Below, in pieces: positions 1-64,000 of a stretch of 64,000 nucleotides of DNA. The stretch's first letter is position 1. Each line of letters opens with the position of its first letter. A model generated the notes under the pieces. The model was not told the DNA's origin and made no database searches. It worked only from the letters and a program-made list of their open reading frames with translations. This stretch comes from a virus (lineage: Duplodnaviria > Heunggongvirae > Uroviricota > Caudoviricetes): the IMG/VR virus record IMGVR_UViG_3300023179_004209, positions 231,832 to 295,831 of that record; one strand, written 5' to 3'. The position numbers and the translations under genes are program-made.

Positions 1-96
1 GGCAAGTGGTATTATAGGAATGTAAATAAGACTGGTTCTACATTTGTTGAGTTGACCGCTCGTGTTTGTAAGTGTGATTGATGAAATATAAAAACA

Positions 97-267
97 ATGA
101 ATGTATTTAATCAACTTGAGATAGAGGGAGAACCTTTGTTAGAGAGTTGTGATGAGTGTAATGCGTTGATTGTGAATTGGGAAACTTTGACCAATAGTTT
201 CTTGACATTTGACAATCGTGTGGTGTGTAAAAAATGTTTGAAAGAAGAATTGGATGGGCAATTATGA
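97..267 (+). CDS. small Cys-rich (CxxC...CxxC) protein, 56 aa
   Basis: ATG..TGA ORF below the 60-aa cutoff of the track; two Cys pairs; no clear promoter. Confidence 0.3.
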   Translation: MNVFNQLEIEGEPLLESCDECNALIVNWETLTNSFLTFDNRVVCKKCLKEELDGQL

Positions 268-324
268 TGAATCTATTGATTTGTTTGATTTTGTGGTTGG
301 AAGAGAAAAAGTTAAAAAAAGTTG

Positions 325-353
325 TTGACTTCCCCGAAGAAATCCTGTAAAGT
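325..353 (+). promoter_or_regulatory. early promoter TTGACT-N17-TAAAGT
   Basis: -35 TTGACT 325-330, -10 TAAAGT 348-353, ATG at 363; member of repeated promoter family. Confidence 0.7.
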
Positions 354-362
354 ATAACCACG

Positions 363-629
363 ATGAAGATCAAATTGCTTGTTCTGGTTTCTCTGGTTCT
401 GGTTGGTGCTGGTTGTGATGGTAACACCGCTGCTAAAAGCTTTGGTGGTACTATGACGGTTGACTTGGAGAAGAACCAGAAGTTGGTGAATGTAACTTGG
501 AAGGATGGTGATACTCTGTGGTATCTTACTCGTCCTGCTCGTAGTGGTGAAACTCCTGAAACTTATACTTTCAAGGAAAAGTCTTCACTTGGTATTCTTG
601 ATGGTCAGGTGATTTTGATTGAACATTGA
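363..629 (+). CDS. small lipoprotein (signal peptide + lipobox-like VGAGC)
   Basis: ORF starts 9 nt after -10; MKIKLLVLVSLVLVGAGC. Confidence 0.6.
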   Translation: MKIKLLVLVSLVLVGAGCDGNTAAKSFGGTMTVDLEKNQKLVNVTWKDGDTLWYLTRPARSGETPETYTFKEKSSLGILDGQVILIEH

Positions 630-645
630 TAAAATATTACCCACG

Positions 646-861
646 ATGAAACTTTACGCTTTTGTTGTTTTTGAAACTGGTGGCTCTGGCGGTCTTGGCC
701 ATTATGGTAATCTTGTTAAGACTGGTTATGTTACCAAGAGTATTCTTGCTAGTAATGCTAATAAGTTTAGAAACAAACGAGTTAAAGTGATGTGTTCTGG
801 TGGTTATGTTTGTTATCCCAAGCGTAAACAAATTACTACTATTATTCCATTTTCAGTTTAA
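646..861 (+). CDS. hypothetical small protein (start moved to 646)
   Basis: ATG preceded by TAAAATATTACCCACG resembling the family -10/leader; in frame with track ORF 619..861. Confidence 0.5.
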   Translation: MKLYAFVVFETGGSGGLGHYGNLVKTGYVTKSILASNANKFRNKRVKVMCSGGYVCYPKRKQITTIIPFSV

Positions 862-881
862 TAATTTTTTGAAAAAAGTTG

Positions 882-910
882 TTGACTTCCCAGAAGAACT
901 CCTGTAGGAT
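882..910 (+). promoter_or_regulatory. early promoter TTGACT-N17-TAGGAT
   Basis: TTGACT 882-887, TAGGAT 905-910, ATG at 920. Confidence 0.7.
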
Positions 911-919
911 ATATCCACG

Positions 920-1045
920 ATGAACGCCGTCATTATTATTGTTACTTTGACATTTTCAGTTTTGTATTATCTTTCAGAGCTTGAAAGTGAAAGCTTTCTT
1001 CGTGATGTGGAGAGTGCAAAACGTGATTTGCGTGACTCTAACTAA
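920..1045 (+). CDS. 41-aa hydrophobic peptide
   Basis: ATG directly after promoter in the same ATATCCACG-ATG context as other family members; membrane-like. Confidence 0.45.
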   Translation: MNAVIIIVTLTFSVLYYLSELESESFLRDVESAKRDLRDSN

Positions 1046-1049
1046 AAAA

Positions 1050-1220
1050 ATGAAAATTAATCGTGAAGAACTTGTTATCGGATATATCGCTACTTTGGTT
1101 GCGGGTGTTTTATTTGCGCTCGGTCCACTTGGAAATGATCTAACAAAAGAAATGGCTTTGTTCTTTTTTAAACTGAGCGTTATTCTGTTTGTTATCTTTA
1201 GGGTAACAAAAGAAAAATAA
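1050..1220 (+). CDS. 56-aa membrane peptide
   Basis: internal ATG of track ORF 981..1220 after the stop of the previous peptide; hydrophobic. Confidence 0.35.
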   Translation: MKINREELVIGYIATLVAGVLFALGPLGNDLTKEMALFFFKLSVILFVIFRVTKEK

Positions 1221-1241
1221 AAAAACTAAATTATTTCCACT

Positions 1242-1484
1242 ATGATTGAAGAACCGGAATTGTCAATGAAGCTTAAGACATACACGGTGGTGTTGCGTAT
1301 AAATACGCTTGAGGATGAAAATACTGAGGGTGACCCTATTATTAGTGAATATTTTCAAAGTGAGTTAGAGAAGAAAATTAGAGAAGAACATATGTTTACT
1401 GATCAAAAAGGTGGAGCTTTGTTTCTTATTTCTAGAAATGTTGAGAATATTACGATGGTTCGGTCAATCTCAGCTTTCAAATAA
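1242..1484 (+). CDS. hypothetical acidic small protein
   Basis: ORF; ATG preceded by TATTTCCACT. Confidence 0.5.
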   Translation: MIEEPELSMKLKTYTVVLRINTLEDENTEGDPIISEYFQSELEKKIREEHMFTDQKGGALFLISRNVENITMVRSISAFK

Positions 1485-1501
1485 TTTTTGAAAAAAGTTG
1501 T

Positions 1502-1529
1502 TGACTTTTTGAATGGGGTGGTGTAAAGT
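1502..1529 (+). promoter_or_regulatory. early promoter TTGACT-N16-TAAAGT
   Basis: ATG at 1539 after ATTTCCACG. Confidence 0.7.
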
Positions 1530-1538
1530 ATTTCCACG

Positions 1539-1721
1539 ATGAAACTGATTGATGTTGATAACGCCGAGGTTGAAGTGGAAGATAGTTGGCAAGAGGAATG
1601 TCCCCAATGTGGTGACACGAATGTTCAATGCCACTACATCCCAAACTGGGATGCAACTCGTTGTTATGACTGCCTGGTTAACGAAGCGATCAAGTTTCAT
1701 TATCGGGTTGAAGAAAAGTAA
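1539..1721 (+). CDS. zinc-ribbon-like small protein (CPQC...CYDC)
   Basis: ORF; 4 Cys in two pairs. Confidence 0.55.
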   Translation: MKLIDVDNAEVEVEDSWQEECPQCGDTNVQCHYIPNWDATRCYDCLVNEAIKFHYRVEEK

Positions 1722-1730
1722 AAAAAGCGG

Positions 1731-1759
1731 TTGACTTCCCAGAGGAAAACCTGTAAAGT
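1731..1759 (+). promoter_or_regulatory. early promoter TTGACT-N17-TAAAGT
   Basis: ATG at 1769 after ATTTCCACG. Confidence 0.7.
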
Positions 1760-1768
1760 ATTTCCACG

Positions 1769-2002
1769 ATGAAGAACATCAATAAGTATAACGAGCGTAT
1801 TACCAAGTATAACGAGCGTATTACCAAGAACTGGAACGACTATTGTGATAAGCTTGAAGACTATTGCCGCCGTCGGCAAACCAAGAACCGCATCGCTGCC
1901 ATCCGCAAGACCATCAAGTATGTCAAGACGGGTGAGGCTGACAAGGAACTGGCTCTTCTCCTCAACCACCAGACAAGTATGCCTAAAAAAAGTTCACGAT
2001 AA
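1769..2002 (+). CDS. basic small protein with tandem KYNERIT repeat, GC-rich 3' half
   Basis: ORF behind promoter. Confidence 0.55.
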   Translation: MKNINKYNERITKYNERITKNWNDYCDKLEDYCRRRQTKNRIAAIRKTIKYVKTGEADKELALLLNHQTSMPKKSSR

Positions 2003-2005
2003 GGC

Positions 2006-2034
2006 TTGACTTTCGGGTGTGGTGATGGTAAAGT
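2006..2034 (+). promoter_or_regulatory. early promoter TTGACT-N17-TAAAGT driving a non-coding transcript
   Basis: No ORF downstream; transcript would start near 2041 (CAGTTGATCG). Confidence 0.55.
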
Positions 2035-2040
2035 ATTTTC

Positions 2041-2200
2041 AGTTGATCGTTAGATTCTAAAAGAATTGAAAATCAACTTCAGCTAACTCAAAGAGTGCCA
2101 GTCTATGAACCTTCGGGTGCCGAGCATGGGGCGACTGGTAATGTGTTGAGGAAATGGGAACCGGACCTGCTGACCAAACAATCAAAACCGGACGATTTTT
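2041..2200 (+). ncRNA. putative small RNA 1 (unknown function)
   Basis: promoter without ORF; GC-rich hairpins (CCTTCGGGTGCCGAGCATGGGGCG); T-run near 2196. Confidence 0.3.
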
Positions 2201-2211
2201 AGAAAAAGTTC

Positions 2212-2240
2212 TTTACAAGTCGGATAGTTCGTGGTAAATT
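2212..2240 (+). promoter_or_regulatory. promoter TTTACA-N17-TAAATT (copy 1 of a duplicated 40-nt promoter)
   Basis: identical 35-nt core repeated at 2497-2525. Confidence 0.5.
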
Positions 2241-2256
2241 AAATAATAAATAAATT

Positions 2257-2463
2257 ATGAATACCCGTGGATTCTACAAAACTACTATTACGTTTGAAGT
2301 GCTCAGTTTGGAACCTATTCCTGATGGAATGAGTTTGGAAGCAATTTCAACCATCGGTCATCCTATGAGTAATCCAAAACTTTCCCGTCTACAGATGAGT
2401 GAACGGGAGATGCGTGAAGAGCTCATAAAGATGGGTCACAATCCTGATTTCTTCAAATCGTAA
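2257..2463 (+). CDS. hypothetical small protein
   Basis: ORF. Confidence 0.45.
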   Translation: MNTRGFYKTTITFEVLSLEPIPDGMSLEAISTIGHPMSNPKLSRLQMSEREMREELIKMGHNPDFFKS

Positions 2464-2496
2464 TAGTGTTAGTCGTCTGATAAGTAAAAAAAGTTC

Positions 2497-2525
2497 TTTA
2501 CAAGTCGGATAGTTCGTGGTAAGAT
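2497..2525 (+). promoter_or_regulatory. promoter TTTACA-N17-TAAGAT (copy 2) driving a non-coding transcript
   Basis: followed by TTTTCAGTTGATGG as in small RNA 1; no ORF for about 950 nt. Confidence 0.5.
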
Positions 2526-2531
2526 ATTTTC

Positions 2532-3470
2532 AGTTGATGGGACCGGAAGGAATACGACTGGAAACCCTGAAACTAAAAGATTGACGGCATAACAACTTGG
2601 GAGAATGTAAGTTAACTTCATATTGCCCACAATGATTAAACGATTGCAATTCCGTGGAAGCAAGGAGCAGTCCGGTTAACTTTAATTCGACCAATGTAGC
2701 CATCCGGTTTCAATCCGGAGAACCAAGAAATAGAGGGCAGTGGGTTACGATTCACTGATAAATACTTGGATGTCAATCAACAATTTGTTAGTTATAGATG
2801 GTATTATATGAGTAGACGGAGAATGATGCCGACACGATTGTCGGTAATCGAACAGTAGGGGTATAATACAGGCAGTTATATGCGGACATTGAAGCTAACA
2901 AACCAATTTTTTAAGTTCTTTTTATAATTTGATTGAATATCTGATATTAGCTTAATTAGAGCCGTCTGTTAATTCAGCGAGGTGTAGTATCCAATCTACA
3001 TATCAGTAAAAATCAAATTGGTTGATGAGGTTCTAGACCAATCCAACATCTATAAAGCAGAGAAATTTGGGACTCTGCCATCAACCAAATGTTTTTTAAC
3101 CAAGCAATAGAGTTAGCTATCTTGACAAAGAATCAAATGACTCTGATAACAGCGTTGGGTGCTAGCAGTAACAACAAAGATCCCAAACGGAAACAGATAA
3201 TACGATTTTTTGCTTGGTTAATTCAATTTTTGAATAATATATACAGGCGGTCATTCTAAACTGATCTGATCAATTAGTGGTGAATGGGAGGTTCAAATCC
3301 TCTGTATGTTATTCAATAGCAAGTAACAGATAGACTATAGGTGTAGCATTCGGGCAATGCGCCGGTAATTACAGGAGACTAGGTTCAATTCCTAGACACT
3401 TACAACTTGGAACAAACGGGCGTTCTTAATTGAATATCCGGTGAAATCCTGAAAACTTGTTATTTTTTTC
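2532..3470 (+). ncRNA. ORF-free region with multiple hairpins, terminator-like elements and T-arm-like motifs (one or more sRNAs)
   Basis: no ORF >60 aa on + strand. 10-bp inverted repeats at 3016-3025/3078-3087 and 3097-3106/3209-3218. T-arm-like GGAGGTTCAAATCCTC (about 3287-3302) and CTAGGTTCAATTCCTAG (about 3375-3391). Confidence 0.3.
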
Positions 3471-3479
3471 ACTTTCCCC

Positions 3480-3508
3480 TTGACTTTTTTCCACGGGTAA
3501 CTTAATAT
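3480..3508 (+). promoter_or_regulatory. promoter TTGACT-N17-TAATAT
   Basis: ATG at 3518. Confidence 0.6.
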
Positions 3509-3517
3509 ATTTTTACA

Positions 3518-3691
3518 ATGAAATACAAGATGTTTGTTCTCCTTGAAGGCAAAAAGAAATTGATTGCTAGCACCAATAATTTCAGTGATTTTCAAACTCT
3601 TATGACTGAATTTGAAAAGTTTGAAATTCAATGGGAAGTTACTGAAAATGGTGATACTGTGTTTTCTACCTTTGCTTCTGTTTTGAACTAA
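3518..3691 (+). CDS. 57-aa hypothetical protein
   Basis: ORF below track cutoff, directly behind promoter. Confidence 0.45.
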   Translation: MKYKMFVLLEGKKKLIASTNNFSDFQTLMTEFEKFEIQWEVTENGDTVFSTFASVLN

Positions 3692-3700
3692 TATAATAAT

Positions 3701-4078
3701 ATGAATTACGCTAACTTTTTTGAACTTAAGGGTAAGACTATCACTTCAATTCAAGGTAGTAACTCTGATGATGGTGATACTATTATCACTACCAGTGATG
3801 GTTCTAGTTATACTCTAACGCATATACAAGATTGTTGTGAACATGTTAGAGTGTATGGTACTGTTGGTAATATTGATGATGTACTGAATGTAGAAGTAAT
3901 TGCTGCTGAGGATACTAATCCTATGGATAATCCTAATGCACCTGACTATAAGGCTTATGATTCTTCTACTTGGACTCAATTCAGAATTGTAACCAACAAA
4001 GGAACTTTTGAAATTTGGTGGTTGGGTGAATCAAATGGATATTACAGTGAAACTGTTTCCGTAATTAAGAACTCATAA
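3701..4078 (+). CDS. hypothetical protein
   Basis: ORF. Confidence 0.55.
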   Translation: MNYANFFELKGKTITSIQGSNSDDGDTIITTSDGSSYTLTHIQDCCEHVRVYGTVGNIDDVLNVEVIAAEDTNPMDNPNAPDYKAYDSSTWTQFRIVTNKGTFEIWWLGESNGYYSETVSVIKNS

Positions 4079-4082
4079 TAAT

Positions 4083-4274
4083 ATGAAAACTGAATATGAT
4101 TATTTAATTCTAGATGCAATGTCACAGTACGGTGGTAGTTTTGTAAAGCAATTGTCTAACCTTGCTAGGGTTGCGGATGCTACAAACTTTGCAAAGCTCA
4201 AGGTTACCTTTGCAAACTATTGGGAAGAATATGACCGTTTTCTTCCTGAATCTAACCAGAAACAGACGGTTTAA
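4083..4274 (+). CDS. hypothetical small protein
   Basis: ORF. Confidence 0.45.
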   Translation: MKTEYDYLILDAMSQYGGSFVKQLSNLARVADATNFAKLKVTFANYWEEYDRFLPESNQKQTV

Positions 4275-4286
4275 ACCGTGCCAGAA

Positions 4287-4318
4287 CCGCCCAGGATCCC
4301 TTATGGGCGGTTTTGTTT
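4287..4318 (+). terminator. Rho-independent terminator CCGCCCAGG..TGGGCGG + TTTT
   Basis: GC stem 4287-4293/4304-4310 and T-run. Confidence 0.65.
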
Positions 4319-4380
4319 GTCTGGCCAGGTGTCCAGATGGTTCCCACAAACCATGACCAAAAAAAAGTTTAAAAAAAGTT

Positions 4381-4409
4381 TTGACGGAACCATTGGCGGC
4401 TAGTATCTT
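4381..4409 (+). promoter_or_regulatory. promoter TTGACG-N17-TATCTT
   Basis: ATG at 4416. Confidence 0.5.
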
Positions 4410-4415
4410 CTTTCC

Positions 4416-4718
4416 ATGGTTAATGACTCTGTTCCCTTTGTTCCCACCCGTGATGACCTGATCAGCTACATCTCTGACACCTACAAGGAGATCAACGGTT
4501 TCCGTCCCCGGCCTGTTTGGTCTGAGTTGACCTACGAGCAGCTGGACAAGTGGGGTCGTGAGTTGGCGGCTGAGGTGGTCACCTACCGTAAGCAAGAGGT
4601 TGTCCGTAACCGTATTGCCCGTGGTCTCCGCCGTGCTCAGCAACGGGCTTGGGTTGAGAAGAAACGCAGTTACTTCACTGGTTCCACTTTCACCATTGGA
4701 AATGTTGTTAACTTCTAA
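4416..4718 (+). CDS. hypothetical protein encoded by an anomalously GC-rich (about 52%) gene
   Basis: ORF; composition contrasts with the 35% GC surroundings. Confidence 0.55.
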   Translation: MVNDSVPFVPTRDDLISYISDTYKEINGFRPRPVWSELTYEQLDKWGRELAAEVVTYRKQEVVRNRIARGLRRAQQRAWVEKKRSYFTGSTFTIGNVVNF

Positions 4719-4726
4719 AAAAGTTG

Positions 4727-4755
4727 TTGACATTGGTTTGGTCATATACTAATAT
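4727..4755 (+). promoter_or_regulatory. promoter TTGACA-N17-TAATAT
   Basis: ATG at 4767. Confidence 0.55.
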
Positions 4756-4766
4756 TTAAAAACAAT

Positions 4767-5129
4767 ATGAAAAACATTGTTCATGTGATTTATCCTGATG
4801 AAGCCGTTCATTCTTTTGTGATGGAGACTGATATGGTTGTTAGTGATATTCTGGAACGGGTATTTGCTGAATGGAATCACGGTTCTGGTATGGAATCTGA
4901 ATTGTTTATCAGGTCCAAGAAACGTTCATTGAGTGTCAATGATATTGTTTGTGTTAATGGTAAATATTATTTGTGTGAGTCTTTTGGATGGAATGAAGTG
5001 ACTCCACAATTTGTTAATGAACTGGAGGAGGAAGTTAGCAATCATCCTAATAGGATTCATGGTGCTTGGTTTGCATTGAATGATGTTATGTGGGACCGTA
5101 AGAGTAAGAACAATTTGGAACTTGTATAA
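4767..5129 (+). CDS. hypothetical protein
   Basis: ORF. Confidence 0.55.
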   Translation: MKNIVHVIYPDEAVHSFVMETDMVVSDILERVFAEWNHGSGMESELFIRSKKRSLSVNDIVCVNGKYYLCESFGWNEVTPQFVNELEEEVSNHPNRIHGAWFALNDVMWDRKSKNNLELV

Positions 5130-5135
5130 AAATTT

Positions 5136-5654
5136 ATGACTATTGAAAAGACTTATAAACTGACGATTAAAGACACTGCATATTTTCTAACTGAAGAAGA
5201 AGTAACAAAACTGTATGAACAGTGTCGTAAGGCATTGAATATTGATAATGCCCCTCCATACTTTCCTAATTATCCGCCGGGTGTAAGAAAGTTTGATGAT
5301 GATAAAACCAAACCATTAAATCCTACAACACCTAGTATTCCATATCCATATGATACTTATCCGTGGTATACGCCCAAGCATCCAAATGACACAGGTCATC
5401 CATATTGGACAGGACCTACTACAACTTGTGGCACAATTAACGCAGGTTCACCTGCTACAACTTGTGGCACAATTAAAGCCGGTGAAGGCATTTGTGTGAT
5501 GGATACAAATTGGCAAACCAATCTTTGTAATACTGTAAAGTCATCTAATGATATTAATTTTATATCAGATGACATGGCGGTTCATGAAGATAATCAAAAG
5601 TGGCGTTCTTCTGTAGAAAAAGCACTAGATAAGATTAATGCTGATAAAAAGTAA
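5136..5654 (+). CDS. hypothetical protein with tandem TTCGTI(N/K)AG repeat
   Basis: ORF; internal duplication. Confidence 0.55.
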   Translation: MTIEKTYKLTIKDTAYFLTEEEVTKLYEQCRKALNIDNAPPYFPNYPPGVRKFDDDKTKPLNPTTPSIPYPYDTYPWYTPKHPNDTGHPYWTGPTTTCGTINAGSPATTCGTIKAGEGICVMDTNWQTNLCNTVKSSNDINFISDDMAVHEDNQKWRSSVEKALDKINADKK

Positions 5655-5658
5655 TAAT

Positions 5659-5955
5659 ATGAAGAAGATTTATATTGAGAAGTTGGCAGAAGTACCCGGT
5701 GGATTACCTGCTAGAAATATGGATGAACATATTATGGGTAAACCTAATTATGATAACTACAGTAGCATTCCAATTGAATACAATTTGGAGGGTGTATTGA
5801 GTTATGATATTGAGGTGGGTAAACCTGTTGTTGTAGGTAGAACCAAGCGTAATGGTGTAGAAGCTTATGGCGTGTTTAGTACATCAAGGGTAACTGAGGT
5901 GGGTAACAACTATTTCAAAACACAGAATAGTGTATATAGTTATAAGTTTTTATGA
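5659..5955 (+). CDS. hypothetical protein
   Basis: internal ATG avoiding overlap with previous gene. Confidence 0.5.
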   Translation: MKKIYIEKLAEVPGGLPARNMDEHIMGKPNYDNYSSIPIEYNLEGVLSYDIEVGKPVVVGRTKRNGVEAYGVFSTSRVTEVGNNYFKTQNSVYSYKFL

Positions 5956-6134
5956 GGGCTATTAAGATTAAAGATTTACCGGATGGACCGTGGCGTGAAT
6001 ATGCGTTAGAAGCGCAACGGCGTGGAATTGAAATAGTTGGAGATGATATATTAAATGGGACTGATATAACGCTTATTGGTGCTATTGATATGATTAGAGA
6101 GTTGACGGAGAAGATTGAAAAGAAAACTGAATAA
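5952..6134 (+). CDS. hypothetical small protein
   Basis: ORF, 4-nt overlap with neighbour. Confidence 0.45.
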   Translation: MRAIKIKDLPDGPWREYALEAQRRGIEIVGDDILNGTDITLIGAIDMIRELTEKIEKKTE

Positions 6135-6140
6135 GTTTTT

Positions 6141-6488
6141 ATGAATATTACCGCTGCTAAAGATGTTCCTAATGTAGATCAAACTAGTATTTGGAAGGGA
6201 TTTTATGAGGCGCACTTTATGAGTGGTGAAGAAATAAACCAAAAGTATCCTATATTAAATACCAAGTGGAAATATTCAAATCATAAGCCAGTAACAGGTG
6301 GTAGTGAATATGGATACTACTATTCTTATTATAGGGATTGGAGTACTGAAGTAGTGACTGATCCGTGGTATAGAAATCTTATTAATAATGGTAATCCGAT
6401 TAATAAAAGTGAAATGGAAACTGTGTTTTCTACAACCGTGGAAGGCAACAAAGTTATATTAGTAATTTATCTAAATACATACGTATGA
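6141..6488 (+). CDS. hypothetical protein
   Basis: ORF. Confidence 0.5.
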   Translation: MNITAAKDVPNVDQTSIWKGFYEAHFMSGEEINQKYPILNTKWKYSNHKPVTGGSEYGYYYSYYRDWSTEVVTDPWYRNLINNGNPINKSEMETVFSTTVEGNKVILVIYLNTYV

Positions 6489-7048
6489 TTAACTATAAAC
6501 AACATTTGATTGACCGAGCAAATAATTTGGGTGTATATGATATTGCTTCTGTGGTAATTACAGATCCACGATTTGAATTGTGGAGTGGTAGTAGCAAAGA
6601 ACATCAACATCACTATGGTATGGGTGGTTTGATACAACATACATATGAAGTAGTTGAATTGTGTATTTCTAATTATATTTTATTAAAATTAGATGTTGAC
6701 CGAACTGAATTGTATTTGAGTGCGTTATTTCACGATTGTGGCAAAATGTGGGATTATGAACCAGTTAATGAAGAATATACAAAATGGCAAGGAACTGAAC
6801 ACAAACGAACTATTCATCATATCAGTCGTAGTGCAATTACTTGGAATCAGGCGTGTGCATTTCATAATTTCAAGTATGGTAAATATGCTGATAGTGTTAC
6901 CCACAACATTTTGTCACATCACGGACATCGTGAGTGGGGAAGTCCAGTGATGCCAAAGACTAAAGCTGCGTGGTTGTTGCATTTGTGTGATGGTATCAGT
7001 GCGAGAATGAATGATGCTGACAAGTGGGATTTTGTAAAAAAGGATTAA
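6485..7048 (+). CDS. HD-domain metal-dependent phosphohydrolase
   Basis: H..HD..H..H..D series: QHTYEV, FHDCGK, SHHGHREWG, HLCDGIS. Confidence 0.7.
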   Translation: MINYKQHLIDRANNLGVYDIASVVITDPRFELWSGSSKEHQHHYGMGGLIQHTYEVVELCISNYILLKLDVDRTELYLSALFHDCGKMWDYEPVNEEYTKWQGTEHKRTIHHISRSAITWNQACAFHNFKYGKYADSVTHNILSHHGHREWGSPVMPKTKAAWLLHLCDGISARMNDADKWDFVKKD

Positions 7049-7053
7049 AACAT

Positions 7054-7512
7054 ATGATTATACATAAAGATTGTAATATTTTTGATGGTGGTGCTCAAGG
7101 CATTATACATCAGGCGAATTGTCAAAACACTATGGGTAGTGGCATTGCTAGAGAAATTCGTGCTAGATATCCGGAGGCTTATGAAGTGGATTGTCTGACA
7201 ATTGCTGGTGACTATAAGAAGTTGGGTACATTTAGTAGTGTAAAGACTAATGATGGTAAATTTGTAATTTATAATTGTTATAGTCAGTATCGTTATGGGC
7301 GTGAAAAACGTCATACCAATTATGAAGCAGTTTATACTGGATTGAGTAGTATTGAACAAAATGCAAGAGAATTGGGATTAACTACACTTAGTTTGCCATA
7401 CAATATGGGATGTATGTTGGGTGGTGGTAGTTGGCGAATTGTTAGTGTGATCATTGATGAAGTTTTCAAAGATTCCCCAATAGATTTATATATTTGCAGG
7501 TATACCCCGTAA
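7054..7512 (+). CDS. Macro domain protein (ADP-ribose binding/processing)
   Basis: IFDGGAQGIIHQANCQNTMGSGIAREIRARYPE matches the Macro-domain N-terminal signature. Confidence 0.65.
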   Translation: MIIHKDCNIFDGGAQGIIHQANCQNTMGSGIAREIRARYPEAYEVDCLTIAGDYKKLGTFSSVKTNDGKFVIYNCYSQYRYGREKRHTNYEAVYTGLSSIEQNARELGLTTLSLPYNMGCMLGGGSWRIVSVIIDEVFKDSPIDLYICRYTP

Positions 7513-7519
7513 AAAAAGG

Positions 7520-7548
7520 TTGACTTGTTTTAAACTCCGTGGTAAAGT
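7520..7548 (+). promoter_or_regulatory. promoter TTGACT-N17-TAAAGT
   Basis: consensus family member; 30-nt leader to ATG 7586. Confidence 0.65.
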
Positions 7549-7585
7549 AGTGGAGTAATAAGAAACAACTAAAAAATAAAAAATT

Positions 7586-8197
7586 ATGGGATGTGACATT
7601 CATTTGTATATTGAGTATAAGTCTAAAGATGGATATGATCCTGCATGGCAAGGTTTTGGGGGAAATATTAATCCCGGCCGTAATTACGCAATGTTTGCAT
7701 TGATGGCAGATGTTCGTAACTATTATAGTGACGGAAAATTGCCTGTTTTGGTTGAACGCCGTGGTATGCCTGATGATGCGGGTTATACTGCAACGGATGA
7801 TAACCGAATCTATATTAGTGAAACTAAAAGTGAGGACTATGTTTCTATGGAAACTGCTAAGCGTTGGGTTAAGTCAGGCAGTAGCAAGTTCATCAACGAT
7901 AAGGATGGAAATCCAATTTGGGTTACTAATCCTGATGCACATAGTCATAGTTGGTTGACAACCAGTGAGTTTGAGAGTGTTATCAACAAGTATCTTGAAT
8001 TGGAAGCTGGTTGGCATAAAGTGCGTGTTGAGGAACATAACAAAATGGTTAAGGAAGAGAATATTCAGCCTGATAGTTGGGCTTATGCTCCTCCCTCTAT
8101 GGTTGATGAACCAGAGTATCAAGTTGTATTGGCTAGTTTGAAACGGTTTGAGGAACTTGGATATGATGCTCGTATTGTGTTTTGGTTTGACAACTGA
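7586..8197 (+). CDS. hypothetical protein
   Basis: ORF. Confidence 0.55.
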   Translation: MGCDIHLYIEYKSKDGYDPAWQGFGGNINPGRNYAMFALMADVRNYYSDGKLPVLVERRGMPDDAGYTATDDNRIYISETKSEDYVSMETAKRWVKSGSSKFINDKDGNPIWVTNPDAHSHSWLTTSEFESVINKYLELEAGWHKVRVEEHNKMVKEENIQPDSWAYAPPSMVDEPEYQVVLASLKRFEELGYDARIVFWFDN

Positions 8198-8339
8198 TTT
8201 ATATGAATCTAAAATGGGTGGAAGAAATACAACCAGTATTGGAAGAACAAGAGTTTATTTCTGGTATGCTTGAAATTGCTGAACAAAATGGCATCCGTTG
8301 TTGGGAATGGTGGTTAGAAGAAAAAGAAGAAGAATAATT

Positions 8340-8612
8340 ATGAAATTCAAAGTAAGTTATTACGATTATGACACTGATAAATATGTAACGAAGGATTGTG
8401 ATAGGATGGATTTTTCTAATGGAGAATTTTATTTTTATCCTGTAGATAATCCTGTTAAGATTTATAAGGGTATAGGTATTGACCATCCTAAAGTTAGTAT
8501 TCATCAAAACAATGATCGTATAAAAATTCATATTACAGGGTATCAATATATTATGGGAGAAGGTGGTTACGAAAGAACTGAAACTATTATTGAAAATGTA
8601 AGGGAAGATTGA
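8340..8612 (+). CDS. hypothetical protein
   Basis: internal ATG of track ORF 8298..8612. Confidence 0.5.
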   Translation: MKFKVSYYDYDTDKYVTKDCDRMDFSNGEFYFYPVDNPVKIYKGIGIDHPKVSIHQNNDRIKIHITGYQYIMGEGGYERTETIIENVRED

Positions 8613-8613
8613 T

Positions 8614-8892
8614 ATGAATAAAAAATTAGAATTAATGGTAGAATTAATGTATGTAATGGGACAATTTGGCAAAAACTTGACCGCAGAAAAAACTGCGGAA
8701 ATTATAGAACGAGATGGTAGTGTTGTTACAGGTTTTGTTGTGACTGACAAATATGGTAATGTTGGCATCATTGACAAAGGTGCGGTAAAATGGATTGACA
8801 AAGCTAAATTTTATGGTATGATGCATAATGAAATTGAATTTAACGGAGATGATTTGGTGAAGAGTGTAGAATCATTTGCTAAGACTATATGA
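8614..8892 (+). CDS. hypothetical protein; C-terminal 20 aa paralogous to N-terminus of 11442..11786
   Basis: ORF; EIEFNGDDLVKSVESFAKTI. Confidence 0.5.
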   Translation: MNKKLELMVELMYVMGQFGKNLTAEKTAEIIERDGSVVTGFVVTDKYGNVGIIDKGAVKWIDKAKFYGMMHNEIEFNGDDLVKSVESFAKTI

Positions 8893-9065
8893 AGTATCAA
8901 ATTATAGAAAGATTTGCGTGGTATTTTCCAGATAATGATATTGAAGTAAGCGTTTATCGTAAACAAAGTTATTTTCGTAGATTTATTATGTGGTTGTTTT
9001 TTGATGCTGAACTACGGACCTACTACAAGACACTTGACACTTGTAAGGTAAAAAAAGGTTGATAT
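8889..9065 (+). CDS. 58-aa hypothetical protein
   Basis: ORF below track cutoff, ATGA overlap. Confidence 0.3.
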
Positions 9066-9293
9066 ATGACTAAGAATGAGTTATTGAGTGCTTATAACAA
9101 GGTGTTGGCTGAGAATGTTGAATTACAGAATCAATTGGATTGGTATAAAAATTATGCTGATAGGTTGGTAGAACATAAGGATATGGTATGTTTACCGGCG
9201 GATTTGAAGAATTTGCGTGAAAGCAATCTAAAGTTGGCAACTGAGAATGAAGAGTTGAAGAAACTTATTATGGATAAGTGGTATGAAGATTAA
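9066..9293 (+). CDS. coiled-coil small protein
   Basis: ORF. Confidence 0.5.
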   Translation: MTKNELLSAYNKVLAENVELQNQLDWYKNYADRLVEHKDMVCLPADLKNLRESNLKLATENEELKKLIMDKWYED

Positions 9294-9558
9294 AGTTAAG
9301 AATATTAAGATTCCCAAATGTTTTCCGTATAAGGACTATACTTGTAAAGTTGATCGCCATAAATTTCACGCTAATTTATTTGAAGATAATGGTGGAGAGT
9401 TATCTGCAAAGATTGGTAGAGAGTTATATCTTGTCAAAGAAAATGGTAAATTGGAAGATTGGATTGATGAGGCTATGGAGATGAGTGATTTTTATCATAA
9501 TCTGGTTGACTTTCTAAAAGAAGTAAAGTATATTCATAACCAAGAGAAAAATGACTAA
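9283..9558 (+). CDS. hypothetical protein
   Basis: ORF. Confidence 0.5.
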   Translation: MKIKVKNIKIPKCFPYKDYTCKVDRHKFHANLFEDNGGELSAKIGRELYLVKENGKLEDWIDEAMEMSDFYHNLVDFLKEVKYIHNQEKND

Positions 9559-9913
9559 CGAAGAAATCAATAAAATTATTGCTGAATTTCGTGGGTGGGT
9601 GGAATATCATCCAACTCCAGAAAGCATATCCAAAGGATATCCTAGTTATTCTTATTGGACACCTCCGAGGGATTCAAAACAATTTGCTGAAAACTGGGGT
9701 AAATTAGAAATGGATTATCCGCCAGATTATTGTAATGATTTGAATGCAATGCATGACGCAGAAAATACACTAAATGATGATCAACAATATGAGTATGCTT
9801 ATGTGCTTGATGATTTGATTAAAAATCGTTCTTGTGAATTTGATTTGATTCACGCTTCTGCACGAATGCGAGCAGAAACTTTTGTAAGAACAATTAGTAA
9901 ATGGAAAGAATAG
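9551..9913 (+). CDS. hypothetical protein
   Basis: ORF. Confidence 0.5.
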   Translation: MTNEEINKIIAEFRGWVEYHPTPESISKGYPSYSYWTPPRDSKQFAENWGKLEMDYPPDYCNDLNAMHDAENTLNDDQQYEYAYVLDDLIKNRSCEFDLIHASARMRAETFVRTISKWKE

Positions 9914-10041
9914 TATGATTAAACAAACAAAAAAACATAGATTTTATGCGTGGTTACTTAAACATTTGATTTTGCCAAAATGTCTAAGAATGAGGCTTAT
10001 TAAAAAAGTAAGTGACACTGCTCAATATTGAATGTCAACAA

Positions 10042-10064
10042 CCCCTAGGATAAAGCCATAGGGG
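10042..10064. repeat. IS end hairpin CCCCTAGG-ATAAAG-CCATAGGGG (right end, overlaps tnpB stop)
   Basis: 8-bp stem with A bulge; near-identical copy at 11323-11345. Confidence 0.6.
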
Positions 10065-11211
10065 CTTGTAATGCTGTTGCTTTCACAACAGGCTTACATA
10101 CATTTGGCTGGTTGACGACAGCCTGCCCGTAAGTCAGGTAATTAGTCTGTGATACGGGAAGTTTGGACAATTTAGCAATATTGATTGCCGCATTAATGTC
10201 CGCATCATAAATAAGTCCATTCTTAGAGTAAAATCTACAACCTCTTCTTTCTCCATCACGATTTCCAGTTACACTATCAATCTGTGATGTATAATAAGGG
10301 CGAACTAGTAGAACCAATTTACCTTGATTCTCTGCCTTATAGCTTATTACTCTACGAAGTTCAAATATTGGAACTTGTCCAATTGAACGCTTATTTTGAT
10401 ATTTATTTTTTTTCTTTTTTATACCGACAAGATTTTCAAGCACGATTGTATCTGCTTCTGTGTTTAAAACTTCATTAGCAATCAAATGTGTTTGATTTCT
10501 ATTTTTGTTAGATTCTTTATGTTTTAACTTACGAAGATGTCTTCTGGCACTTTTAGTGCTTTTGGATTTGAGACTATCTTTTAAATGTCTCAATCTACGC
10601 TTATCTCCATTAAACTTTCTATCAATAATTATTCTACCATCACTACAAGCTGCATTACGACGAATGCCGATATCTACTCCTAAAGCGAGTTTTTGTTTTA
10701 ATGGTTCTTTAGGTTTATTATCAAATGTAAATGATATAAATAATTTACCATCATTTTCATAAATTAGAGGATCTGTATATTCATATTTGTCCAATAATTC
10801 CTTTAGTTTAGGATACACTACAAATTTAAATGATTGTCTTCCAGAAGTAGTAGTTATACGGATTGAATATTTATCAGTTTTGTTTTTTGAATAAAGTCTT
10901 TTATCTAAACGCATGGAAAGGTTTTTCTTTTCAATTGATTTTTTTAATCTGTGTTTATTTGACTTTGTAGATTTATAACTTGATAAACATTCTTGTTCTG
11001 CTTTAATAATAACTTGTGATGGTATATTTGGATATTGTTTTCTAATGTTATTATAAACTTTAGAATGTAAAACTAACAAACTATTTTTTGTTTCATTGAA
11101 TTGATGTTGTGAAGCAAAATTAAATACAACTTTATGCATTTCAAGAATTGACTTTAAACTATCAAAGTCTTCTTGATTTTTCATTAAAAGTTGTGTATTA
11201 TATGATATCAC
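10045..11211 (-). CDS. tnpB: TnpB (OrfB) RuvC-like RNA-guided nuclease family protein
   Basis: RuvC-I GVDIGIRRNAA, RuvC-II IVLENLVG, RuvC-III YDADINAAINIAK; zinc-finger Cys mostly lost. Confidence 0.75.
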   Translation of the reverse strand: MISYNTQLLMKNQEDFDSLKSILEMHKVVFNFASQHQFNETKNSLLVLHSKVYNNIRKQYPNIPSQVIIKAEQECLSSYKSTKSNKHRLKKSIEKKNLSMRLDKRLYSKNKTDKYSIRITTTSGRQSFKFVVYPKLKELLDKYEYTDPLIYENDGKLFISFTFDNKPKEPLKQKLALGVDIGIRRNAACSDGRIIIDRKFNGDKRRLRHLKDSLKSKSTKSARRHLRKLKHKESNKNRNQTHLIANEVLNTEADTIVLENLVGIKKKKNKYQNKRSIGQVPIFELRRVISYKAENQGKLVLLVRPYYTSQIDSVTGNRDGERRGCRFYSKNGLIYDADINAAINIAKLSKLPVSQTNYLTYGQAVVNQPNVCKPVVKATALQAPMALS

Positions 11212-11322
11212 TTCATATAAATATACACTATAAATACAAAAAGTGAAAAATAATGAAAAATATTTTTGTGGTTGACAAAATCAAGCGGTCAATGTATATT
11301 GATTACATAGTCGGAATTCCTC

Positions 11323-11345
11323 CCCCTAGGCTAAAGCCATAGGGG
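11323..11345. repeat. IS end hairpin CCCCTAGG-CTAAAG-CCATAGGGG (left end)
   Basis: same palindrome as 10042-10064. Confidence 0.6.
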
Positions 11346-11441
11346 TTTCCTTCCTCCAAAAAATATGAAGAAGAATGGTGGTGGATTGGATATAGTGATG
11401 GTGTGGATGATTATTCCAGAACTTTACATTTATAAAATAAT

Positions 11442-11786
11442 ATGAACAATAAAGAAATAGAATTTAATGTTGATGATTTAGTAAAAAGCGTTGAATCACT
11501 TGCTCAACATATAAAAAATGTACATTACGAAATGTATTATTTAAAAGAAGATTTGAACGAATATAAAAAAATAAACGAACTACAGCATAGGCTTATGAAA
11601 AACGCTGAAGAACGAGGTATAAAAAAAGGACTTCAAGAATCTCAAGAAGAATTACAAAAATATAAATCATTTGTAAATTCATTGCTTAGTCCCGAAGAAT
11701 ATGGTTATGCTGTTAGTGCTGAAGTGCGTGATCAAGCACGAATTTTGCTGGGTATGAAGCCAGTTGAAAGTAAATTAAAGAAATAA
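11442..11786 (+). CDS. coiled-coil protein; N-terminal EIEFNVDDLVKSVES motif
   Basis: ORF. Confidence 0.5.
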   Translation: MNNKEIEFNVDDLVKSVESLAQHIKNVHYEMYYLKEDLNEYKKINELQHRLMKNAEERGIKKGLQESQEELQKYKSFVNSLLSPEEYGYAVSAEVRDQARILLGMKPVESKLKK

Positions 11787-11787
11787 T

Positions 11788-12006
11788 ATGAATACAAAGT
11801 ATATAAGTATATATCCGCAATGGCATTGTAGAAATGGTGGTGGATTATTTGTTGGAATACGATTTCAATTTCCAGTGACTAACTATGATAGTGAAGCATT
11901 TGCTTCTAACCATACTTATAGTTGTTTACGCTTGACATTGGGACTATTAGTGTTTAGTATCAATGTAGAGGTAAAATACAATTATATTAAAATGTTACCC
12001 CAATGA
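11788..12006 (+). CDS. hypothetical small protein
   Basis: ORF. Confidence 0.4.
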   Translation: MNTKYISIYPQWHCRNGGGLFVGIRFQFPVTNYDSEAFASNHTYSCLRLTLGLLVFSINVEVKYNYIKMLPQ

Positions 12007-12350
12007 AATATGTTAAACTAATTGCCAAGCCTGATACTTGGTTTAAGGCGGGAACAGAAGCGTTTGATTACGACTGCTTTGGCAAACGAATTACGCTTGA
12101 GTCATACAATAAATGGCTCAAATCAGGCAGTATCTTGGCTAGAGGTATTCATATCTATGAAGATGGTGTTGAAGCTGAAGATGGTGAATTGTGCGGTATT
12201 GATGAATTTGATGTTGAAGTAGTTGAAGAAGAAAGGTTGATACAGACTAATCAAGTTGATGTTATGATTGAAATGGCAAAAGATTCTGACAAATTAGAGA
12301 GTGAGAATTTTATTGCAAAAGCAGCATTAAAAAATAATAACGAGGAATAA
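12003..12350 (+). CDS. acidic hypothetical protein
   Basis: ORF. Confidence 0.5.
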   Translation: MKYVKLIAKPDTWFKAGTEAFDYDCFGKRITLESYNKWLKSGSILARGIHIYEDGVEAEDGELCGIDEFDVEVVEEERLIQTNQVDVMIEMAKDSDKLESENFIAKAALKNNNEE

Positions 12351-12355
12351 TTAAT

Positions 12356-12688
12356 ATGATTTGTACCGCTAAACATCCTAATGATTATCATTTATTGACT
12401 CGACCAAAGATGAATGTTAAAATCTATGATTGTCAATGCAATGTGGTAGCGAATATAGAGGGAAATCTATCGTTAGATCTAATAGAGGACATTTATTCTA
12501 AAGAAGGACCACAGGCTGCAAAAGATGTTTGGTGGGAAACCTATTTGTGGATAAAAGAACAAGAGGCGATACAATATAAAGAAAAAGATATTCCGTGGCC
12601 TAAGCCATTAGATCCTCCAACTACTACTGCTGAGGCAGAAGCCAGACAAAGAAGGTTTGAAGATAATATCAGGTATATTCAAGGTTAA
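12356..12688 (+). CDS. hypothetical protein
   Basis: ORF. Confidence 0.5.
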   Translation: MICTAKHPNDYHLLTRPKMNVKIYDCQCNVVANIEGNLSLDLIEDIYSKEGPQAAKDVWWETYLWIKEQEAIQYKEKDIPWPKPLDPPTTTAEAEARQRRFEDNIRYIQG

Positions 12689-12695
12689 TATTCAA

Positions 12696-12932
12696 ATGAA
12701 AAATAGTTGTAAGCATCAGAGACTAGTAGAAGTAAAAACTCCCGTATATAATCATTATACTGGTGATGAATCTGTTGATATAAGTTGGGAATGGGAAGAT
12801 ACTTTTAAAGATATAGATTTGCATAGGTATAAATGCACACAATGTGGTGAAATTGGTTATTACTCAGGTGCTGCTGAAAATTACTATACCAAAGGAATCA
12901 AAAATCCTATGTTGGGACCAAGTTATGAATGA
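12696..12932 (+). CDS. zinc-ribbon small protein (CxxC)
   Basis: internal ATG of track ORF. Confidence 0.45.
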   Translation: MKNSCKHQRLVEVKTPVYNHYTGDESVDISWEWEDTFKDIDLHRYKCTQCGEIGYYSGAAENYYTKGIKNPMLGPSYE

Positions 12933-13299
12933 AGAAGAATTTGATATAAAGGACGATAGACGGACATACTATTACAACATTTTTGGCAAGATGGAACCAG
13001 ACTATGAAAGTATGTGTGCTTATTTATTGGATGAAGGTGTATTGTTTGTAAGTTCAGCAATCAGTAAACACAATGGTAAAGATTGTTTGGCATTGTATGT
13101 ATTAATTAATGATTATTTTGTACCCGCTTCAGATGGTGAAGAAGTAACATACGATGAATTGCCAAAGTTGTATGAATTGTATAAAGAAAAACAATGGGAT
13201 GGCGTGTCTCAATTTGTAGCAGATAAACGAGGTATTCCAAACATTTACTGGAAAGATAAAGGTAGCGCATTTCAGAAAAAAGTTGGGAATGAAAAATAA
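12925..13299 (+). CDS. hypothetical protein
   Basis: ATGAATGA overlap start. Confidence 0.5.
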   Translation: MNEEEFDIKDDRRTYYYNIFGKMEPDYESMCAYLLDEGVLFVSSAISKHNGKDCLALYVLINDYFVPASDGEEVTYDELPKLYELYKEKQWDGVSQFVADKRGIPNIYWKDKGSAFQKKVGNEK

Positions 13300-13338
13300 G
13301 TCTTGACTTAGTAATATATCAGTGATATATGTATTGAT

Positions 13339-13803
13339 ATGAACCGAAGAAAATTTATTACATCAACCGCACTTGCATTGCCATCCGTAGCAGTGTTTGG
13401 TGCAATATCAACGCAACCAGAAATGAATATGCTTTATAGAAAGCGTGATTTCATTTTTAATAGTGAAACCACGACTTATAGAAGTGCTACCAGTCTTTAT
13501 TCTAATGAGGATATGACGGAGTGGTGTAATAAGAATGGTTTGTATTATGCTAAAAATGATGAACTAAATAAACAACTTTTTAAACATCAAATAAATGACG
13601 ACTTAGTTTTTATGGATAAACATTTGTTTGATAGAGATAAGTCACTTAGTTATATAAAGTGTTATATAAATGGAAATGAACGCCAATTCTGGCATAAAGG
13701 TTATAAGCGTGTAGTAATAGACATTTTTACAACAGATGATAAAGAAATTTATTATTGGCCACAAAATAGTGTTGTGATTAGTTGTGTCTTTGGTGAAGCA
13801 TAA
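13339..13803 (+). CDS. secreted protein with Tat-like signal (RRKFITSTALALPSVAVFGA)
   Basis: twin-Arg motif and hydrophobic core. Confidence 0.55.
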   Translation: MNRRKFITSTALALPSVAVFGAISTQPEMNMLYRKRDFIFNSETTTYRSATSLYSNEDMTEWCNKNGLYYAKNDELNKQLFKHQINDDLVFMDKHLFDRDKSLSYIKCYINGNERQFWHKGYKRVVIDIFTTDDKEIYYWPQNSVVISCVFGEA

Positions 13804-13819
13804 TTTTTCAAAAAAGCTG

Positions 13820-13848
13820 TTGACTTCTGCGGAGGATTGGTGTAGGAT
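13820..13848 (+). promoter_or_regulatory. promoter TTGACT-N17-TAGGAT
   Basis: ATG at 13858 after ATATCCAAG. Confidence 0.65.
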
Positions 13849-13857
13849 ATATCCAAG

Positions 13858-13944
13858 ATGAATATTGAATTCCTAGCGGAAAATGCGGCGATGTTGGGAA
13901 TGATTCTGGGGATTGTTCTCATTTTGTGGATTGAAAATATTTAA
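13858..13944 (+). CDS. 28-aa hydrophobic peptide
   Basis: ATG in canonical position behind promoter. Confidence 0.3.
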   Translation: MNIEFLAENAAMLGMILGIVLILWIENI

Positions 13945-13953
13945 CAAAAGCTG

Positions 13954-13982
13954 TTGACTGATTAAGTAAAAAACAAATAAAA
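13954..13982 (+). promoter_or_regulatory. promoter TTGACT with weak -10
   Basis: GCTGTTGACT as in 13815-13825. Confidence 0.35.
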
Positions 13983-13984
13983 TT

Positions 13985-14114
13985 GTATCTTTTGTTAAGT
14001 TGTATATAGTTAATATTACAGGCTTCATTTCCTGTTCTAAAATTTAGCAGCCCTACTGCTAATATTAAAAAAGCCCCCAAGCTTTCCCTGATAGGCCCAC
14101 TATCAGGGTTTTTC
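13985..14114 (+). ncRNA. putative small RNA ending in a terminator
   Basis: hairpin AGCAGCCCTACTGCT, then terminator; no ORF. Confidence 0.3.
14086..14114 (+). terminator. Rho-independent terminator CCCTGATAG..TATCAGGG + TTTTT
   Basis: 8-bp stem and T-run. Confidence 0.65.
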
Positions 14115-14722
14115 ATTTTTATTTCAAATATATTTTTGTTTTTGTTGACGGCTAGATATTTATATACATAGCAATTTTGATTATCTCAATGTGGGCCATT
14201 GTATATGAGTCAAAATTCAATTGGAGCGGTAGAATAAAAAATGACCTGTATCTTGCTAACCGGAGATACTTGAATCAGACCGACCAGTCCAAAGCTCACG
14301 CAACAGAGCATAAAAATAAGAAAGTTAATTACTTTTCCTGAATACAATTTACCGGCCGTGATTAGAAATAATCAGAATATACTATTGTTGGTGTAAAATG
14401 TCTTTCATTATTTATGAATTGACGCACCGTGGAGTTTTGAGGTAGGCGTTCTCCCGCATATAGATGTAATAGATAGTATTGAGTTGCATAGCATCAGCTA
14501 TGGTTAATAGACTCTGTTATGTTGCGCATAGAACCTGTGTAGGACAGGGATCATATCCTACAGACGGCAGATATACATTATTGCAAACTACTATGATACA
14601 TATTTATACCTAGCAATAGGTGAATTGTATTCAGTAGTTTGCAAATCCGGCAGATGGAAGTTTGCCTAGCGGTTCAAATATAAATAAAGCGCTGTAACTT
14701 AATAAAATACTTATAGCATATT

Positions 14723-14983
14723 ATGACGCAGCAATTTAAAACATATACCAATAGTATTACCACTTTAATTGACGCAAACAATTATATACAACAAAAATAC
14801 GGAACTAATGCAATGTTAGAAGAAGTTGTTGTTGATGGTAAAACTAAATATCAATTTTGTAATATCCCCTCCGTCAAAAATTATCCCCATAAATTAAAAA
14901 ATGTTACATCTGCAATGAATGTATTGTTTGCGCATGAAAGAGGTTGGATTGCTTATAACAAAAATCTCAAAAATTCCAATTGA
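14723..14983 (+). CDS. hypothetical protein
   Basis: ORF; stop lies in the next -35. Confidence 0.5.
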   Translation: MTQQFKTYTNSITTLIDANNYIQQKYGTNAMLEEVVVDGKTKYQFCNIPSVKNYPHKLKNVTSAMNVLFAHERGWIAYNKNLKNSN

Positions 14984-15008
14984 CTTTCTATAAATTTGGT
15001 GGTAAACT
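14980..15008 (+). promoter_or_regulatory. promoter TTGACT-N17-TAAACT
   Basis: family member, repeated at 15211 and 15458. Confidence 0.6.
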
Positions 15009-15031
15009 TAAAAAGTAAAGTAAGTTAAACT

Positions 15032-15214
15032 ATGAACAATTGTAGAGTAATTTTGTTGCTTTTTGGTGGAGTTTATGTTCGTGTGGAATTCGGACCAAAA
15101 GATTTTGAAATTCAAGCGTTCAAAGAATTTCAAGACAAAGAAGAACAATTGTTCTTTTATCAGTGTGTATTGAACTATCTCAATGCCGAATGGATTAGTC
15201 TAAAAAGTTGTTGA
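15032..15214 (+). CDS. hypothetical small protein
   Basis: ORF; stop codon is the TGA inside the next TTGACT. Confidence 0.45.
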   Translation: MNNCRVILLLFGGVYVRVEFGPKDFEIQAFKEFQDKEEQLFFYQCVLNYLNAEWISLKSC

Positions 15215-15239
15215 CTTCTTATAAAGTGTGTGGTAAACT
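15211..15239 (+). promoter_or_regulatory. promoter TTGACT-N17-TAAACT
   Basis: near-identical to 14980 and 15458 copies. Confidence 0.6.
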
Positions 15240-15257
15240 TAAAAAGTAAATTAAACT

Positions 15258-15449
15258 ATGAATAAGAAATATCTTCTGTTCGCTGGCAATAGTCGCACTA
15301 CTGGGTGGGATGGGTTTATTGGAAAATTTGATTCTGAAAATGATGCCTACAAATTTCTTATCAGTCAGGATAACTTTGATTATGATTGGGCTGAAATTGT
15401 TGATATTGAACAGCTGAAGGTGGTTTGGACCGAAAGTGGAATGGACTAA
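15258..15449 (+). CDS. hypothetical small protein
   Basis: ORF. Confidence 0.5.
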   Translation: MNKKYLLFAGNSRTTGWDGFIGKFDSENDAYKFLISQDNFDYDWAEIVDIEQLKVVWTESGMD

Positions 15450-15457
15450 AAGATCAT

Positions 15458-15486
15458 TTGACTTGTTATAAAGTGTGTGGTAAAGT
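15458..15486 (+). promoter_or_regulatory. promoter TTGACT-N17-TAAAGT
   Basis: family member. Confidence 0.6.
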
Positions 15487-15492
15487 AGAGTT

Positions 15493-15624
15493 ATGTTAAA
15501 ATTCAAACTTACATTAATTTCAGGCTTGGTTGTTGAACATTTTTCAGATACTATGATTCAAGCAATTAAGTATGTGGAACATAGATTTGAAACAAGTGTG
15601 GTAAAAGCTGAAAAGGTAAACTAA
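15493..15624 (+). CDS. 43-aa hypothetical peptide
   Basis: first ATG after promoter, below track cutoff. Confidence 0.25.
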   Translation: MLKFKLTLISGLVVEHFSDTMIQAIKYVEHRFETSVVKAEKVN

Positions 15625-15625
15625 T

Positions 15626-15997
15626 ATGACACGGCAAATTAAATTTAGAGTATACAATAACAAACAAAACAAATGGGTTCACGGACCTGGCAATGAAGTG
15701 AATTTGTTTGGAGAAACAATTTTGTTTGGGGCATTTATGAATAATGTTCCTACAGAAGAATTGAATGATTGCGTTGCACTAGAATACACTGGCTTAACTG
15801 ATAAAAATGGTAAAGAAATTTACGAGGGTGATATTATTCATTTAAAATTTGGTGAGTTAAATGCCAACCTTGTGGTAAAGTGGGATAAATATATGGGCTT
15901 GAAATACCATAATGGAGGATGGACTTCTATGGTGCATGTTAATACCCACGGAGAAGTAATTGGCAATATTTTTGAACATAGTGAACTATTAAACTAA
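15626..15997 (+). CDS. YopX-like phage protein (paralog 1)
   Basis: YTGLTDKNGKEIYEGDII motif typical of the YopX family. Confidence 0.45.
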   Translation: MTRQIKFRVYNNKQNKWVHGPGNEVNLFGETILFGAFMNNVPTEELNDCVALEYTGLTDKNGKEIYEGDIIHLKFGELNANLVVKWDKYMGLKYHNGGWTSMVHVNTHGEVIGNIFEHSELLN

Positions 15998-15998
15998 T

Positions 15999-16430
15999 AT
16001 GAACAGACCAATTAAATTTAGAGTTTGGCTACCGTCACTAAATAAATTTGGTAGTGACAATAGTGTTTTTATGGATTGTTATGGTAAACTATATGGCGTT
16101 ACCAGACCCAGTTTAGTTGATGATTCACGAAGTATTGTCAACATTGGCCAATTCAAAGAATTTAGCGGACATACAATTCAATGGTATACTGGCTTAACTG
16201 ATAGCAACGATAAAGAAATTTACGAAGGTGATATTCTAATGTATAAGTCTGGTTCTATACCTACAACAGGTGTAATAGGACAAGTATTATATGAAGCTGA
16301 TGAAGGCGGTTATATCTTTCAATGGGAACGAAAAGGACCAAATCAACATCATATCAACCTAAATTGTGATGTAGCATTTGAGTCCGTCATTGTTGGCAAT
16401 ATTTTTGAACAAAGTGAACTATTAAAATGA
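15999..16430 (+). CDS. YopX-like phage protein (paralog 2)
   Basis: YTGLTDSNDKEIYEGDIL; shared C-terminal GNIFE(H/Q)SELL. Confidence 0.45.
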   Translation: MNRPIKFRVWLPSLNKFGSDNSVFMDCYGKLYGVTRPSLVDDSRSIVNIGQFKEFSGHTIQWYTGLTDSNDKEIYEGDILMYKSGSIPTTGVIGQVLYEADEGGYIFQWERKGPNQHHINLNCDVAFESVIVGNIFEQSELLK

Positions 16431-16629
16431 TTGTTTTAATTACTTATCTTGATAAAGAAACAAATACCAAAATGGTGAGTCACGGATACAATACAGAAAC
16501 CGATGAACTTGTTGTTTTGCCAAATTCTCCACTGCGTGAATTTGATTATTCATTTGATTCAGTGCATAGAGAGTATATACTAAACTAATCTTACGATAAT
16601 CTTCTGATAAACAAACACAATCTACCGAT

Positions 16630-17085
16630 ATGAATAAAAATATTAAAACCTGCCCAAATTGTGACGCATATGAAGTAAAAGGTGAATATCATTCTCTTTT
16701 TGGATGCGGTTCTTACTACTCTGATATGCGAATGGGAACGCCTACAATTACAGAGAAACGAGAAGGTTATAGATTTCACGAAACACTACAGTGCGCTCAT
16801 AACAGAATCGCAGTCTTAAATATTAGACTGCGTAAAGTTGAAGAATATGTTAAAAAACAAACAGAAGTTCCAGAAGTTCCAAAACAAACACTAAAAAGTC
16901 TTGAGGAACATAATAACAAAGCATATAACACTTTTGCCGCAGTCAATAACCTCAACTCTGGCTTTGCTTGTCCAAAGTGTGGAGAAGAATTGTATTATTC
17001 TAATCCCAATGTTATGTTGACAACATATCCTCCTAAACGAGGTGTGCAGTGTAACAAGTGCAATCATACAGATTATGTATACTAA
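16630..17085 (+). CDS. Cys-rich (multiple CxxC) protein
   Basis: ORF with 4 CxxC pairs. Confidence 0.5.
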   Translation: MNKNIKTCPNCDAYEVKGEYHSLFGCGSYYSDMRMGTPTITEKREGYRFHETLQCAHNRIAVLNIRLRKVEEYVKKQTEVPEVPKQTLKSLEEHNNKAYNTFAAVNNLNSGFACPKCGEELYYSNPNVMLTTYPPKRGVQCNKCNHTDYVY

Positions 17086-17087
17086 TT

Positions 17088-17468
17088 ATGAATGAAGCAT
17101 ATATATTTACCATCATTTTAATTGCTGTAGCAGTAATAGCAGTTATTGCATTTATTGTCGGCGTAATAGTAAAATACAAACAAAATAAAGATAACGCAAA
17201 CAAAAAGAAAGTATATATCAGTGATCTAGTAATCACATACTGCGGTGTAGGCACTGCACTAATGAACAAAAGAACAATCTCTTATAGAGATGTAACTGCT
17301 GAAGGTGCTCTAAAATCCAGACAAAAACAACAAGAGATGGCTAATAAAGCACATCAAACATTAGCAACATTATCAGATACAGATATTTTCAATTTTGAAG
17401 GTATTGTTGTAATTCACAAAAATCAATTCATTGCAATTGAACAAGGAACACATACTGAATATGAGTGA
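17088..17468 (+). CDS. membrane protein (N-terminal TM helix)
   Basis: internal ATG; hydrophobic IFTIILIAVAVIAVIAFIVGVIV. Confidence 0.5.
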   Translation: MNEAYIFTIILIAVAVIAVIAFIVGVIVKYKQNKDNANKKKVYISDLVITYCGVGTALMNKRTISYRDVTAEGALKSRQKQQEMANKAHQTLATLSDTDIFNFEGIVVIHKNQFIAIEQGTHTEYE

Positions 17469-17757
17469 TGAGATTAAATCAAGTTGGATTATTATTGAAA
17501 ATGATGATGTTTCTGTTTCAACTATTACACATCTTGCCAAATTATCTGGTTTAGCTAAATCATATTCTGAAGCAAAAAGTTTAATAAAAAGTGGGGGGTT
17601 ATACCTGAATAATAAAAAAATATCTGATATTAATAGAGAAATATCTACAGATGACTTATTATATAATAAATACATTTTGTTACGAAAAGGAAAATCAAAC
17701 TATTTTATATTCAAATTAAATCAAGATGAAACCTCAATGGCCAACACTGCAAGATAG
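17461..17757 (+). CDS. hypothetical protein
   Basis: internal ATG of track ORF. Confidence 0.45.
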   Translation: MSDEIKSSWIIIENDDVSVSTITHLAKLSGLAKSYSEAKSLIKSGGLYLNNKKISDINREISTDDLLYNKYILLRKGKSNYFIFKLNQDETSMANTAR

Positions 17758-17911
17758 ACTAAATCATCCATTAAAAGATGAACTTACAGCTTTACATCAA
17801 CTAAAACAAGTGTTACCATTGTCAAAACAAGCACAAAAATTATATGATAAACTATCTAAAAAATCTATTCAAGAAACCAGAAACAACGCCGGTAGAACAA
17901 CCGAAGAATAA
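17726..17911 (+). CDS. hypothetical small protein (overlaps neighbours)
   Basis: ORF only. Confidence 0.25.
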   Translation: MKPQWPTLQDRLNHPLKDELTALHQLKQVLPLSKQAQKLYDKLSKKSIQETRNNAGRTTEE

Positions 17912-18218
17912 ATATTATTTAGCTAAATATAGATCCAATGTATCTTTACATATTACCTACAATCAACTAGATACAGATGGTTATCACGAATACCGACAAT
18001 ATGAAAATATTGAAAGTGACGATAATGTGGTTTTTCTTGAACAAAAAAATAAATCAATTAAAGCATATCAAGAGGTAATTTCAAATATTAATGAACAACT
18101 AAAAGACAATTCAAGTGAATATATTATGGTGCAAAAAGTATTTCTTTTCAAAAAATCTGACTTTGTTAATGCAAAAATTATAATCAAAGATAATGACCTA
18201 TATGAATCTACCAACTAA
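17844..18218 (+). CDS. hypothetical protein
   Basis: ORF only. Confidence 0.35.
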   Translation: MINYLKNLFKKPETTPVEQPKNKYYLAKYRSNVSLHITYNQLDTDGYHEYRQYENIESDDNVVFLEQKNKSIKAYQEVISNINEQLKDNSSEYIMVQKVFLFKKSDFVNAKIIIKDNDLYESTN

Positions 18219-18873
18219 ACAACCTATTGATTCAGATAAAAAAGAAAAGTTAATTATCTTAAAAAAAGAGATAATTGATTGTTTACAGAAATCAAAGAAT
18301 TTTAAATTGATAAAAGAATATAAGAAAAAATTGACAGAACAATTCTTGTTAGAAGAAGGAGAGGAATTATTAAACAAACTTAAAAAATTAAGAGAACCAA
18401 AACCAAAAAAAGTTGGGTATGGCGTTATTGGTTCTTCAAAGTTAATTATATTAGAAAATAATCCTAAAAAAGGATATAAACTTAATGTTGGAGACAGATA
18501 TAAAGGTGAATATATTGGTAGAATTGGTGATATAGAATATCTGTGTAGTATTTCCGATCATTTAGACAAAATTTCTCGCACAGAAGAAAAATCTACAGAA
18601 AATCAAGTAATTGAAGGACAGATATTTTATCTTGCTAAATTATCAGATACAAATAGTGAAATATACAACATCGTTCAACGATATGTAAACTTTACAAGTA
18701 CATATGGATACGATAAAGATGAAGCCAAAAAAATAAAAGCGGAATGTATAAAAGAAATCAAAGAAATTTATGTGGCTAAAATTGTTAAAAATTATGATGT
18801 TACAAGAATTTCTGAATGGAATCAATACTCAAGAGTAGCTCAAAGAACTACAAAAAATAGATACAGAGGATAA
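18202..18873 (+). CDS. K/E-rich hypothetical protein, N-terminus MNLPTKQP
   Basis: start moved to MNLPTKQP, which is also the N-terminus of the next gene. Confidence 0.5.
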   Translation: MNLPTKQPIDSDKKEKLIILKKEIIDCLQKSKNFKLIKEYKKKLTEQFLLEEGEELLNKLKKLREPKPKKVGYGVIGSSKLIILENNPKKGYKLNVGDRYKGEYIGRIGDIEYLCSISDHLDKISRTEEKSTENQVIEGQIFYLAKLSDTNSEIYNIVQRYVNFTSTYGYDKDEAKKIKAECIKEIKEIYVAKIVKNYDVTRISEWNQYSRVAQRTTKNRYRG

Positions 18874-18878
18874 TTAGT

Positions 18879-19061
18879 ATGAATCTACCAACTAAACAAC
18901 CAGATGTAATTGAACTAACCAAGTCAATCAGAGAAATACACTATCAACTACAATTAGACTACCAAGCTCTAATGTTGAAAGCCACTACTCTACAAGCAGA
19001 AAATGAAGAACTAAAAGAAAGATTGGCTAAAATTGCAGAGAAAATCCAACTTGACATCTAA
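18879..19061 (+). CDS. coiled-coil small protein, N-terminus MNLPTKQP
   Basis: ORF. Confidence 0.45.
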   Translation: MNLPTKQPDVIELTKSIREIHYQLQLDYQALMLKATTLQAENEELKERLAKIAEKIQLDI

Positions 19062-19084
19062 AAAAGTTGTGGTATATTCATAAT

Positions 19085-19327
19085 ATGAAATTATATTCCA
19101 AAAAGAATAAAGAAGATCTATTTGATAGATTTGACATTGATATCCATTTTCCAATATTCAAATGGGGAACAAATTCAGGAAATGAATGGGTAAACGATTT
19201 TCCAACTAAATACATTGATATCAAATTTGATACACAATTAGTCTATAGAAAAGATGTTACCTGGACTTATTTTGAATTGTTGTTTTTAGGATTTGGCTTT
19301 ACTATCACTAAACAAAATAGTTACTAA
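19085..19327 (+). CDS. hypothetical protein
   Basis: internal ATG. Confidence 0.45.
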   Translation: MKLYSKKNKEDLFDRFDIDIHFPIFKWGTNSGNEWVNDFPTKYIDIKFDTQLVYRKDVTWTYFELLFLGFGFTITKQNSY

Positions 19328-19451
19328 AAAATATATGAATAAAAACAAATTAAATCTTAGAGAATTGTTAACAGATTGCTTGAGTGGATTCTTCTGTGGT
19401 GTTCTACTTTATAGCATAATTCTCTGGTTAAAACGATAATACAAACAATAT

Positions 19452-19898
19452 ATGAAATACAGAATTTGGAGCAAAAACGCACAGTGTTATACTCACGAAC
19501 CCTGTTACCCAGGTTCATCACTACATTGTGCATCAAACTATTACCTAGATAGTGATGGTAACATTGTTGACTTTGTAACAACTATTGGTGGTAATCAAGA
19601 CGATGCATCAAAATGTGATGTAGACCAAGAAGCTTATACTATTGAACTATGTACAGGCTTCAAAGCCACTAATGGTGAATATCTGTATGTAAATGATTTG
19701 GTAGAATTTCCGTTGGGTATTAAGACAAGTAAAGGTAAGATAATTTACGACCACTTTTGCTTTTGGATAGTTGAAAAACAAGGCGGCGTACTTAAGTTTG
19801 ACCAAAAGCCGTATACTTATTTGGGTAATTACAACAAGAATCCAGAAATCATCAATGCTCCAATCAAAATTGATAATGGTAATATAGGAGGACATTAA
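19452..19898 (+). CDS. hypothetical protein (possible distant YopX-like)
   Basis: ORF; TNGEYLYVNDLVEF. Confidence 0.45.
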   Translation: MKYRIWSKNAQCYTHEPCYPGSSLHCASNYYLDSDGNIVDFVTTIGGNQDDASKCDVDQEAYTIELCTGFKATNGEYLYVNDLVEFPLGIKTSKGKIIYDHFCFWIVEKQGGVLKFDQKPYTYLGNYNKNPEIINAPIKIDNGNIGGH

Positions 19899-19901
19899 TA
19901 T

Positions 19902-20132
19902 ATGAAATGTATCAAACGAGGAAGACCACCTGAACATAGAATTTGGCACGGAGAATGTCATAATTGTAATTCTGTATTTGAGGCACTTGAAGGTGAACTA
20001 ACTAACATAGAAAACGATTTTAGTTTATGCAAAGAAAATGCCAGATTTGCAAGAGCTATGTGTGAAATATGTAAGAGTAACTTTGTTCTTTATCCAGTAA
20101 AAGCAAACGCACGAGATTTCTATAATAAATGA
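19902..20132 (+). CDS. zinc-finger small protein (CxxC/HxxC)
   Basis: ORF. Confidence 0.45.
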   Translation: MKCIKRGRPPEHRIWHGECHNCNSVFEALEGELTNIENDFSLCKENARFARAMCEICKSNFVLYPVKANARDFYNK

Positions 20133-20232
20133 ATACCAACATTAAATCTGAACAACCCTATACCAGATACTTTTTAACCAACTCAAAAACAAAAGTAGCT
20201 AAAGTAAGAATTGTTCTATTATATAAAACAAA

Positions 20233-20679
20233 ATGAGAGACTTCATTTACAGAATTTGGGACATCAAACAAAAGAAGTATACTATGACCGCTTCACTATA
20301 TGGATGTGAAGGTCTTAGTCATCTTACTCAATGCTTTAACCGCAATGAATCTATCATTGAACAATACACTGGTTTACATGATAGTAAAGGTAACAGAATC
20401 TTTGAGGGAGATATTTTATACTTTGTTGGTAGATATATTTACACAGAACCAGTAGAAGTTATCTATTATGGATCTTCATATGGATGTATAACACATGATG
20501 AACGTGGTGTTCTAAAAGAATATACAGAACTAAATCACATAGTTCAACAATATCATCCAGAAGTTATTGGTAATAGACATCAACTGCCTTGTAAACCAGA
20601 CCACAACGGCGAGTGTATCCATTGCGACTGCTGGTTGTCCGATTGTCCACTTTTGAAAAAAAGTTCCGAAAGCCATTGA
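20233..20679 (+). CDS. YopX-like phage protein (paralog 3) with Cys-rich tail
   Basis: YTGLHDSKGNRIFEGDILYF. Confidence 0.45.
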   Translation: MRDFIYRIWDIKQKKYTMTASLYGCEGLSHLTQCFNRNESIIEQYTGLHDSKGNRIFEGDILYFVGRYIYTEPVEVIYYGSSYGCITHDERGVLKEYTELNHIVQQYHPEVIGNRHQLPCKPDHNGECIHCDCWLSDCPLLKKSSESH

Positions 20680-20704
20680 CTTTTTAGAAAAAGTCTGCGA
20701 TACT
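20676..20704 (+). promoter_or_regulatory. promoter TTGACT-N17-GATACT
   Basis: ATG at 20714; -35 overlaps the previous stop codon. Confidence 0.5.
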
Positions 20705-20713
20705 CTTATCAAG

Positions 20714-20899
20714 ATGAAACACGAAGGTAAGACGATTGAACCGAGGGATATCGTTAAGGCCAACGCTGAAATCTATCGTAACAACGAGTTGATTCGGATG
20801 GAAAAAGAAAACTACAATCGTTGGCTTGCTGTCCATACTGATGAAAAGACCAAGAAAAATCATCCCGACAAAAATGACTTTTTTAATTATGAAAACTGA
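20714..20899 (+). CDS. hypothetical small protein
   Basis: ORF. Confidence 0.45.
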   Translation: MKHEGKTIEPRDIVKANAEIYRNNELIRMEKENYNRWLAVHTDEKTKKNHPDKNDFFNYEN

Positions 20900-21071
20900 T
20901 GAATTTGTTCCGTTCAAGGTTTCAGAAAATATTGACAATTCAACCCCATTCATTGCTCTGAGTGATACTTATCCAAACGACAAGTTTGAACTTTGGACCA
21001 AGGAAAATTGGGAAGAAATGAAAGAAAAAAATTCTGAAAAAAGCGTTGACAGTTTCAAGTCTCTCTGGTAA
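20889..21071 (+). CDS. hypothetical small protein
   Basis: internal ATG; stop inside next promoter spacer. Confidence 0.4.
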   Translation: MKTDEFVPFKVSENIDNSTPFIALSDTYPNDKFELWTKENWEEMKEKNSEKSVDSFKSLW

Positions 21072-21074
21072 AGT
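21046..21074 (+). promoter_or_regulatory. promoter TTGACA-N17-TAAAGT
   Basis: family member; about 45-nt leader. Confidence 0.6.
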
Positions 21075-21120
21075 ATAAAAACAATAAGTTAAACAACAAA
21101 ACATAAAAAATAAAACAAAT

Positions 21121-21402
21121 ATGAAGGATACTACACTCAAGCAGCTCGTTCGTGACCGCAATGGCGATCCCCGTGGTATGGTGATTGCAACCGTGATTAA
21201 TAACACTGTCCGGTTTGGTTGGAGTTATACCAATACCAAGGCGGGTGACCGATTCAATAAGCAAAAGGCATTTGTTATTGCAACTGGTCGTGCTGAAAAG
21301 GGTTGGGGTGTTAATGTTAATGTTCCTCATCGTGTTGGTAAGGTTCTCGGTGAGATGGCTGACCGTTCCGTTCGTTATTACAAGGGTGTTCCCCTCGCTT
21401 AA
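21121..21402 (+). CDS. hypothetical protein, relatively GC-rich
   Basis: ORF. Confidence 0.55.
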   Translation: MKDTTLKQLVRDRNGDPRGMVIATVINNTVRFGWSYTNTKAGDRFNKQKAFVIATGRAEKGWGVNVNVPHRVGKVLGEMADRSVRYYKGVPLA

Positions 21403-21468
21403 TTATTCATCATAAAAAGGTTTAGGGTAATCCTTCCTTTCACAAAACCCCATTTAATTTATACTATT

Positions 21469-21657
21469 ATGGTTGATCTACTAAAATATATATCCGAAGG
21501 AATTACAAATTATCTAATCTTCATATTCACTATTCTGTTTCTATATATCTTTATAGTTGCAATTATCAATGTGTTTTTCAATAAGTTGATTGTAGCCATC
21601 GTTGCGGCCGCAGAAGTGATCAAGTCCAAGAACAAAAAATCTTCCAACGAAGACTGA
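21469..21657 (+). CDS. small membrane protein
   Basis: ORF with long hydrophobic stretch. Confidence 0.45.
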   Translation: MVDLLKYISEGITNYLIFIFTILFLYIFIVAIINVFFNKLIVAIVAAAEVIKSKNKKSSNED

Positions 21658-21677
21658 AAAAAAGTTTGCAGAGAGGC

Positions 21678-21706
21678 TTGACTCTACCCCCACCTTCCCC
21701 TATACT
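21678..21706 (+). promoter_or_regulatory. promoter TTGACT-N17-TATACT
   Basis: ATG at 21716 after CTGTTCCTACG. Confidence 0.6.
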
Positions 21707-21715
21707 GTTCCTACG

Positions 21716-23092
21716 ATGAATTTGAACTTTGAAGGTCTCCTTGAACCGCAGAAAAATCACTGCCTCAACCTCCTCTCCAGTCTCTTCACCAACGGATTTG
21801 CATTCGATGCAAGTCCCACTGGCACCGGCAAAACCTACTGTGCGTCATGGGTCGCCAAGAACTACGGTGCTTCCGTTGTAGTTCTCTGTCCCAAGAGTGT
21901 TCAAAAGAACTGGTTTGACACTCTCAAGAGCTTTGGTGTAGATAATCCTATCGTTATGACTTTTGAACGATTGGTTCGTGGTAATACTGAGTATTACAGT
22001 TTCAATATGAGTGATTATCTTAATCGTAAGACTATTTGGAAGTCTGAAGGTATTGAAGTTAACTTCCCCAAGAATAGTCTGGTTATTCTGGATGAAGTAC
22101 ATAAGTGTAAAGGTAAAAAGAGTCTTGCCGGTGAATGTCTTATTGCACTTAAGAATGCTGGATACAAGTTGTTGATGCTTAGTGCCAGTGCTGCTACCAA
22201 TGTTACTGAAATGAAGGCATTTGGTTATGCCACTCTTCTTCATAATGGTTATGGATATTTTGATTTCTGTAAGGATAACGGTGTTGATTTCAACCGTTTT
22301 GGTGCAATGAGTTGGGATGCAGATGCTCGTAAGTGTAAGGATGGTATGCTTCGTATCCATAACACTCTGTATAACACTGTTAATTGTGCCAGCCGAATGA
22401 ATCGTAAGGATTTTGGTGATATCTTCCCAGATAACCAAGTTATTGCCGATTCTTTTGATCTTGGTTCCAATACTTCTAAGTTGAAGTCTGTTTATGCCGA
22501 AATGGAATATGAGTTGATGAATTTGGAGGAGGATTCCAAGGAATATAGTGAACACGTTTTCGCTATTATTATGAAAGCTCGTCGTAATAGTGAAATTCTC
22601 AAGGTTCCTTCTATGGTCAACTGGATTATTGATATGTACCGTGAGGGTATTAGTCCTGTCGTGTTTGTTAATTTCACTGAAACTTTGGAAGCTATTGAAA
22701 AGCGTCTCATTGAATCTGGTGAGTTTACTGGTAAGATCAGTAAGATTGTTGGTGGTCAGTCTCCTAAGACTCGTAATAATGAGATTGAAAACTTCCAGAA
22801 GGATATTACCCGTGTTTGTTTGGTGATGATTCCCGCTGGTGCTGCTAGTGTTAGTCTTCATGACTTGAATGGTAATTATCCCCGTCATACACTGATTAAT
22901 CCTAGTTACAGTGCTATTAACACTCTTCAATCACTTGGTCGTTGTCATCGTGTTAATGGTAAGACTCCGGTGATTCAACGATTCTTCTTTGCTGAAGGTG
23001 TTGAAATTGAACAAAAGATGCGTCAACGAGTTAGTTTGCGTCTGACCAATCTGGATTGTTTGAATGATGGTGATTTTGCTATTAACAATTAA
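21716..23092 (+). CDS. SF2 DExH-box helicase
   Basis: motif I SPTGTGKT, II ILDEVHK, III SASAAT, VI QSLGRCHR. Confidence 0.75.
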   Translation: MNLNFEGLLEPQKNHCLNLLSSLFTNGFAFDASPTGTGKTYCASWVAKNYGASVVVLCPKSVQKNWFDTLKSFGVDNPIVMTFERLVRGNTEYYSFNMSDYLNRKTIWKSEGIEVNFPKNSLVILDEVHKCKGKKSLAGECLIALKNAGYKLLMLSASAATNVTEMKAFGYATLLHNGYGYFDFCKDNGVDFNRFGAMSWDADARKCKDGMLRIHNTLYNTVNCASRMNRKDFGDIFPDNQVIADSFDLGSNTSKLKSVYAEMEYELMNLEEDSKEYSEHVFAIIMKARRNSEILKVPSMVNWIIDMYREGISPVVFVNFTETLEAIEKRLIESGEFTGKISKIVGGQSPKTRNNEIENFQKDITRVCLVMIPAGAASVSLHDLNGNYPRHTLINPSYSAINTLQSLGRCHRVNGKTPVIQRFFFAEGVEIEQKMRQRVSLRLTNLDCLNDGDFAINN

Positions 23093-23105
23093 TTTATAAA
23101 ATAAC

Positions 23106-23372
23106 ATGAATACCACTCTGATTCCTGTCCGATACAACACTAACCGAAATGTCGCTGTTAATCGGTTGGTTGAAAATAATATCGTTGTCAATCTTGAAAA
23201 CAAAGACGACATTAAATCCAATATTGATCATTATCTGTTTAATGAGTTTTACACTTATGTACTTGTGAAGTTCAATAATACCATGTATATTTGTGAACCT
23301 ATTTCTGTTGAAAACAGGGAATATAGTCGTCGTACAATTAACTGGCATCCTTATGCCGATAAACTTAAATAA
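23106..23372 (+). CDS. hypothetical protein
   Basis: ORF. Confidence 0.5.
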   Translation: MNTTLIPVRYNTNRNVAVNRLVENNIVVNLENKDDIKSNIDHYLFNEFYTYVLVKFNNTMYICEPISVENREYSRRTINWHPYADKLK

Positions 23373-23377
23373 ACATT

Positions 23378-23566
23378 ATGGGAAGAGAAACAATTAAAGA
23401 TGGTAAGATGAATGTAGTTGGTTATGTAGATAAGACCTGTCACGGTACACGAATCAGTGACCGTAACAACAACTACAAAGGGTCATACTACACTAAATCC
23501 AATACCACGGTAGATAAAAGTGGTAAGATTGTAGGTAAAGGCAATCAAACGTTCAGACTCATCTAG
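23378..23566 (+). CDS. hypothetical small protein
   Basis: ORF. Confidence 0.45.
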   Translation: MGRETIKDGKMNVVGYVDKTCHGTRISDRNNNYKGSYYTKSNTTVDKSGKIVGKGNQTFRLI

Positions 23567-23573
23567 TAACACC

Positions 23574-23604
23574 CCCTCAATAATTAACCTTATTGAGGGT
23601 TTTC
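23574..23604 (+). terminator. Rho-independent terminator CCCTCAATA..TATTGAGGG + TTTT
   Basis: 9-bp stem and T-run. Confidence 0.65.
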
Positions 23605-23688
23605 ATTTATAGGGGGGGAGGGGTACCCCCAATAAATAAATAATAAAAAATTAATTGGTTAGATTGTTTGCTTATATTTATAAGCAAT

Positions 23689-24033
23689 ATGACTAAAGAA
23701 CAATTAAAATCATTGATTAGAGAATGTGTTTGCGAAATCCAACAATCATTGGAAGAAAAGAAACAAAAGAAAAAGGAAGCTCCTAAAGCACCAGAACCAA
23801 AAGCTGCAGCAAAACCAGCTCCAGTAAAGAAATTGGTAAAGAAACCAGTTAAAAAGAATTTGGCAAAGGTAGCACCACCAAAGGATAAATTGACCACATT
23901 TGACGCAGTTCAATTGGCAAGAAGAGCAGCTGATGCAGAAAAGAGAGGCAACAAACAAGCTGCTAAGGATTTGAACTTGGCTAAGCAAGCAGCTAACTAT
24001 ATGTTAAAGACTGGTAAGACCAAGGTAGATTAA
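23689..24033 (+). CDS. histone-H1-like Lys/Ala/Pro-rich DNA-binding protein with propeptide-like N-terminus MTKEQLKSLIRE
   Basis: KAPEPKAAAKPAPVKKLVKKPVKK low-complexity basic region; start adjusted to ATG after TATATTTATA. Confidence 0.55.
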   Translation: MTKEQLKSLIRECVCEIQQSLEEKKQKKKEAPKAPEPKAAAKPAPVKKLVKKPVKKNLAKVAPPKDKLTTFDAVQLARRAADAEKRGNKQAAKDLNLAKQAANYMLKTGKTKVD

Positions 24034-24057
24034 TTTCGTTTATATTCATATTGTTTA

Positions 24058-24089
24058 CCGCTTAGATTTAAAAGTCTAAGCGGTTTTTT
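24058..24089 (+). terminator. Rho-independent terminator
   Basis: CCGCTTAGA..TCTAAGCGG + TTTTTT. Confidence 0.7.
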
Positions 24090-24215
24090 ATTATTTATAA
24101 TAAGTCCTGTTTTTATTACTATATTTATATAAACTAAAAATTGACATTGTTCTGTTTCCATAATTTGTTATTAATTTTAATTGTCAATAAATGTAACAAT
24201 AAAAGGAAATAAATT

Positions 24216-25991
24216 ATGGCAATCAATATTTTTACACATATACGTAGAGGTTTATATGATAATGTTTACAATTGTATAGAAAAAGAAAAGGTGGATGTCA
24301 ATCAAAGAGATGATGACACTGGCAATCCACCACTGGTTGTTGCGGTAGAAGAAAACCAAATAGAAATAGTCAGATTACTATTAAACCACGGTGCTGATGC
24401 CAATTGTAAAGATTGGACCAGTAAAAATACCGCATTGGATGTAGCTGAACAAAAAGGTTTCAAAAATATTGCAGAAGTATTACAACAAAGAGGTGCAAAA
24501 TACAGTAGTGGTAGTAGTTTCCATTTAGCTGCAAAGAATGGTGATATCGTTTCTATCGAAGAAATGTTGAATAAAGGATGTGATATCAATGAAGTTGACG
24601 CAGGTAAAGGTTGGACTGCTCTACATTACGCTGTTAATTATGGACAAAAACACTTGGTTGAATATTTGATTATAAGAGGTGCAGATGTCAACAAGAAAGA
24701 TTTCTTGGGTAAAAACAATCCTATTGATGTATTATCCAACACCAATAGAGGTGAAATTGTTAAATTATTGAATAAATACGGTGCTAAATCCGCAGGTGGT
24801 GTTAGTATTCATTTCTGCGCAGAAACTGGTGATTTTGAAGGTGTACAATCATTCTTTGATAAAGATGGTAAAGTTAATGGTAGAGATGAAAAGAATGGAT
24901 GGATGCCATTACATTATGCCGTTAACGCTAACGATGTTGATATGGTGGAGTTTTTGGTACATTTGGGAGCAAATGTTAACGGTGCAGATTTTAAAGGTGA
25001 AATTGCTCCGTTAGACATTGCATTCAAGACTGGGAATGTAGAAATGCAAACATATCTACAATCCAAAGGTGCGCAAAGAAAGAAGAAACATGATACTGGT
25101 GGTGGTGGCAAAGATGTAACCATCTATATTACAGAAGAAGTCAAGAAACAAATTGCAATGTTTATTGAAAAGCGTGAAAAAGAAGAAGCTGCAATAAAGA
25201 AACATGAAGAAGAACAAACTGCAAAAGAACCTAAAAAGAAAGATGCACCAGCTAAGAAAATTAACTGGAAAGATTTCTTGAAACTTAAAGATATTCCAGT
25301 TGTAGAAAAGAAAGAAGAAAAGAAGGTAGAAGTGGTTAAACCCGTCAAACAAATTGTCAAGAAAGTTGAACAAGTTGATATAGAAGTTAAATCCAGTAGA
25401 TTACAATTGGATGTTGAACAAGAAGGTTACATATTCTTCATGGACATTGTTGCTTATAGTAAGAAAACAACTGATGAACAAAAGAAAGCTTGTAAAGATT
25501 TGGGTGCATTGGTTAAGTCTACAATGCAATATAAAACCGCTAATGCTCTTGAAAAGTTAATTATATTACCTACTGGTGACGGTATGGTATTGGGATTCTT
25601 TACTTATTTGGAAGATGCAATGAATTGTGCTATTGCTATAGCTAAAGCAGTAAAGGATAGACCAGATTTACAAATGAGAATGGGTGTACATTGTGGATCA
25701 GTAATTCCAATGGAAGACATCAATGGTAATCTTAACATTAGTGGTGACGGTATTAATTATGCTCAAAGAGTAATGGATGCGGGTGAAAGTAATCATTTAT
25801 TGGTTAGTTCAGCAGTAATGTTAAAGTATGACCGACCACCATATGTTTTGGTAAACGATCTGGGAGATGTAGTTGTAAAACATGGTGTAGTGATGCATTT
25901 GTATAGTTTACATGGTAGTGACTTTGGCAATAAAGCATTTCCATCTAGTAGAGTGAAGAAGGCAGAACCTACTGATTCAATCAAAAAATAG
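24216..25991 (+). CDS. ankyrin-repeat protein fused to class III nucleotidyl cyclase homology domain
   Basis: about 8 ANK repeats (GADANCKD, TALHYAV, PLHYAV...). K/E-rich linker. CHD motifs FFMDIVAYS, PTGDGMV, MRMGVHCGSV, SGDGINYAQRV. Confidence 0.65.
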   Translation: MAINIFTHIRRGLYDNVYNCIEKEKVDVNQRDDDTGNPPLVVAVEENQIEIVRLLLNHGADANCKDWTSKNTALDVAEQKGFKNIAEVLQQRGAKYSSGSSFHLAAKNGDIVSIEEMLNKGCDINEVDAGKGWTALHYAVNYGQKHLVEYLIIRGADVNKKDFLGKNNPIDVLSNTNRGEIVKLLNKYGAKSAGGVSIHFCAETGDFEGVQSFFDKDGKVNGRDEKNGWMPLHYAVNANDVDMVEFLVHLGANVNGADFKGEIAPLDIAFKTGNVEMQTYLQSKGAQRKKKHDTGGGGKDVTIYITEEVKKQIAMFIEKREKEEAAIKKHEEEQTAKEPKKKDAPAKKINWKDFLKLKDIPVVEKKEEKKVEVVKPVKQIVKKVEQVDIEVKSSRLQLDVEQEGYIFFMDIVAYSKKTTDEQKKACKDLGALVKSTMQYKTANALEKLIILPTGDGMVLGFFTYLEDAMNCAIAIAKAVKDRPDLQMRMGVHCGSVIPMEDINGNLNISGDGINYAQRVMDAGESNHLLVSSAVMLKYDRPPYVLVNDLGDVVVKHGVVMHLYSLHGSDFGNKAFPSSRVKKAEPTDSIKK

Positions 25992-26025
25992 TATATATTA
26001 GTAGATACGGTCATATTTATAATGT

Positions 26026-27453
26026 ATGACCGTATCTGAATTAAAATCATTAATAAAAGAAGTATTACTTGAAGCAGTACCATTTGATAAATCAACTGAT
26101 ATTGAATACGGACTAAAAGCCAAGTATGATGAATTGGGCGATTATACATTTGGTGTAGAATTTGAATTTGAACCTGTTGTAGAAGAACAGAATTTATCAA
26201 TGGATCAAATCATAGAAAAGTTGTCAGAGTTGATGGGATCATCATACCGTTATGATAATGGATTAACTGACGCATATAATTCGTGGGTTGAAGAACAAAG
26301 AAAAGAAGCGGCTTGGAAATGGAACCGATATGGAACCATTGATAATATTGATAGATATGATGAAGAATATGGTCCAATGAGTGTAGATACATTTGATAGT
26401 AGTGTTCCAGAACCAGAAAGAAATGATTTTGATAGTGATGATGAATACAATGAAGCATATGAAAAATATGATGAAGTAAGAAATGAAATAGACAGTGAAT
26501 ATGATCGTTGGGAAAGAAGAAATCGAGGTGATTATGTTGATGAATATTTAAGACTTTTAGCAAGAAGTGGAGAATGGACTGATTTTATTCCAGATAGTGA
26601 AATGACTGTAACTGATATGGAAAATGGTATTGATTCTGCGTATAACTTATTAGATAGTTTGGGTGAAGATGTAAGAAAAGATGATAAACCAGATAAAAAT
26701 ACATGGGCAGTAGGAGAAGACGGACCAAATGTTGAAATAAGAAGCAGACATATGAGACAAACTGGTCATGATTTTAATATTATTTCCAAAGTAGGAAATT
26801 GGGTAAGTGATCAAGCAACACACGGTAAAACTGGGATGCATATTCATATAGGAGTTCCAAGTGATTTTGATATGTTTGATGTATTGGCAATGAGTACATT
26901 GGTTGATGAAAAAGCTATTAAATCTGAAGTAGCCATGGATAGAGATTTTAACAGTTTTGCTAAATTGAGAAGAAGTTTGAGTAACGCAATTTATAACAGA
27001 ATTCATGAATACATGCGTAGACAATCTGAAAATGTACCAAAATCTTTTATTCTTACAAACGCACAAATGAAAGAAATATTATCTGGATTTGATCGTAATC
27101 ATGGTACAAATATTGCAGCATTTAGTGAACATAAAACAATTGAATTTAGATATTTGGGATCTGATATGGCAGATCAAGTATTAAAGTGGATATCTTATTT
27201 CTTGTTGTTACCTCGTATTGCTAAGAGTAGAAATCAGATAAAATTGGATACTATTTATAATGAACAAATAGTAGCTACCAGATTACCAGGCAAGATTAAA
27301 TTTGATTTGTTTAAGACTGATGAACCAAGAACTAGTGTTCCAATGCCAAAAGAACCTGCAGATTTAATCAAACAAAAAGCATTTGAATTACCAAGCAAAT
27401 TGGATATTGCGAAACAACAAGCTGCGGTTAAAAAACAATCGGGAACACAATAA
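26026..27453 (+). CDS. acidic protein with propeptide-like N-terminus MTVSELKSLIKE
   Basis: ORF; D/E-rich first half. Confidence 0.55.
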   Translation: MTVSELKSLIKEVLLEAVPFDKSTDIEYGLKAKYDELGDYTFGVEFEFEPVVEEQNLSMDQIIEKLSELMGSSYRYDNGLTDAYNSWVEEQRKEAAWKWNRYGTIDNIDRYDEEYGPMSVDTFDSSVPEPERNDFDSDDEYNEAYEKYDEVRNEIDSEYDRWERRNRGDYVDEYLRLLARSGEWTDFIPDSEMTVTDMENGIDSAYNLLDSLGEDVRKDDKPDKNTWAVGEDGPNVEIRSRHMRQTGHDFNIISKVGNWVSDQATHGKTGMHIHIGVPSDFDMFDVLAMSTLVDEKAIKSEVAMDRDFNSFAKLRRSLSNAIYNRIHEYMRRQSENVPKSFILTNAQMKEILSGFDRNHGTNIAAFSEHKTIEFRYLGSDMADQVLKWISYFLLLPRIAKSRNQIKLDTIYNEQIVATRLPGKIKFDLFKTDEPRTSVPMPKEPADLIKQKAFELPSKLDIAKQQAAVKKQSGTQ

Positions 27454-27472
27454 TTCTTATATTTATAACAAT

Positions 27473-28936
27473 ATGACATTGTTTGAACATATTTTGATTG
27501 AAGGTAGAGTGGATGATTTTAAGAATTTATTAAAAAATAAGTTCAGCATTGATTATGTTCAAAAGATTATCAATAGAGATACCAGCAAAAACCATAAGAA
27601 TTTGTTATGGATTGGTAAGATACTAAAAACAGAACCAGATATCAATGAAGAAGATTTGTTTAAAAATCTGGAAATATTCAACAAAGTAGCATCATCCACT
27701 GATTTGTATAGTTTTAAAGAGTATAGTACATTTTTGAGTTTCTTACAAAAGAAAAGTAAAGAAGTACAAATGGGTAAGATGGCTCAAATCAAAGCTGGTT
27801 CACGTACAATTAAAGATGATAAAAGATGGTTGGTAGTTGCACCAGAAACACATGATGCAAGTAGATATTTTGGTGGTGGTACCAGCTGGTGTATCAGTAC
27901 AAGCAATGATAGATACTGGAAAGATTATTATTATGCACAAACCATAGTAATGATTAAAGATAGAAGTAAGAAACCAGACAATGACTTGTTCAAAGTTGCC
28001 ATTGTTGGTAATGCCTATGAACAACTTTGGGATACTAGTTTTAGTGATAAGATAGATAAAATCAGAGAATTATCAAAACATGTAGATTTATATAATGTCA
28101 ATGACAATAAATTAAGTGGTGACCAAAAAATTAATTATTTAGGACAATTACCAGAAGATTTAATTGAAGACTTGATGAATTATTTTAATGATGATGATGT
28201 CTATGAAAGACAAACCAATCATTATTATGAACTTGCAAGAGAAAGATATGATGAAGGTGGTAAAGAAGAACTTTTGAAATCATTGTTTAATACTACGGTA
28301 GCGTATTTTGATGCGGATGTTGATTTTCATGCAGATGATTTTGGTGATTTAATGAGCAGACAATTTGCAGATGAAATTCAAGACGGTAATTGGGATGAAT
28401 TTTTAAGTGAACTATGGGGTGCATGTATAACTTATCAAGGTGTAGAGGATGATTCTTTTTATGCTGAAGTAAATACAAGAAATTTCAAAAACTTGATAAG
28501 TGATACCAGTTATGATTTAAATACCTATCTTGATTTAGCCAAAGAAGTATTGAAAAATGAGGATATATCAAATATGGATAACATCATAAAAGATGCGTTG
28601 ATTAAAACATCTGATAATGGTGATCCATATACTGTAATTAAAAGACAAGCAAATCAATTAAAAGATACAAATTATAATGATATAATATTATCATCATTAA
28701 ATGCATATAATGCAAAAAATAATCCTACTTTTATTCAAGGTCAGAGATCTTTGGGACCAGAATTTATGGGTATTGTAAATAAATTTAAACCAAAGAACAT
28801 TGAGGATGTAATTAAAGTGTTGAGTATCAATCCTAGAGCAAAGGATATGATTGATCAGATACAAAGATACAGAAGAGATTTGTATGAATCCAAGAAAAAG
28901 CGGACAATTAAATATAGAGATTTTTACAAATTATGA
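27473..28936 (+). CDS. hypothetical protein (N-terminus MTLFEHILIE)
   Basis: start moved to ATG after TATATTTATAACAAT to avoid 70-nt overlap. Confidence 0.5.
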   Translation: MTLFEHILIEGRVDDFKNLLKNKFSIDYVQKIINRDTSKNHKNLLWIGKILKTEPDINEEDLFKNLEIFNKVASSTDLYSFKEYSTFLSFLQKKSKEVQMGKMAQIKAGSRTIKDDKRWLVVAPETHDASRYFGGGTSWCISTSNDRYWKDYYYAQTIVMIKDRSKKPDNDLFKVAIVGNAYEQLWDTSFSDKIDKIRELSKHVDLYNVNDNKLSGDQKINYLGQLPEDLIEDLMNYFNDDDVYERQTNHYYELARERYDEGGKEELLKSLFNTTVAYFDADVDFHADDFGDLMSRQFADEIQDGNWDEFLSELWGACITYQGVEDDSFYAEVNTRNFKNLISDTSYDLNTYLDLAKEVLKNEDISNMDNIIKDALIKTSDNGDPYTVIKRQANQLKDTNYNDIILSSLNAYNAKNNPTFIQGQRSLGPEFMGIVNKFKPKNIEDVIKVLSINPRAKDMIDQIQRYRRDLYESKKKRTIKYRDFYKL

Positions 28937-29874
28937 ATAACGAAGGTATATCATTGATTGATACAAAGAAAGGTATTCCCAGATTAAATTTTAGATTTGA
29001 CAAAGATTATCCTGAAGATTTTATATCAATTGGTTCTGGAAAGTTCATCCAAAAAAGAACTGGTGATATTAATTTAATTTATTTGGCTCATAAATTCATG
29101 AGTGAAAAAGAGGTGATGGATCAATTGTCATTTTATATAAATCAAACAGACATTAATGCAAATCCTACCATTAATGCTAAAATTGCTAGATACCCAGATT
29201 TATTTTTCACATATAAAAAAGAAATAAGAAAAGCAATTAAAAACTTAAGTGCTACTGATTATATATCATTTACTGGTAAAAATATAGAACATGTTAAAAC
29301 AATGATACATAGAGGTATACTTGATTTTAACAATAGAATAAACTATGTTAAAGATTATGATTTGATTATTACTGTTCCTAGTCAAGCTCCGTTAAATCAA
29401 ATGATAATTAATGAATTTAAGAGTTATATAAATCCAGAAAAAACTTTGGTAATAGATGACTTTTTATTAAAAAACCGTGTTAAAGATATTAGATGGGATA
29501 ACAATGAATATTTGGAAGTAGAAGAAAGAGAAGGAAAAAATCCTGATCAAATTGCCAAAGTAAGAAAAATGAGAGATATTATGTTGAAAAGTATATATTC
29601 AAAAGGCAATCTAAATAAAGACTTTCAAGTAAAGATGGTAACCAAATCCAGTTTAAGAAGATATTTTCATAAGTTCATGCACATTAATGATAAACTAGAT
29701 GAACAATTATTTTTAAAGATTAACAATGGTAAAATACTAATTATTGATGATAGCTTTGGTTCAGGAGTAACTATGAAAGAATCATCAAGAGCGATTAAAC
29801 ATTTAAATCCTAAAACAGTTGACGCATTCATTCTGCTCCACGATTACGCACCAACAGCTAAAAAAACTGGTTGA
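28933..29874 (+). CDS. hypothetical protein
   Basis: ORF. Confidence 0.55.
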   Translation: MNNEGISLIDTKKGIPRLNFRFDKDYPEDFISIGSGKFIQKRTGDINLIYLAHKFMSEKEVMDQLSFYINQTDINANPTINAKIARYPDLFFTYKKEIRKAIKNLSATDYISFTGKNIEHVKTMIHRGILDFNNRINYVKDYDLIITVPSQAPLNQMIINEFKSYINPEKTLVIDDFLLKNRVKDIRWDNNEYLEVEEREGKNPDQIAKVRKMRDIMLKSIYSKGNLNKDFQVKMVTKSSLRRYFHKFMHINDKLDEQLFLKINNGKILIIDDSFGSGVTMKESSRAIKHLNPKTVDAFILLHDYAPTAKKTG

Positions 29875-29898
29875 CTTTTAAAAAAAGTATGTTAAAGT
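29871..29898 (+). promoter_or_regulatory. promoter TTGACT-N16-TAAAGT
   Basis: -35 overlaps stop of previous gene. Confidence 0.5.
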
Positions 29899-29906
29899 AA
29901 AAAAGT

Positions 29907-30086
29907 ATGAAGAACACTACAAATACATTGATTGAAAATCTAAAGAAACAAATCAAACTCCGTAAAGAAACACATACAGAATATGGTTATTTATATGCAA
30001 TTAAAACAGTCGCTGATGCAATTCTGCCATATGATGCTAGCAAATCTATTAAGCCAGCTATTATTCCTTCAGAATTTAACTTCTAA
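29907..30086 (+). CDS. 59-aa hypothetical protein
   Basis: first ATG after promoter; below track cutoff. Confidence 0.3.
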   Translation: MKNTTNTLIENLKKQIKLRKETHTEYGYLYAIKTVADAILPYDASKSIKPAIIPSEFNF

Positions 30087-30185
30087 ACTTTTCTGAATTA
30101 AAATTAACAGGAAGATTTTATAAAAACTAATTATTAAGCGCAACAAGCGCATTGAATAATTTTAAATATAATATTAATATAGAAT

Positions 30186-30329
30186 ATGGGAAAGAGCTAT
30201 AAAGACAAGTATAAGCGCAACAATAGTTTTGATAAACGCAGCAAGCGCATTAAGCAGGGAAAATCTAAATTTAAGTTTTCTGTAGAAGATGTTGGTAAGA
30301 AGCCAGTTTGGGATGATGAACAGGAGTAA
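30186..30329 (+). CDS. 47-aa highly basic (K/R-rich) peptide
   Basis: ORF below cutoff; flanked by AAGCGCAACAA repeats. Confidence 0.25.
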   Translation: MGKSYKDKYKRNNSFDKRSKRIKQGKSKFKFSVEDVGKKPVWDDEQE

Positions 30330-30402
30330 TTATATACTTGACAACTTACTAATTTTGTTATAGTATTGTAACGTAATATAAACTTAATATACAGAAATTA
30401 AA

Positions 30403-30717
30403 ATGGATACATTTACAGGATCGGTTGATGCGTTATTAGACCATTGTTCAAAACTAGATATCAAAGAAGTTGAAGAACAAATTAAATTAGATGAAAAACA
30501 AGAATGTCTCTCTATTATTATGAGAGATTGTGATTGTTCCCTTGAGGAAGCGGAACAAATTTATAATGATATTGCGTTAAATGAAGTAAAAGATACAATT
30601 GATCAATTGGTAAAAGAAGGAATTGTAGAAGTATCTGGATATAATGATGATGGTGAACCGTTGTTTACATTAACAGAACTTGGACGACAAATTCAAAAAG
30701 AACTAGGAAATAAGTAA
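30403..30717 (+). CDS. acidic hypothetical protein
   Basis: ORF followed by terminator. Confidence 0.5.
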   Translation: MDTFTGSVDALLDHCSKLDIKEVEEQIKLDEKQECLSIIMRDCDCSLEEAEQIYNDIALNEVKDTIDQLVKEGIVEVSGYNDDGEPLFTLTELGRQIQKELGNK

Positions 30718-30723
30718 ACTTTA

Positions 30724-30751
30724 ACCCGCTTAATATTAAGCGGGTTTTTTA
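30724..30751 (+). terminator. Rho-independent terminator ACCCGCTTAAT..ATTAAGCGGGT + TTTTTT
   Basis: perfect 11-bp palindrome and T-run. Confidence 0.75.
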
Positions 30752-30776
30752 TTATATTCATAATATTTATACAGAT

Positions 30777-32114
30777 ATGGATAAGAACTTAAAGAATGTA
30801 ATTTTAAAATTGGTCGAAGAAGTAATGACTGAAGCTCCTGCACCAGTTATTGAACCACCAACCAAACCAGCAGAAAGACCACCTGCTCCATCCAAGCCAG
30901 ATAAAAGACCCAATCCATTAAAACCAACAAAACCTGGCATTGCACCAAGACCAAAGGCTTTAAGTCACGATGTACAAGCATTCTTAAATCAAAGAAAGGG
31001 TTTAACTGAAAAAATTGATACGGGTGAGGATATACCAGATTTTATTGATCCAAGCAAAAGAGCCAAAATTGAAAATGAAAAGGACTATGTAGAACAAATT
31101 CTACCAGATTTAGGTCCAGAAGCAGATAGATATTTAGAAATTATTACCAGTGAAAGTTATCAACAAAATGTAAAAAGAGTAGCTTACTATCTTGGTATTA
31201 GTGTAGGTGAAATTCAATCCAAGTTTCCAAACTATCCAACAATGGTTATGTTGGCATTTAAAACACTAAATGATATCAAAAGAGCAGAATCTAGTTTAAA
31301 GAAACAATTAGAACAAATTGCAGTAGATGTAGTATTAGATTTACCAGAAAATAAGTTTATTAAACAATTAGTAGAAGATGGTGACATTATCGTTGATGCC
31401 AAATTAGGCAATGCTGACTTAACAAAAGCAGTTACCGCAGACAAAATGGATGAAGAAATGGATAATGGTCTAACAGTTGCAGAAAATCTTAATATGCAAC
31501 TGAACACTATGTTGAGTGGTGACACTGATGGTAAATTAAGAAGAACATTGGCTAACTATATGACACAAGGTGATGCAGTAAATAAATTATTCTTATTTAA
31601 TACTGTTTCAGATAAGTTAGATACAATGAGTCCAAATCTATCAAAAAAATACGGTGTATTAGCCGCAATTACACAAATAGGATATTATTTAACGCCGGAT
31701 TTTCCAATTACAAGTGATATCGTAAATATGGCTGCTGTAGGCAGTGAACAAGTGGTTCCAACTGGTGATAAATATACAATCAAAGCCAGAGCAATGACAT
31801 TTCCTTATCTAGTACATGAATTGGTAAAAGGAATTGGTGATTATATCAGTATGGATGTTGCTTCACAAGAAGAATTGGATACTGAAACAATGGACGATGA
31901 AATCAAACAGATTATGGCAGGTCCAGCATTGGAAATGAAGTTGAGAAAGTTGATTCCAGCCGATAAAATTGAATATTTGCCTATAATCAAGAAACTATTT
32001 TATAAGTTGCCAATTGAAACCATCAAGGATATATTACTTGGAGGTATGAAAGCTCAATCTTTCATGAACGGTTTGATAAAACAAGCCGAAGAAAGCATGG
32101 AAGATGTAGATTAA
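30777..32114 (+). CDS. protein with propeptide-like N-terminus (MDKNLKNVILKLVEE) and Pro-rich linker
   Basis: ORF; PAPVIEPPTKPAERPPAPSKPDKRPNPLKPTKPGIAPRPK. Confidence 0.55.
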   Translation: MDKNLKNVILKLVEEVMTEAPAPVIEPPTKPAERPPAPSKPDKRPNPLKPTKPGIAPRPKALSHDVQAFLNQRKGLTEKIDTGEDIPDFIDPSKRAKIENEKDYVEQILPDLGPEADRYLEIITSESYQQNVKRVAYYLGISVGEIQSKFPNYPTMVMLAFKTLNDIKRAESSLKKQLEQIAVDVVLDLPENKFIKQLVEDGDIIVDAKLGNADLTKAVTADKMDEEMDNGLTVAENLNMQLNTMLSGDTDGKLRRTLANYMTQGDAVNKLFLFNTVSDKLDTMSPNLSKKYGVLAAITQIGYYLTPDFPITSDIVNMAAVGSEQVVPTGDKYTIKARAMTFPYLVHELVKGIGDYISMDVASQEELDTETMDDEIKQIMAGPALEMKLRKLIPADKIEYLPIIKKLFYKLPIETIKDILLGGMKAQSFMNGLIKQAEESMEDVD

Positions 32115-32119
32115 AATGA

Positions 32120-32419
32120 ATGAAATTCAATCATCAATATTTGGGATATGAATCAGAAGAACAAAGAGATTTATATTCTTGTAATATATTAGATGATTAT
32201 GGAGTTCATGTTGGGTTTTGTAAGTATTATAAACCGTTGTTAGAGTTTGAAACGGTTTATATTGAATTCATTAATATAACTTATGAACACCGTAGAAGAG
32301 GTCATGCAACCGCAATGGTTAAAGAACTTCAACGAATGTATTATTTGAAATGGGATGGTAGATTAAGTGTAGACGGTAGGAAGTGGTATAATTCATTGAT
32401 GGAAAGACAAATAGTATAA
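32120..32419 (+). CDS. small GNAT-like acetyltransferase (tentative)
   Basis: HRRRGHATAMVKEL resembles GNAT motif A. Confidence 0.35.
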   Translation: MKFNHQYLGYESEEQRDLYSCNILDDYGVHVGFCKYYKPLLEFETVYIEFINITYEHRRRGHATAMVKELQRMYYLKWDGRLSVDGRKWYNSLMERQIV

Positions 32420-32431
32420 TATTTATACTAC

Positions 32432-33199
32432 ATGAAAGTCATCAAAGGAGACGTAAACTTAGATTGTTTAAATTTGAGAGAAATACCGGAAATTATCAAG
32501 GATGTTTCAATTGAAGGATCATTAAGTTTATATAATAACAATTTGCGTAGTCTTAAAAATTGTCCTAAAAAAATTATACGTCATTTAAATGTGGCTAATA
32601 ATAGAAGTTTACGTTCATTGGTTGGTGGACCAGAAGAAGTAGGTGCTATTGATGTACATAATTGTAATCTAACAAGTTTAGAAGGATTTCCAAAGATAGT
32701 TAAATCTGGCAATTTTTTAGGTGGTCGTGTAGATGTTAGTGGTAACAAATTGACTTCATTGGTTGGTTTACCAGAAGAATTGTCGGAGTTAGTGATATAT
32801 AATAATCCTGGTCTTAAAACATTGCAGGGTTGTCCTAAAATTATCCGTGGTGGTTTTGAAGCATTATGGTTACCAATTACCAATATGATTGGCGGTCCAA
32901 CTGTAATATATGATGATTTGTTGTTGTATGATACAGAAATAAATTCGTTGGAAGGATTTCCAAAAAAAGTTGGTGGCAACATTTTTCTAGGCAATACACC
33001 ACTTGGTAGTATATTATTTCCTAACAGAGTAACACCAGAAACAAAGAAAAAATCTGAGGAATTAATAAATAAAATACACAGTATATGTGATATTGGAGGT
33101 GGTATATACAGAACTGCAGATGATATTGAAGAAGAAAATCCAGAAATAGAAATGGATGATTATGAACCAGATGAATATGGAGGATTTCGCAGAGTATGA
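32432..33199 (+). CDS. LRR protein paralog 1 (LPX-type 20-22-aa repeats NxLTSLxGxP)
   Basis: about 9 repeats, e.g. NNLRSLKNCPKKI, CNLTSLEGFPKIV, NKLTSLVGLPEEL. Confidence 0.6.
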   Translation: MKVIKGDVNLDCLNLREIPEIIKDVSIEGSLSLYNNNLRSLKNCPKKIIRHLNVANNRSLRSLVGGPEEVGAIDVHNCNLTSLEGFPKIVKSGNFLGGRVDVSGNKLTSLVGLPEELSELVIYNNPGLKTLQGCPKIIRGGFEALWLPITNMIGGPTVIYDDLLLYDTEINSLEGFPKKVGGNIFLGNTPLGSILFPNRVTPETKKKSEELINKIHSICDIGGGIYRTADDIEEENPEIEMDDYEPDEYGGFRRV

Positions 33200-33921
33200 A
33201 ACGCAAACATTTTTATGATAATGTAGAATTAGATCATCTATTTCTAAAAGAAATACCAGATAATATTGCAATGTATGCGTGTCATGGTTTATATGATATA
33301 TCTGATAATAAACTTACATCATTAAAAAATTGTCCGTCATTTGTAAAAGATAATTTTAATTGCAGCCTTAATAACTTAACATCATTAAGAGATGGTCCAC
33401 AAGAAGTTCAAGGAAGTTATAATTGTGCTGATAATAAAATAACATCATTGGATGGTATTGCAAAAATTATTGGAGGAGGTGTAGATGTATCATATAATCA
33501 ATTGTCATCATTACAAGGTATTCCAACACTAAAATCTAATAGATTATTAAAAGTGAGTGATAATAAAATTACAAGTTTGATTGGATATGGATTTGAGTCA
33601 ATTGAATTTAGTTCATTTGATGTAACCTCAAATAAATTAACATCATTGGCAGGTAGTCCATATAGAGTGAATGCAAATTATGAATGTGATGCTAATCCAA
33701 TTGAAAACTTTGTGGGTGGTCCTAAATTTGTTGGAAGAAATTTTTATGCAACAAGTTTACGAAGTTTAAAATCAATTGAAGGATTACCACATGTAATTGA
33801 AGGTAGATTATTTATCAGTATGATTGATATGCGTAGAATATTTCCTGGTCTTGCTGACGGAAACATAATAAAAGAAATTAGATCTATCAGCAACATTATT
33901 GGTGGTATAGCTACAATATAA
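33196..33921 (+). CDS. LRR protein paralog 2
   Basis: NKLTSLKNCPSFV, NNLTSLRDGPQEV, NKITSLDGIAKII... Confidence 0.6.
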   Translation: MKRKHFYDNVELDHLFLKEIPDNIAMYACHGLYDISDNKLTSLKNCPSFVKDNFNCSLNNLTSLRDGPQEVQGSYNCADNKITSLDGIAKIIGGGVDVSYNQLSSLQGIPTLKSNRLLKVSDNKITSLIGYGFESIEFSSFDVTSNKLTSLAGSPYRVNANYECDANPIENFVGGPKFVGRNFYATSLRSLKSIEGLPHVIEGRLFISMIDMRRIFPGLADGNIIKEIRSISNIIGGIATI

Positions 33922-33925
33922 AATT

Positions 33926-34657
33926 ATGAAAAAAATAGAAGGATATGTAGATTTAAGTGATTATGACTTCAAAGAAGTACCGTCAATATTAAATGATGTT
34001 AGTATTGAAGGTATTCTAAATATAGCTGATAATCGCATAAAAAATTTAAACAACTTTCCTTTAAATTGTGAATCTGTTTATTTGTCAGGAAATCCATTAA
34101 CTAGTTTAGTTGGTATAAAACAAAAGTATATAAGGGATTTGGAAGCAAGTAGAACAAAGATTCAAAATTTGGAAGGATGTCCTGAAATTGTATCACAACT
34201 TTTAATAAAAAACTGTGCATCATTTAATAGTTTAAAAGGAACTTTAAAAGAAATCTCAGGTCAACCCGCATATTTGACTATAAGAGGTACTTCATTACAA
34301 ACATTAGAATATTGTCCAAAAACAAATAATAATGTTAGTTTTCGTCTTGATTTTAATAAAATAACATCATTAGTTGGTCTGCCAAATAAATGTCGTGATC
34401 TACATATCAGTGATAATAACTTAACTAGTCTAGTTGGATGTCCTCAACATATCAAGGGTGATTTTTATTGTAATAATAACAATTTGAAAACATTTGACGG
34501 ATTTCCCAAAGTAGTTGAAGGTATCATATATATGACACTTTCACCTATGTATGACAATCCATTGATGATGCAATCATATTATTTTGAAAAAGAAATTAGA
34601 AAAAGATGTAAAGTTTATGGTATATCATTGACTGAACCAAAAAATGTACAAATTTAA
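33926..34657 (+). CDS. LRR protein paralog 3
   Basis: same repeat type; N-terminal DFKEVPSILNDVSIEG shared with paralogs 1 and 4. Confidence 0.6.
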   Translation: MKKIEGYVDLSDYDFKEVPSILNDVSIEGILNIADNRIKNLNNFPLNCESVYLSGNPLTSLVGIKQKYIRDLEASRTKIQNLEGCPEIVSQLLIKNCASFNSLKGTLKEISGQPAYLTIRGTSLQTLEYCPKTNNNVSFRLDFNKITSLVGLPNKCRDLHISDNNLTSLVGCPQHIKGDFYCNNNNLKTFDGFPKVVEGIIYMTLSPMYDNPLMMQSYYFEKEIRKRCKVYGISLTEPKNVQI

Positions 34658-34668
34658 TAACTGATAAT

Positions 34669-35349
34669 ATGGGAAAATATATAAAAGGAGATGTAACATT
34701 ATCTGGACTTCATTTAAAGAAGCTGCCTGAAATATTAAAGGATTTAACAATTGAAGGCAGTATATTTTTGAGTGGAAATCAGCTCACTACATTAGAAAAT
34801 TTCCCGGAACTTGTAACGGAAAATATAATGTTAGGTTCAAATCCATTGGTTAGTTTAAAAGGTATAAAACAAACCGCTGTATCAACATTATCCATAGATA
34901 ACGGTAAATTTAGTAATTTGGAAGGATGTCCATCACACATTAATAAATTAAATATAGTGGGTAATAGTAACTTAAAAAGTCTAAAGGGACTTGCACCTCA
35001 TTTAATATCTTTAAAAATTATAGGTACACCATTGCAAACAATGGAATATTGCAATCAAAATATTCACGGTACATATCATCTTGAATTTAATTTATTAAAA
35101 TCTCTGGTTGGAATGCCAAAACAATGTAGAGAACTAAAAATAGGATTCAATCAATTAGAAAATTTTATTGGTGCTCCTGAAGTTGTACTTGGAGATTTTC
35201 AATGTTATCATAATCCAATACTATCATTGGAAGGATTTCCAAAATATGCAAAAAGAGTGATTATTAATAATTTTATGAAAGACAGAGAACTTACAAGAAG
35301 AGATGTAGCAAGAGTGTGTGAAGCAGAAGAAATTGTCATTTCAGTATAA
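34669..35349 (+). CDS. LRR protein paralog 4
   Basis: LHLKKLPEILKDLTIEGS; NQLTTLENFPELV etc. Confidence 0.6.
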   Translation: MGKYIKGDVTLSGLHLKKLPEILKDLTIEGSIFLSGNQLTTLENFPELVTENIMLGSNPLVSLKGIKQTAVSTLSIDNGKFSNLEGCPSHINKLNIVGNSNLKSLKGLAPHLISLKIIGTPLQTMEYCNQNIHGTYHLEFNLLKSLVGMPKQCRELKIGFNQLENFIGAPEVVLGDFQCYHNPILSLEGFPKYAKRVIINNFMKDRELTRRDVARVCEAEEIVISV

Positions 35350-35380
35350 TAATAAATTTCAAACTAATATTTATAAACAT

Positions 35381-36334
35381 ATGAAACAACTATTGACAGA
35401 AGCCAATCTAACAAATTTTTCAGAATTACTAACTGCCATTAACAAAGTATTGGACAACAAAGACATTCCACAATTTGCTGGTAGTGAAACCAATAAAGTA
35501 AGAGATTGGTTTGTAAAACAATATGTAAAAGCAATCAAAGAAGATGAAGTTGACCTACAATCATCCATCACACCACACAAATATAGTGAAGGTGAACCAG
35601 AATGGATGAATAAATCTGACATCATGGACTTTAGTGGTGAATTACCAGAAGATGTAGTTGATGAAATTGGTCATACAGTAGACTATTTTGCTACACTTGA
35701 CGCAAATGACTTGAGAAAAATCTACAAAGAACCATATAGAGTCATCAAACAAAAGGTACAAGAATGGGACAGAGAATTGGCATCAACATCAACTGATACC
35801 AAGAAGGAAGATAATCTAAAGAAAACCTTAGTCAAGGGTACTGATTATAAGATTATCAAGGAAGTATCTGGATTAAAGTGGGTAAAACTACTTACACCAA
35901 AATCAAAAGATGTTGAAGGTGATGTAATGGGACATTGTGTAGGTGGTGAAGGTTATGAAAACAGAGACATTTATTCATTATGGGATAATAGAGATAGATC
36001 TCATGTGACTATTGAAGCTGATGATAACAGAAAGACTATTCAACAAATCAAGGGTAAACAAAATAGAGAACCAGTTGAAAAATATCAACCAGCTTGTGTT
36101 GAATTCGTGGCTAATGCAATGTTGCAAGGATACAGAGTACAAGGTGACGGTGAAAACATTGGTATGATCAAACATAACAGTGAATATCACTTTGATGAAT
36201 TAAATGTATTACCAGAAAAATTCAGAAACAAAGAAATATTTAGAACTTGGGTAGATAAAATTTTCCCAACTGAAATATTCCCTAAACAACAAAAAGCTAT
36301 TGCTGATATTGCAAAAAGAATTGTTGAAGTATAA
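35381..36334 (+). CDS. hypothetical protein (N-terminus MKQLLTE)
   Basis: start moved to ATG after TAATATTTATAAACAT. Confidence 0.5.
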   Translation: MKQLLTEANLTNFSELLTAINKVLDNKDIPQFAGSETNKVRDWFVKQYVKAIKEDEVDLQSSITPHKYSEGEPEWMNKSDIMDFSGELPEDVVDEIGHTVDYFATLDANDLRKIYKEPYRVIKQKVQEWDRELASTSTDTKKEDNLKKTLVKGTDYKIIKEVSGLKWVKLLTPKSKDVEGDVMGHCVGGEGYENRDIYSLWDNRDRSHVTIEADDNRKTIQQIKGKQNREPVEKYQPACVEFVANAMLQGYRVQGDGENIGMIKHNSEYHFDELNVLPEKFRNKEIFRTWVDKIFPTEIFPKQQKAIADIAKRIVEV

Positions 36335-36378
36335 TATAATTAATTTGTTATGTTTGTATAATAATATATAATATTGTT

Positions 36379-36759
36379 ATGCATATACAATATCAGACCG
36401 TAACATTAGAAGGAATAAAGAAAACCGCAGATATAATGTATGGTATATACGAAATGGAGCATTCTGACAATGCTCCATTTAAGCGTTGGGTATGGACCGA
36501 TAGTGTATTTGGTGGGGTGTTACAAAAAATAGATACTATTGATTTTAGAATCAAGAGTCCTATTGACAATCTTTTAATAGTAAATGATAGTGTAAAGTTT
36601 TATCTTAAAAAGGATATACTCTGTAATTTGAGAATAGTAACTACTAACTATACAGAGTTAAAGATGAAATTGGATGAAAAATATAAAATAGATAATGACC
36701 CGAGAGATTTAGGAATTCTTATATTTGGTGTTAGCATTGGTTCATCTGAATTATTCTAA
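36379..36759 (+). CDS. hypothetical protein
   Basis: ORF. Confidence 0.5.
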   Translation: MHIQYQTVTLEGIKKTADIMYGIYEMEHSDNAPFKRWVWTDSVFGGVLQKIDTIDFRIKSPIDNLLIVNDSVKFYLKKDILCNLRIVTTNYTELKMKLDEKYKIDNDPRDLGILIFGVSIGSSELF

Positions 36760-36791
36760 TTTAATAATAAATCTATCATATTTATATCTAT

Positions 36792-37640
36792 ATGATTAAA
36801 TTGATAGATTTACTAAATGAAACGCCTATAGGTACATATACAACCATAGGTGACTTTGAAAAAGGTGCATCATATAAAGATCCAAGAGATAGAGCATCTG
36901 TTAGTCATCCAGTAACAGTACAAAAAGTCAAGGATATGTTGAAAAATACAATTGTTGACTTTGATTTTTACTTTGTTAACAAGCCTGGATTAAGACAATT
37001 TAGTGAAAAAGGTAAAGTACCATATGAATTCATTTTCAAACCAGTTCCAGAAGGTTTAGGATTGACACACGAAGAATTGGGTGATAGAAGTATAAACAGT
37101 GATAATATCACTGTATTCTTTGTAAGTAATACCGCTGCGGATAAAATTCCAATGACTGCGTGGACTATTGTTCATAGAGTTGGTCACGCAATGAATAGAA
37201 CACCACAGTTTCAAGAATATACAAACTGGTTGGATAAACAATTTGATGAATTACTTGCTTTGTATGGTAAACAAAAAGTAAATACCAGATATAGTTTTGG
37301 TGATAATGATTATAAAAGATCAAGAGTTTATGATTTAGCTAAGGGTAGATTATTCAATCATATAGGTACAATGCGTAGTGCTAGAGAAGGTAGAATACAT
37401 CTTAGACCATATGAATTTTACTATGAATTGTTTGTACAATATTTGAAAGACGGTGAAATTAAATTCAATCCATTGACCAAAAACATTTTGGTTGGTTATG
37501 GACCATATGGTAGTAAAAGTATTGCTTATACACAAAATTTAGCTGACGCACAAGAACATTTAAATATGATTGCAAATACAATACCATATTATGTTGAAGA
37601 TGTATTGAGAGCGAATGCTGGTGATATATTTGTAATGTAA
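36792..37640 (+). CDS. protein with N-terminal decapeptide MIKLIDLLNE (propeptide candidate 1)
   Basis: ORF; shares only the first 10 aa with the next three genes. Confidence 0.6.
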   Translation: MIKLIDLLNETPIGTYTTIGDFEKGASYKDPRDRASVSHPVTVQKVKDMLKNTIVDFDFYFVNKPGLRQFSEKGKVPYEFIFKPVPEGLGLTHEELGDRSINSDNITVFFVSNTAADKIPMTAWTIVHRVGHAMNRTPQFQEYTNWLDKQFDELLALYGKQKVNTRYSFGDNDYKRSRVYDLAKGRLFNHIGTMRSAREGRIHLRPYEFYYELFVQYLKDGEIKFNPLTKNILVGYGPYGSKSIAYTQNLADAQEHLNMIANTIPYYVEDVLRANAGDIFVM

Positions 37641-37641
37641 T

Positions 37642-37983
37642 ATGATTAAATTGATTGACATATTATTTGAAAATAAGGGTAACTATGTTTATCATTTGAC
37701 TAAGTTATCTAATTTAGACAGTATTAAAAAACACGGATTAAGACCTGCTATACCTGTCGATATGGATACTGAAGAAGAAGGTGTTTATTTATTTAAAACT
37801 GAAGAAGATGCGGAAGATGCATTACAAAATTGGTATGGTGATAGATACGATGATACAGAAGAGTTTGCAATATTGACCATAAAGACAGATGGTTTGAGAT
37901 TATTTTCAACATTAGCAGACTATGAATATGTTTCTTATGAAACAATACCGTCGTCAAATATAGTTAATATGGAAAAAATATGA
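37642..37983 (+). CDS. protein with N-terminal MIKLIDILFE (propeptide candidate 2)
   Basis: ORF. Confidence 0.6.
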   Translation: MIKLIDILFENKGNYVYHLTKLSNLDSIKKHGLRPAIPVDMDTEEEGVYLFKTEEDAEDALQNWYGDRYDDTEEFAILTIKTDGLRLFSTLADYEYVSYETIPSSNIVNMEKI

Positions 37984-38519
37984 TTAAACTCAAAGACATA
38001 TTGAAAGAGACAATCAATGATAGTATTGATTATGGATATCATTATACCAGCAAGAAAAATTATGAAAAGATAAAGACTGAAGGGTTGAAAATAAATCAGT
38101 CTATGCATATGACACTCAGAAATAATGAATGGATGTTAGATGCTTATGGTAAGATTCCTATATTTTTGGGTACAAAACCTCTTACACAATATGGTCCAAG
38201 AATACCAGTAGGTAGTGAATATGATTGGGTTTTATTAAAAGTAGATGTAAATGGTCTTGATATTTCTGCGGATATTGGTACAATGATTGACTTTGGTGCA
38301 TATATTGAAAAGGATGGTTTTTGGTTCAAACAAAAACCTTTTTGGTTAAATGATACTGAATTTAATTATGATGATTTGCAAGGCAGTGATAAATTGGATT
38401 TATATAAAGTAATAAGACAAACAAAATCGTTTGTAGTATTAGAAGATATAAGTTTGGATAGAATAAAACAGATAGATTATAAAGGAAAACTTTCAATCAA
38501 AAACTTTTTTAATATATAA
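37980..38519 (+). CDS. protein with N-terminal MIKLKDILKE (propeptide candidate 3)
   Basis: ORF. Confidence 0.6.
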   Translation: MIKLKDILKETINDSIDYGYHYTSKKNYEKIKTEGLKINQSMHMTLRNNEWMLDAYGKIPIFLGTKPLTQYGPRIPVGSEYDWVLLKVDVNGLDISADIGTMIDFGAYIEKDGFWFKQKPFWLNDTEFNYDDLQGSDKLDLYKVIRQTKSFVVLEDISLDRIKQIDYKGKLSIKNFFNI

Positions 38520-39019
38520 TGATTAAATTATCTCAATTAATAAATGAATTAAAATTGACAAATGATATGCGTATTCATATGTCAAAGAATCCATTTGAAT
38601 TGGAACAAAGAACATTCAAACAAAACATTGGAATGAAACCATTTGGATTTTGGTATGGTTTTGGTAGTGAATGGATTGACTGGACACGAAGTGAAGTGCC
38701 GGATTGGGTTGGTAAATACATTTATAGTGTTGATATTGGAAATTCCAATGTATTACAGATAAATACCCATATGGAATTGATGCAATTTAACCGTGAATAT
38801 CAATCCAATATAAGTGGTATTGGACATAGAAGACTAGAAGGTGAAGTAATTGACTGGAAAAAAGTTGCTGATAAGTATGATGGTATAGAAATCAATCCAT
38901 ATCAATTTGAAGCTAGATATCAATATTTATGGTATTATGGTTGGGATATTGCAAGTGGGTGTATATGGAATTTAAAGAATGTTAAACTAAAGTTGTTAAC
39001 TGATAAAGGAATAGAATGA
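38519..39019 (+). CDS. protein with N-terminal MIKLSQLINE (propeptide candidate 4)
   Basis: ORF. Confidence 0.6.
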   Translation: MIKLSQLINELKLTNDMRIHMSKNPFELEQRTFKQNIGMKPFGFWYGFGSEWIDWTRSEVPDWVGKYIYSVDIGNSNVLQINTHMELMQFNREYQSNISGIGHRRLEGEVIDWKKVADKYDGIEINPYQFEARYQYLWYYGWDIASGCIWNLKNVKLKLLTDKGIE

Positions 39020-39537
39020 ACTTGATTACAGAAAATAGACACAGTGAATTTGGTTGTTTAATGGCTATAGTTGAACCAACCAGAGGACCACACATCATTA
39101 AATTTGGTAAAACAATAGTACCACCACAAATTCTTTATACTGATCCAAATGATAGTAGCTATGGTTATGATGATGAACCACACATTACAGCTAAGTATGG
39201 TTATTCTCCTGACTTAACAAGAGCTAATTTAGCCACCATTCTACAAGGTATCAAACCATTTATTGTTAAACTTACTGGTTTAACCCAATTTCAAAATGAA
39301 AAGTATGATGTAGTCAAGTTTGATGTAGAAAAGAATGAGATATTATCTGAAATAAGACGAAGATGCGATTGTTATAAGAATGAGGATAAATACCCAGATT
39401 ACAAACCACATATGACATTGGCTTATGTACAAAAAGGTAAGTTTCCTCATATTAAAGAAGGATTAAACATATCTGTACCAGTCACCAGATTCAAATATAG
39501 TGGTCAAGACGGTAAAAAATTATACATCAATTTGTAA
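39016..39537 (+). CDS. 2H phosphoesterase superfamily protein (LigT / cyclic phosphodiesterase-like)
   Basis: two H-x-T-x motifs (EPHITAKY and KPHMTLAY) about 85 aa apart. Confidence 0.6.
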   Translation: MNLITENRHSEFGCLMAIVEPTRGPHIIKFGKTIVPPQILYTDPNDSSYGYDDEPHITAKYGYSPDLTRANLATILQGIKPFIVKLTGLTQFQNEKYDVVKFDVEKNEILSEIRRRCDCYKNEDKYPDYKPHMTLAYVQKGKFPHIKEGLNISVPVTRFKYSGQDGKKLYINL

Positions 39538-39586
39538 TATATAAAAAGTGCTCGTTTTAATTATAAAAAGTATATTTATAATTACT

Positions 39587-40543
39587 ATGAGCAAGTTTCT
39601 ATCACTAATTGTATTTTCGTTGTTTTTGATTGGTTGTACGACAACAATTAAGCCAGGACAACAAGTGAGCACTGCGCAAGATGCGGTTGCCAAACAAGAA
39701 AAGAAAATTGATCAAACATATGATGATTTGGTCAAGAATGACAAGCATAAAAGAGTACAAACATCTGTATTAGCTCAAGGTATTCAATATTCGTTACAAC
39801 AAGTAACCAATGCACCAATTCAAGTAGAAACTGCTAAGAATCTTAATGAAAGAGTTATCAGTATAGTTGGTTCACCACATTTAGACGAAATCAAAAGAAT
39901 CAAAGCTACAATCGACTTATTAAATTCATCATTGGCCGAAGAAAGAAAGAAGGGTGAAGAATTGTTGGGTCAAAGAGATGTTATCATTGATAAGTTACAG
40001 AAGGAAAAGAATGAATTAAAAGACAAATATGATGACCAACTTTGGCAAATGACTGATAAAGCCAAAGAAGTTGCAAAAGAATCTGATGCAAAACAAGCTA
40101 CTATTGATAGTATGAGTGGTATGTTTGGTCTTAATGCAGTTTTCTGGGGTCTTAAAAAGTTTTTCTTTAGTTGTTTAACCGCAATCATTATATTTGTTGT
40201 AGTATTTGCTTTATTAAGAATACTAGCAAGTGTACATCCAGCAGCTGGTGCAGCATTTAGTATATTCAACATGCTTGGTTCTGGAATCTTGAGTTTGGTT
40301 AAAGGATTAACACCAAAAGCATTTGAATTGGCTAATTTTGCATCAAAAGATAAGGTTGATGAATATAAGTCACCACTTACTAAGATAGTTGATGTAATTC
40401 AAGAACTCAAGGAAAAACAAAAAGAATCTCCTGAAAGAGTATATCCATTGACCGAAGTATTAAAGAGATTTGACAAAGAAATGGATAGCACTGAAAAAGA
40501 CTTGATTGATGATATTCTAAAAGAACAAAAATGGATTAAATAA
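39587..40543 (+). CDS. lipoprotein / membrane protein with coiled-coil region
   Basis: MSKFLSLIVFSLFLIGC lipobox; internal TM segments. Confidence 0.55.
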   Translation: MSKFLSLIVFSLFLIGCTTTIKPGQQVSTAQDAVAKQEKKIDQTYDDLVKNDKHKRVQTSVLAQGIQYSLQQVTNAPIQVETAKNLNERVISIVGSPHLDEIKRIKATIDLLNSSLAEERKKGEELLGQRDVIIDKLQKEKNELKDKYDDQLWQMTDKAKEVAKESDAKQATIDSMSGMFGLNAVFWGLKKFFFSCLTAIIIFVVVFALLRILASVHPAAGAAFSIFNMLGSGILSLVKGLTPKAFELANFASKDKVDEYKSPLTKIVDVIQELKEKQKESPERVYPLTEVLKRFDKEMDSTEKDLIDDILKEQKWIK

Positions 40544-40546
40544 TTT

Positions 40547-40927
40547 ATGGACACTAATACTATACACACTATTTCGCAACAAGTTTTGGAAAACACTGCT
40601 CAAGATATGACAGGCAAATATGTCTGGATGTTCTTGGCTGGTTTAGTTGTATTGATGTTTAAATCAAGCATTGAAAAGTTAGCCGCAGCATTATTTATGT
40701 TTATTGGTTCTGACTATAAAGAAGATGATGTTGTATATGTTGACGGCAAGCCTGGCAGAATTGTTCGTGTAGGACTAACTAAAACAGTTTTCTTTATTTA
40801 TGATGTCGTAGACGGCAAAGTTGTTAGCGGTAATAAATTGGTAGTTCAAAACGAAAGACTCGCAGGTCTTAATATTGAAAAACCTTTACCTAACTTGGAC
40901 CTTAGTAGGTTCAAGAAAAATGACTAA
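40547..40927 (+). CDS. membrane protein (1 TM)
   Basis: YVWMFLAGLVVLMF hydrophobic helix. Confidence 0.5.
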   Translation: MDTNTIHTISQQVLENTAQDMTGKYVWMFLAGLVVLMFKSSIEKLAAALFMFIGSDYKEDDVVYVDGKPGRIVRVGLTKTVFFIYDVVDGKVVSGNKLVVQNERLAGLNIEKPLPNLDLSRFKKND

Positions 40928-40929
40928 CA

Positions 40930-41571
40930 ATGTTAAAATCATTATTATCACTACTATTAACTACAACAATATTTGCAGCGGAATTTGAATCGGTAAATTA
41001 TTATACAAAGAATTACCTATTTGACGCTCAAATATATTCTGTCAATACTTTCGTATCCGAAAACACACTTAGCCATCAACTAGGTGATTTTACGCCGCAT
41101 CTTGACTATGTACAATACCAAGGTTTGGATAAATATAAAGAAAGTGACTTTGGATTTGGTAGTGAATATAAACTAACAGATAAACTAAATTTGGATGTAG
41201 GTAGTTGGTATTACTATTATTACAGTGCAGGTGACCATTATTTTGAACCATACGCATCATTAACTTATGATTGGATAGTATCACCAACATTATATTTTAG
41301 TATGATAACATACAATAATACACCTAGAGCAACAATAAGCTTTGATTATAACAAAGATTTTAATGAAAAGCTGCATTTGAATGTAAGACCAGTGATTGGT
41401 ACTGCAGACTATGATGTAAGATATGGTTATTATGGTATAGTATTTGGTTTGGATTACAATGTAAATAAGAATTTTACATTGTTTACTGTTACAGAAGTTG
41501 ATAAACCTTTTAGTTCACCTGACGATAGTATCGTATACACTTATTCATTTGGAATCAAATTATCCCTATGA
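40930..41571 (+). CDS. secreted Tyr-rich beta-rich protein (possible outer-membrane protein)
   Basis: signal peptide MLKSLLSLLLTTTIFAA; alternating aromatic pattern. Confidence 0.5.
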   Translation: MLKSLLSLLLTTTIFAAEFESVNYYTKNYLFDAQIYSVNTFVSENTLSHQLGDFTPHLDYVQYQGLDKYKESDFGFGSEYKLTDKLNLDVGSWYYYYYSAGDHYFEPYASLTYDWIVSPTLYFSMITYNNTPRATISFDYNKDFNEKLHLNVRPVIGTADYDVRYGYYGIVFGLDYNVNKNFTLFTVTEVDKPFSSPDDSIVYTYSFGIKLSL

Positions 41572-43007
41572 AATTTCTTAAATTCAATTTGAGATTCGCA
41601 TTATCTACCAGCACACTATTCATTTTAGTGTTGGTAAGTATGGTATATTTCTTTTTGTTAATATTTGCAATTGAAGATATTGCAAAGAATAGTTTGAAAA
41701 GAAGTTTAAATACCTCGGTGAATATTTGTAGCAGTATTCTTGACCCAAATGAAATTGAAAAGTTAACTGAATATGAACAAGAAAAAAGCGAAGTATTTAT
41801 CAATTACAGAAAGTCTATCAAAGAAATAAAGAAAGAAGTAGAAGATATTAAATTTGTTTATATTGTAAGACAAACGGGTACAAATATCACTTATATAATA
41901 GATTGTGGTGATGATGTATCCGAACAAGCTAAATTGGGTGAAATATATGATGATGCGGGTGATGGATTGAAAGAATTATTTAACAATCCAGTTGAAGGTG
42001 TAACATTTGAGAAAGAATATTATACAGACAAGTGGGGTACATTTTTATCCGCATATAAACCAATATTTAAAAACGGTAAAATCATATATGCAGTTTGCAG
42101 TGATATCAAGTCAGTTGATGTTGAAAAGTATATATCAAATTATAAAAAGAAGTTTACTTGTGCATTTTTTACATTGTTAATTGTTATATTTCCAATCATA
42201 TGTTGGATAACAAATATGATTAGAAGACCACTTAATAAGTTAAGAGATGAAATTCTCAAGTTAAAAGATTTGGATGTAGATGAACATATTGATTTTAAGA
42301 GTAGTATCAGTGAAGTAAATGATATGATTGACGCAACTGATAAGGTAAAAACTGGTTTAAGATCATTTTCAAAGTATGTACCTGACAAGGTTGTAAAACA
42401 ATTGATAAGTCAAGGTAAGGATGCAAAAATTGGTGGGGAAAAAGAATATGTAACAATACTATTTAGTGACATTGAAGGATTTACAAGTATATCTGAAAAC
42501 AATGATACTCAAGAAGTTGTAACTGCATTAAATGAATATTTTGATATCTATGTACATTGTTTGGAAGAAAGTGGTGCAACTGTTGATAAATTCATTGGTG
42601 ACGCTGTAATGTCATTTTGGAATGCACCAAGTAAAGTTGAAAACCATGAATTTATTGCGGTCAAAACTGCAATGGAAATTGTCAAAGAAATTAATAAATT
42701 GAATCAAAAATGGAAAACTGAAGGTAAGAAATTTACATTCAAAACCAGAATAGGTATCAATTCTGGTGAAGTTATTGTCGGTAATATTGGTTCGACAAAC
42801 CGTATCAATTATACTGTTACTGGTGATCCTGTTAATTTGGCATCAAGATTAGAAGCGTCAAATAAACAATACAATACAACAATTTTAGTAAGTGAATCTG
42901 TTTATAATAAAACAAAAGAGTCAATTGATTATAATTATATTGACACAGTGAAGGTAAAAGGAAAAGAAATATATGTAAAAGTATATCAACCCGTTAAACT
43001 CAAGTAA
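41568..43007 (+). CDS. transmembrane sensor class III adenylyl/guanylyl cyclase
   Basis: TM1, about 150-aa extracytoplasmic domain, TM2, linker, then CHD. CHD motifs FSDIEGFTSISE, KFIGDAVMSFWNAP, RIGINSGEVIVGNIGS, TVTGDPVNLASRLE. Confidence 0.75.
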   Translation: MKFLKFNLRFALSTSTLFILVLVSMVYFFLLIFAIEDIAKNSLKRSLNTSVNICSSILDPNEIEKLTEYEQEKSEVFINYRKSIKEIKKEVEDIKFVYIVRQTGTNITYIIDCGDDVSEQAKLGEIYDDAGDGLKELFNNPVEGVTFEKEYYTDKWGTFLSAYKPIFKNGKIIYAVCSDIKSVDVEKYISNYKKKFTCAFFTLLIVIFPIICWITNMIRRPLNKLRDEILKLKDLDVDEHIDFKSSISEVNDMIDATDKVKTGLRSFSKYVPDKVVKQLISQGKDAKIGGEKEYVTILFSDIEGFTSISENNDTQEVVTALNEYFDIYVHCLEESGATVDKFIGDAVMSFWNAPSKVENHEFIAVKTAMEIVKEINKLNQKWKTEGKKFTFKTRIGINSGEVIVGNIGSTNRINYTVTGDPVNLASRLEASNKQYNTTILVSESVYNKTKESIDYNYIDTVKVKGKEIYVKVYQPVKLK

Positions 43008-43013
43008 CAAATT

Positions 43014-43790
43014 ATGAAATTCGCAACACCAAGAAGTATTAAAAATACATCATTACAACTATTCAACAAACACGATGAAAGATTATTAGTACTTTACGAT
43101 TACTTGATTAACATTTGTAATTATGGTGATGACAAATATCATAGACTAGAAACAAAATATCACGATTTGTATCATTTTTTAACGAGTACATCTGTATTTC
43201 TTGATGTATATGTTAGTATTGTCAATAAAAATATCATTAAATTAAATGAACAAGATTTCTTTTGCGGTGTTGTTGCTACAATGTATCATGATATAGGATT
43301 TTTAAAGTTAAAAGAAGATGAAAATGGAACGGGGGCACAATATATTAATACACATGTAGAAAGAGGATGTCACTTTATAGGTAATAATTTTGACGGTATA
43401 TTAACTGAAGAAGAAAAGAGTAGAATTTGTAATTTAATAATGGTAACGGATTATTTTAAAAAGGTAGAGAATTTAGAAATAGACCATGTTGGTGCTTGTG
43501 TTGCTTTGGGTGATTGGTTGAGTCAAATGGGTGATGAACAATATGTAGAAAAATTAAGTAAATTGTATCAAGAATTTGATGAATTTCAGAAATATCACAA
43601 TTTGAATATGTACAATGGATTGCAAGATTTGATAAGCAAAACACCAGGATTTTGGTATAAATTGGTTAAACCATTGCTTGATAGTAAATTTTATGCGTTA
43701 TATGAGTACACATCCAGTAACTATATTGTAATGATTGAAAATAATATCAACCGATTAGTTAAAGAATATAACTTAAATTATGTAATCTAA
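43014..43790 (+). CDS. HD-domain phosphohydrolase
   Basis: LYHFLTS..MYHDIGF HD motif; downstream His/Asp. Confidence 0.55.
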   Translation: MKFATPRSIKNTSLQLFNKHDERLLVLYDYLINICNYGDDKYHRLETKYHDLYHFLTSTSVFLDVYVSIVNKNIIKLNEQDFFCGVVATMYHDIGFLKLKEDENGTGAQYINTHVERGCHFIGNNFDGILTEEEKSRICNLIMVTDYFKKVENLEIDHVGACVALGDWLSQMGDEQYVEKLSKLYQEFDEFQKYHNLNMYNGLQDLISKTPGFWYKLVKPLLDSKFYALYEYTSSNYIVMIENNINRLVKEYNLNYVI

Positions 43791-44105
43791 GTTCTCATCA
43801 CATCTTTCAAACACACATTTAATATTTTCAGGCTTTCTTCTAAATCTACCCAATTTAGGGTGTTCACTACTATACACAGTCAATCGTTGACAAGATAGTG
43901 CATATCCTATCAAATCTCTGCTCAATCCATTTCTTTCGTGGGTTACTATCATATAGTTTTCATCTGGTACATCCAATTCAAATGTAGTTACTATTCTATA
44001 TGTCTTTTTAACGCTTTTGGGTTGTAACGGTTGATTTTCCATACTCAAATATATAATATTAAATTTAGTATAAAAACAATTATAAATCCTATTTATGTAT
44101 AACAA
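43773..44105 (-). CDS. hypothetical protein on minus strand
   Basis: ORF convergent with HD gene; start may be at internal MENQ. Confidence 0.45.
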   Translation of the reverse strand: MLYINRIYNCFYTKFNIIYLSMENQPLQPKSVKKTYRIVTTFELDVPDENYMIVTHERNGLSRDLIGYALSCQRLTVYSSEHPKLGRFRRKPENIKCVFERCDENLDYII

Positions 44106-44116
44106 AGGAATATTAT

Positions 44117-44347
44117 ATGAGACAAATCGGAGGAATTGTTAGTTTGAAACCAATCGGAGTTATGTCAAATAACCCAGGCATGAGTGCAGGTCAAATTGAA
44201 GCAAATCAACTTGCTGCAGAACAAAGACAAGCACAACAACAAGCCAGAGTTGACGCATTGGTTGATAAATTGGCACAACAACATCAAGCCAATCAAATGA
44301 AACCAATTGATCCAGGCGCAACAAAAAGATGGTCTGTAAAATATTAA
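44117..44347 (+). CDS. Gln/Ala-rich small protein
   Basis: ORF. Confidence 0.45.
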   Translation: MRQIGGIVSLKPIGVMSNNPGMSAGQIEANQLAAEQRQAQQQARVDALVDKLAQQHQANQMKPIDPGATKRWSVKY

Positions 44348-44369
44348 TTTATAAAATAGTAACTGTTAT

Positions 44370-44795
44370 ATGGGCAAAGTATCTTTAAGTAATAAAATTG
44401 CAGAAGAGCCACCACCAGTAAAAAAGAAAATAATGTTGCCTGTTCTTACTAAAAAAGAATGGATTACATTCATATCATATAGCATTTGTTTGCCAACTAT
44501 TGGTATTTTTATTGGTTATCTTTTATTCAAAGATATAAAAACAGACAATTCTCTTAATATATTACAAAACGAATTGAATGTAAAACTACAAACAACATCC
44601 AAACAATTAAACAAAATTGACGACGAAGATTTATATAAAGTTGTAATGGAAAAAAAAGGTAAGAAAATAGAAGAATTAAAAGAACAGTTAAACGATATAG
44701 AACAATTCAAGATTAAACAATCAAACGAAGTAGTACAATTCGTAAATAATAAAAAAGATGAATTAAAAAAGAAAGAAATCTTATATCACAGATAA
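44370..44795 (+). CDS. membrane-anchored coiled-coil protein
   Basis: TM CLPTIGIFIGYLLF. Confidence 0.5.
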   Translation: MGKVSLSNKIAEEPPPVKKKIMLPVLTKKEWITFISYSICLPTIGIFIGYLLFKDIKTDNSLNILQNELNVKLQTTSKQLNKIDDEDLYKVVMEKKGKKIEELKEQLNDIEQFKIKQSNEVVQFVNNKKDELKKKEILYHR

Positions 44796-44804
44796 TTATA
44801 GTAT

Positions 44805-45170
44805 ATGGACTTAATAACTAAATTCTTAACTCTACATAATCAATTGAAGGTTTACCATTGGCAAACTGACAGCTATGCACAACACCAAGCTTTCGGTGGT
44901 GCTTATGATGAATTCACAGGATTGATTGACCAATTCATTGAAGAATTCATGGGTAAATATTCAAGAATAATGAATAAAGAAGGATTCAAAGCAGTATCAT
45001 CTAACATCACTGATAAAGATCCAGAGAAATTCATTGAAGAATATATAACATTCCTCATTGTTGAATTGCCTAAAGGTCTAAGTGAAAAAGACACAAACTT
45101 ATTAAACATAAGAGATGAAATGTTGGGCGAATTACAAAAACTCAAATACCTACTCACACTAAATAAATAA
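44805..45170 (+). CDS. hypothetical protein
   Basis: ORF followed by terminator. Confidence 0.5.
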   Translation: MDLITKFLTLHNQLKVYHWQTDSYAQHQAFGGAYDEFTGLIDQFIEEFMGKYSRIMNKEGFKAVSSNITDKDPEKFIEEYITFLIVELPKGLSEKDTNLLNIRDEMLGELQKLKYLLTLNK

Positions 45171-45196
45171 CACTAGAATACAATAAAAAATTTCTA

Positions 45197-45232
45197 AGTC
45201 TGAGTAGGATAAAACTTACTCAGACTTTTTTA
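45197..45232 (+). terminator. Rho-independent terminator AGTCTGAGTA..TACTCAGACT + TTTTT
   Basis: 10-bp stem. Confidence 0.75.
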
Positions 45233-45266
45233 TTGACAAAATTAACCGTCAAACTATCATAACCAT

Positions 45267-45470
45267 ATGAAAATCAAAATGTTAAAAAATATTGATGTAG
45301 ACATTGACAAAACCAAACTCCAAGAAGTTTGGCCAAAATATCTCCACCGCAATGATGTTTTTAATGTTGACAAAATTGAAACCATCTGCGAAGATAAAGT
45401 CAATCTGGTACTAGACAACGGAGATGTCCTACTTGAAGTACCAAACAAGTCATTCACTCCAGTTTTTTAA
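45267..45470 (+). CDS. hypothetical small protein
   Basis: ORF. Confidence 0.45.
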   Translation: MKIKMLKNIDVDIDKTKLQEVWPKYLHRNDVFNVDKIETICEDKVNLVLDNGDVLLEVPNKSFTPVF

Positions 45471-45478
45471 AAAAAGTG

Positions 45479-45507
45479 TTGACTACGATCAGTTTCAATG
45501 GTAAATT
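45479..45507 (+). promoter_or_regulatory. promoter TTGACT-N17-TAAATT for tRNA-Arg
   Basis: immediately upstream of tRNA. Confidence 0.55.
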
Positions 45508-45530
45508 GATCATGTTCTTTAAATCATAAT

Positions 45531-45606
45531 GTCCCTATAGCTCAAACGGATAGAGCATCTGCCTTCTAAGCAGATGATCCAGGTTCGATTCCTGGTGGGG
45601 ATACCA
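45531..45606 (+). tRNA. tRNA-Arg (anticodon TCT)
   Basis: hand-folded cloverleaf. Acceptor GTCCCTA/TGGGGAT with wobbles; D-stem GCTC/GAGC; anticodon arm TCTGC-CTTCTAA-GCAGA; T-arm CCAGG-TTCGATT-CCTGG; A+CCA. Confidence 0.7.
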
Positions 45607-45668
45607 TTTTTTGAACATATTTATAAATTTGTATATATTTATATGTTCAAACTTCTCTAAAAAAGAAG

Positions 45669-45696
45669 TTGATTCTTTGAAAATTTGCGGTAAGAT
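45669..45696 (+). promoter_or_regulatory. promoter TTGATT-N17-TAAGAT followed by the AGTAGTAAGT..GTTCTTT motif
   Basis: one of four promoters in the RNA cluster followed by GTAGTAAGT. Confidence 0.45.
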
Positions 45697-45823
45697 AAAG
45701 AAGTAGTAAGTAATTTGTTCTTTCAGCATGGTGGGAGAAGCACTCCTCTAGAACATCTTCGTATGGCGGAACTGCCTTGACCTTTAATCAAAGGGGGTCA
45801 CCAACGAAAGAAACAAATTACTG

Positions 45824-45852
45824 TTGACAAAAGAATAAATCGTGGTAAGATA
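45824..45852 (+). promoter_or_regulatory. promoter TTGACA-N17-TAAGAT followed by AGTAGTAAGTTCTTTAAAA
   Basis: as above. Confidence 0.5.
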
Positions 45853-45936
45853 AAAAAGTAGTAAGTTCTTTAAAATAAAAATATGAAAGTAAAGGATTAC
45901 TAATCTTTTGCTTATAATGTATAATATATATTCTAT

Positions 45937-46368
45937 ATGGAACATAGTAAACAAAAAGGCAATTTAGGATTTTCTGCAACTCTCAAAGAATTACATAAAC
46001 TTGGATATAATGTATTTACTGAAGTTGGAGATTACTCTAAAATAGATATGATAGTTGAGGTAAAGAATAAATTAATTAAACTTCAAGTTAAATACATTAC
46101 GGATTCAAATGGAAAAGTAACTTTAAACTTACAAAAAAGTGGACCAAATGGGTATAGATACAAGTATACAGAACTTGATATAGATTTGTTCAGTATTTAC
46201 TTACCTACTTTAGATAAAGTAATTTTTGTACCTGCTAAATTAGCTTGTAAGAATACTAAAGCATTTAGCATTAGATTTAATGAAAGTAAAAATCATCAAA
46301 GTAAACATATTAATTATATAAGTGAATTTGAAGATTTAAATAAAACACTAAACAATTTAGTTCTTTAA
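45937..46368 (+). CDS. hypothetical protein embedded in the tRNA cluster
   Basis: ORF; stop codon lies within the GTTCTTTAAAA motif. Confidence 0.5.
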   Translation: MEHSKQKGNLGFSATLKELHKLGYNVFTEVGDYSKIDMIVEVKNKLIKLQVKYITDSNGKVTLNLQKSGPNGYRYKYTELDIDLFSIYLPTLDKVIFVPAKLACKNTKAFSIRFNESKNHQSKHINYISEFEDLNKTLNNLVL

Positions 46369-46375
46369 AATTTAT

Positions 46376-46451
46376 GGGATTGTAGCTCAATTGGCAGAGC
46401 AGTTCGCTTTTAACGAATTGGTTGACGGTTCAAGTCCGTCCGGTCCCACCA
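46376..46451 (+). tRNA. tRNA-Lys (anticodon TTT)
   Basis: GGGATTG..CGGTCCC acceptor; anticodon loop CTTTTAA; T-arm GACGG-TTCAAGT-CCGTC; A+CCA. Confidence 0.7.
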
Positions 46452-46457
46452 TTTAAT

Positions 46458-46532
46458 GGCGTTATCGTCTATCGGCTAGGACACTGGACTTTCACTCCGG
46501 TAAGAGGGGTTCGATTCCCCTTAACGCTACCA
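46458..46532 (+). tRNA. tRNA-Glu (anticodon TTC)
   Basis: GGCGTTA..TAACGCT acceptor; anticodon loop CTTTCAC; T-arm GGGG-TTCGATT-CCCC. Confidence 0.65.
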
Positions 46533-46721
46533 TTTTGTTTGTCCGTTGCTTAAAAGAAACGGAATGGTGGAGGGTAAATAACCAAAACACCCCTAGAGTT
46601 GGAAGTTCTCTTAAAAAACTTCTTGGTTGCGGGGATGAGTCATGGTATACTTTGTTTGTTGGGTGGACAAAGTATTCAATAAACACACCCAACACAATTT
46701 ATATAGTTCTTTAAAATTCAA

Positions 46722-46878
46722 TAGCTGGCGGCAGGTTAGATCTGGGGGTGGCTCATAACCATTCATTAAGTAGGTGCGATTCCTATGCTTCAGCAACCAT
46801 TTGAATGGCTGGGGTTTCAGCAAACGACGAATCCTCATAAGGTTTGTTAAGTGGGGGCAGCACCCATACCAGCTACCA
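46722..46878 (+). ncRNA. tRNA-like / mini tmRNA-like element (acceptor-like stem + T-like arm + CCA; internal GCA AAC GAC GAA TCC TCA TAA)
   Basis: 5' TAGCTGG pairs with 3' CCAGCTA followed by CCA; hairpin GTGGG-GGCAGCA-CCCAT; exact 12-mer of canonical tmRNA tag start at 46820. Confidence 0.3.
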
Positions 46879-46970
46879 TTTACGCCCGGAGAATATCCGA
46901 TCAATACGCAACACGGAAAGAAACCTCCTCTAAAGGGAAACTTGCTAGTAGCGGGCGACGATTTTAGATG

Positions 46971-46998
46971 TTGACAAAACATCAATGTGTGATAAGAT
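46971..46998 (+). promoter_or_regulatory. promoter TTGACA-N16-TAAGAT
   Basis: drives short RNA ending at terminator 47109-47141. Confidence 0.5.
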
Positions 46999-47004
46999 GA
47001 TTTT

Positions 47005-47141
47005 AAGGTTAGTTGAGTCCGTTACCTTAGATTAAAAACTCAACAGTGTTTGATCAGAGCTTCTATAATAAATGATCTCTCGACCAGTAGATAGCTGGTT
47101 ACATTTTCAGTGGTTTTGAAGATAAAACCACTCGGATTTTT
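47005..47141 (+). ncRNA. putative small RNA between promoter and terminator
   Basis: hairpin GTTGAGT..ACTCAAC and terminator hairpin AGTGGTTTT..AAAACCACT + TTTTT; no ORF. Confidence 0.4.
47109..47141 (+). terminator. Rho-independent terminator
   Basis: 9-bp stem + CGGATTTTT. Confidence 0.6.
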
Positions 47142-47166
47142 AGTTAGTTCTTTAACAAAACAATTT

Positions 47167-47252
47167 GCGGGGTGTCAGAAGTCTGGTATCTGGCTACGCT
47201 CATAACGTAGTGCCATTTGGCCTCGGAGGTTCAAATCCTCCCCCCGCTACCA
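47167..47252 (+). tRNA. long-variable-arm tRNA with anticodon CAT (identity uncertain)
   Basis: D-stem CAGA/TCTG; anticodon arm CTACG-CTCATAA-CGTAG; 14-nt variable arm; T-arm GGAGG-TTCAAAT-CCTCC; 6-bp acceptor GCGGGG/CCCCGC; ends ..TACCA. Confidence 0.5.
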
Positions 47253-47258
47253 TTTAGT

Positions 47259-47350
47259 GGCCTCAAGATGTAAGGTGCATGGGGAGACTTATAATCTCTA
47301 TAATCGCTCGATTGGCGTTCTGGGCAGTTCGATTCTGCATGAGGCTACCA
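47259..47350 (+). tRNA. type II tRNA, Leu/Tyr-like body with anticodon loop CTTATAA (apparent anticodon TAT)
   Basis: acceptor GGCCTCA/TGAGGCT; anticodon stem GGAGA/TCTCT; long variable arm; T-loop TTCGATT; A+CCA. Confidence 0.5.
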
Positions 47351-47529
47351 TTTTTGATCGTGTAATGGAATTAGACATACGGATGATGGGTAGCACAAAG
47401 TTACGTTACTTGGAGTGGTTTCCAAGTGTAGTTGAAGCAAATTGTGTCCATCAGACGGGTGCTAGATATAGTCTAACCAACCTTGAAACTAGTTGTGGGT
47501 ATTCCAGTCCCACCACGATCACATTTTAC

Positions 47530-47613
47530 GGGTGTGTGATGTAATGGCAGCCATGCAGCACTCAAAATGCTGTGGAGAAATCCGTGGGGGTTCAAGTCCC
47601 TCCATACCCACCA
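47530..47613 (+). tRNA. tRNA-Leu (anticodon CAA)
   Basis: acceptor GGGTGTG/CATACCC; anticodon arm CAGCA-CTCAAAA-TGCTG; long variable arm; T-loop TTCAAGT; A+CCA. Confidence 0.6.
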
Positions 47614-47660
47614 TTTTTATTGTTCATTGAAAATTAGTAGACGCAAAGTAATTTGTATTT

Positions 47661-48350
47661 ATGTCTTCCAAAATACTACTTATTAGTATGAAAAAGATAG
47701 ATATACAAGAGTTAACAATTGCAACAAAAACATCTATATCATACGCTGAAGTTTTAAAAAAGTTAAGACTGAAGCAAAGTGGTTCAATGCAAAGTCGTAT
47801 TAAGAACGAGATTAAAAATCTTGGACTAGATATTAGTCACTTTACTGGACAAGCGTGGTGTAGAGGTAAAAATTCTTATCAAGACAAAAGAATAAGAAAC
47901 AAATATTCTGATGAAATTATTTTTACTGAAAATAGTAATGTTTCAAACGTTGTAGTAAAAAACAGATTGAAGTCAAATCCAAATTATATACATAAATGTG
48001 AATTATGTTCTATTAAAGAGTGGTATGACCCGTTTGAAAACAAAATCAAACCAGTAAATTTAGAACTTGACCATATAAATGGCAATGAAAGAGATAACAG
48101 AAAAGAAAATTTAAGATTGATTTGTTCTAATTGTCATAGTTTTACTCCTACATATAAAGGGAGAAACATTAATAAAACTTTTAGAAATGGTGAAAAGAAA
48201 ATATCTGATGATGTTTTGATAGAACAATTAAAAACAAAAAACATAAGACAAACTTTAATTTCAGTTGGAATGTCTGCTTCTGGTGAAAATTATGAAAGAT
48301 GTAAAATTTTGAAAAACCAGTTGACAACAAAGAATGATGTGGTAAGATGA
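47661..48350 (+). CDS. HNH homing endonuclease inserted between tRNA genes
   Basis: ELDHINGNERDNRKENLRLICSNCHSF HNH motif. Confidence 0.7.
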   Translation: MSSKILLISMKKIDIQELTIATKTSISYAEVLKKLRLKQSGSMQSRIKNEIKNLGLDISHFTGQAWCRGKNSYQDKRIRNKYSDEIIFTENSNVSNVVVKNRLKSNPNYIHKCELCSIKEWYDPFENKIKPVNLELDHINGNERDNRKENLRLICSNCHSFTPTYKGRNINKTFRNGEKKISDDVLIEQLKTKNIRQTLISVGMSASGENYERCKILKNQLTTKNDVVR

Positions 48351-48351
48351 A
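48323..48351 (+). promoter_or_regulatory. promoter TTGACA-N17-TAAGAT inside the 3' end of the HNH gene, followed by AGTAGTAAGT..GTTCTTTAAAA
   Basis: same architecture as 45824 promoter. Confidence 0.5.
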
Positions 48352-48387
48352 AGAGTAGTAAGTGATGGTTCTTTAAAAACTTTTAGT

Positions 48388-48476
48388 GGGCAAGTGGCGA
48401 AATTGGAGAACCGCAAGGGACTTAAAATCCCTTACATTAGAAACGCTGTGGGTTCGAATCCCACCTTGCCTACCAT
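48388..48476 (+). tRNA. tRNA-Leu (anticodon TAA)
   Basis: acceptor GGGCAAG/CTTGCCT; anticodon arm AGGGA-CTTAAAA-TCCCT; long variable arm; T-arm GTGGG-TTCGAAT-CCCAC; A+CCA. Confidence 0.65.
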
Positions 48477-48499
48477 TTTTTGATAGTTCTTTAACAATT

Positions 48500-48810
48500 T
48501 AAGATAGTGGCGGAACAACAATTAGTTTAGTTGTAACGCACAATATATGGCGTTGAAAAACGTTGTATATTGGTTGGAGTAAGAATCATGGAGGGTAAGT
48601 CTATGGAGAATTTGAGGTCGTTCAACCTCAAATTTGAGCGTATCGGGACCGTAGCTAAAATTTAAATGATAAATCGTAGCCCGTTGTGGGGAAAACAAAA
48701 TCCCATCAGTCATCAACACAAGGAGTAATTACCCGTGTGGACTGTGGATGAATAACCAGTCATGATTAAGAAACTTGGAGGTAATCATTAGTCCTTCCTA
48801 TTTTGATTTA
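48500..48810 (+). ncRNA. uncharacterized structured non-coding segment
   Basis: no ORF; hairpins GAGGTCGTTCAACCTC, CGTTGAAAAACG; preceded by GTTCTTTAACA motif. Confidence 0.25.
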
Positions 48811-48814
48811 ATAT

Positions 48815-48887
48815 GCGGGTCAAGTGTAAAGAGAGCACGTTAGTCTACCAGACTAAAAGGCGAAATGCAAAGTTCGGACCCGCTCCA
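48815..48887 (+). ncRNA. tRNA-like RNA lacking an anticodon loop
   Basis: 7-bp acceptor GCGGGTC/GACCCGC + T + CCA. D-like hairpin GTG/CAC. Middle arm is 6-7-bp stem TTAGTCT/AGACTAA with 3-5-nt loop. T-like hairpin CGAA/TTCG. Confidence 0.35.
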
Positions 48888-48897
48888 TTTTAGTAAT

Positions 48898-48990
48898 GGC
48901 TCTGTGATGTATGGTGCATGGGCAGACTTATAATCTGTATAATCCCTAGATTTGGGTGCTGATAGGGTTCAATTCCCTACGGAGCCACCA
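48898..48990 (+). tRNA. type II tRNA paralog of 47259..47350, anticodon loop CTTATAA (apparent anticodon TAT)
   Basis: acceptor GGCTCTG/CGGAGCC; anticodon stem GCAGA/TCTGT; about 24-nt variable region; T-arm TAGGG-TTCAATT-CCCTA; A+CCA. Confidence 0.5.
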
Positions 48991-49000
48991 TTTTAAATAT

Positions 49001-49112
49001 GGATCAATAGCTCAATTGGTTAGAGCGAAGAACTCTTTCTCTGCTTATAAACTAAAAGTATAAGTAGGAAATAATTCTTGGGTTATCGGTTCAAGTCCGG
49101 TTTGATCCACCA
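49001..49112 (+). tRNA. tRNA gene with about 35-nt insertion in the anticodon loop (possibly CAT anticodon after removal)
   Basis: acceptor GGATCAA/TTGATCC + A + CCA. D-arm GCTC-AATTGGTTA-GAGC. Anticodon stem AAGAA/TTCTT encloses 42 nt beginning CT and ending AA. T-arm ATCGG-TTCAAGT-CCGGT. Confidence 0.5.
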
Positions 49113-49115
49113 TCT

Positions 49116-49655
49116 TTAAAGATTAATTAATCCACCGTGTAATTCTCCATGACAGTTTCTGCATACAAGAATACACTTGTCAAGTTCAGTTTTTAATTTG
49201 TCAAAAGAATATGTTCTTAAATCGGAAATAGAATATTCTTTTTCGTTTGGATTGGTATGATGAAAATCCAATGATCCTATGTATTTATTATAACCACAAA
49301 AAACACATTTACCGCCTTTCATATCAACACATTTTTCCTTTAATTCTTTTTGCTTTTTATAAGCAATTTCATCATTACATTTTTTACACCAACTATGTAT
49401 TTTTCCATTTGAACTTATATAGAAATTATTTTTGTTTAATTCTTTTTGAGATTTACATTTTGGACATATTTTCAATTCAATTCCATTTTCATTTTTAATA
49501 ATTTCTTTTTTTCTAGTTTTATATATTGGTTTTGTTTTTAATCCAAATTTTTTCAACCAATGCCTGACTGTGGTTTGTCCTTTTCCTATACTTTTTGCAA
49601 TTTGATGCGTTGATAGTCCTTGTTCAATCATTAATGTCAAATCAGATTCATTCAT
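49116..49655 (-). CDS. HNH endonuclease with N-terminal HTH
   Basis: CRNCHGELHGG, FHHTNPNEKE, multiple CxxC; HTH QIAKSIGKGQTTVRHWLKKFG. Confidence 0.65.
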   Translation of the reverse strand: MNESDLTLMIEQGLSTHQIAKSIGKGQTTVRHWLKKFGLKTKPIYKTRKKEIIKNENGIELKICPKCKSQKELNKNNFYISSNGKIHSWCKKCNDEIAYKKQKELKEKCVDMKGGKCVFCGYNKYIGSLDFHHTNPNEKEYSISDLRTYSFDKLKTELDKCILVCRNCHGELHGGLINL

Positions 49656-49730
49656 AGTTCAATAAAGTTATATTTTACATTTATAAATATAAATGAACTA
49701 ATTGAAAATCGTTAAAATTATTCAATAAAA

Positions 49731-49760
49731 AACCCCGTCATTAATTTGACGGGGTTTATT
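49731..49760 (-). terminator. Rho-independent terminator (strong on minus strand)
   Basis: CCCCGTCA..TGACGGGG with A-run before and T-run on complement. Confidence 0.65.
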
Positions 49761-49771
49761 GCTTTATATGA

Positions 49772-50395
49772 TTAAGGATTGATTGGATCTGGTGGTGTAG
49801 GAGACATGATTGTTAATGTTGCTGGATTGCTTGTTACGGTTTGACCGTTGTTTCCAGAAACGATAACTGTATAAGAACCTGCGTCACTTTCTTGAACACT
49901 TGCAATTGTATAAGTTGAATTAGTAGCATCAACTATATTTGTACCATCTTTAGTCCATTGGTAAGATAGATCTGATGGACCACTTGCAACCACAGTAAAT
50001 GTTAATGATGAACCAGTTGGAACTGCTTGATTAGCTGGTTGTTGTACAATTGAAGGTGGCAACCAAGGTAGAGGTAGAATTACTACTGGTGGATTGATTT
50101 GATTATCAATTTGATTTTGAACATTGGTTTCGTAACTATTTTTTTGTTCAGTACCCATCGAATCCCAAACCCATCCAAGAACTTGATCTTGAGTTAATTG
50201 GTTATAAGGAGTAAATTGTGAACCAGAATGATATGTTACTCCTGTTGCGCCATAAACTCTACCATTATATGTGATATTATTTACTGTTTCGGAACCAACG
50301 CAGTCCCAATGAACTGTAAATACTACATCTGTGTTTTGTTCATATGTAGGATAACATTCTAATGTTCCCACTCTCCAATTAATTGTTGCGCTCAT
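49772..50395 (-). CDS. protein with C-terminal Ig-like domain (N-terminal domain paralogous to next gene)
   Basis: TGSSLTFTVVASGPSDLSYQWTKDG..DAGSYTVIVSGNNG I-set-like pattern. Confidence 0.55.
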   Translation of the reverse strand: MSATINWRVGTLECYPTYEQNTDVVFTVHWDCVGSETVNNITYNGRVYGATGVTYHSGSQFTPYNQLTQDQVLGWVWDSMGTEQKNSYETNVQNQIDNQINPPVVILPLPWLPPSIVQQPANQAVPTGSSLTFTVVASGPSDLSYQWTKDGTNIVDATNSTYTIASVQESDAGSYTVIVSGNNGQTVTSNPATLTIMSPTPPDPINP

Positions 50396-50409
50396 ATTAT
50401 TTTATTAAA

Positions 50410-50793
50410 TTAAGGTTGTACACTACCAGTTGATTGCCATGGTAGAGGTAAGTTTACGATTGTAGGATTGATCATTTGTTGAACTTGATCGGTAACATAA
50501 TTATCGATTGCATCTTTTTGAGATCCGATTTGTCCAAATACCCATCCCATAACAATTTGATTTGTTAGTTGGCTGAATGGAACAAAGCTACCACTATCCC
50601 ATGATCCACTATTTAATGTTAATTCTGTAGTATTTGGGTAGTATGTTTTTACTTCGCTTCCACTTTGTGGTCCTACTTGAGCTATACCAGAACCGATACA
50701 ACTCCATCCTACTTTAACTACTACATCTGTATATTGATCGTATTGAGTATAACATTGTATACTGTCAACATTGTAATTGATTGTTACTGCCAT
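50410..50793 (-). CDS. paralog of N-terminal domain of 49772..50395
   Basis: MAVTINYNVDSIQCY vs MSATINWRVGTLECY; shared VILPLPW motif. Confidence 0.5.
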   Translation of the reverse strand: MAVTINYNVDSIQCYTQYDQYTDVVVKVGWSCIGSGIAQVGPQSGSEVKTYYPNTTELTLNSGSWDSGSFVPFSQLTNQIVMGWVFGQIGSQKDAIDNYVTDQVQQMINPTIVNLPLPWQSTGSVQP

Positions 50794-50880
50794 AAATTAT
50801 AAAATTCCTTTCGGCATATAAATATTGACAAAAGTTCAAATCGTGTTAGTATTTAATAACAATTAATAAATATAAACTAT

Positions 50881-51120
50881 ATGGCACACTTTGTAAAACT
50901 ATCGGTATTGGATCCTGGTCATGATGATATGGAAAATCAGAACAATAGAAAATATAATCCACAATTAATTAATTTGGATATGGTAATTAATGTAGAACAA
51001 TCTAAAGTTCACAGTTTAATTTTTACCAAGAATAATTTGACGCATCCGATTAGAGTGAGAGAGAGTCTTGATGAGATTCTTTCTTTGTCACGGGGATGTA
51101 ATAAAGTTTTGAATGGATAA
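50881..51120 (+). CDS. hypothetical small protein
   Basis: ORF; divergent promoter region 50800-50880. Confidence 0.45.
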   Translation: MAHFVKLSVLDPGHDDMENQNNRKYNPQLINLDMVINVEQSKVHSLIFTKNNLTHPIRVRESLDEILSLSRGCNKVLNG

Positions 51121-51129
51121 ATACTATAT

Positions 51130-51444
51130 ATGAGTATGATAAAAAAGTTTTTTAAAACAGTTATTAATAAGTTTGGTTGTGATGAGTGTCATAATAAGGA
51201 ATTATTGATGGCTGTTTTGGAGAGTAATAAACAACAAATTGAAAGGTTAAATAATATTATGTCAGCACTAACTAATCTACAAGACGCATTGAATCGTTTG
51301 ACTACCGCAACTGATACTGCAGTAACAGTATTGAACACTCCACATCCAACCGAAGAAGCACTACAAGCTGCTGCTGATTTGGTAAATTCACAAGCTGCTC
51401 GTTTGGAAGCTGCTAGTGATAACGATCCAACTACTGTAGCCTAA
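51130..51444 (+). CDS. hypothetical protein
   Basis: ORF. Confidence 0.5.
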   Translation: MSMIKKFFKTVINKFGCDECHNKELLMAVLESNKQQIERLNNIMSALTNLQDALNRLTTATDTAVTVLNTPHPTEEALQAAADLVNSQAARLEAASDNDPTTVA

Positions 51445-51453
51445 TTTATAGTT

Positions 51454-51705
51454 ATGTTTGGATCAACAGAAGGACAGAGACCGCAACAGAAACTAAGTGT
51501 AAAAGACACCAGTGAAGTTGTATGTGATACTTGTAAAGGTAATGTGTTTAGTGAAGGAATGTTTTTACGAAAGGTAAGTGCTTTACTTACTGGACAACCA
51601 AAAGATTCATATCTTCCTATTGCTACATTTTACTGTGTCAAGTGTCATACAGTTAATGATTGTTTTATTCCAGAGGAATTGAAGAATAAGATTCAATTGA
51701 TTTAA
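51454..51705 (+). CDS. zinc-ribbon small protein
   Basis: CDTCKG..CVKCH. Confidence 0.5.
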   Translation: MFGSTEGQRPQQKLSVKDTSEVVCDTCKGNVFSEGMFLRKVSALLTGQPKDSYLPIATFYCVKCHTVNDCFIPEELKNKIQLI

Positions 51706-51726
51706 TTGTAATATAAGTAGAGTATA

Positions 51727-51760
51727 ACCCCTACAGATTTTAATGTCTGTGGGGTTTTTT
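51727..51760 (+). terminator. Rho-independent terminator
   Basis: CCCCTACAGA..TCTGTGGGG + TTTTTT. Confidence 0.7.
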
Positions 51761-51776
51761 ATTTATATTTATAGAT

Positions 51777-52172
51777 ATGGATGCTGATATAAAGAAAGAA
51801 TTTATGACATTGTTACCCGAATTATTTGCGGTAATAAAGAATAAATTGAATTTGCAAACAACCCCTAAGATAATCTTGAAAAAAGATCAAGACAATTCAA
51901 ACAATATCTTGGGTAAAACTGCTTACTACAATCCAGCAGACAAAAGTATTACTTTATTCATTCTAGATCGTCATCCAAAAGATATACTTAGATCATTTGC
52001 ACATGAATGTGTTCATTTGTATCAACATGAAAACAATATGTATGGTATTGGTGAAAATGAATCTGGTGATACTCATTATGCTCAAAATGATACTGAATTG
52101 AGAAAAGCTGAAAAACAAGCATATCTCCTTGGAAATATGATGTTTCGTGATTGGGAAGACAGTAAGAAGTAA
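51777..52172 (+). CDS. HExxH-motif protein (putative small metallopeptidase-like)
   Basis: FAHECVHLYQH. Confidence 0.35.
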   Translation: MDADIKKEFMTLLPELFAVIKNKLNLQTTPKIILKKDQDNSNNILGKTAYYNPADKSITLFILDRHPKDILRSFAHECVHLYQHENNMYGIGENESGDTHYAQNDTELRKAEKQAYLLGNMMFRDWEDSKK

Positions 52173-52379
52173 TTAATACATTATTACTTTTACCATTGGA
52201 ATTAAATCTTTTACAAAACCTTCGTCAATTAAGTATTGTGCAATTCTGTCAATTTGAGGTTTGATATCCTTGAATTTGGTACCGTCTCTGTTATGAACCT
52301 TAATTAACTTTTCATCTTCAATTGTAACTTCAATTCCATAAAAGATTCCGTCCACAATTTTAGATTTTTGCTTTTTCAT
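52173..52379 (-). CDS. hypothetical small protein on minus strand
   Basis: ORF. Confidence 0.4.
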   Translation of the reverse strand: MKKQKSKIVDGIFYGIEVTIEDEKLIKVHNRDGTKFKDIKPQIDRIAQYLIDEGFVKDLIPMVKVIMY

Positions 52380-52470
52380 AGGTTTTAGTTCACTTATATA
52401 AATATCAAATGTAATCTTTAATAGTTCTTTTAATTTGACATTTTAATATTTTATAGTATAGTCTAAATAT

Positions 52471-53037
52471 ATGGATCTTGACGCTAAAAAAATCAACGAA
52501 AGCTTAGAAAAAGCTGAAGCTACTGAATTGAAACCTTGGTACAGAACCAATAAGTATGGTGATTGGATATTGGACCACCTTGCCTATGGATGGCGTATCT
52601 ATTACAGATATTATGATGTAAAACGATGGATTATTAGTACCTATCAACGAATTCGTTATGGTGTAAGTGATAGTGAATGTTGGAGTTTGGACTGGACATT
52701 TACGAATTTTATTCTACCCAGACTAAAACATTTCAAGAAAATCAATGTTCATACACATCCACCTGATATTACATATGAACAGTGGCACCAAATCTTGGAT
52801 GAACTGATTTGGACATTTGAATATATGCATGATGAAGAAAAGTTCAATCCAATGCCTCCGGTTATGTATGTGCGTCTTGGTAACATGGATGATTACTTTA
52901 AAAATATTAACCGTGAAAAAACACCAGAACAAAAACAAGCTTGGGCTGAATATCTGAAGAAAAATGAAGAACTAGAAGAACGTCGTAAAAAAGGAATGCA
53001 ATTGTTCGTAAAATATTATCAACAACTATGGGATTAA
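52471..53037 (+). CDS. hypothetical protein
   Basis: ORF. Confidence 0.5.
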   Translation: MDLDAKKINESLEKAEATELKPWYRTNKYGDWILDHLAYGWRIYYRYYDVKRWIISTYQRIRYGVSDSECWSLDWTFTNFILPRLKHFKKINVHTHPPDITYEQWHQILDELIWTFEYMHDEEKFNPMPPVMYVRLGNMDDYFKNINREKTPEQKQAWAEYLKKNEELEERRKKGMQLFVKYYQQLWD

Positions 53038-53546
53038 ATTATACACCTCCAGATTGGAACGAATGGTTTTTGCAAGGAGTTTATTGGGTTGCAAGTAAAT
53101 CCAAAGATCCCAAAACTAAGATTGGTGCTCTTATTGTAAAAGATAAACGAATCATTTCAACAGGATACAATGGTATTCCTATTGGAGTAGATGATAAAAA
53201 TGAATTACGACATGAAAGACCAGAAAAATACAAATGGTATGAACACGGTGAACGCAATGCGATTTATGCTGCTGCTAAATATGGCATTGATACAAACGGA
53301 TCGATATTATACACCAATGCTTTGCCATGTGCTGATTGTGCTAGGGGTATAATTCAAAGTGGTATCAAATGTGTTTATATACACCAACAATTCAATGATT
53401 TGTGTAATTCAACACAAAGAGAACAATGGAAAGGACATGACAATGCTACTTTCACAATGTTCAATGAATCTGGAATAGAAATTCATACAATTGATAGAAT
53501 TTTGGGATGTAAAGCATATTTTGACGGAAAAGTGTTTGACATTTAA
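53028..53546 (+). CDS. dCMP deaminase (cytidine/deoxycytidylate deaminase family)
   Basis: HGERNA and PCADCA zinc-binding motifs. Confidence 0.75.
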   Translation: MGLNYTPPDWNEWFLQGVYWVASKSKDPKTKIGALIVKDKRIISTGYNGIPIGVDDKNELRHERPEKYKWYEHGERNAIYAAAKYGIDTNGSILYTNALPCADCARGIIQSGIKCVYIHQQFNDLCNSTQREQWKGHDNATFTMFNESGIEIHTIDRILGCKAYFDGKVFDI

Positions 53547-53569
53547 AAAAAGTGTGATAGTCTGTTCAT

Positions 53570-53782
53570 ATGATCAACAATAACGAACTGTTCGCTAAGG
53601 TACTGGCTGAAAATCCTCTTCCTTATCGTTTTGGCGACAAGGTAAACACTAACCGTGGTATTGGTTATATCAGTGGTTATAATTTCAAGGACCGTGAAAA
53701 GACTTGGAAGTTTACTATTCGTCCTTATGGATTGCCTAATTATTATATTGATGTTGAAACCGTATATGGAAAGGTAGACTAA
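53570..53782 (+). CDS. hypothetical small protein
   Basis: ORF. Confidence 0.45.
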   Translation: MINNNELFAKVLAENPLPYRFGDKVNTNRGIGYISGYNFKDREKTWKFTIRPYGLPNYYIDVETVYGKVD

Positions 53783-53786
53783 GTTT

Positions 53787-53948
53787 ATGGAATTTGAATC
53801 AAATACAGATATTCTAAGAGATTTAATGGATCAACTTCACACTTTACACAAAGAAAATGCTAGGTTGATGCAAAAGATTGAAGCGTTAGAAAAACATAAT
53901 GAGGAATTGAATCGTAAGTTGAAGAGTATTCAAGCATTATTTCTATGA
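53787..53948 (+). CDS. 53-aa coiled-coil peptide
   Basis: ORF below cutoff. Confidence 0.3.
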   Translation: MEFESNTDILRDLMDQLHTLHKENARLMQKIEALEKHNEELNRKLKSIQALFL

Positions 53949-54115
53949 AATTATTTTTAGTATTTTTTATTAATTTGGCACTATCGTTGGGTACAAGTAT
54001 ATTGCTTTATAAGTCATTTAAAGTGGATGTATCACCTACAATTATTTCTATTGGATTGATTGTTGCGTATATGTTTTTACCACAACGATTTCATGATTGG
54101 ATTGCTGAAAAATGA
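53945..54115 (+). CDS. 56-aa membrane peptide
   Basis: ORF below cutoff, ATGA overlaps. Confidence 0.3.
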   Translation: MKLFLVFFINLALSLGTSILLYKSFKVDVSPTIISIGLIVAYMFLPQRFHDWIAEK

Positions 54116-54357
54116 ATATTAGACCATCACAATGTTTTGAATGTGAGACTGGTACATACAAAGATGTAAATGTCAATTATTTCTCACAATTAAGCGGGGG
54201 AAGAAGTCTTGTAACTAAAGATGTAACAATTCAACGGTGTGATACTTGTGGTGCTGAAATCTTAGATTCTAAAGCGTCTAAGATAATTGAATCAAATATT
54301 GAACGTAATTTTCCAGGTTATTATGAACGTACACGTTCCAGAAGAGTTGAAAAATAA
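54112..54357 (+). CDS. zinc-ribbon small protein
   Basis: CFECETG..CDTCGAE. Confidence 0.5.
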   Translation: MNIRPSQCFECETGTYKDVNVNYFSQLSGGRSLVTKDVTIQRCDTCGAEILDSKASKIIESNIERNFPGYYERTRSRRVEK

Positions 54358-54367
54358 ATATCCATAT

Positions 54368-54523
54368 ATGGAATTTAGGGGTAAACAGCGTCAATTAAAT
54401 GATAGAACAGTGATTGAAACGTACAATCCTGCAACTAATCAGACATTTTTCTATAGCTTTGATGAAGACTTTTTTTGGTTTCCCGGTCAAATTCCAGACT
54501 ACAAACTTCCAAAAGTGTCTTGA
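54368..54523 (+). CDS. hypothetical small protein
   Basis: internal ATG. Confidence 0.35.
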   Translation: MEFRGKQRQLNDRTVIETYNPATNQTFFYSFDEDFFWFPGQIPDYKLPKVS

Positions 54524-54548
54524 CTTGTTATAAAGTGTGTGGTAATCT
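54520..54548 (+). promoter_or_regulatory. promoter TTGACT-N17-TAATCT
   Basis: CTTGACTTGTTATAAAGTGTGTGGTAA identical core to 15458 promoter. Confidence 0.6.
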
Positions 54549-54554
54549 AGACTT

Positions 54555-55076
54555 ATGAATGAACAAACCTATATGAAGCTTGGTGATGTCGTGAAACGTC
54601 CTGTTTTTGATGTAAAAAACATCAACCGTGAAAATCCTCGTTTCAAACATCTGGTGGATAGTTACCAGAAGTGGAATAGTGATAATGATATTGATGAACC
54701 TCGTTCAACATATGAAAATGATATTATTGAATGTCTTGGTCAATATGATTTGGATGGATTTGCACTTGCTCAACATTTGAAGGACTATGTGTATGTTGAG
54801 CCTGATAGTGAACTTGTCCATATTCTGGATGATGTTCTTTTTGTCAAGAGTTCACTTGAACGAGAAATGTTGAGTCAATGGGTTAAGGAAAACTTCTTGA
54901 CCATTCCAGATGATGTAGTTGGTAAGAAGGTTAATGCAAAACAAGGTTTTCGTAAGTATGAGAATCACTACATTACTGGAATTAAGCCAGAAACTTATCA
55001 AGTAACTGTTAGTGATAATCCTAAGAAATACGGTGGTTATATTGTTGGGTTTGAAAATGTAACTTTTGTTGACTAA
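54555..55076 (+). CDS. hypothetical protein
   Basis: ORF behind promoter. Confidence 0.55.
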   Translation: MNEQTYMKLGDVVKRPVFDVKNINRENPRFKHLVDSYQKWNSDNDIDEPRSTYENDIIECLGQYDLDGFALAQHLKDYVYVEPDSELVHILDDVLFVKSSLEREMLSQWVKENFLTIPDDVVGKKVNAKQGFRKYENHYITGIKPETYQVTVSDNPKKYGGYIVGFENVTFVD

Positions 55077-55302
55077 TATGAATGTAGGACAATTGATTGA
55101 ACAATTAAAGAATTACCCGCAGGATTTACGGGTGGTTGTTCGTGGTTATGAAGGTGGATACAATGATGTAGACACATTTGAAACGCTCAATCTTGTGCTT
55201 AACTACTATGATGAATGGTACTATGGTAAACATGAGGATGTTTCATCCATCTTTAATGAAGAAGTTAAAGCTAATGCTGTTGATGCATTACAAATTGGAT
55301 AG
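55066..55302 (+). CDS. hypothetical small protein
   Basis: ORF. Confidence 0.45.
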   Translation: MLTNMNVGQLIEQLKNYPQDLRVVVRGYEGGYNDVDTFETLNLVLNYYDEWYYGKHEDVSSIFNEEVKANAVDALQIG

Positions 55303-55303
55303 A

Positions 55304-55642
55304 ATGAACGTTAAGGATACATCCATAATTCCCAATGGAGATTATTGTTATACTTGGATTGAAGTTCCAAGTGAAAGTAACAACTATCGTGGTAAGGTAA
55401 AACAATGTCCTTATTATGATTGTAAGAACATCAATGGTGTAGAATTTCCTTGGTGTAATTATTTAGAATTGGGTGGCACTCCCGGTGATAAAAAATGGAA
55501 GGGTTGGGAAGATCATAACAAAGCAGATGAAGTTCTTACAGAACACTTTGGAAGCAAAGAAAAAATGGAAGAAAAACTGCCTTTGTTTCTACTATTTGAT
55601 AGTTGCAAAGAATGTGGCGTAAATGCTGAAGATGAACCTTGA
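55304..55642 (+). CDS. Cys-rich hypothetical protein
   Basis: internal ATG. Confidence 0.45.
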   Translation: MNVKDTSIIPNGDYCYTWIEVPSESNNYRGKVKQCPYYDCKNINGVEFPWCNYLELGGTPGDKKWKGWEDHNKADEVLTEHFGSKEKMEEKLPLFLLFDSCKECGVNAEDEP

Positions 55643-55666
55643 CTTTCTTTAAAGTCATGGTAAATT
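55639..55666 (+). promoter_or_regulatory. promoter TTGACT-N16-TAAATT
   Basis: ATG at 55673. Confidence 0.55.
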
Positions 55667-55672
55667 GATTGT

Positions 55673-56764
55673 ATGAAGATTGACATTCAAAAGGTTGACC
55701 TCACCCAATTTATGGTGCATGAACATTCACTTAATGGTGAAATTGTCCAGTTGATTCAGCCCCAACATATTGGCACTAAATGGCATCAAGACAACAAGCA
55801 TATGCGTAGTGTAATTGTGAATTATGCAGGTGAAGTTATCAGTGCAGGTTTTCCTAAGTTTACCAACTGGGGTGAGAATCCTGATCACTTTCCTGTTCCT
55901 AATTCATTGAAGCATTGCACCGTTGTTGAAAAGCTTGATGGTTCATTGTTGATTGTTAGTAAGTATAATGGTCAATATATTCTACGTACCCGTGGAACTG
56001 TTGATGCTTCTACTATGGCTAATGGTCATGAACTTGAAATTTTCAAGAACACTATTTTATCCAAGTTGGCTGATAACAATGATACTTGGGATTATTCAGT
56101 GCTTTTTGAGTGGTTGTCTCCTATCAACAAGATTGTTTTGAACTACGGTGATGAACCTTCTTGGAGATTGATTGGGTTTATTAACCACATCAACTATTCA
56201 CTTGCACAACAAGATATGTTGGACGCTATGGCTAAGAAGTATGGATTTGATCGTCCTCCTACCTATACTTTTTCTGATGTTCAAGATCTGTTAAAGGATG
56301 TTGACCAATGGAGAGGTAAGGAAGGTGTAGTTGTTTATTCAAAGAATGACCAAATGCTTCACAAGGTAAAGGGTGCTTGGTATCTTGCTCTACATCATAT
56401 GAAGAGCGAGTTGTCAAACATTGAGAAGGTTATAGATGTATGGTTGGAACAGAGTATGCCTGACTATCAGACTTTCTATAGTTATATCTTTACCACCTTT
56501 GATTACGAATTGGCTGAACAGTGCCGTGGTATGATTAGCCGTATTTGTGATGCTAAGAAGGAAGTGGATATGATTGTGGTTGGTATGAATGAATTTGTGA
56601 ATAACAGACTCAAGACTCTACCTACTCGTAAGTTACAGGCTGAACAAGTAATTTCAGCTTATGGTAATACTAATAGAGCTTCATTTTTGTTCAAGTTGCT
56701 TGATGGTAAGTCGTTAGGCAAAGAAGAATATAAGAAGTTACTATTTCAAGTATTGAAAAACTAA
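55673..56764 (+). CDS. ATP-dependent RNA ligase, T4 Rnl1-like
   Basis: motif I EKLDGSLL (KxDGS as in T4 RnlA KEDGSL); later EGVVVYSK and HKVKGAWY. Confidence 0.6.
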   Translation: MKIDIQKVDLTQFMVHEHSLNGEIVQLIQPQHIGTKWHQDNKHMRSVIVNYAGEVISAGFPKFTNWGENPDHFPVPNSLKHCTVVEKLDGSLLIVSKYNGQYILRTRGTVDASTMANGHELEIFKNTILSKLADNNDTWDYSVLFEWLSPINKIVLNYGDEPSWRLIGFINHINYSLAQQDMLDAMAKKYGFDRPPTYTFSDVQDLLKDVDQWRGKEGVVVYSKNDQMLHKVKGAWYLALHHMKSELSNIEKVIDVWLEQSMPDYQTFYSYIFTTFDYELAEQCRGMISRICDAKKEVDMIVVGMNEFVNNRLKTLPTRKLQAEQVISAYGNTNRASFLFKLLDGKSLGKEEYKKLLFQVLKN

Positions 56765-56771
56765 AACAATA

Positions 56772-56805
56772 CCCTACTAATTAAAATAAATTGGTAGGGT
56801 TTTTT
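56772..56805 (+). terminator. Rho-independent terminator
   Basis: CCCTAC..GTAGGG + TTTTTT. Confidence 0.65.
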
Positions 56806-56868
56806 CTTGCATATGTATGTATGATAGTCAATAGTGGCTATCATAACACACAAACACAAAGGAAAAAT

Positions 56869-57084
56869 ATGGCAGATAATAATAAAACTCCCTACGAATT
56901 GCGTTGGGAAATTCTAAAAGAAATGATCGGTATTACCAGAGAAGAGTGGGCTACCAAAAAAGAGTTAGCTCAATACAACGCCGAAAAAAGTGGTAAATCA
57001 CTTGAATATATCGGTGATATTCCATTACACGATGCGTTGCAGCGTGCAGAAAATGTATATACATCGTTTATTTGTAAGAAGTAA
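56869..57084 (+). CDS. hypothetical small protein
   Basis: ATG behind SD-like AAAGGAAAAAT. Confidence 0.45.
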   Translation: MADNNKTPYELRWEILKEMIGITREEWATKKELAQYNAEKSGKSLEYIGDIPLHDALQRAENVYTSFICKK

Positions 57085-57106
57085 TCATTTAAAGAACTAA
57101 CAATGA

Positions 57107-57137
57107 CCCCCACTATTAATTTAGTGGGGGTTTTTTA
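57107..57137 (+). terminator. Rho-independent terminator CCCCCACTA..TAGTGGGGG (copy 1 of 3)
   Basis: near-identical copies at 58312 and 59206. Confidence 0.75.
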
Positions 57138-57161
57138 TTTTTTGTATATATTTATAATGAT

Positions 57162-58283
57162 ATGAGTAAACTACTTAATGAAACATTTCAAAAACATTTA
57201 GGACTTCTTAAAAAGAAACTTAATGAAGCAGGTCAATATGAATTACCTTTAAGTGGTGATACACAGTCAACTAATGATCTTAGTTCTGAAGTCAAGGATG
57301 AGTTTTGGAATAATTTTCAAAAGATGTCAGTTAAAGATTTCGTAGATAAATATGGAAAAAAATTTTCAGATCCTAAATTTCATGCATTTATAAGTGCAGG
57401 ATTGGGTGATAAAATAAATGATGAAGGTTTTGAAGTAACACAAGTTTCGCCATTGGTTACCACATTATCACCTACACAGAGGGAAATTGGATTTGGTAAT
57501 AGTTTAAATGATTTGATAAAAGCAACATACAATGAAAGTGTTCAATTAGAAGAACTTGATAATATGTTAAAAGGCAAAAATGTCAAATTAAAAGCAAAAA
57601 CAGGTGAAGTACCAATAGTAATTTTTAATAATAAATATATAATAGATGGACATCATAGATGGAGTAAAATTTATTGTGCTAACAAAACCGCAACAGTATT
57701 TTGTTTGAATTTTGAATGTCCGGCTTTAAAAAATGATCCTTCAATGGCATTAAAAGCGTTTCATTTAGCAATTGCTAAAATGTTAAAAAATTCTCCAACT
57801 GAAAATAAATCCGGTAAAAATTTATTTGAATCAAATAGAAATGAAGTATATCAATATATTTATGAAATATTAGTTTTACCACATAACAAAGCATTTTTAG
57901 ATGTATACAAAAAACATAGTAATCTTATAAATCCAAACTTAAATGAAGCGGAACAACTAGATTTGATTGATCCAGAAACAACATTAAATTCAAAAACATT
58001 GAAGTATGTAGATCCATTTGCAAAAACAGTTTCATTGTATATTTCTGATAATGCTGCAGCTTTAATAGGTAATAGTAAGCCTGCTACTGATACACCAAGA
58101 AGTCATATGCCTCAAACTGATAAAGCACCAGGATATGAAGATGCATTAGAAAAAGGTGAAATTAATTTCTTACCTGATAAAGTTACTGAAAAAATGGTCA
58201 ATGAAACATTTCAAAGACATTTGACTCTTCTTCACAAGAAGTTGAATTTAAATGAAAATGTAGACATCAATAACATACAATAA
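57162..58283 (+). CDS. protein with N-terminal MSKLLNETFQKHLGLLKKKLNE motif repeated near its own C-terminus
   Basis: ORF; C-terminal KMVNETFQRHLTLLHKKLNLNE. Confidence 0.55.
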   Translation: MSKLLNETFQKHLGLLKKKLNEAGQYELPLSGDTQSTNDLSSEVKDEFWNNFQKMSVKDFVDKYGKKFSDPKFHAFISAGLGDKINDEGFEVTQVSPLVTTLSPTQREIGFGNSLNDLIKATYNESVQLEELDNMLKGKNVKLKAKTGEVPIVIFNNKYIIDGHHRWSKIYCANKTATVFCLNFECPALKNDPSMALKAFHLAIAKMLKNSPTENKSGKNLFESNRNEVYQYIYEILVLPHNKAFLDVYKKHSNLINPNLNEAEQLDLIDPETTLNSKTLKYVDPFAKTVSLYISDNAAALIGNSKPATDTPRSHMPQTDKAPGYEDALEKGEINFLPDKVTEKMVNETFQRHLTLLHKKLNLNENVDINNIQ

Positions 58284-58311
58284 ATTGTAATTTAAAATAT
58301 TAATCAATAAC

Positions 58312-58340
58312 CCCCACTATTAATTTAGTGGGGTTTTTAT
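58312..58340 (+). terminator. Rho-independent terminator (copy 2)
   Basis: CCCCACTA..TAGTGGGG + TTTTT. Confidence 0.75.
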
Positions 58341-58386
58341 TTTTTGTATATATTTATATTTAACACAAAGGAAAAATTTTAAACAT

Positions 58387-59181
58387 ATGAGTGATAAACT
58401 AAACGAAACATTTCAAAAGCATCTTAAATTGCTTCACGAACACTTAAATATAAATGAAGCATATGGTGACCCTGCGCATCTTGATTGGGCTATGAGAGAT
58501 CCAGGTGAAAGACCTGATTGGGATCCTGATGGACTAACAGGAATAAAACAACCATCATCATATAGACCTGCACGAAATTACGATCCCGAAGAAGAAAAAA
58601 GAAATCAATTCAATAAAACTGTAGCAGGTGTTGCTAGAAATATGGGAGTTAACGGTTATGATTTAGTAAGATATTTAAATCAAATTAAACAAGACGGTAA
58701 AAAAGATTGGGAAACAACGGATGAATTAAATCCAGATAAGGATAGACAAATTTACGGACACGATAATTTTGACAAAGCTGCGTTTAAAAGATGGTTAGAG
58801 AGAGATAAAGAAGAATCAGAAAGAAATTATAAAGCCCGACAAGAAAAAGATAAACTAGAAGCACCATCCAGAGAAATTAATTCTGCAGCTGAAGCTATTA
58901 GTTCAGATATGACTCAGTTAATACATAGTATAGGTTTAATTAAATGGCAAGTATTTAAATTAAAAAGTTACGAAGGAAAACTTAAGTATTTAAGTGATCA
59001 TTTTGAAAAAAATGAAGATAAACTAAAAAATGATACATTCAAATACACAAGCGGCTATGAAGATCTTAAACCATACTTTGATAAGTATTCTGAAAACGAT
59101 CAAAAAGCTAAACTTATATTACTCGCAGCAATTAAAAAGAGTGAAAAATCATGGGCTGCTAGAGGATTTTTTGAACAATAA
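58387..59181 (+). CDS. protein with N-terminal MSDKLNETFQKHLKLLHEHLN motif
   Basis: ORF. Confidence 0.55.
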   Translation: MSDKLNETFQKHLKLLHEHLNINEAYGDPAHLDWAMRDPGERPDWDPDGLTGIKQPSSYRPARNYDPEEEKRNQFNKTVAGVARNMGVNGYDLVRYLNQIKQDGKKDWETTDELNPDKDRQIYGHDNFDKAAFKRWLERDKEESERNYKARQEKDKLEAPSREINSAAEAISSDMTQLIHSIGLIKWQVFKLKSYEGKLKYLSDHFEKNEDKLKNDTFKYTSGYEDLKPYFDKYSENDQKAKLILLAAIKKSEKSWAARGFFEQ

Positions 59182-59205
59182 ACTTATAAAATATTGAATC
59201 AATAA

Positions 59206-59232
59206 CCCCGCTATTAATTTAGTGGGGTTTTT
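59206..59232 (+). terminator. Rho-independent terminator (copy 3)
   Basis: CCCCGCTA..TAGTGGGG + TTTTTT. Confidence 0.75.
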
Positions 59233-59258
59233 TATTTTAAGTGGATATTTATATTGAT

Positions 59259-59645
59259 ATGACCAAGACACAATTGAAACAATTGATAAAAGAGTGTTTA
59301 AATGAAATTGATTTTGCACCTGGTTTTAGACCAACACATGATTTAACCATAGTTTCAACTGTTACTGGTAGTGATGTAGATGATTTAAAAACTTATATAT
59401 TAGAATTACATAGAGTTTTAAAAGCTAATTTTGGTAATGATGTACAGTTTGAAGAAAAATTAAAAATGTCTATGTTGTCAAACGGAGATAAAAAAATTGA
59501 AACCACATTCACTATTATTGATATAATTGATGATTTAATGTCAAAAACAGTAAGAGAAAATCTACAATATATACATGAACAATTAACAATGTGGTCAATA
59601 AATCAAGATTTAGTAATAGACTTTACTTTCAAGATTAAAAAATAG
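59259..59645 (+). CDS. protein with propeptide-like N-terminus MTKTQLKQLIKE
   Basis: start adjusted to ATG after TATTTATATTGAT. Confidence 0.5.
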   Translation: MTKTQLKQLIKECLNEIDFAPGFRPTHDLTIVSTVTGSDVDDLKTYILELHRVLKANFGNDVQFEEKLKMSMLSNGDKKIETTFTIIDIIDDLMSKTVRENLQYIHEQLTMWSINQDLVIDFTFKIKK

Positions 59646-59650
59646 ATAAG

Positions 59651-59686
59651 AAAAAACCCCACCGTTAAAAGTGGGGTTATTTGTTT
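59651..59686. terminator. bidirectional Rho-independent terminator
   Basis: AAAAAA-CCCCAC..GTGGGG-TTATTTGTTTG between convergent genes. Confidence 0.65.
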
Positions 59687-59687
59687 G

Positions 59688-60005
59688 TTAGTTCTTCTTT
59701 GGTTTTGTTGGTCTATCACCATCTTTTGATGGACCATCATGTTTTGGACCTCTTGGACCACCTGGTGGTGGACCAAAACTTCTCAAAGTCTTACGATCAT
59801 CATCACTGACCTTGGTGCGTTCTTCCTTGTCCAACTTACCGTCTTTGTTTGCGTCATATTTAGCAATTAATTCAGCACGTTGCTTCTTTTGTTCCTCAGT
59901 CAACTTTGGACGGGGAGGACGGCCTTCACCTGGAGGTGGACCTTTTGGACCTTCTTGAGCATTTAGGGTAAATGCTGCGGCTAATACTAATAGATACTTA
60001 TACAT
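59688..60005 (-). CDS. secreted EF-hand calcium-binding protein
   Basis: signal peptide MYKYLLVLAAAFTLNA; canonical 12-residue loop DANKDGKLDKEE; Pro/Gly-rich flanks. Confidence 0.6.
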   Translation of the reverse strand: MYKYLLVLAAAFTLNAQEGPKGPPPGEGRPPRPKLTEEQKKQRAELIAKYDANKDGKLDKEERTKVSDDDRKTLRSFGPPPGGPRGPKHDGPSKDGDRPTKPKKN

Positions 60006-60140
60006 ATATTTTCCTTTCGTTTAGTAACCACCATAGATTACACTCTATACATAACATATTACATACCCATAACAAACATCTTTTACACCTCCTTTACAAT
60101 TTTCTATTGACTTTATAACAACTTATGTTACAGTAACAAC

Positions 60141-60596
60141 ATGAGTACAATTTATATCGCCGTTGGATTGCCTGGAAGCGGTAAATCCACATACGCAAAG
60201 AACTTTATTAAAGGAAAAGACATTGAATACCTAAGTAGTGATGAATTACGAGCTGTATTTGGTAAAAGTGAAGAAGATCAAACGGTGACTCCACTTGTTT
60301 TTGGTCACATCAAAAGAAAGGTTGACGAATTTCTAAAAGATGGTAAAAATGTATTGGTTGATGCAACCAGTGTAAACCGTAGAGAACGATCTGATTACAT
60401 CAACACCGCAAAGAAATATGGCGCAAAAGTAATTGCTCTTGTTTTCAAGATGGATCGTGCTGGTTTGATTACACGAAATCAAAAGAGAGGTCAAGAAGGT
60501 GGCAGAGTTGTACCTGATTGGGTTATTGATAAGATGTTAACAAAGTATGAAGAACCTTCTACCAGTGAAGGTATTGATGAAATAATTTATGTTTGA
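60141..60596 (+). CDS. P-loop polynucleotide 5'-kinase (Pnkp kinase-domain-like)
   Basis: Walker A GLPGSGKST; size and context with phosphoesterase and RNA ligase. Confidence 0.6.
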   Translation: MSTIYIAVGLPGSGKSTYAKNFIKGKDIEYLSSDELRAVFGKSEEDQTVTPLVFGHIKRKVDEFLKDGKNVLVDATSVNRRERSDYINTAKKYGAKVIALVFKMDRAGLITRNQKRGQEGGRVVPDWVIDKMLTKYEEPSTSEGIDEIIYV

Positions 60597-61233
60597 AAGA
60601 CCACTAAAACTTATTCATAATGATGATCACCGTGTGTATTTCACCAGTGATACTCATTTTAACCATGATAAGGCTTTTATTTATGAAGCCCGTGGTTATA
60701 AAAACCGTTATGAACACAATGATGCTTTGATTGCAAAGATCAATGAAGTGGTGCGTCCAGAAGATACACTGTTTCATCTTGGTGATTTTTGTCTGAATAT
60801 TACTCCGCCTGAATTTGAATCGATTCTTAGTAGAATTAACTGCAATAACATTGCTTATATTTGGGGCAACCATAATAGTTGTATTCGTAGAGTCTATGAA
60901 GATTCGGTAACAACTCAATATGGTAGGGATGTGGAAGTATATCCATATGCAATTGGTAAACTCACTTATCTGGGTTATTACAAGGAAGTGATCGTAAATG
61001 GTCATATGATTGTTATACATCATTTTCCCCACCAAATTTGGAATCAAATGCAAAAGAATGCTTGGCAATTGAGTGGACATAGCCACTACACCAATCCAAC
61101 CACTCAAGTAGAATATCCAGACAATAAAATTCTGGATGTTGGTTGGGATGGTCACGGTAAACCGTTGTCATTTCCAGAGATTCAGAAGATAATGATGAAT
61201 AAAAATCATATCAAGCATGATAAACATCATTAA
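60589..61233 (+). CDS. calcineurin-like metallophosphoesterase (Pnkp phosphatase-domain-like)
   Basis: SDTHFNHD, HLGDF, WGNHN, HH, GHSH motif series. Confidence 0.6.
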   Translation: MFERPLKLIHNDDHRVYFTSDTHFNHDKAFIYEARGYKNRYEHNDALIAKINEVVRPEDTLFHLGDFCLNITPPEFESILSRINCNNIAYIWGNHNSCIRRVYEDSVTTQYGRDVEVYPYAIGKLTYLGYYKEVIVNGHMIVIHHFPHQIWNQMQKNAWQLSGHSHYTNPTTQVEYPDNKILDVGWDGHGKPLSFPEIQKIMMNKNHIKHDKHH

Positions 61234-61241
61234 AAATACAA

Positions 61242-61270
61242 ATCCTCTCCGTAAAAAGAGAGGATTTTTT
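61242..61270 (+). terminator. Rho-independent terminator
   Basis: ATCCTCTC..GAGAGGAT + TTTTTT. Confidence 0.75.
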
Positions 61271-61272
61271 GT

Positions 61273-61300
61273 TGACTTTCTATAAAACCCGTGGTAGATT
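61273..61300 (+). promoter_or_regulatory. promoter TTGACT-N16-TAGATT
   Basis: TTGACTTTCTATAAAACCCGTGGTAGATT; ATG 61310. Confidence 0.6.
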
Positions 61301-61309
61301 GAGTTCGTT

Positions 61310-61786
61310 ATGTCAAAACCATACATTCACGCTCAAAGTTCCGTCCGTAAATTCGGCGGTAAACCAGAAGATTATGAACCCATACACGCTTTTATGGATT
61401 GTAGTAAGGGTGCAATTGCGGATAACCGACATCGTGCTCTAACACACAATAGTTGGTTTCTTAGTAATATTCTGGAACGAGTAAAATTTGCCAATAGTGG
61501 ACCAGAAACCAGTGATCATCGTTTTCCTACCATTATCAATAGTGATGGACGTAGTGTGAGTGTACGGGACATTGGTGAACAACATTGTTTGGAAGACTTT
61601 GCTAATAAGTTTATTCCTTCAGCACAAGATTATCTGGCTGAAATGGAGTTCAAGAGTTGGATGCAGAATGGCATTTCACATCCTCCTAGCTTTGTCAAGA
61701 TTGATGAAGGTCGTAAATCCCGTGCTAAAAATGGTTTGACTTCTAAAACTTTCGGTGGTAGTATCAAAAATGTAATTGGAGATTAA
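61310..61786 (+). CDS. hypothetical protein
   Basis: ORF behind promoter. Confidence 0.55.
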   Translation: MSKPYIHAQSSVRKFGGKPEDYEPIHAFMDCSKGAIADNRHRALTHNSWFLSNILERVKFANSGPETSDHRFPTIINSDGRSVSVRDIGEQHCLEDFANKFIPSAQDYLAEMEFKSWMQNGISHPPSFVKIDEGRKSRAKNGLTSKTFGGSIKNVIGD

Positions 61787-61799
61787 TAAAACAAAACAT

Positions 61800-62186
61800 A
61801 TGAAAGAATCACTTAAGAAAATTGAAGAGCTAAAGAATCAACTCAACACAGTTAAGTCAGAACTCCAGAATGAGTTTAAGGCTGAACTAAAGAAGATCTT
61901 TGTTGATAATCCTACACTGGACAGCATTGAGATGTATCTTAATAACCACGAATTTAACGATGGTGGCGCAACCTCATTCTATATTGGATATGAAGATCTC
62001 AAGATTGTAGTAGAAGGTGAAGAAGTTGAACGTGAGTGGGATAATGCAACGAAGGAATATAAACCAAATCCAGTGCTTGAATCACTAATTGAACTTTTTG
62101 GTGATGTTCAGTGTATCCATGAAGACCTATATGGTGATGAATATGAACATCTATCTATTACCCGTGAGGACGTTCTAAACTATTAA
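61800..62186 (+). CDS. hypothetical protein
   Basis: internal ATG. Confidence 0.5.
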   Translation: MKESLKKIEELKNQLNTVKSELQNEFKAELKKIFVDNPTLDSIEMYLNNHEFNDGGATSFYIGYEDLKIVVEGEEVEREWDNATKEYKPNPVLESLIELFGDVQCIHEDLYGDEYEHLSITREDVLNY

Positions 62187-62189
62187 TAT

Positions 62190-62579
62190 ATGAGTACATA
62201 TCGTAGAGCCACATTACAGGATTTAGCCAAACTTGGTTATGTTCCTAATGCACAAAAGTATAGTGAACATATTGCGTTTGCCAAGAAGTATTATCCTCCT
62301 GAGGCAACCACAATGGTTATGGTAGTTCATAGTGAGTACAATGATAGTACCTATGATAATAGTTTTCAGTATATCATTGTATATGACACGGAGGGTAATG
62401 AACTTCCTCCATTGAAGAAGACTGCCAAGGAATGTCGTGAACATTGGACTACTGAGTATCTGCCTATTCCAAACACAAGCCACGGTCATTATGGTGCATC
62501 TGAATCAGATGAACCTTTGGAAGATGTAGTTATTCCATTAACCTCAGAAGTTCCAGAACTTTATATCAAGGAGAATTAA
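62190..62579 (+). CDS. hypothetical protein
   Basis: ORF. Confidence 0.5.
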   Translation: MSTYRRATLQDLAKLGYVPNAQKYSEHIAFAKKYYPPEATTMVMVVHSEYNDSTYDNSFQYIIVYDTEGNELPPLKKTAKECREHWTTEYLPIPNTSHGHYGASESDEPLEDVVIPLTSEVPELYIKEN

Positions 62580-62582
62580 TAT

Positions 62583-62819
62583 ATGTTTAGTAATAAAAAT
62601 ATTGTAAAGTATTGTGCAAAGTATTTTGTTCTTTTGACGGTGGGTGCTTACGTTTTTAACACATCCGTAATATTCATTAATCAAAAGAGTGACGTTGCAA
62701 ATCTTATCGGGTCCGCACTTTTTGCTGGACTTTTCGTTGGGACGCTGTTAATCTTAAAAAGTGATGTGACCAAGTTGGTCAAGAACATCAACAAAACTGA
62801 AAATAAAGAAAATGAATAA
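62583..62819 (+). CDS. small membrane protein (2 TM)
   Basis: hydrophobic segments. Confidence 0.45.
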   Translation: MFSNKNIVKYCAKYFVLLTVGAYVFNTSVIFINQKSDVANLIGSALFAGLFVGTLLILKSDVTKLVKNINKTENKENE

Positions 62820-63717
62820 GAAAATCGTTAGTCTGATTGCTAGTGTCGTCGCCATCGCCGCCTTTACTGGTTGTGATCGGGTTGAACCGGGATATGTTGG
62901 TATTAAGGTGAACCAGTGGGGTAGTCAGAAAGGAGTCAATGATTTTCCGTTGGTTACTGGTGGTGTGTTCTACAACCCCATCACTGAGGACATCTACAAG
63001 TTCCCAACCTTTATGCAAAATGCTGTGTGGGATCGTGAACGTGGTAGTAAGGAAAGTCCCGGTGATGACAGTGTGACCTTTAATAGTATTGAAGGTGCTG
63101 TTGTTAATGCTGACATTGCTCTTGCTTATACGTTTGTGGCAGAGAAAGTTCCTCAGATCTTTGTTGAATTCCGTCAGTCACCAGAGATTATTACTCATGG
63201 ATTTATGCGAAATGAGATTAATAACGCATTCAACCGTGTTGCTAGTACCATGAAGGCTAGTGATATCTTTGGTGAGAGAAAGCAGTACCTTCTTGACAAT
63301 GTTAAGAGTAATCTTAACGCACAACTTGGTCCCAAGGGATTTAGGTTTGAATTGATCAGTTTCCATGGTGGTCTTCGTGTTGATCAGAGTGTTCAGACCC
63401 GTATCAACGCAGTCCTAGAGGCTAGTCAAAAGGCTATTGAAGCTGAAACCAAGGTTCGTCAAAGTAAGGCTGAGGCGGATCAAGTGATTGAAAAGGCCCG
63501 TGGTGAGAAGGAAAGTAACATTGCTAAGGCAGAGGGTGAAGCACGTAGTATTGCTCTTAAGGCAGAAGCACAGTCCAAGGCTAACTTGGTTTTGGCTCAG
63601 TCTCTAACCCCGGCACTGGTTCAGTATGAAGCTCTTCAGAGGTGGGATGGTAAGTTGCCGGTATATAATGGAGGTGGTGTTGTACCGTTCGTTAACATTG
63701 GAAACACCAACCGATAA
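62812..63717 (+). CDS. SPFH/band-7 domain lipoprotein (HflK/C-prohibitin-like)
   Basis: lipobox AAFTGC; C-terminal Ala/Glu/Lys-rich coiled coil QVIEKARGEKESNIAKAEGEARSIALKAEAQSKANLVLAQ. Confidence 0.55.
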   Translation: MNKKIVSLIASVVAIAAFTGCDRVEPGYVGIKVNQWGSQKGVNDFPLVTGGVFYNPITEDIYKFPTFMQNAVWDRERGSKESPGDDSVTFNSIEGAVVNADIALAYTFVAEKVPQIFVEFRQSPEIITHGFMRNEINNAFNRVASTMKASDIFGERKQYLLDNVKSNLNAQLGPKGFRFELISFHGGLRVDQSVQTRINAVLEASQKAIEAETKVRQSKAEADQVIEKARGEKESNIAKAEGEARSIALKAEAQSKANLVLAQSLTPALVQYEALQRWDGKLPVYNGGGVVPFVNIGNTNR

Positions 63718-63738
63718 GTGGTAGGAAAAGTGGAGAAA

Positions 63739-63766
63739 CCCGTCAGAGAAATCTGTCGGGTTTTTT
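63739..63766 (+). terminator. Rho-independent terminator
   Basis: CCCGTCAGA..TCTGTCGGG + TTTTTT. Confidence 0.7.
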
Positions 63767-63796
63767 GTTGACTTCGTATAAACCGTATGGTAGATT
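63767..63796 (+). promoter_or_regulatory. promoter TTGACT-N17-TAGATT
   Basis: same core as 61273 promoter; SD-like AAGGAG in leader. Confidence 0.6.
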
Positions 63797-63819
63797 TAAG
63801 GAGTAATTGAAAGGATAAA

Positions 63820-64000
63820 ATGACTACTGAACGTAAATTGGCTAGTGTTGTTAAGATTGTTGACATTCAACCTATTCCGGGTGCTGATGCTATTGTAGTG
63901 GCTACCGTTAAGGGTTGGAAGGTTGTAGTAAAGGTTAATGAATACAAGGTGGGTGATTTGGCTGTTTATTATGAGATTGACAGCTTTTTGCCTATTCGTC
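63820..64000 (+). CDS. partial gene; N-terminal OB-fold tRNA-binding (Myf/EMAP-II/CsaA-like) domain
   Basis: LASVVKIVDIQPIPGADAIVVATVKGWKVVVKVNEYKVGDLAVYYEIDS pattern; runs off window. Confidence 0.4.
   Translation, partial: MTTERKLASVVKIVDIQPIPGADAIVVATVKGWKVVVKVNEYKVGDLAVYYEIDSFLPIR

Follow-up and report, generated by a model that had tools for sequence, protein, structure and literature searches.

Why should a phage protein begin and end with the same peptide of about 20 residues, and what could that peptide do? The question is raised by two genes, ORF1 and ORF2, in the stretch of viral DNA analysed here (64,000 nucleotides, hereafter the window). The first residues of ORF1 are MSKLLNETFQKHLGLLKKKLNE and its last are KMVNETFQRHLTLLHKKLNLNENVDINNIQ before the stop codon; ORF2 starts with MSDKLNETFQKHLKLLHEHLNINE. 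The pattern (L/V)NETFQ(K/R)HLxLLxKKLN(L)NE, called the tag below, occupies both ends of ORF1 and the N-terminus only of ORF2. A preliminary description had reported these reading frames and peptides, and its coordinates and termini were found to be exact (Table 1).

The repeat within ORF1 is under selection as a peptide

When residues 1–30 of ORF1 were aligned with the remainder of the protein, the local score was 74. Shuffled sequences scored 25.4 ± 4.0, and none of 2000 shuffles attained 74. The repeat noticed in the preliminary description is thus far above chance. The two tags have Shannon entropies of 2.99 and 3.23 bits, a little under the ORF1 mean (3.40 ± 0.18), so that the repeat is no low-complexity artefact; low complexity and chance were both ruled out as its origin. 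Furthermore, the C-terminal copy is not specific to this phage, since a C-terminal or internal copy was found in essentially all homologs to about 40% identity.

The Leu codons of the tag vary freely, and paralogous tag copies share 61–89% nucleotide identity. Because tag codons vary synonymously, an explanation by a DNA- or RNA-level element was rejected; it is the tag peptide that is selected. ParB-like proteins to about 40% identity are bracketed by the tag, with a covarying variant, FESTF. Within the FESTF clade, pairwise identity is 0.86 for the N-terminal tag, 0.68–0.79 for the C-terminal tag and 0.83 for the DGHHRW block, and most other 15-residue blocks range from 0.3 to 0.6. Both terminal copies are thus under strong purifying selection, with a conservation on a par with that of the catalytic DGHHRW block.

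The tagged genes belong to an array of hairpin cassettes

A six-frame fuzzy search located the tag motif at just three places in the window, all within the array summarized in Table 1.

Table 1. Features of the tagged genes and of the hairpin cassettes in the window.
Feature	Position	Strand	Description
Hairpin cassette copy 1	57105..57143	+	Pattern at 57108; GC-rich stem, ATTAAT-type loop, T-run; 11 pairs
AT-rich leader	57144..57161	+	GTATATATTTATAATGAT; abuts the ORF1 ATG; promoter-like; no Shine-Dalgarno sequence
ORF1	57162..58283	+	373 aa; tagged ParB-like putative cargo; from ORF list
ORF1 N-terminal tag	57171..57227	+	aa 4-22, LLNETFQKHLGLLKKKLNE; closes with LNE, then Ala
ORF1 VTE	58182..58190	+	aa 341-343; directly 5′ of the C-terminal tag; candidate second cleavage site
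ORF1 C-terminal tag	58194..58256	+	aa 345-365, MVNETFQRHLTLLHKKLNLNE
ORF1 tail stub NVDINNIQ and stop codon	58257..58283	+	Cut-down start of PGDYG-like module NVDINQVASTLQFKP...
Hairpin cassette copy 2	58312..58345	+	With T-run; terminator-like
ORF2	58387..59181	+	264 aa; tagged putative cargo; helical C-terminal domain, terminus ...RGFFEQ
ORF2 N-terminal tag	58396..58458	+	aa 4-24, KLNETFQKHLKLLHEHLNINE; closes with INE, then Ala
Hairpin cassette copy 3	59204..59240	+	Pattern at 59206, one mismatch; with T-run; terminator-like
ORF3	59259..59645	+	128 aa; 'type B' N-terminal leader MTKTQLKQLIKECLNE followed by IDF; gene call in L001

The hairpin CCCCACTATTAATTTAGTGGGG is present in three copies within 2.1 kb and nowhere else in the window, for a chance expectation of zero. 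These copies (57108, 58312 and 59206), all called terminator-like, are the nearly identical terminators that the preliminary description had placed around the tagged genes. The terminator-like copy 1 would terminate an upstream gene of 71 aa and also delimit the ORF1 cassette on its 5′ side. The repeat outruns the hairpin: a shared AT-rich stretch, GTATATATTTATA(A/T)TGATATG, reaches the start codons of ORF1 and ORF3, and alignment of the three copies showed that the AT-rich leader is conserved 5′ of ORF1, ORF2 and ORF3. The ORF2 cassette contains an additional insert of about 27 nt with AAAGGA. A sigma-70 scan called no consensus promoter in the conserved AT-rich TTTTTTGTATATATTTATAAT of the cassette, and this stretch is therefore considered only a putative promoter. 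The identical hairpin borders tagged genes in L010–L013.

The cassettes of the window resemble the PeSL (promoter-early stem-loop) elements of T4-type phages, mobile regulatory units in which a stem-loop terminator and AT-rich promoter-like DNA recur, nearly unchanged, between small variable ORFs of a plastic region (PMC2839356, PMC4122927). They differ from them by the lack of a detected sigma-70 consensus promoter and by a repeat that runs into a conserved coding leader. Because the repeat continues into the coding leader, the shuffled unit would be the cassette together with the tag.

The tag is carried by many unrelated proteins

Relatives of the tag were gathered with an exhaustive HMMER library; motif-only alignment in a word-indexed protein database gave short fragments alone. 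The profile search returned 78 cluster representatives at E ≤ 1e-3, or 76 after exclusion of the false positives P0146 and P0166. The consensus is x(L/V)NETF(Q/K)(K/R)HLxLL(H/K)xxLN(L/I)NE, an amphipathic helix. The motif nearly always begins at residue 3–5 of proteins of 38–476 aa. Splitting the proteins at their tags yielded about 30–35 unrelated cargo families, from uncultured T4-like freshwater (lake) phages. These include two ParB-like subtypes and ORF2-like, J-domain, LRR and PGDYG-like proteins, and a fusion to a TM domain is also tagged (P0136). Tagged genes stand in tandem, with up to five consecutive genes per contig.

The tag also joins modules in frame. In the ParB-tag-X fusions found, X is one of four or more different modules. 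ORF2 is among them: in P0006, P0013, P0010 and P0079, the tag connects ParB to an ORF2 homolog. In many relatives the C-terminal copy is an inter-domain junction that is followed by one of at least four different modules, and the C-terminal tag of ORF1 aligns in register both with the tags inside fusion proteins and with those at the N-terminus of ORF2-family proteins. Among the relatives, modules are found split as well as fused, and gene content differs at the cassette boundaries. The ORF1 tail was compared with the module of P0002-4, P0016, P0019 and P0022-24, and an identical stub is present in P0025/L011. The PGDYG-like module scores 22.8 bits against PF14083 PGDYG, under the 27-bit cutoff. 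On the basis of these alignments, ORF1 reads as a ParB-like module followed by a PGDYG-like module reduced to eight residues.

This organization raises the question of whether the C-terminal copy is a recombination scar without function: recombination between tag-coding sequences or hairpin cassettes would have fused or deleted the next tagged gene and left its 5′ end behind. The truncated module NVDINNIQ and the coexistence of split and fused arrangements fit such an origin, the invariant GAAACATTTCAA core could represent a microhomology, and PeSL-type cassettes are known to drive shuffling of this kind (PMC2839356, PMC4122927). However, the bare terminal copies persist over a divergence to about 40% identity and are conserved like the catalytic motif. 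They are found in the FESTF clade, which has no other tagged gene within ±10 kb, and also on the second ParB subtype and on the non-ParB protein P0155. Moreover, the both-ends layout recurs with different peptides in independent lineages (P0057, P0077 and L082). A scar would account for the origin of the arrangement but not for its persistence, and we consider this explanation very improbable.

Among cultured phages, ORF1 and a head-module ParB-like homolog matched Microcystis phage Mel-JY01 alone, and the Mel-JY01 copy has no NETF tag. No tblastn match in cultured phages was obtained with the bare tag, ORF2, ORF3, the protein encoded at 26026 or the helicase, nor did a near-DNA search with the region find anything in these phages. 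Against IMG/VR, ORF1 as a lone query retrieved no relatives, but the family alignment did. The DNA pattern of the FESTF C-terminal tag identified only ParB-like genes in IMG/VR, and no scaffold.

The tags are predicted to be isolated helices on flexible linkers

ORF1 matches ParBc_2 (PF08857) with 24.7 bits for a cutoff of 23.6, and IDGHHRWS (DGHHRW) is invariant in 50 ORF1 homologs; the DGxHR motif is thus present. In the AF2 model, a core (residues 42–335, pLDDT >90) is preceded by an isolated helix (2–22) and a disordered linker (22–41), and a helix at residues 341–361 coincides with the C-terminal tag. Foldseek gave weak matches, the best being ParB-N (5k5d, E 4e-3, prob 0.9), with Atu1540, ParB-CDP and sulfiredoxin also listed and TM-scores of only 0.17–0.43. 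The model of ORF2 shows a tag helix (2–19), disorder from 20 to 66 and a helical domain at 130–264 with pLDDT of about 90. Every invariant column of the ORF2 family falls within the tag, and NCBIfam, Pfam and PHROGs contain no family for ORF2 or ORF3. In both proteins the tags are therefore predicted to be isolated helices borne by flexible or disordered linkers.

Such helices might mediate docking or oligomerisation in the cytoplasm, unrelated to the capsid: in a coiled-coil-like manner, they would join tagged proteins to each other or to a common hub, and ORF1, with its two tags, would be a bivalent connector. The tag is amphipathic with a hydrophobic stripe, its linkers are flexible, it is placed at either terminus and between domains, and its N- and C-terminal copies covary by clade (NETF versus FESTF), all of which agrees with this alternative. 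The tagged genes also lie in a plastic, early-looking region, and the head modules examined yielded no NETF tag or partner. Nevertheless, the location at residues 3–5 in nearly all cargos is that of a leader or propeptide and not of an oligomerisation domain. Considering also the boundary pattern and the gene neighborhoods described below, we regard oligomerisation as unlikely.

A membrane-targeting or other generic amphipathic helix (for example a degron or a signal for chaperone binding), with a role in the localisation or regulation of early proteins, was also considered. The Lys/Leu-rich, amphipathic composition of the tag, its TM-domain fusion and its J-domain cargos would suit such a role. 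The invariant N-E-T-F..H positions argue instead for specific protein recognition rather than for a generic lipid-binding surface, and generic signals explain neither the (L/I)xE rule at the tag boundary nor the association of the cargo family with head modules. This makes a generic helix highly improbable.

A candidate protease-site pattern closes the tag when cargo follows

The preliminary description had noted that the terminal LNE of the tag fits an (L/I)xE pattern. This holds for the family, as a sequence pattern only: [LIV]xE closes 148 of the 160 tags with cargo behind them, against 6 of the 32 tags that end the protein (counts that include phylogenetically related sequences). Three of these six are stubs of truncated modules. 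In addition, [LIV]xE is present at most 8 aa upstream of 26/32 terminal and 17/31 internal copies (related sequences included), and the usual triplet in front of C-terminal copies is VTE, LTE or ITE. The T4 protein Alt is trimmed at both ends by the protease gp21, at ITE-6 and LTE-619 (PMC5694885). The resemblance of the triplets preceding the C-terminal tags to these two sites was counted in favor of cleavage. An oligomerisation helix, on the other hand, leaves unexplained why (L/I)xE is present when cargo follows and lacking when the tag is terminal.

The doubled peptide had been suggested to mark a second cleavage site, from which an internal fragment would be released, or to be a docking peptide. 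Both proposals are compatible with the (L/I/V)xE rule, the VTE/LTE/ITE triplets, the linker-borne helices and the selection deduced from the alignments, and a model combining cleavage and docking is the best supported, though in part. The relatives show in addition that the C-terminal copy is often an inter-domain junction and that the peptide is a general tag. To our knowledge the tag bears no resemblance to 2A-like or intein-like motifs, and a self-processing peptide of these types was set aside.

ParB-like homologs are associated with head genes in sister lineages

The window has a T4-like context, with genes for RnlA, dCMP deaminase and a PNK-like kinase, and in relatives the ParB gene follows those of the gp43 polymerase and the clamp loader. 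No Peptidase_S77 protease, T4-type scaffold or MCP was found in the 64-kb window and the ±10 kb reached. The closest cultured relative, Mel-JY01, encodes Peptidase_S77, gp23 and gp20, and the MCP propeptides in the Mel-JY01 context carry LISE and LLDE, each followed by Ala. In five distinct sister lineages, a ParB-like gene is located 4–12 nt after the prohead protease gene, ahead of the scaffold and MCP genes; in other lineages it lies immediately 5′ of terL. The leaders of these head-module ParB-like proteins all finish in (L/I)xE, after which comes an acidic linker. They are distant homologs (<35% identity) that carry other tags. Over the whole set, a head gene was present within 10 kb at 22/80 loci, which is near random expectation; what stands out is the immediate adjacency alone.

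All 76 detected gp22-like scaffolds terminate in (I/L)xE followed by ...R(W/F/M)xKLAG(L/I). Five of the six best non-scaffold matches to this tail peptide are N- and/or C-termini of ParB-like proteins, with both ends concerned in L082. By sequence, the terminal peptides of the sister-lineage ParB-like proteins are thus copies of the scaffold C-terminal tail. The C-terminus of P22-type scaffolds is a coat-binding tail, and we assume by analogy that the gp22-like tail binds coat. This tail (R(W/F)xKLAGI) shares with the ORF1 C-terminus the layout of an (I/L)xE site and a terminal helix. Neither the position of ParB-like homologs beside the prohead protease nor the copying of the scaffold tail in sister lineages is explained by cytoplasmic oligomerisation.

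One NETF-tagged gene was found directly 3′ of an MCP gene and a homing endonuclease. The C-terminus pattern of this MCP was used to pick 73 head modules of 34–36% GC, which encode Peptidase_S77, a T4-type scaffold and MCP. These 73 modules contain no NETF tag, and their scaffold has an ordinary RFQKLAGIKK tail. Since the scaffolds keep this tail, the NETF tag is no copy of it. The tag profile gave no significant match to the head-module proteins, and a likeness to the conserved internal helix of the scaffold, NLLNAKLLYTNKLF, was rejected (tag HMM ≤4.7 bits, E>1). A candidate for the phages' own head module, reached via P0202 from an MCP fragment that neighbors a tagged gene (L258), was discarded as well: it belongs to a 44% GC phage without tags, hence to a different phage.

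Comparison with known targeting peptides

The internal proteins (IPs) of T4 have only the capsid targeting sequence (CTS), MKTYQEFIAE, in common and undergo a single gp21 cut (PMC3012670, PMC8442874). Residues 4 and 7 of the CTS govern targeting and residues 8 and 10 processing (PMC9026906), and the peptide is portable to foreign cargo (PMC9026906, PMC8442874). The adjoining T4 genes ipIII and ipII both begin with MKTYQEFIAE followed by Ala. An Asp in the P1 position prevents processing in T4 and leaves targeting intact. Like the NETF tag, the CTS is a short N-terminal peptide on unrelated, non-essential and fast-evolving proteins, it is closed by (L/I)xE and then Ala, and its genes stand in tandem in plastic regions. 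Unlike the CTS, the NETF tag is about 20 aa long (double the length), is used also at the C-terminus and in frame between domains, and is attached to many more cargo families in arrays of up to five genes. The resemblance between the two peptides is limited to T-(Y/F)-Q-x-x-(I/L) and no homology was detected; tblastn with the tag matched 0 cultured phages, against 334 records for the CTS query. Because homology to MKTYQEFIAE is not detectable, our claim is that the tag works like the T4 CTS, not that it is a homolog of it.

T4 Alt, an ADP-ribosyltransferase ejected with the DNA and processed by gp21 at both termini (PMC5694885, PMC9026906), is a parallel for ORF1, with its site-like LNE after the N-terminal tag and VTE before the C-terminal one. 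However, the two Alt propeptides have not been described as versions of a single peptide, whereas both ends of ORF1 carry the same helix, and its sites are candidate sites. In the giant phages phiKZ and SPN3US, ejection proteins have propeptides with xxE cuts, sometimes at several sites; the paralogs gp53 and gp54, for example, have identical 15-residue N-termini (PMC5694885). These are likewise conserved N-termini on diverged head-internal proteins, but they usually exceed 100 residues, have an (A/S/G)xE motif, belong to another lineage and have not been described as polyprotein linkers.

A model for the loading of tagged proteins into the head

We propose, with a probability of about 0.55, that the tag of about 20 residues is a prohead-targeting propeptide and linker comparable to the T4 CTS and processed by a gp21-type protease. 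What the sequences show is how the tag is built and distributed, how well it is conserved, which site pattern it has and what its genomic associations are; that tagged proteins dock, are packaged and cleaved, and are injected is what we infer. During prohead assembly, the helix would dock a tagged protein onto one of the core components, and the docked proteins would then be enclosed by the shell. A gp21-type (Peptidase_S77) protease would cut behind the (L/I)xE that closes the tag; a further cut, behind the (V/L/I)TE preceding C-terminal copies, would be probable. The freed cargo (the ParB-like protein, ORF2 and others) would remain in the head and be injected with the DNA. As each module consists of a tag and its cargo, modules could work either as separate cassette-borne genes or joined in frame into polyproteins, with the tag as a cleavable linker. 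Shuffling of the modules would proceed by recombination in the tag-coding DNA and between the repeated cassettes. Several observations go against prohead targeting. The 73 head modules contain no NETF tag, and the tag profile matches no head-module protein significantly. The region of the tagged genes is plastic and looks early, with terminator/promoter cassettes in front of the genes. Moreover, J-domain proteins and a TM-domain fusion are no obvious capsid passengers.

More tentatively, and with doubt, aquatic T4-like phages may load a large and rapidly shuffled set of proteins into the capsid for injection by means of 'address' helices that are lineage-specific and orientation-independent, and that in some lineages are copied from the terminal peptide of the scaffold. 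The NETF tag would then be one such system, expanded to dozens of cargos and used as a protease-cleavable linker in polyproteins. The doubly tagged ParB-like protein would belong to the conserved proteins of the head interior, and might organise the cargo as a bivalent factor or be associated with the DNA end.

If the tag is a capsid-loading signal, sequence alone offers a handle for listing the proteins that abundant, uncultured T4-like phages of fresh water inject. About 35 families are visible so far, candidate anti-defence and host-takeover factors would be part of the repertoire, and the ParB-like protein would be nominated as a widespread head-internal component. The CTS concept would be extended to C-terminal, double-ended and cleavable polyprotein-linker use, and recombination inside the tag could yield new delivered proteins in one step. 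Cargo termini that copy the scaffold tail suggest a simple, testable principle for the evolution of packaging signals. Finally, a second and longer natural targeting tag could serve in engineered protein delivery by phage capsids.

A second leader type in the same array

ORF3 belongs to the same cassette array, and ORF3-like genes are found in tandem 3′ of tagged genes in L010, L012 and L013. Its type B leader is also present in two other ORFs of the window, at 23689 and 26026, as well as in P0028, P0040, P0049 and P0060.

A repeated peptide at both ends of a ParB-like protein

Re-reading of the window confirmed the coordinates and terminal peptides given in the preliminary description for ORF1 and ORF2 (see table). 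In the six frames of the window, the motif, a predicted helix of about 20 residues, was found at three places only: the two ends of ORF1 and the N-terminus of ORF2. Alignment of the first 30 residues of ORF1 with its own C-terminus gave a score of 74, as compared with 25.4 ± 4.0 for shuffled sequences, and 0 of 2000 shuffles equalled it. The complexity of the motif segments was not unusually low and the copy is kept in homologs, so that the chance duplication within a low-complexity region, envisaged earlier, does not account for it.

The core of ORF1 is ParB-like (ParBc_2, 24.7 bits for a cutoff of 23.6), with IDGHHRWS invariant across 50 homologs and weak fold matches to ParB-N/Srx. The AlphaFold model was confident for residues 42–335 and predicted the motif copies as isolated helices (2–22 and 341–361, pLDDT about 55–65), the N-terminal one joined via a disordered linker. 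ORF2 gave no family match in Pfam, PHROG or NCBIfam; its predicted layout is like that of ORF1, with a tag helix (2–19), about 45 disordered residues and a confident helical domain. A generic amphipathic signal, as a reading of such predicted helices, is very improbable. In the ORF2 family all invariant columns fall inside the tag.

Coordinates of the features discussed (window positions, or locus and positions)
Feature	Position	Strand	Remarks
ORF1	57162..58283	+	373 aa; N-terminal end MSKLLNETFQKHLGLLKKKLNE; C-terminal end ...DKVTEKMVNETFQRHLTLLHKKLNLNENVDINNIQ
ORF2	58387..59181	+	264 aa; N-terminal end MSDKLNETFQKHLKLLHEHLNINE
Hairpin CCCCACTATTAATTTAGTGGGG	57108; 58312; 59206		1 mismatch at 59206
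Start-codon leaders of ORF1, ORF2, ORF3	57144..57164; 58346..58389; 59241..59261
Type B leader proteins	23689..; 26026..27453; 59259..59645		MTKEQLKSLIRECVCE/I; MTVSELKSLIKEVLLE/A (475-aa amidoligase-like protein); MTKTQLKQLIKECLNE/I
Converging ORF	59688..60005	-	105 aa; N-terminus MYKYLLVLAAAFTLNAQ
Bidirectional hairpin	59655..59678
Transposase-like ORF	10045..11211	-	388 aa
Tandem paralog family	32432..35349
Tandem paralog family	49772..50793	-
Tandem paralog family	15626..16430
Protease-adjacent ParB-like genes	L046:7425-8246; L059:6375-7196; L048:1233-2099; L041:704-1732; L088:5706-6536
GIY-YIG/NUMOD3 gene	L258:416-1159
T4 segD	L397:1562-2233
Divided MCP	L323:8618-9952 and 10001-10390
T4 gp22	L398:2118-2927
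T4 ipIII, ipII	L014:1804-2385, 2501-2803
Scaffold sample	L121-L200, L324-L396, L015:23870-24967

The motif as a domain junction

In ORF1 homologs the motif comes after the ParB core and before a further module, of which there are at least four unrelated kinds: one PGDYG-like and starting NVDINQVASTLQFKP, a homolog of ORF2, and those starting SMSIEDLATVSD and YPDPKTVFD. The tail NVDINNIQ of ORF1 is the truncated start of the PGDYG-like module, and an identical stub is present in P0025/L011; some homologs stop directly at the motif (LLYKSIN, LYKKLKLN). Furthermore, ORF1 and ORF2 form a single reading frame through the motif in P0006, P0013, P0010 and P0079. The internal tag of these fusions lines up in exact register with the tag that heads ORF2-family proteins encoded on their own.

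In the FESTF clade, relatives of ORF1 at about 40–45% identity, a variant peptide covaries at both ends (N-terminal MN(L/I)FESTFEKHKKL.., C-terminal ..(L/I)FESTFNKFKNLYTK), and no carrier other than the ParB gene was found within ±10 kb. Pairwise identity was 0.86 for the N-tag, 0.68–0.79 for the C-tag and 0.83 for the catalytic block, as compared with 0.3–0.6 for most other 15-residue blocks; the tags of this clade are conserved equally with the catalytic block. Bracketing was also seen in another ParB subtype (L096/L103) and in P0155, which is not a ParB protein; still other peptides form matching termini in other lineages (P0057, z=6.8; P0077, z=4.7). A copy at the C-terminus or at a junction is kept in nearly all homologs, to about 40% identity. 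Because of this junction use, the conservation of both ends in the FESTF clade and the bracketing of L096/L103 and P0155, the C-terminal copy of ORF1 is not a chance event, and a neutral recombination scar is a very improbable reading of it.

Distribution and boundary of the tag

A profile of the motif searched against 1.84 billion representatives (E≤1e-3) retrieved 78 clusters, 2 of them false positives, with the motif nearly always starting at residue 3–5. When the proteins were split at their tags and then clustered, the cargo fell into about 35 unrelated families, including J-domain and LRR proteins. A degenerate DNA pattern gave 17 IMG/VR and at least 120 metagenome loci, in which as many as five tagged genes stand in tandem. 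The peptide is a real, widespread modular tag. Its Leu codons vary freely and paralogous copies have 61–89% nucleotide identity, so that it is the peptide that is under selection, rather than a DNA or RNA element.

The tag ends in [LIV]xE in 117 of 129 copies at the N-terminus and in all 31 internal ones, as compared with 6 of 32 protein-ending ones, 3 of these 6 being truncated-module stubs; these counts (192 occurrences) take in related sequences, and the rule holds over independent cargo families. Terminal tags break off just before the Glu (e.g. ...KLKLN), and VTE, LTE, ITE or VAE lies at most 8 residues upstream of 26 of the 32 terminal copies.

Tagged DnaJ-type J-domain proteins have an intact HPD motif (P0169, P0185, P0192, P0194, P0197). 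In P0136, L104 and L107, a multi-TM domain of about 200 aa precedes an internal tag and a PGDYG-like or '..ALLNAIQTP' module. Three unrelated window proteins have another kind of N-terminal leader (type B), which finishes in hydrophobic-x-E in 3 of 3. It is also present on an extra N-terminal domain of the ParB-like P0028, P0040, P0049 and P0060, in which the NETF tag is confined to the C-terminus, and the ParB-like protein of Microcystis phage Mel-JY01 has a related leader, MGILKQLLKEIEDE.

ParB-like homologs in head modules

Head genes lay nearby in 22 of the 80 IMG/VR loci that carry more distant ParB-like homologs, which by itself is near random expectation; the striking part is the immediate adjacency. 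Five distinct lineages have the start of the ParB-like gene 4–12 nt after the Peptidase_S77 protease gene and before the scaffold and MCP genes, a placement suggesting that the family belongs to the head core or head interior of many uncultured T4-like phages. In several other lineages it is co-oriented with terL, 0.8–1.5 kb upstream of it. All these head-associated homologs have a short leader ending in (L/I)xE, then an acidic linker. In L041 a 140-aa ORF with a type B leader and a scaffold-like tail (..GNKWKKLANG) follows the ParB-like gene.

The gp22-like scaffolds compared came from 76 of 80 MCP loci, a further 42 loci and Mel-JY01. All of them end in an (I/L/V)xE site and then a conserved stretch of roughly 15 residues, ...R(W/F/M)(K/Q)KLA(G/N)(L/I)K; in 76 of 76 and in Mel-JY01 the C-terminus reads (I/V)(L/I)(S/T/N)E/...R(W/F/M)(K/Q)KLA(G/N)(L/I)... 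This tail looks cleavable and universal in this T4-like superfamily, and is probably shell- or core-binding. ParB-like homologs of these sister lineages mimic it: the peptide is the C-terminus of many, the N-terminus of others and both ends of L082. With a tail profile, 5 of the 6 best non-scaffold matches fell at ParB-like termini, each borderline (iE 0.017–0.048), ParB-like proteins being 80 of the 2,432 ORFs. Because of these copies and the matching ends in P0057, P0077 and L082, matching peptides at both ends, and a head-assembly peptide in that role, are traits of the ParB-like family, the peptide itself being lineage-specific. A suspected likeness of the tag to an internal scaffold helix was rejected, the match not being significant.

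One NETF-tagged gene lies directly 3′ of an MCP gene and a GIY-YIG endonuclease; the corresponding T4 order is 23-segD-24. In L258, from a NETF-tag phage, the homing endonuclease gene is directly downstream of MCP, a position equivalent to that of segD, and in L323 the MCP is divided into two ORFs. The NETF tag was absent from 73 head modules with an MCP C-terminus matching that of the tag-adjacent MCP; these have the scaffold tail RFQKLAGIKK and the MCP propeptide LLDE/A.

The window neighbourhood is a T4-like plastic region (RnlA, dCMP deaminase, PNK-like kinase, many small ORFs), with no head genes within the window; a near-DNA search of the region against cultured phages gave no close relative. 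In relatives the ParB gene adjoins a gp43-type polymerase, nearest to that of Mel-JY01 (42%) and then to KVP40-like and cyanophage T4-likes (about 30%), and a clamp loader. The main alternative reading of the tag, a cytoplasmic docking helix, appears unlikely.

Analogy with T4 capsid targeting

In T4, diverse internal proteins have only the CTS MKTYQEFIAE in common and undergo one gp21 cut (PMC3012670, PMC8442874). Residues 4 and 7 are needed for targeting, 8 and 10 for processing, and Asp at position 10 blocks cleavage with targeting kept (PMC9026906). T4 Alt is trimmed at both ends, ITE-6 and LTE-619 (PMC5694885). By analogy, we give a probability of roughly 0.55 to the tag being a new variant of this capsid-targeting/propeptide principle, longer than the T4 CTS and orientation-independent. 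The tag would dock cargo onto the assembling prohead core; the cargo would be encapsidated, a gp21-type protease would remove the tag at LNE, INE or VTE, and the cargo would be injected. Fused and split tag-cargo arrangements would be functionally equivalent; this would account for their coexistence and for the (L/I)xE boundary retained by cargo-followed tags.

T4 gp22 starts MLKEQLIAE/AQK, as compared with MKTYQEFIAE/A in ipIII and ipII. Given this resemblance, the T4 CTS may also mimic a scaffold terminus through the common (L/F)IAE/A, a match too short for statistics.

Hairpin cassettes and other features of the window

The near-identical terminators described earlier around ORF1 and ORF2 are two exact copies and one with a single mismatch, all terminator-like (chance expectation 0). 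The repeated cassette exceeds the hairpin and takes in a T-run plus GTATATATTTATA(A/T)TGATATG, directly 5′ of the ORF1 and ORF3 start codons; the ORF2 leader has an extra insert of about 27 nt with an AAAGGA ribosome-binding site. Since ORF1 and ORF3 have no Shine-Dalgarno and their ATG lies 3–4 nt past a TATAAT/TATATT-like hexamer, their mRNAs could be leaderless or near-leaderless. The leader ACACAAAGGAAAAAT is also used by a gene at 56869. These cassettes of hairpin and promoter-like sequence resemble PeSL elements, by which modules are shuffled in the plastic regions of T4-type phages (PMC2839356, PMC4122927), and together with the tag-coding sequence they would provide a recombination substrate.

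The converging 105-aa ORF, flanked by a bidirectional hairpin, has a signal-peptide-like N-terminus and repeats rich in Pro and Gly; its EF-hand match (PF13202) is weak, under the cutoff. The 388-aa ORF gave a match to phage transposase families (phrog_506, 9e-42), and a mobile element appears to lie within this plastic region. Among the tandem paralogs, four consecutive ones have the common N-terminus MK.IKGDV.L..L.L.EIPEI.KDVSIEG, two genes are DUF7936/Ig-like and one pair starts MxRxIKFRV...
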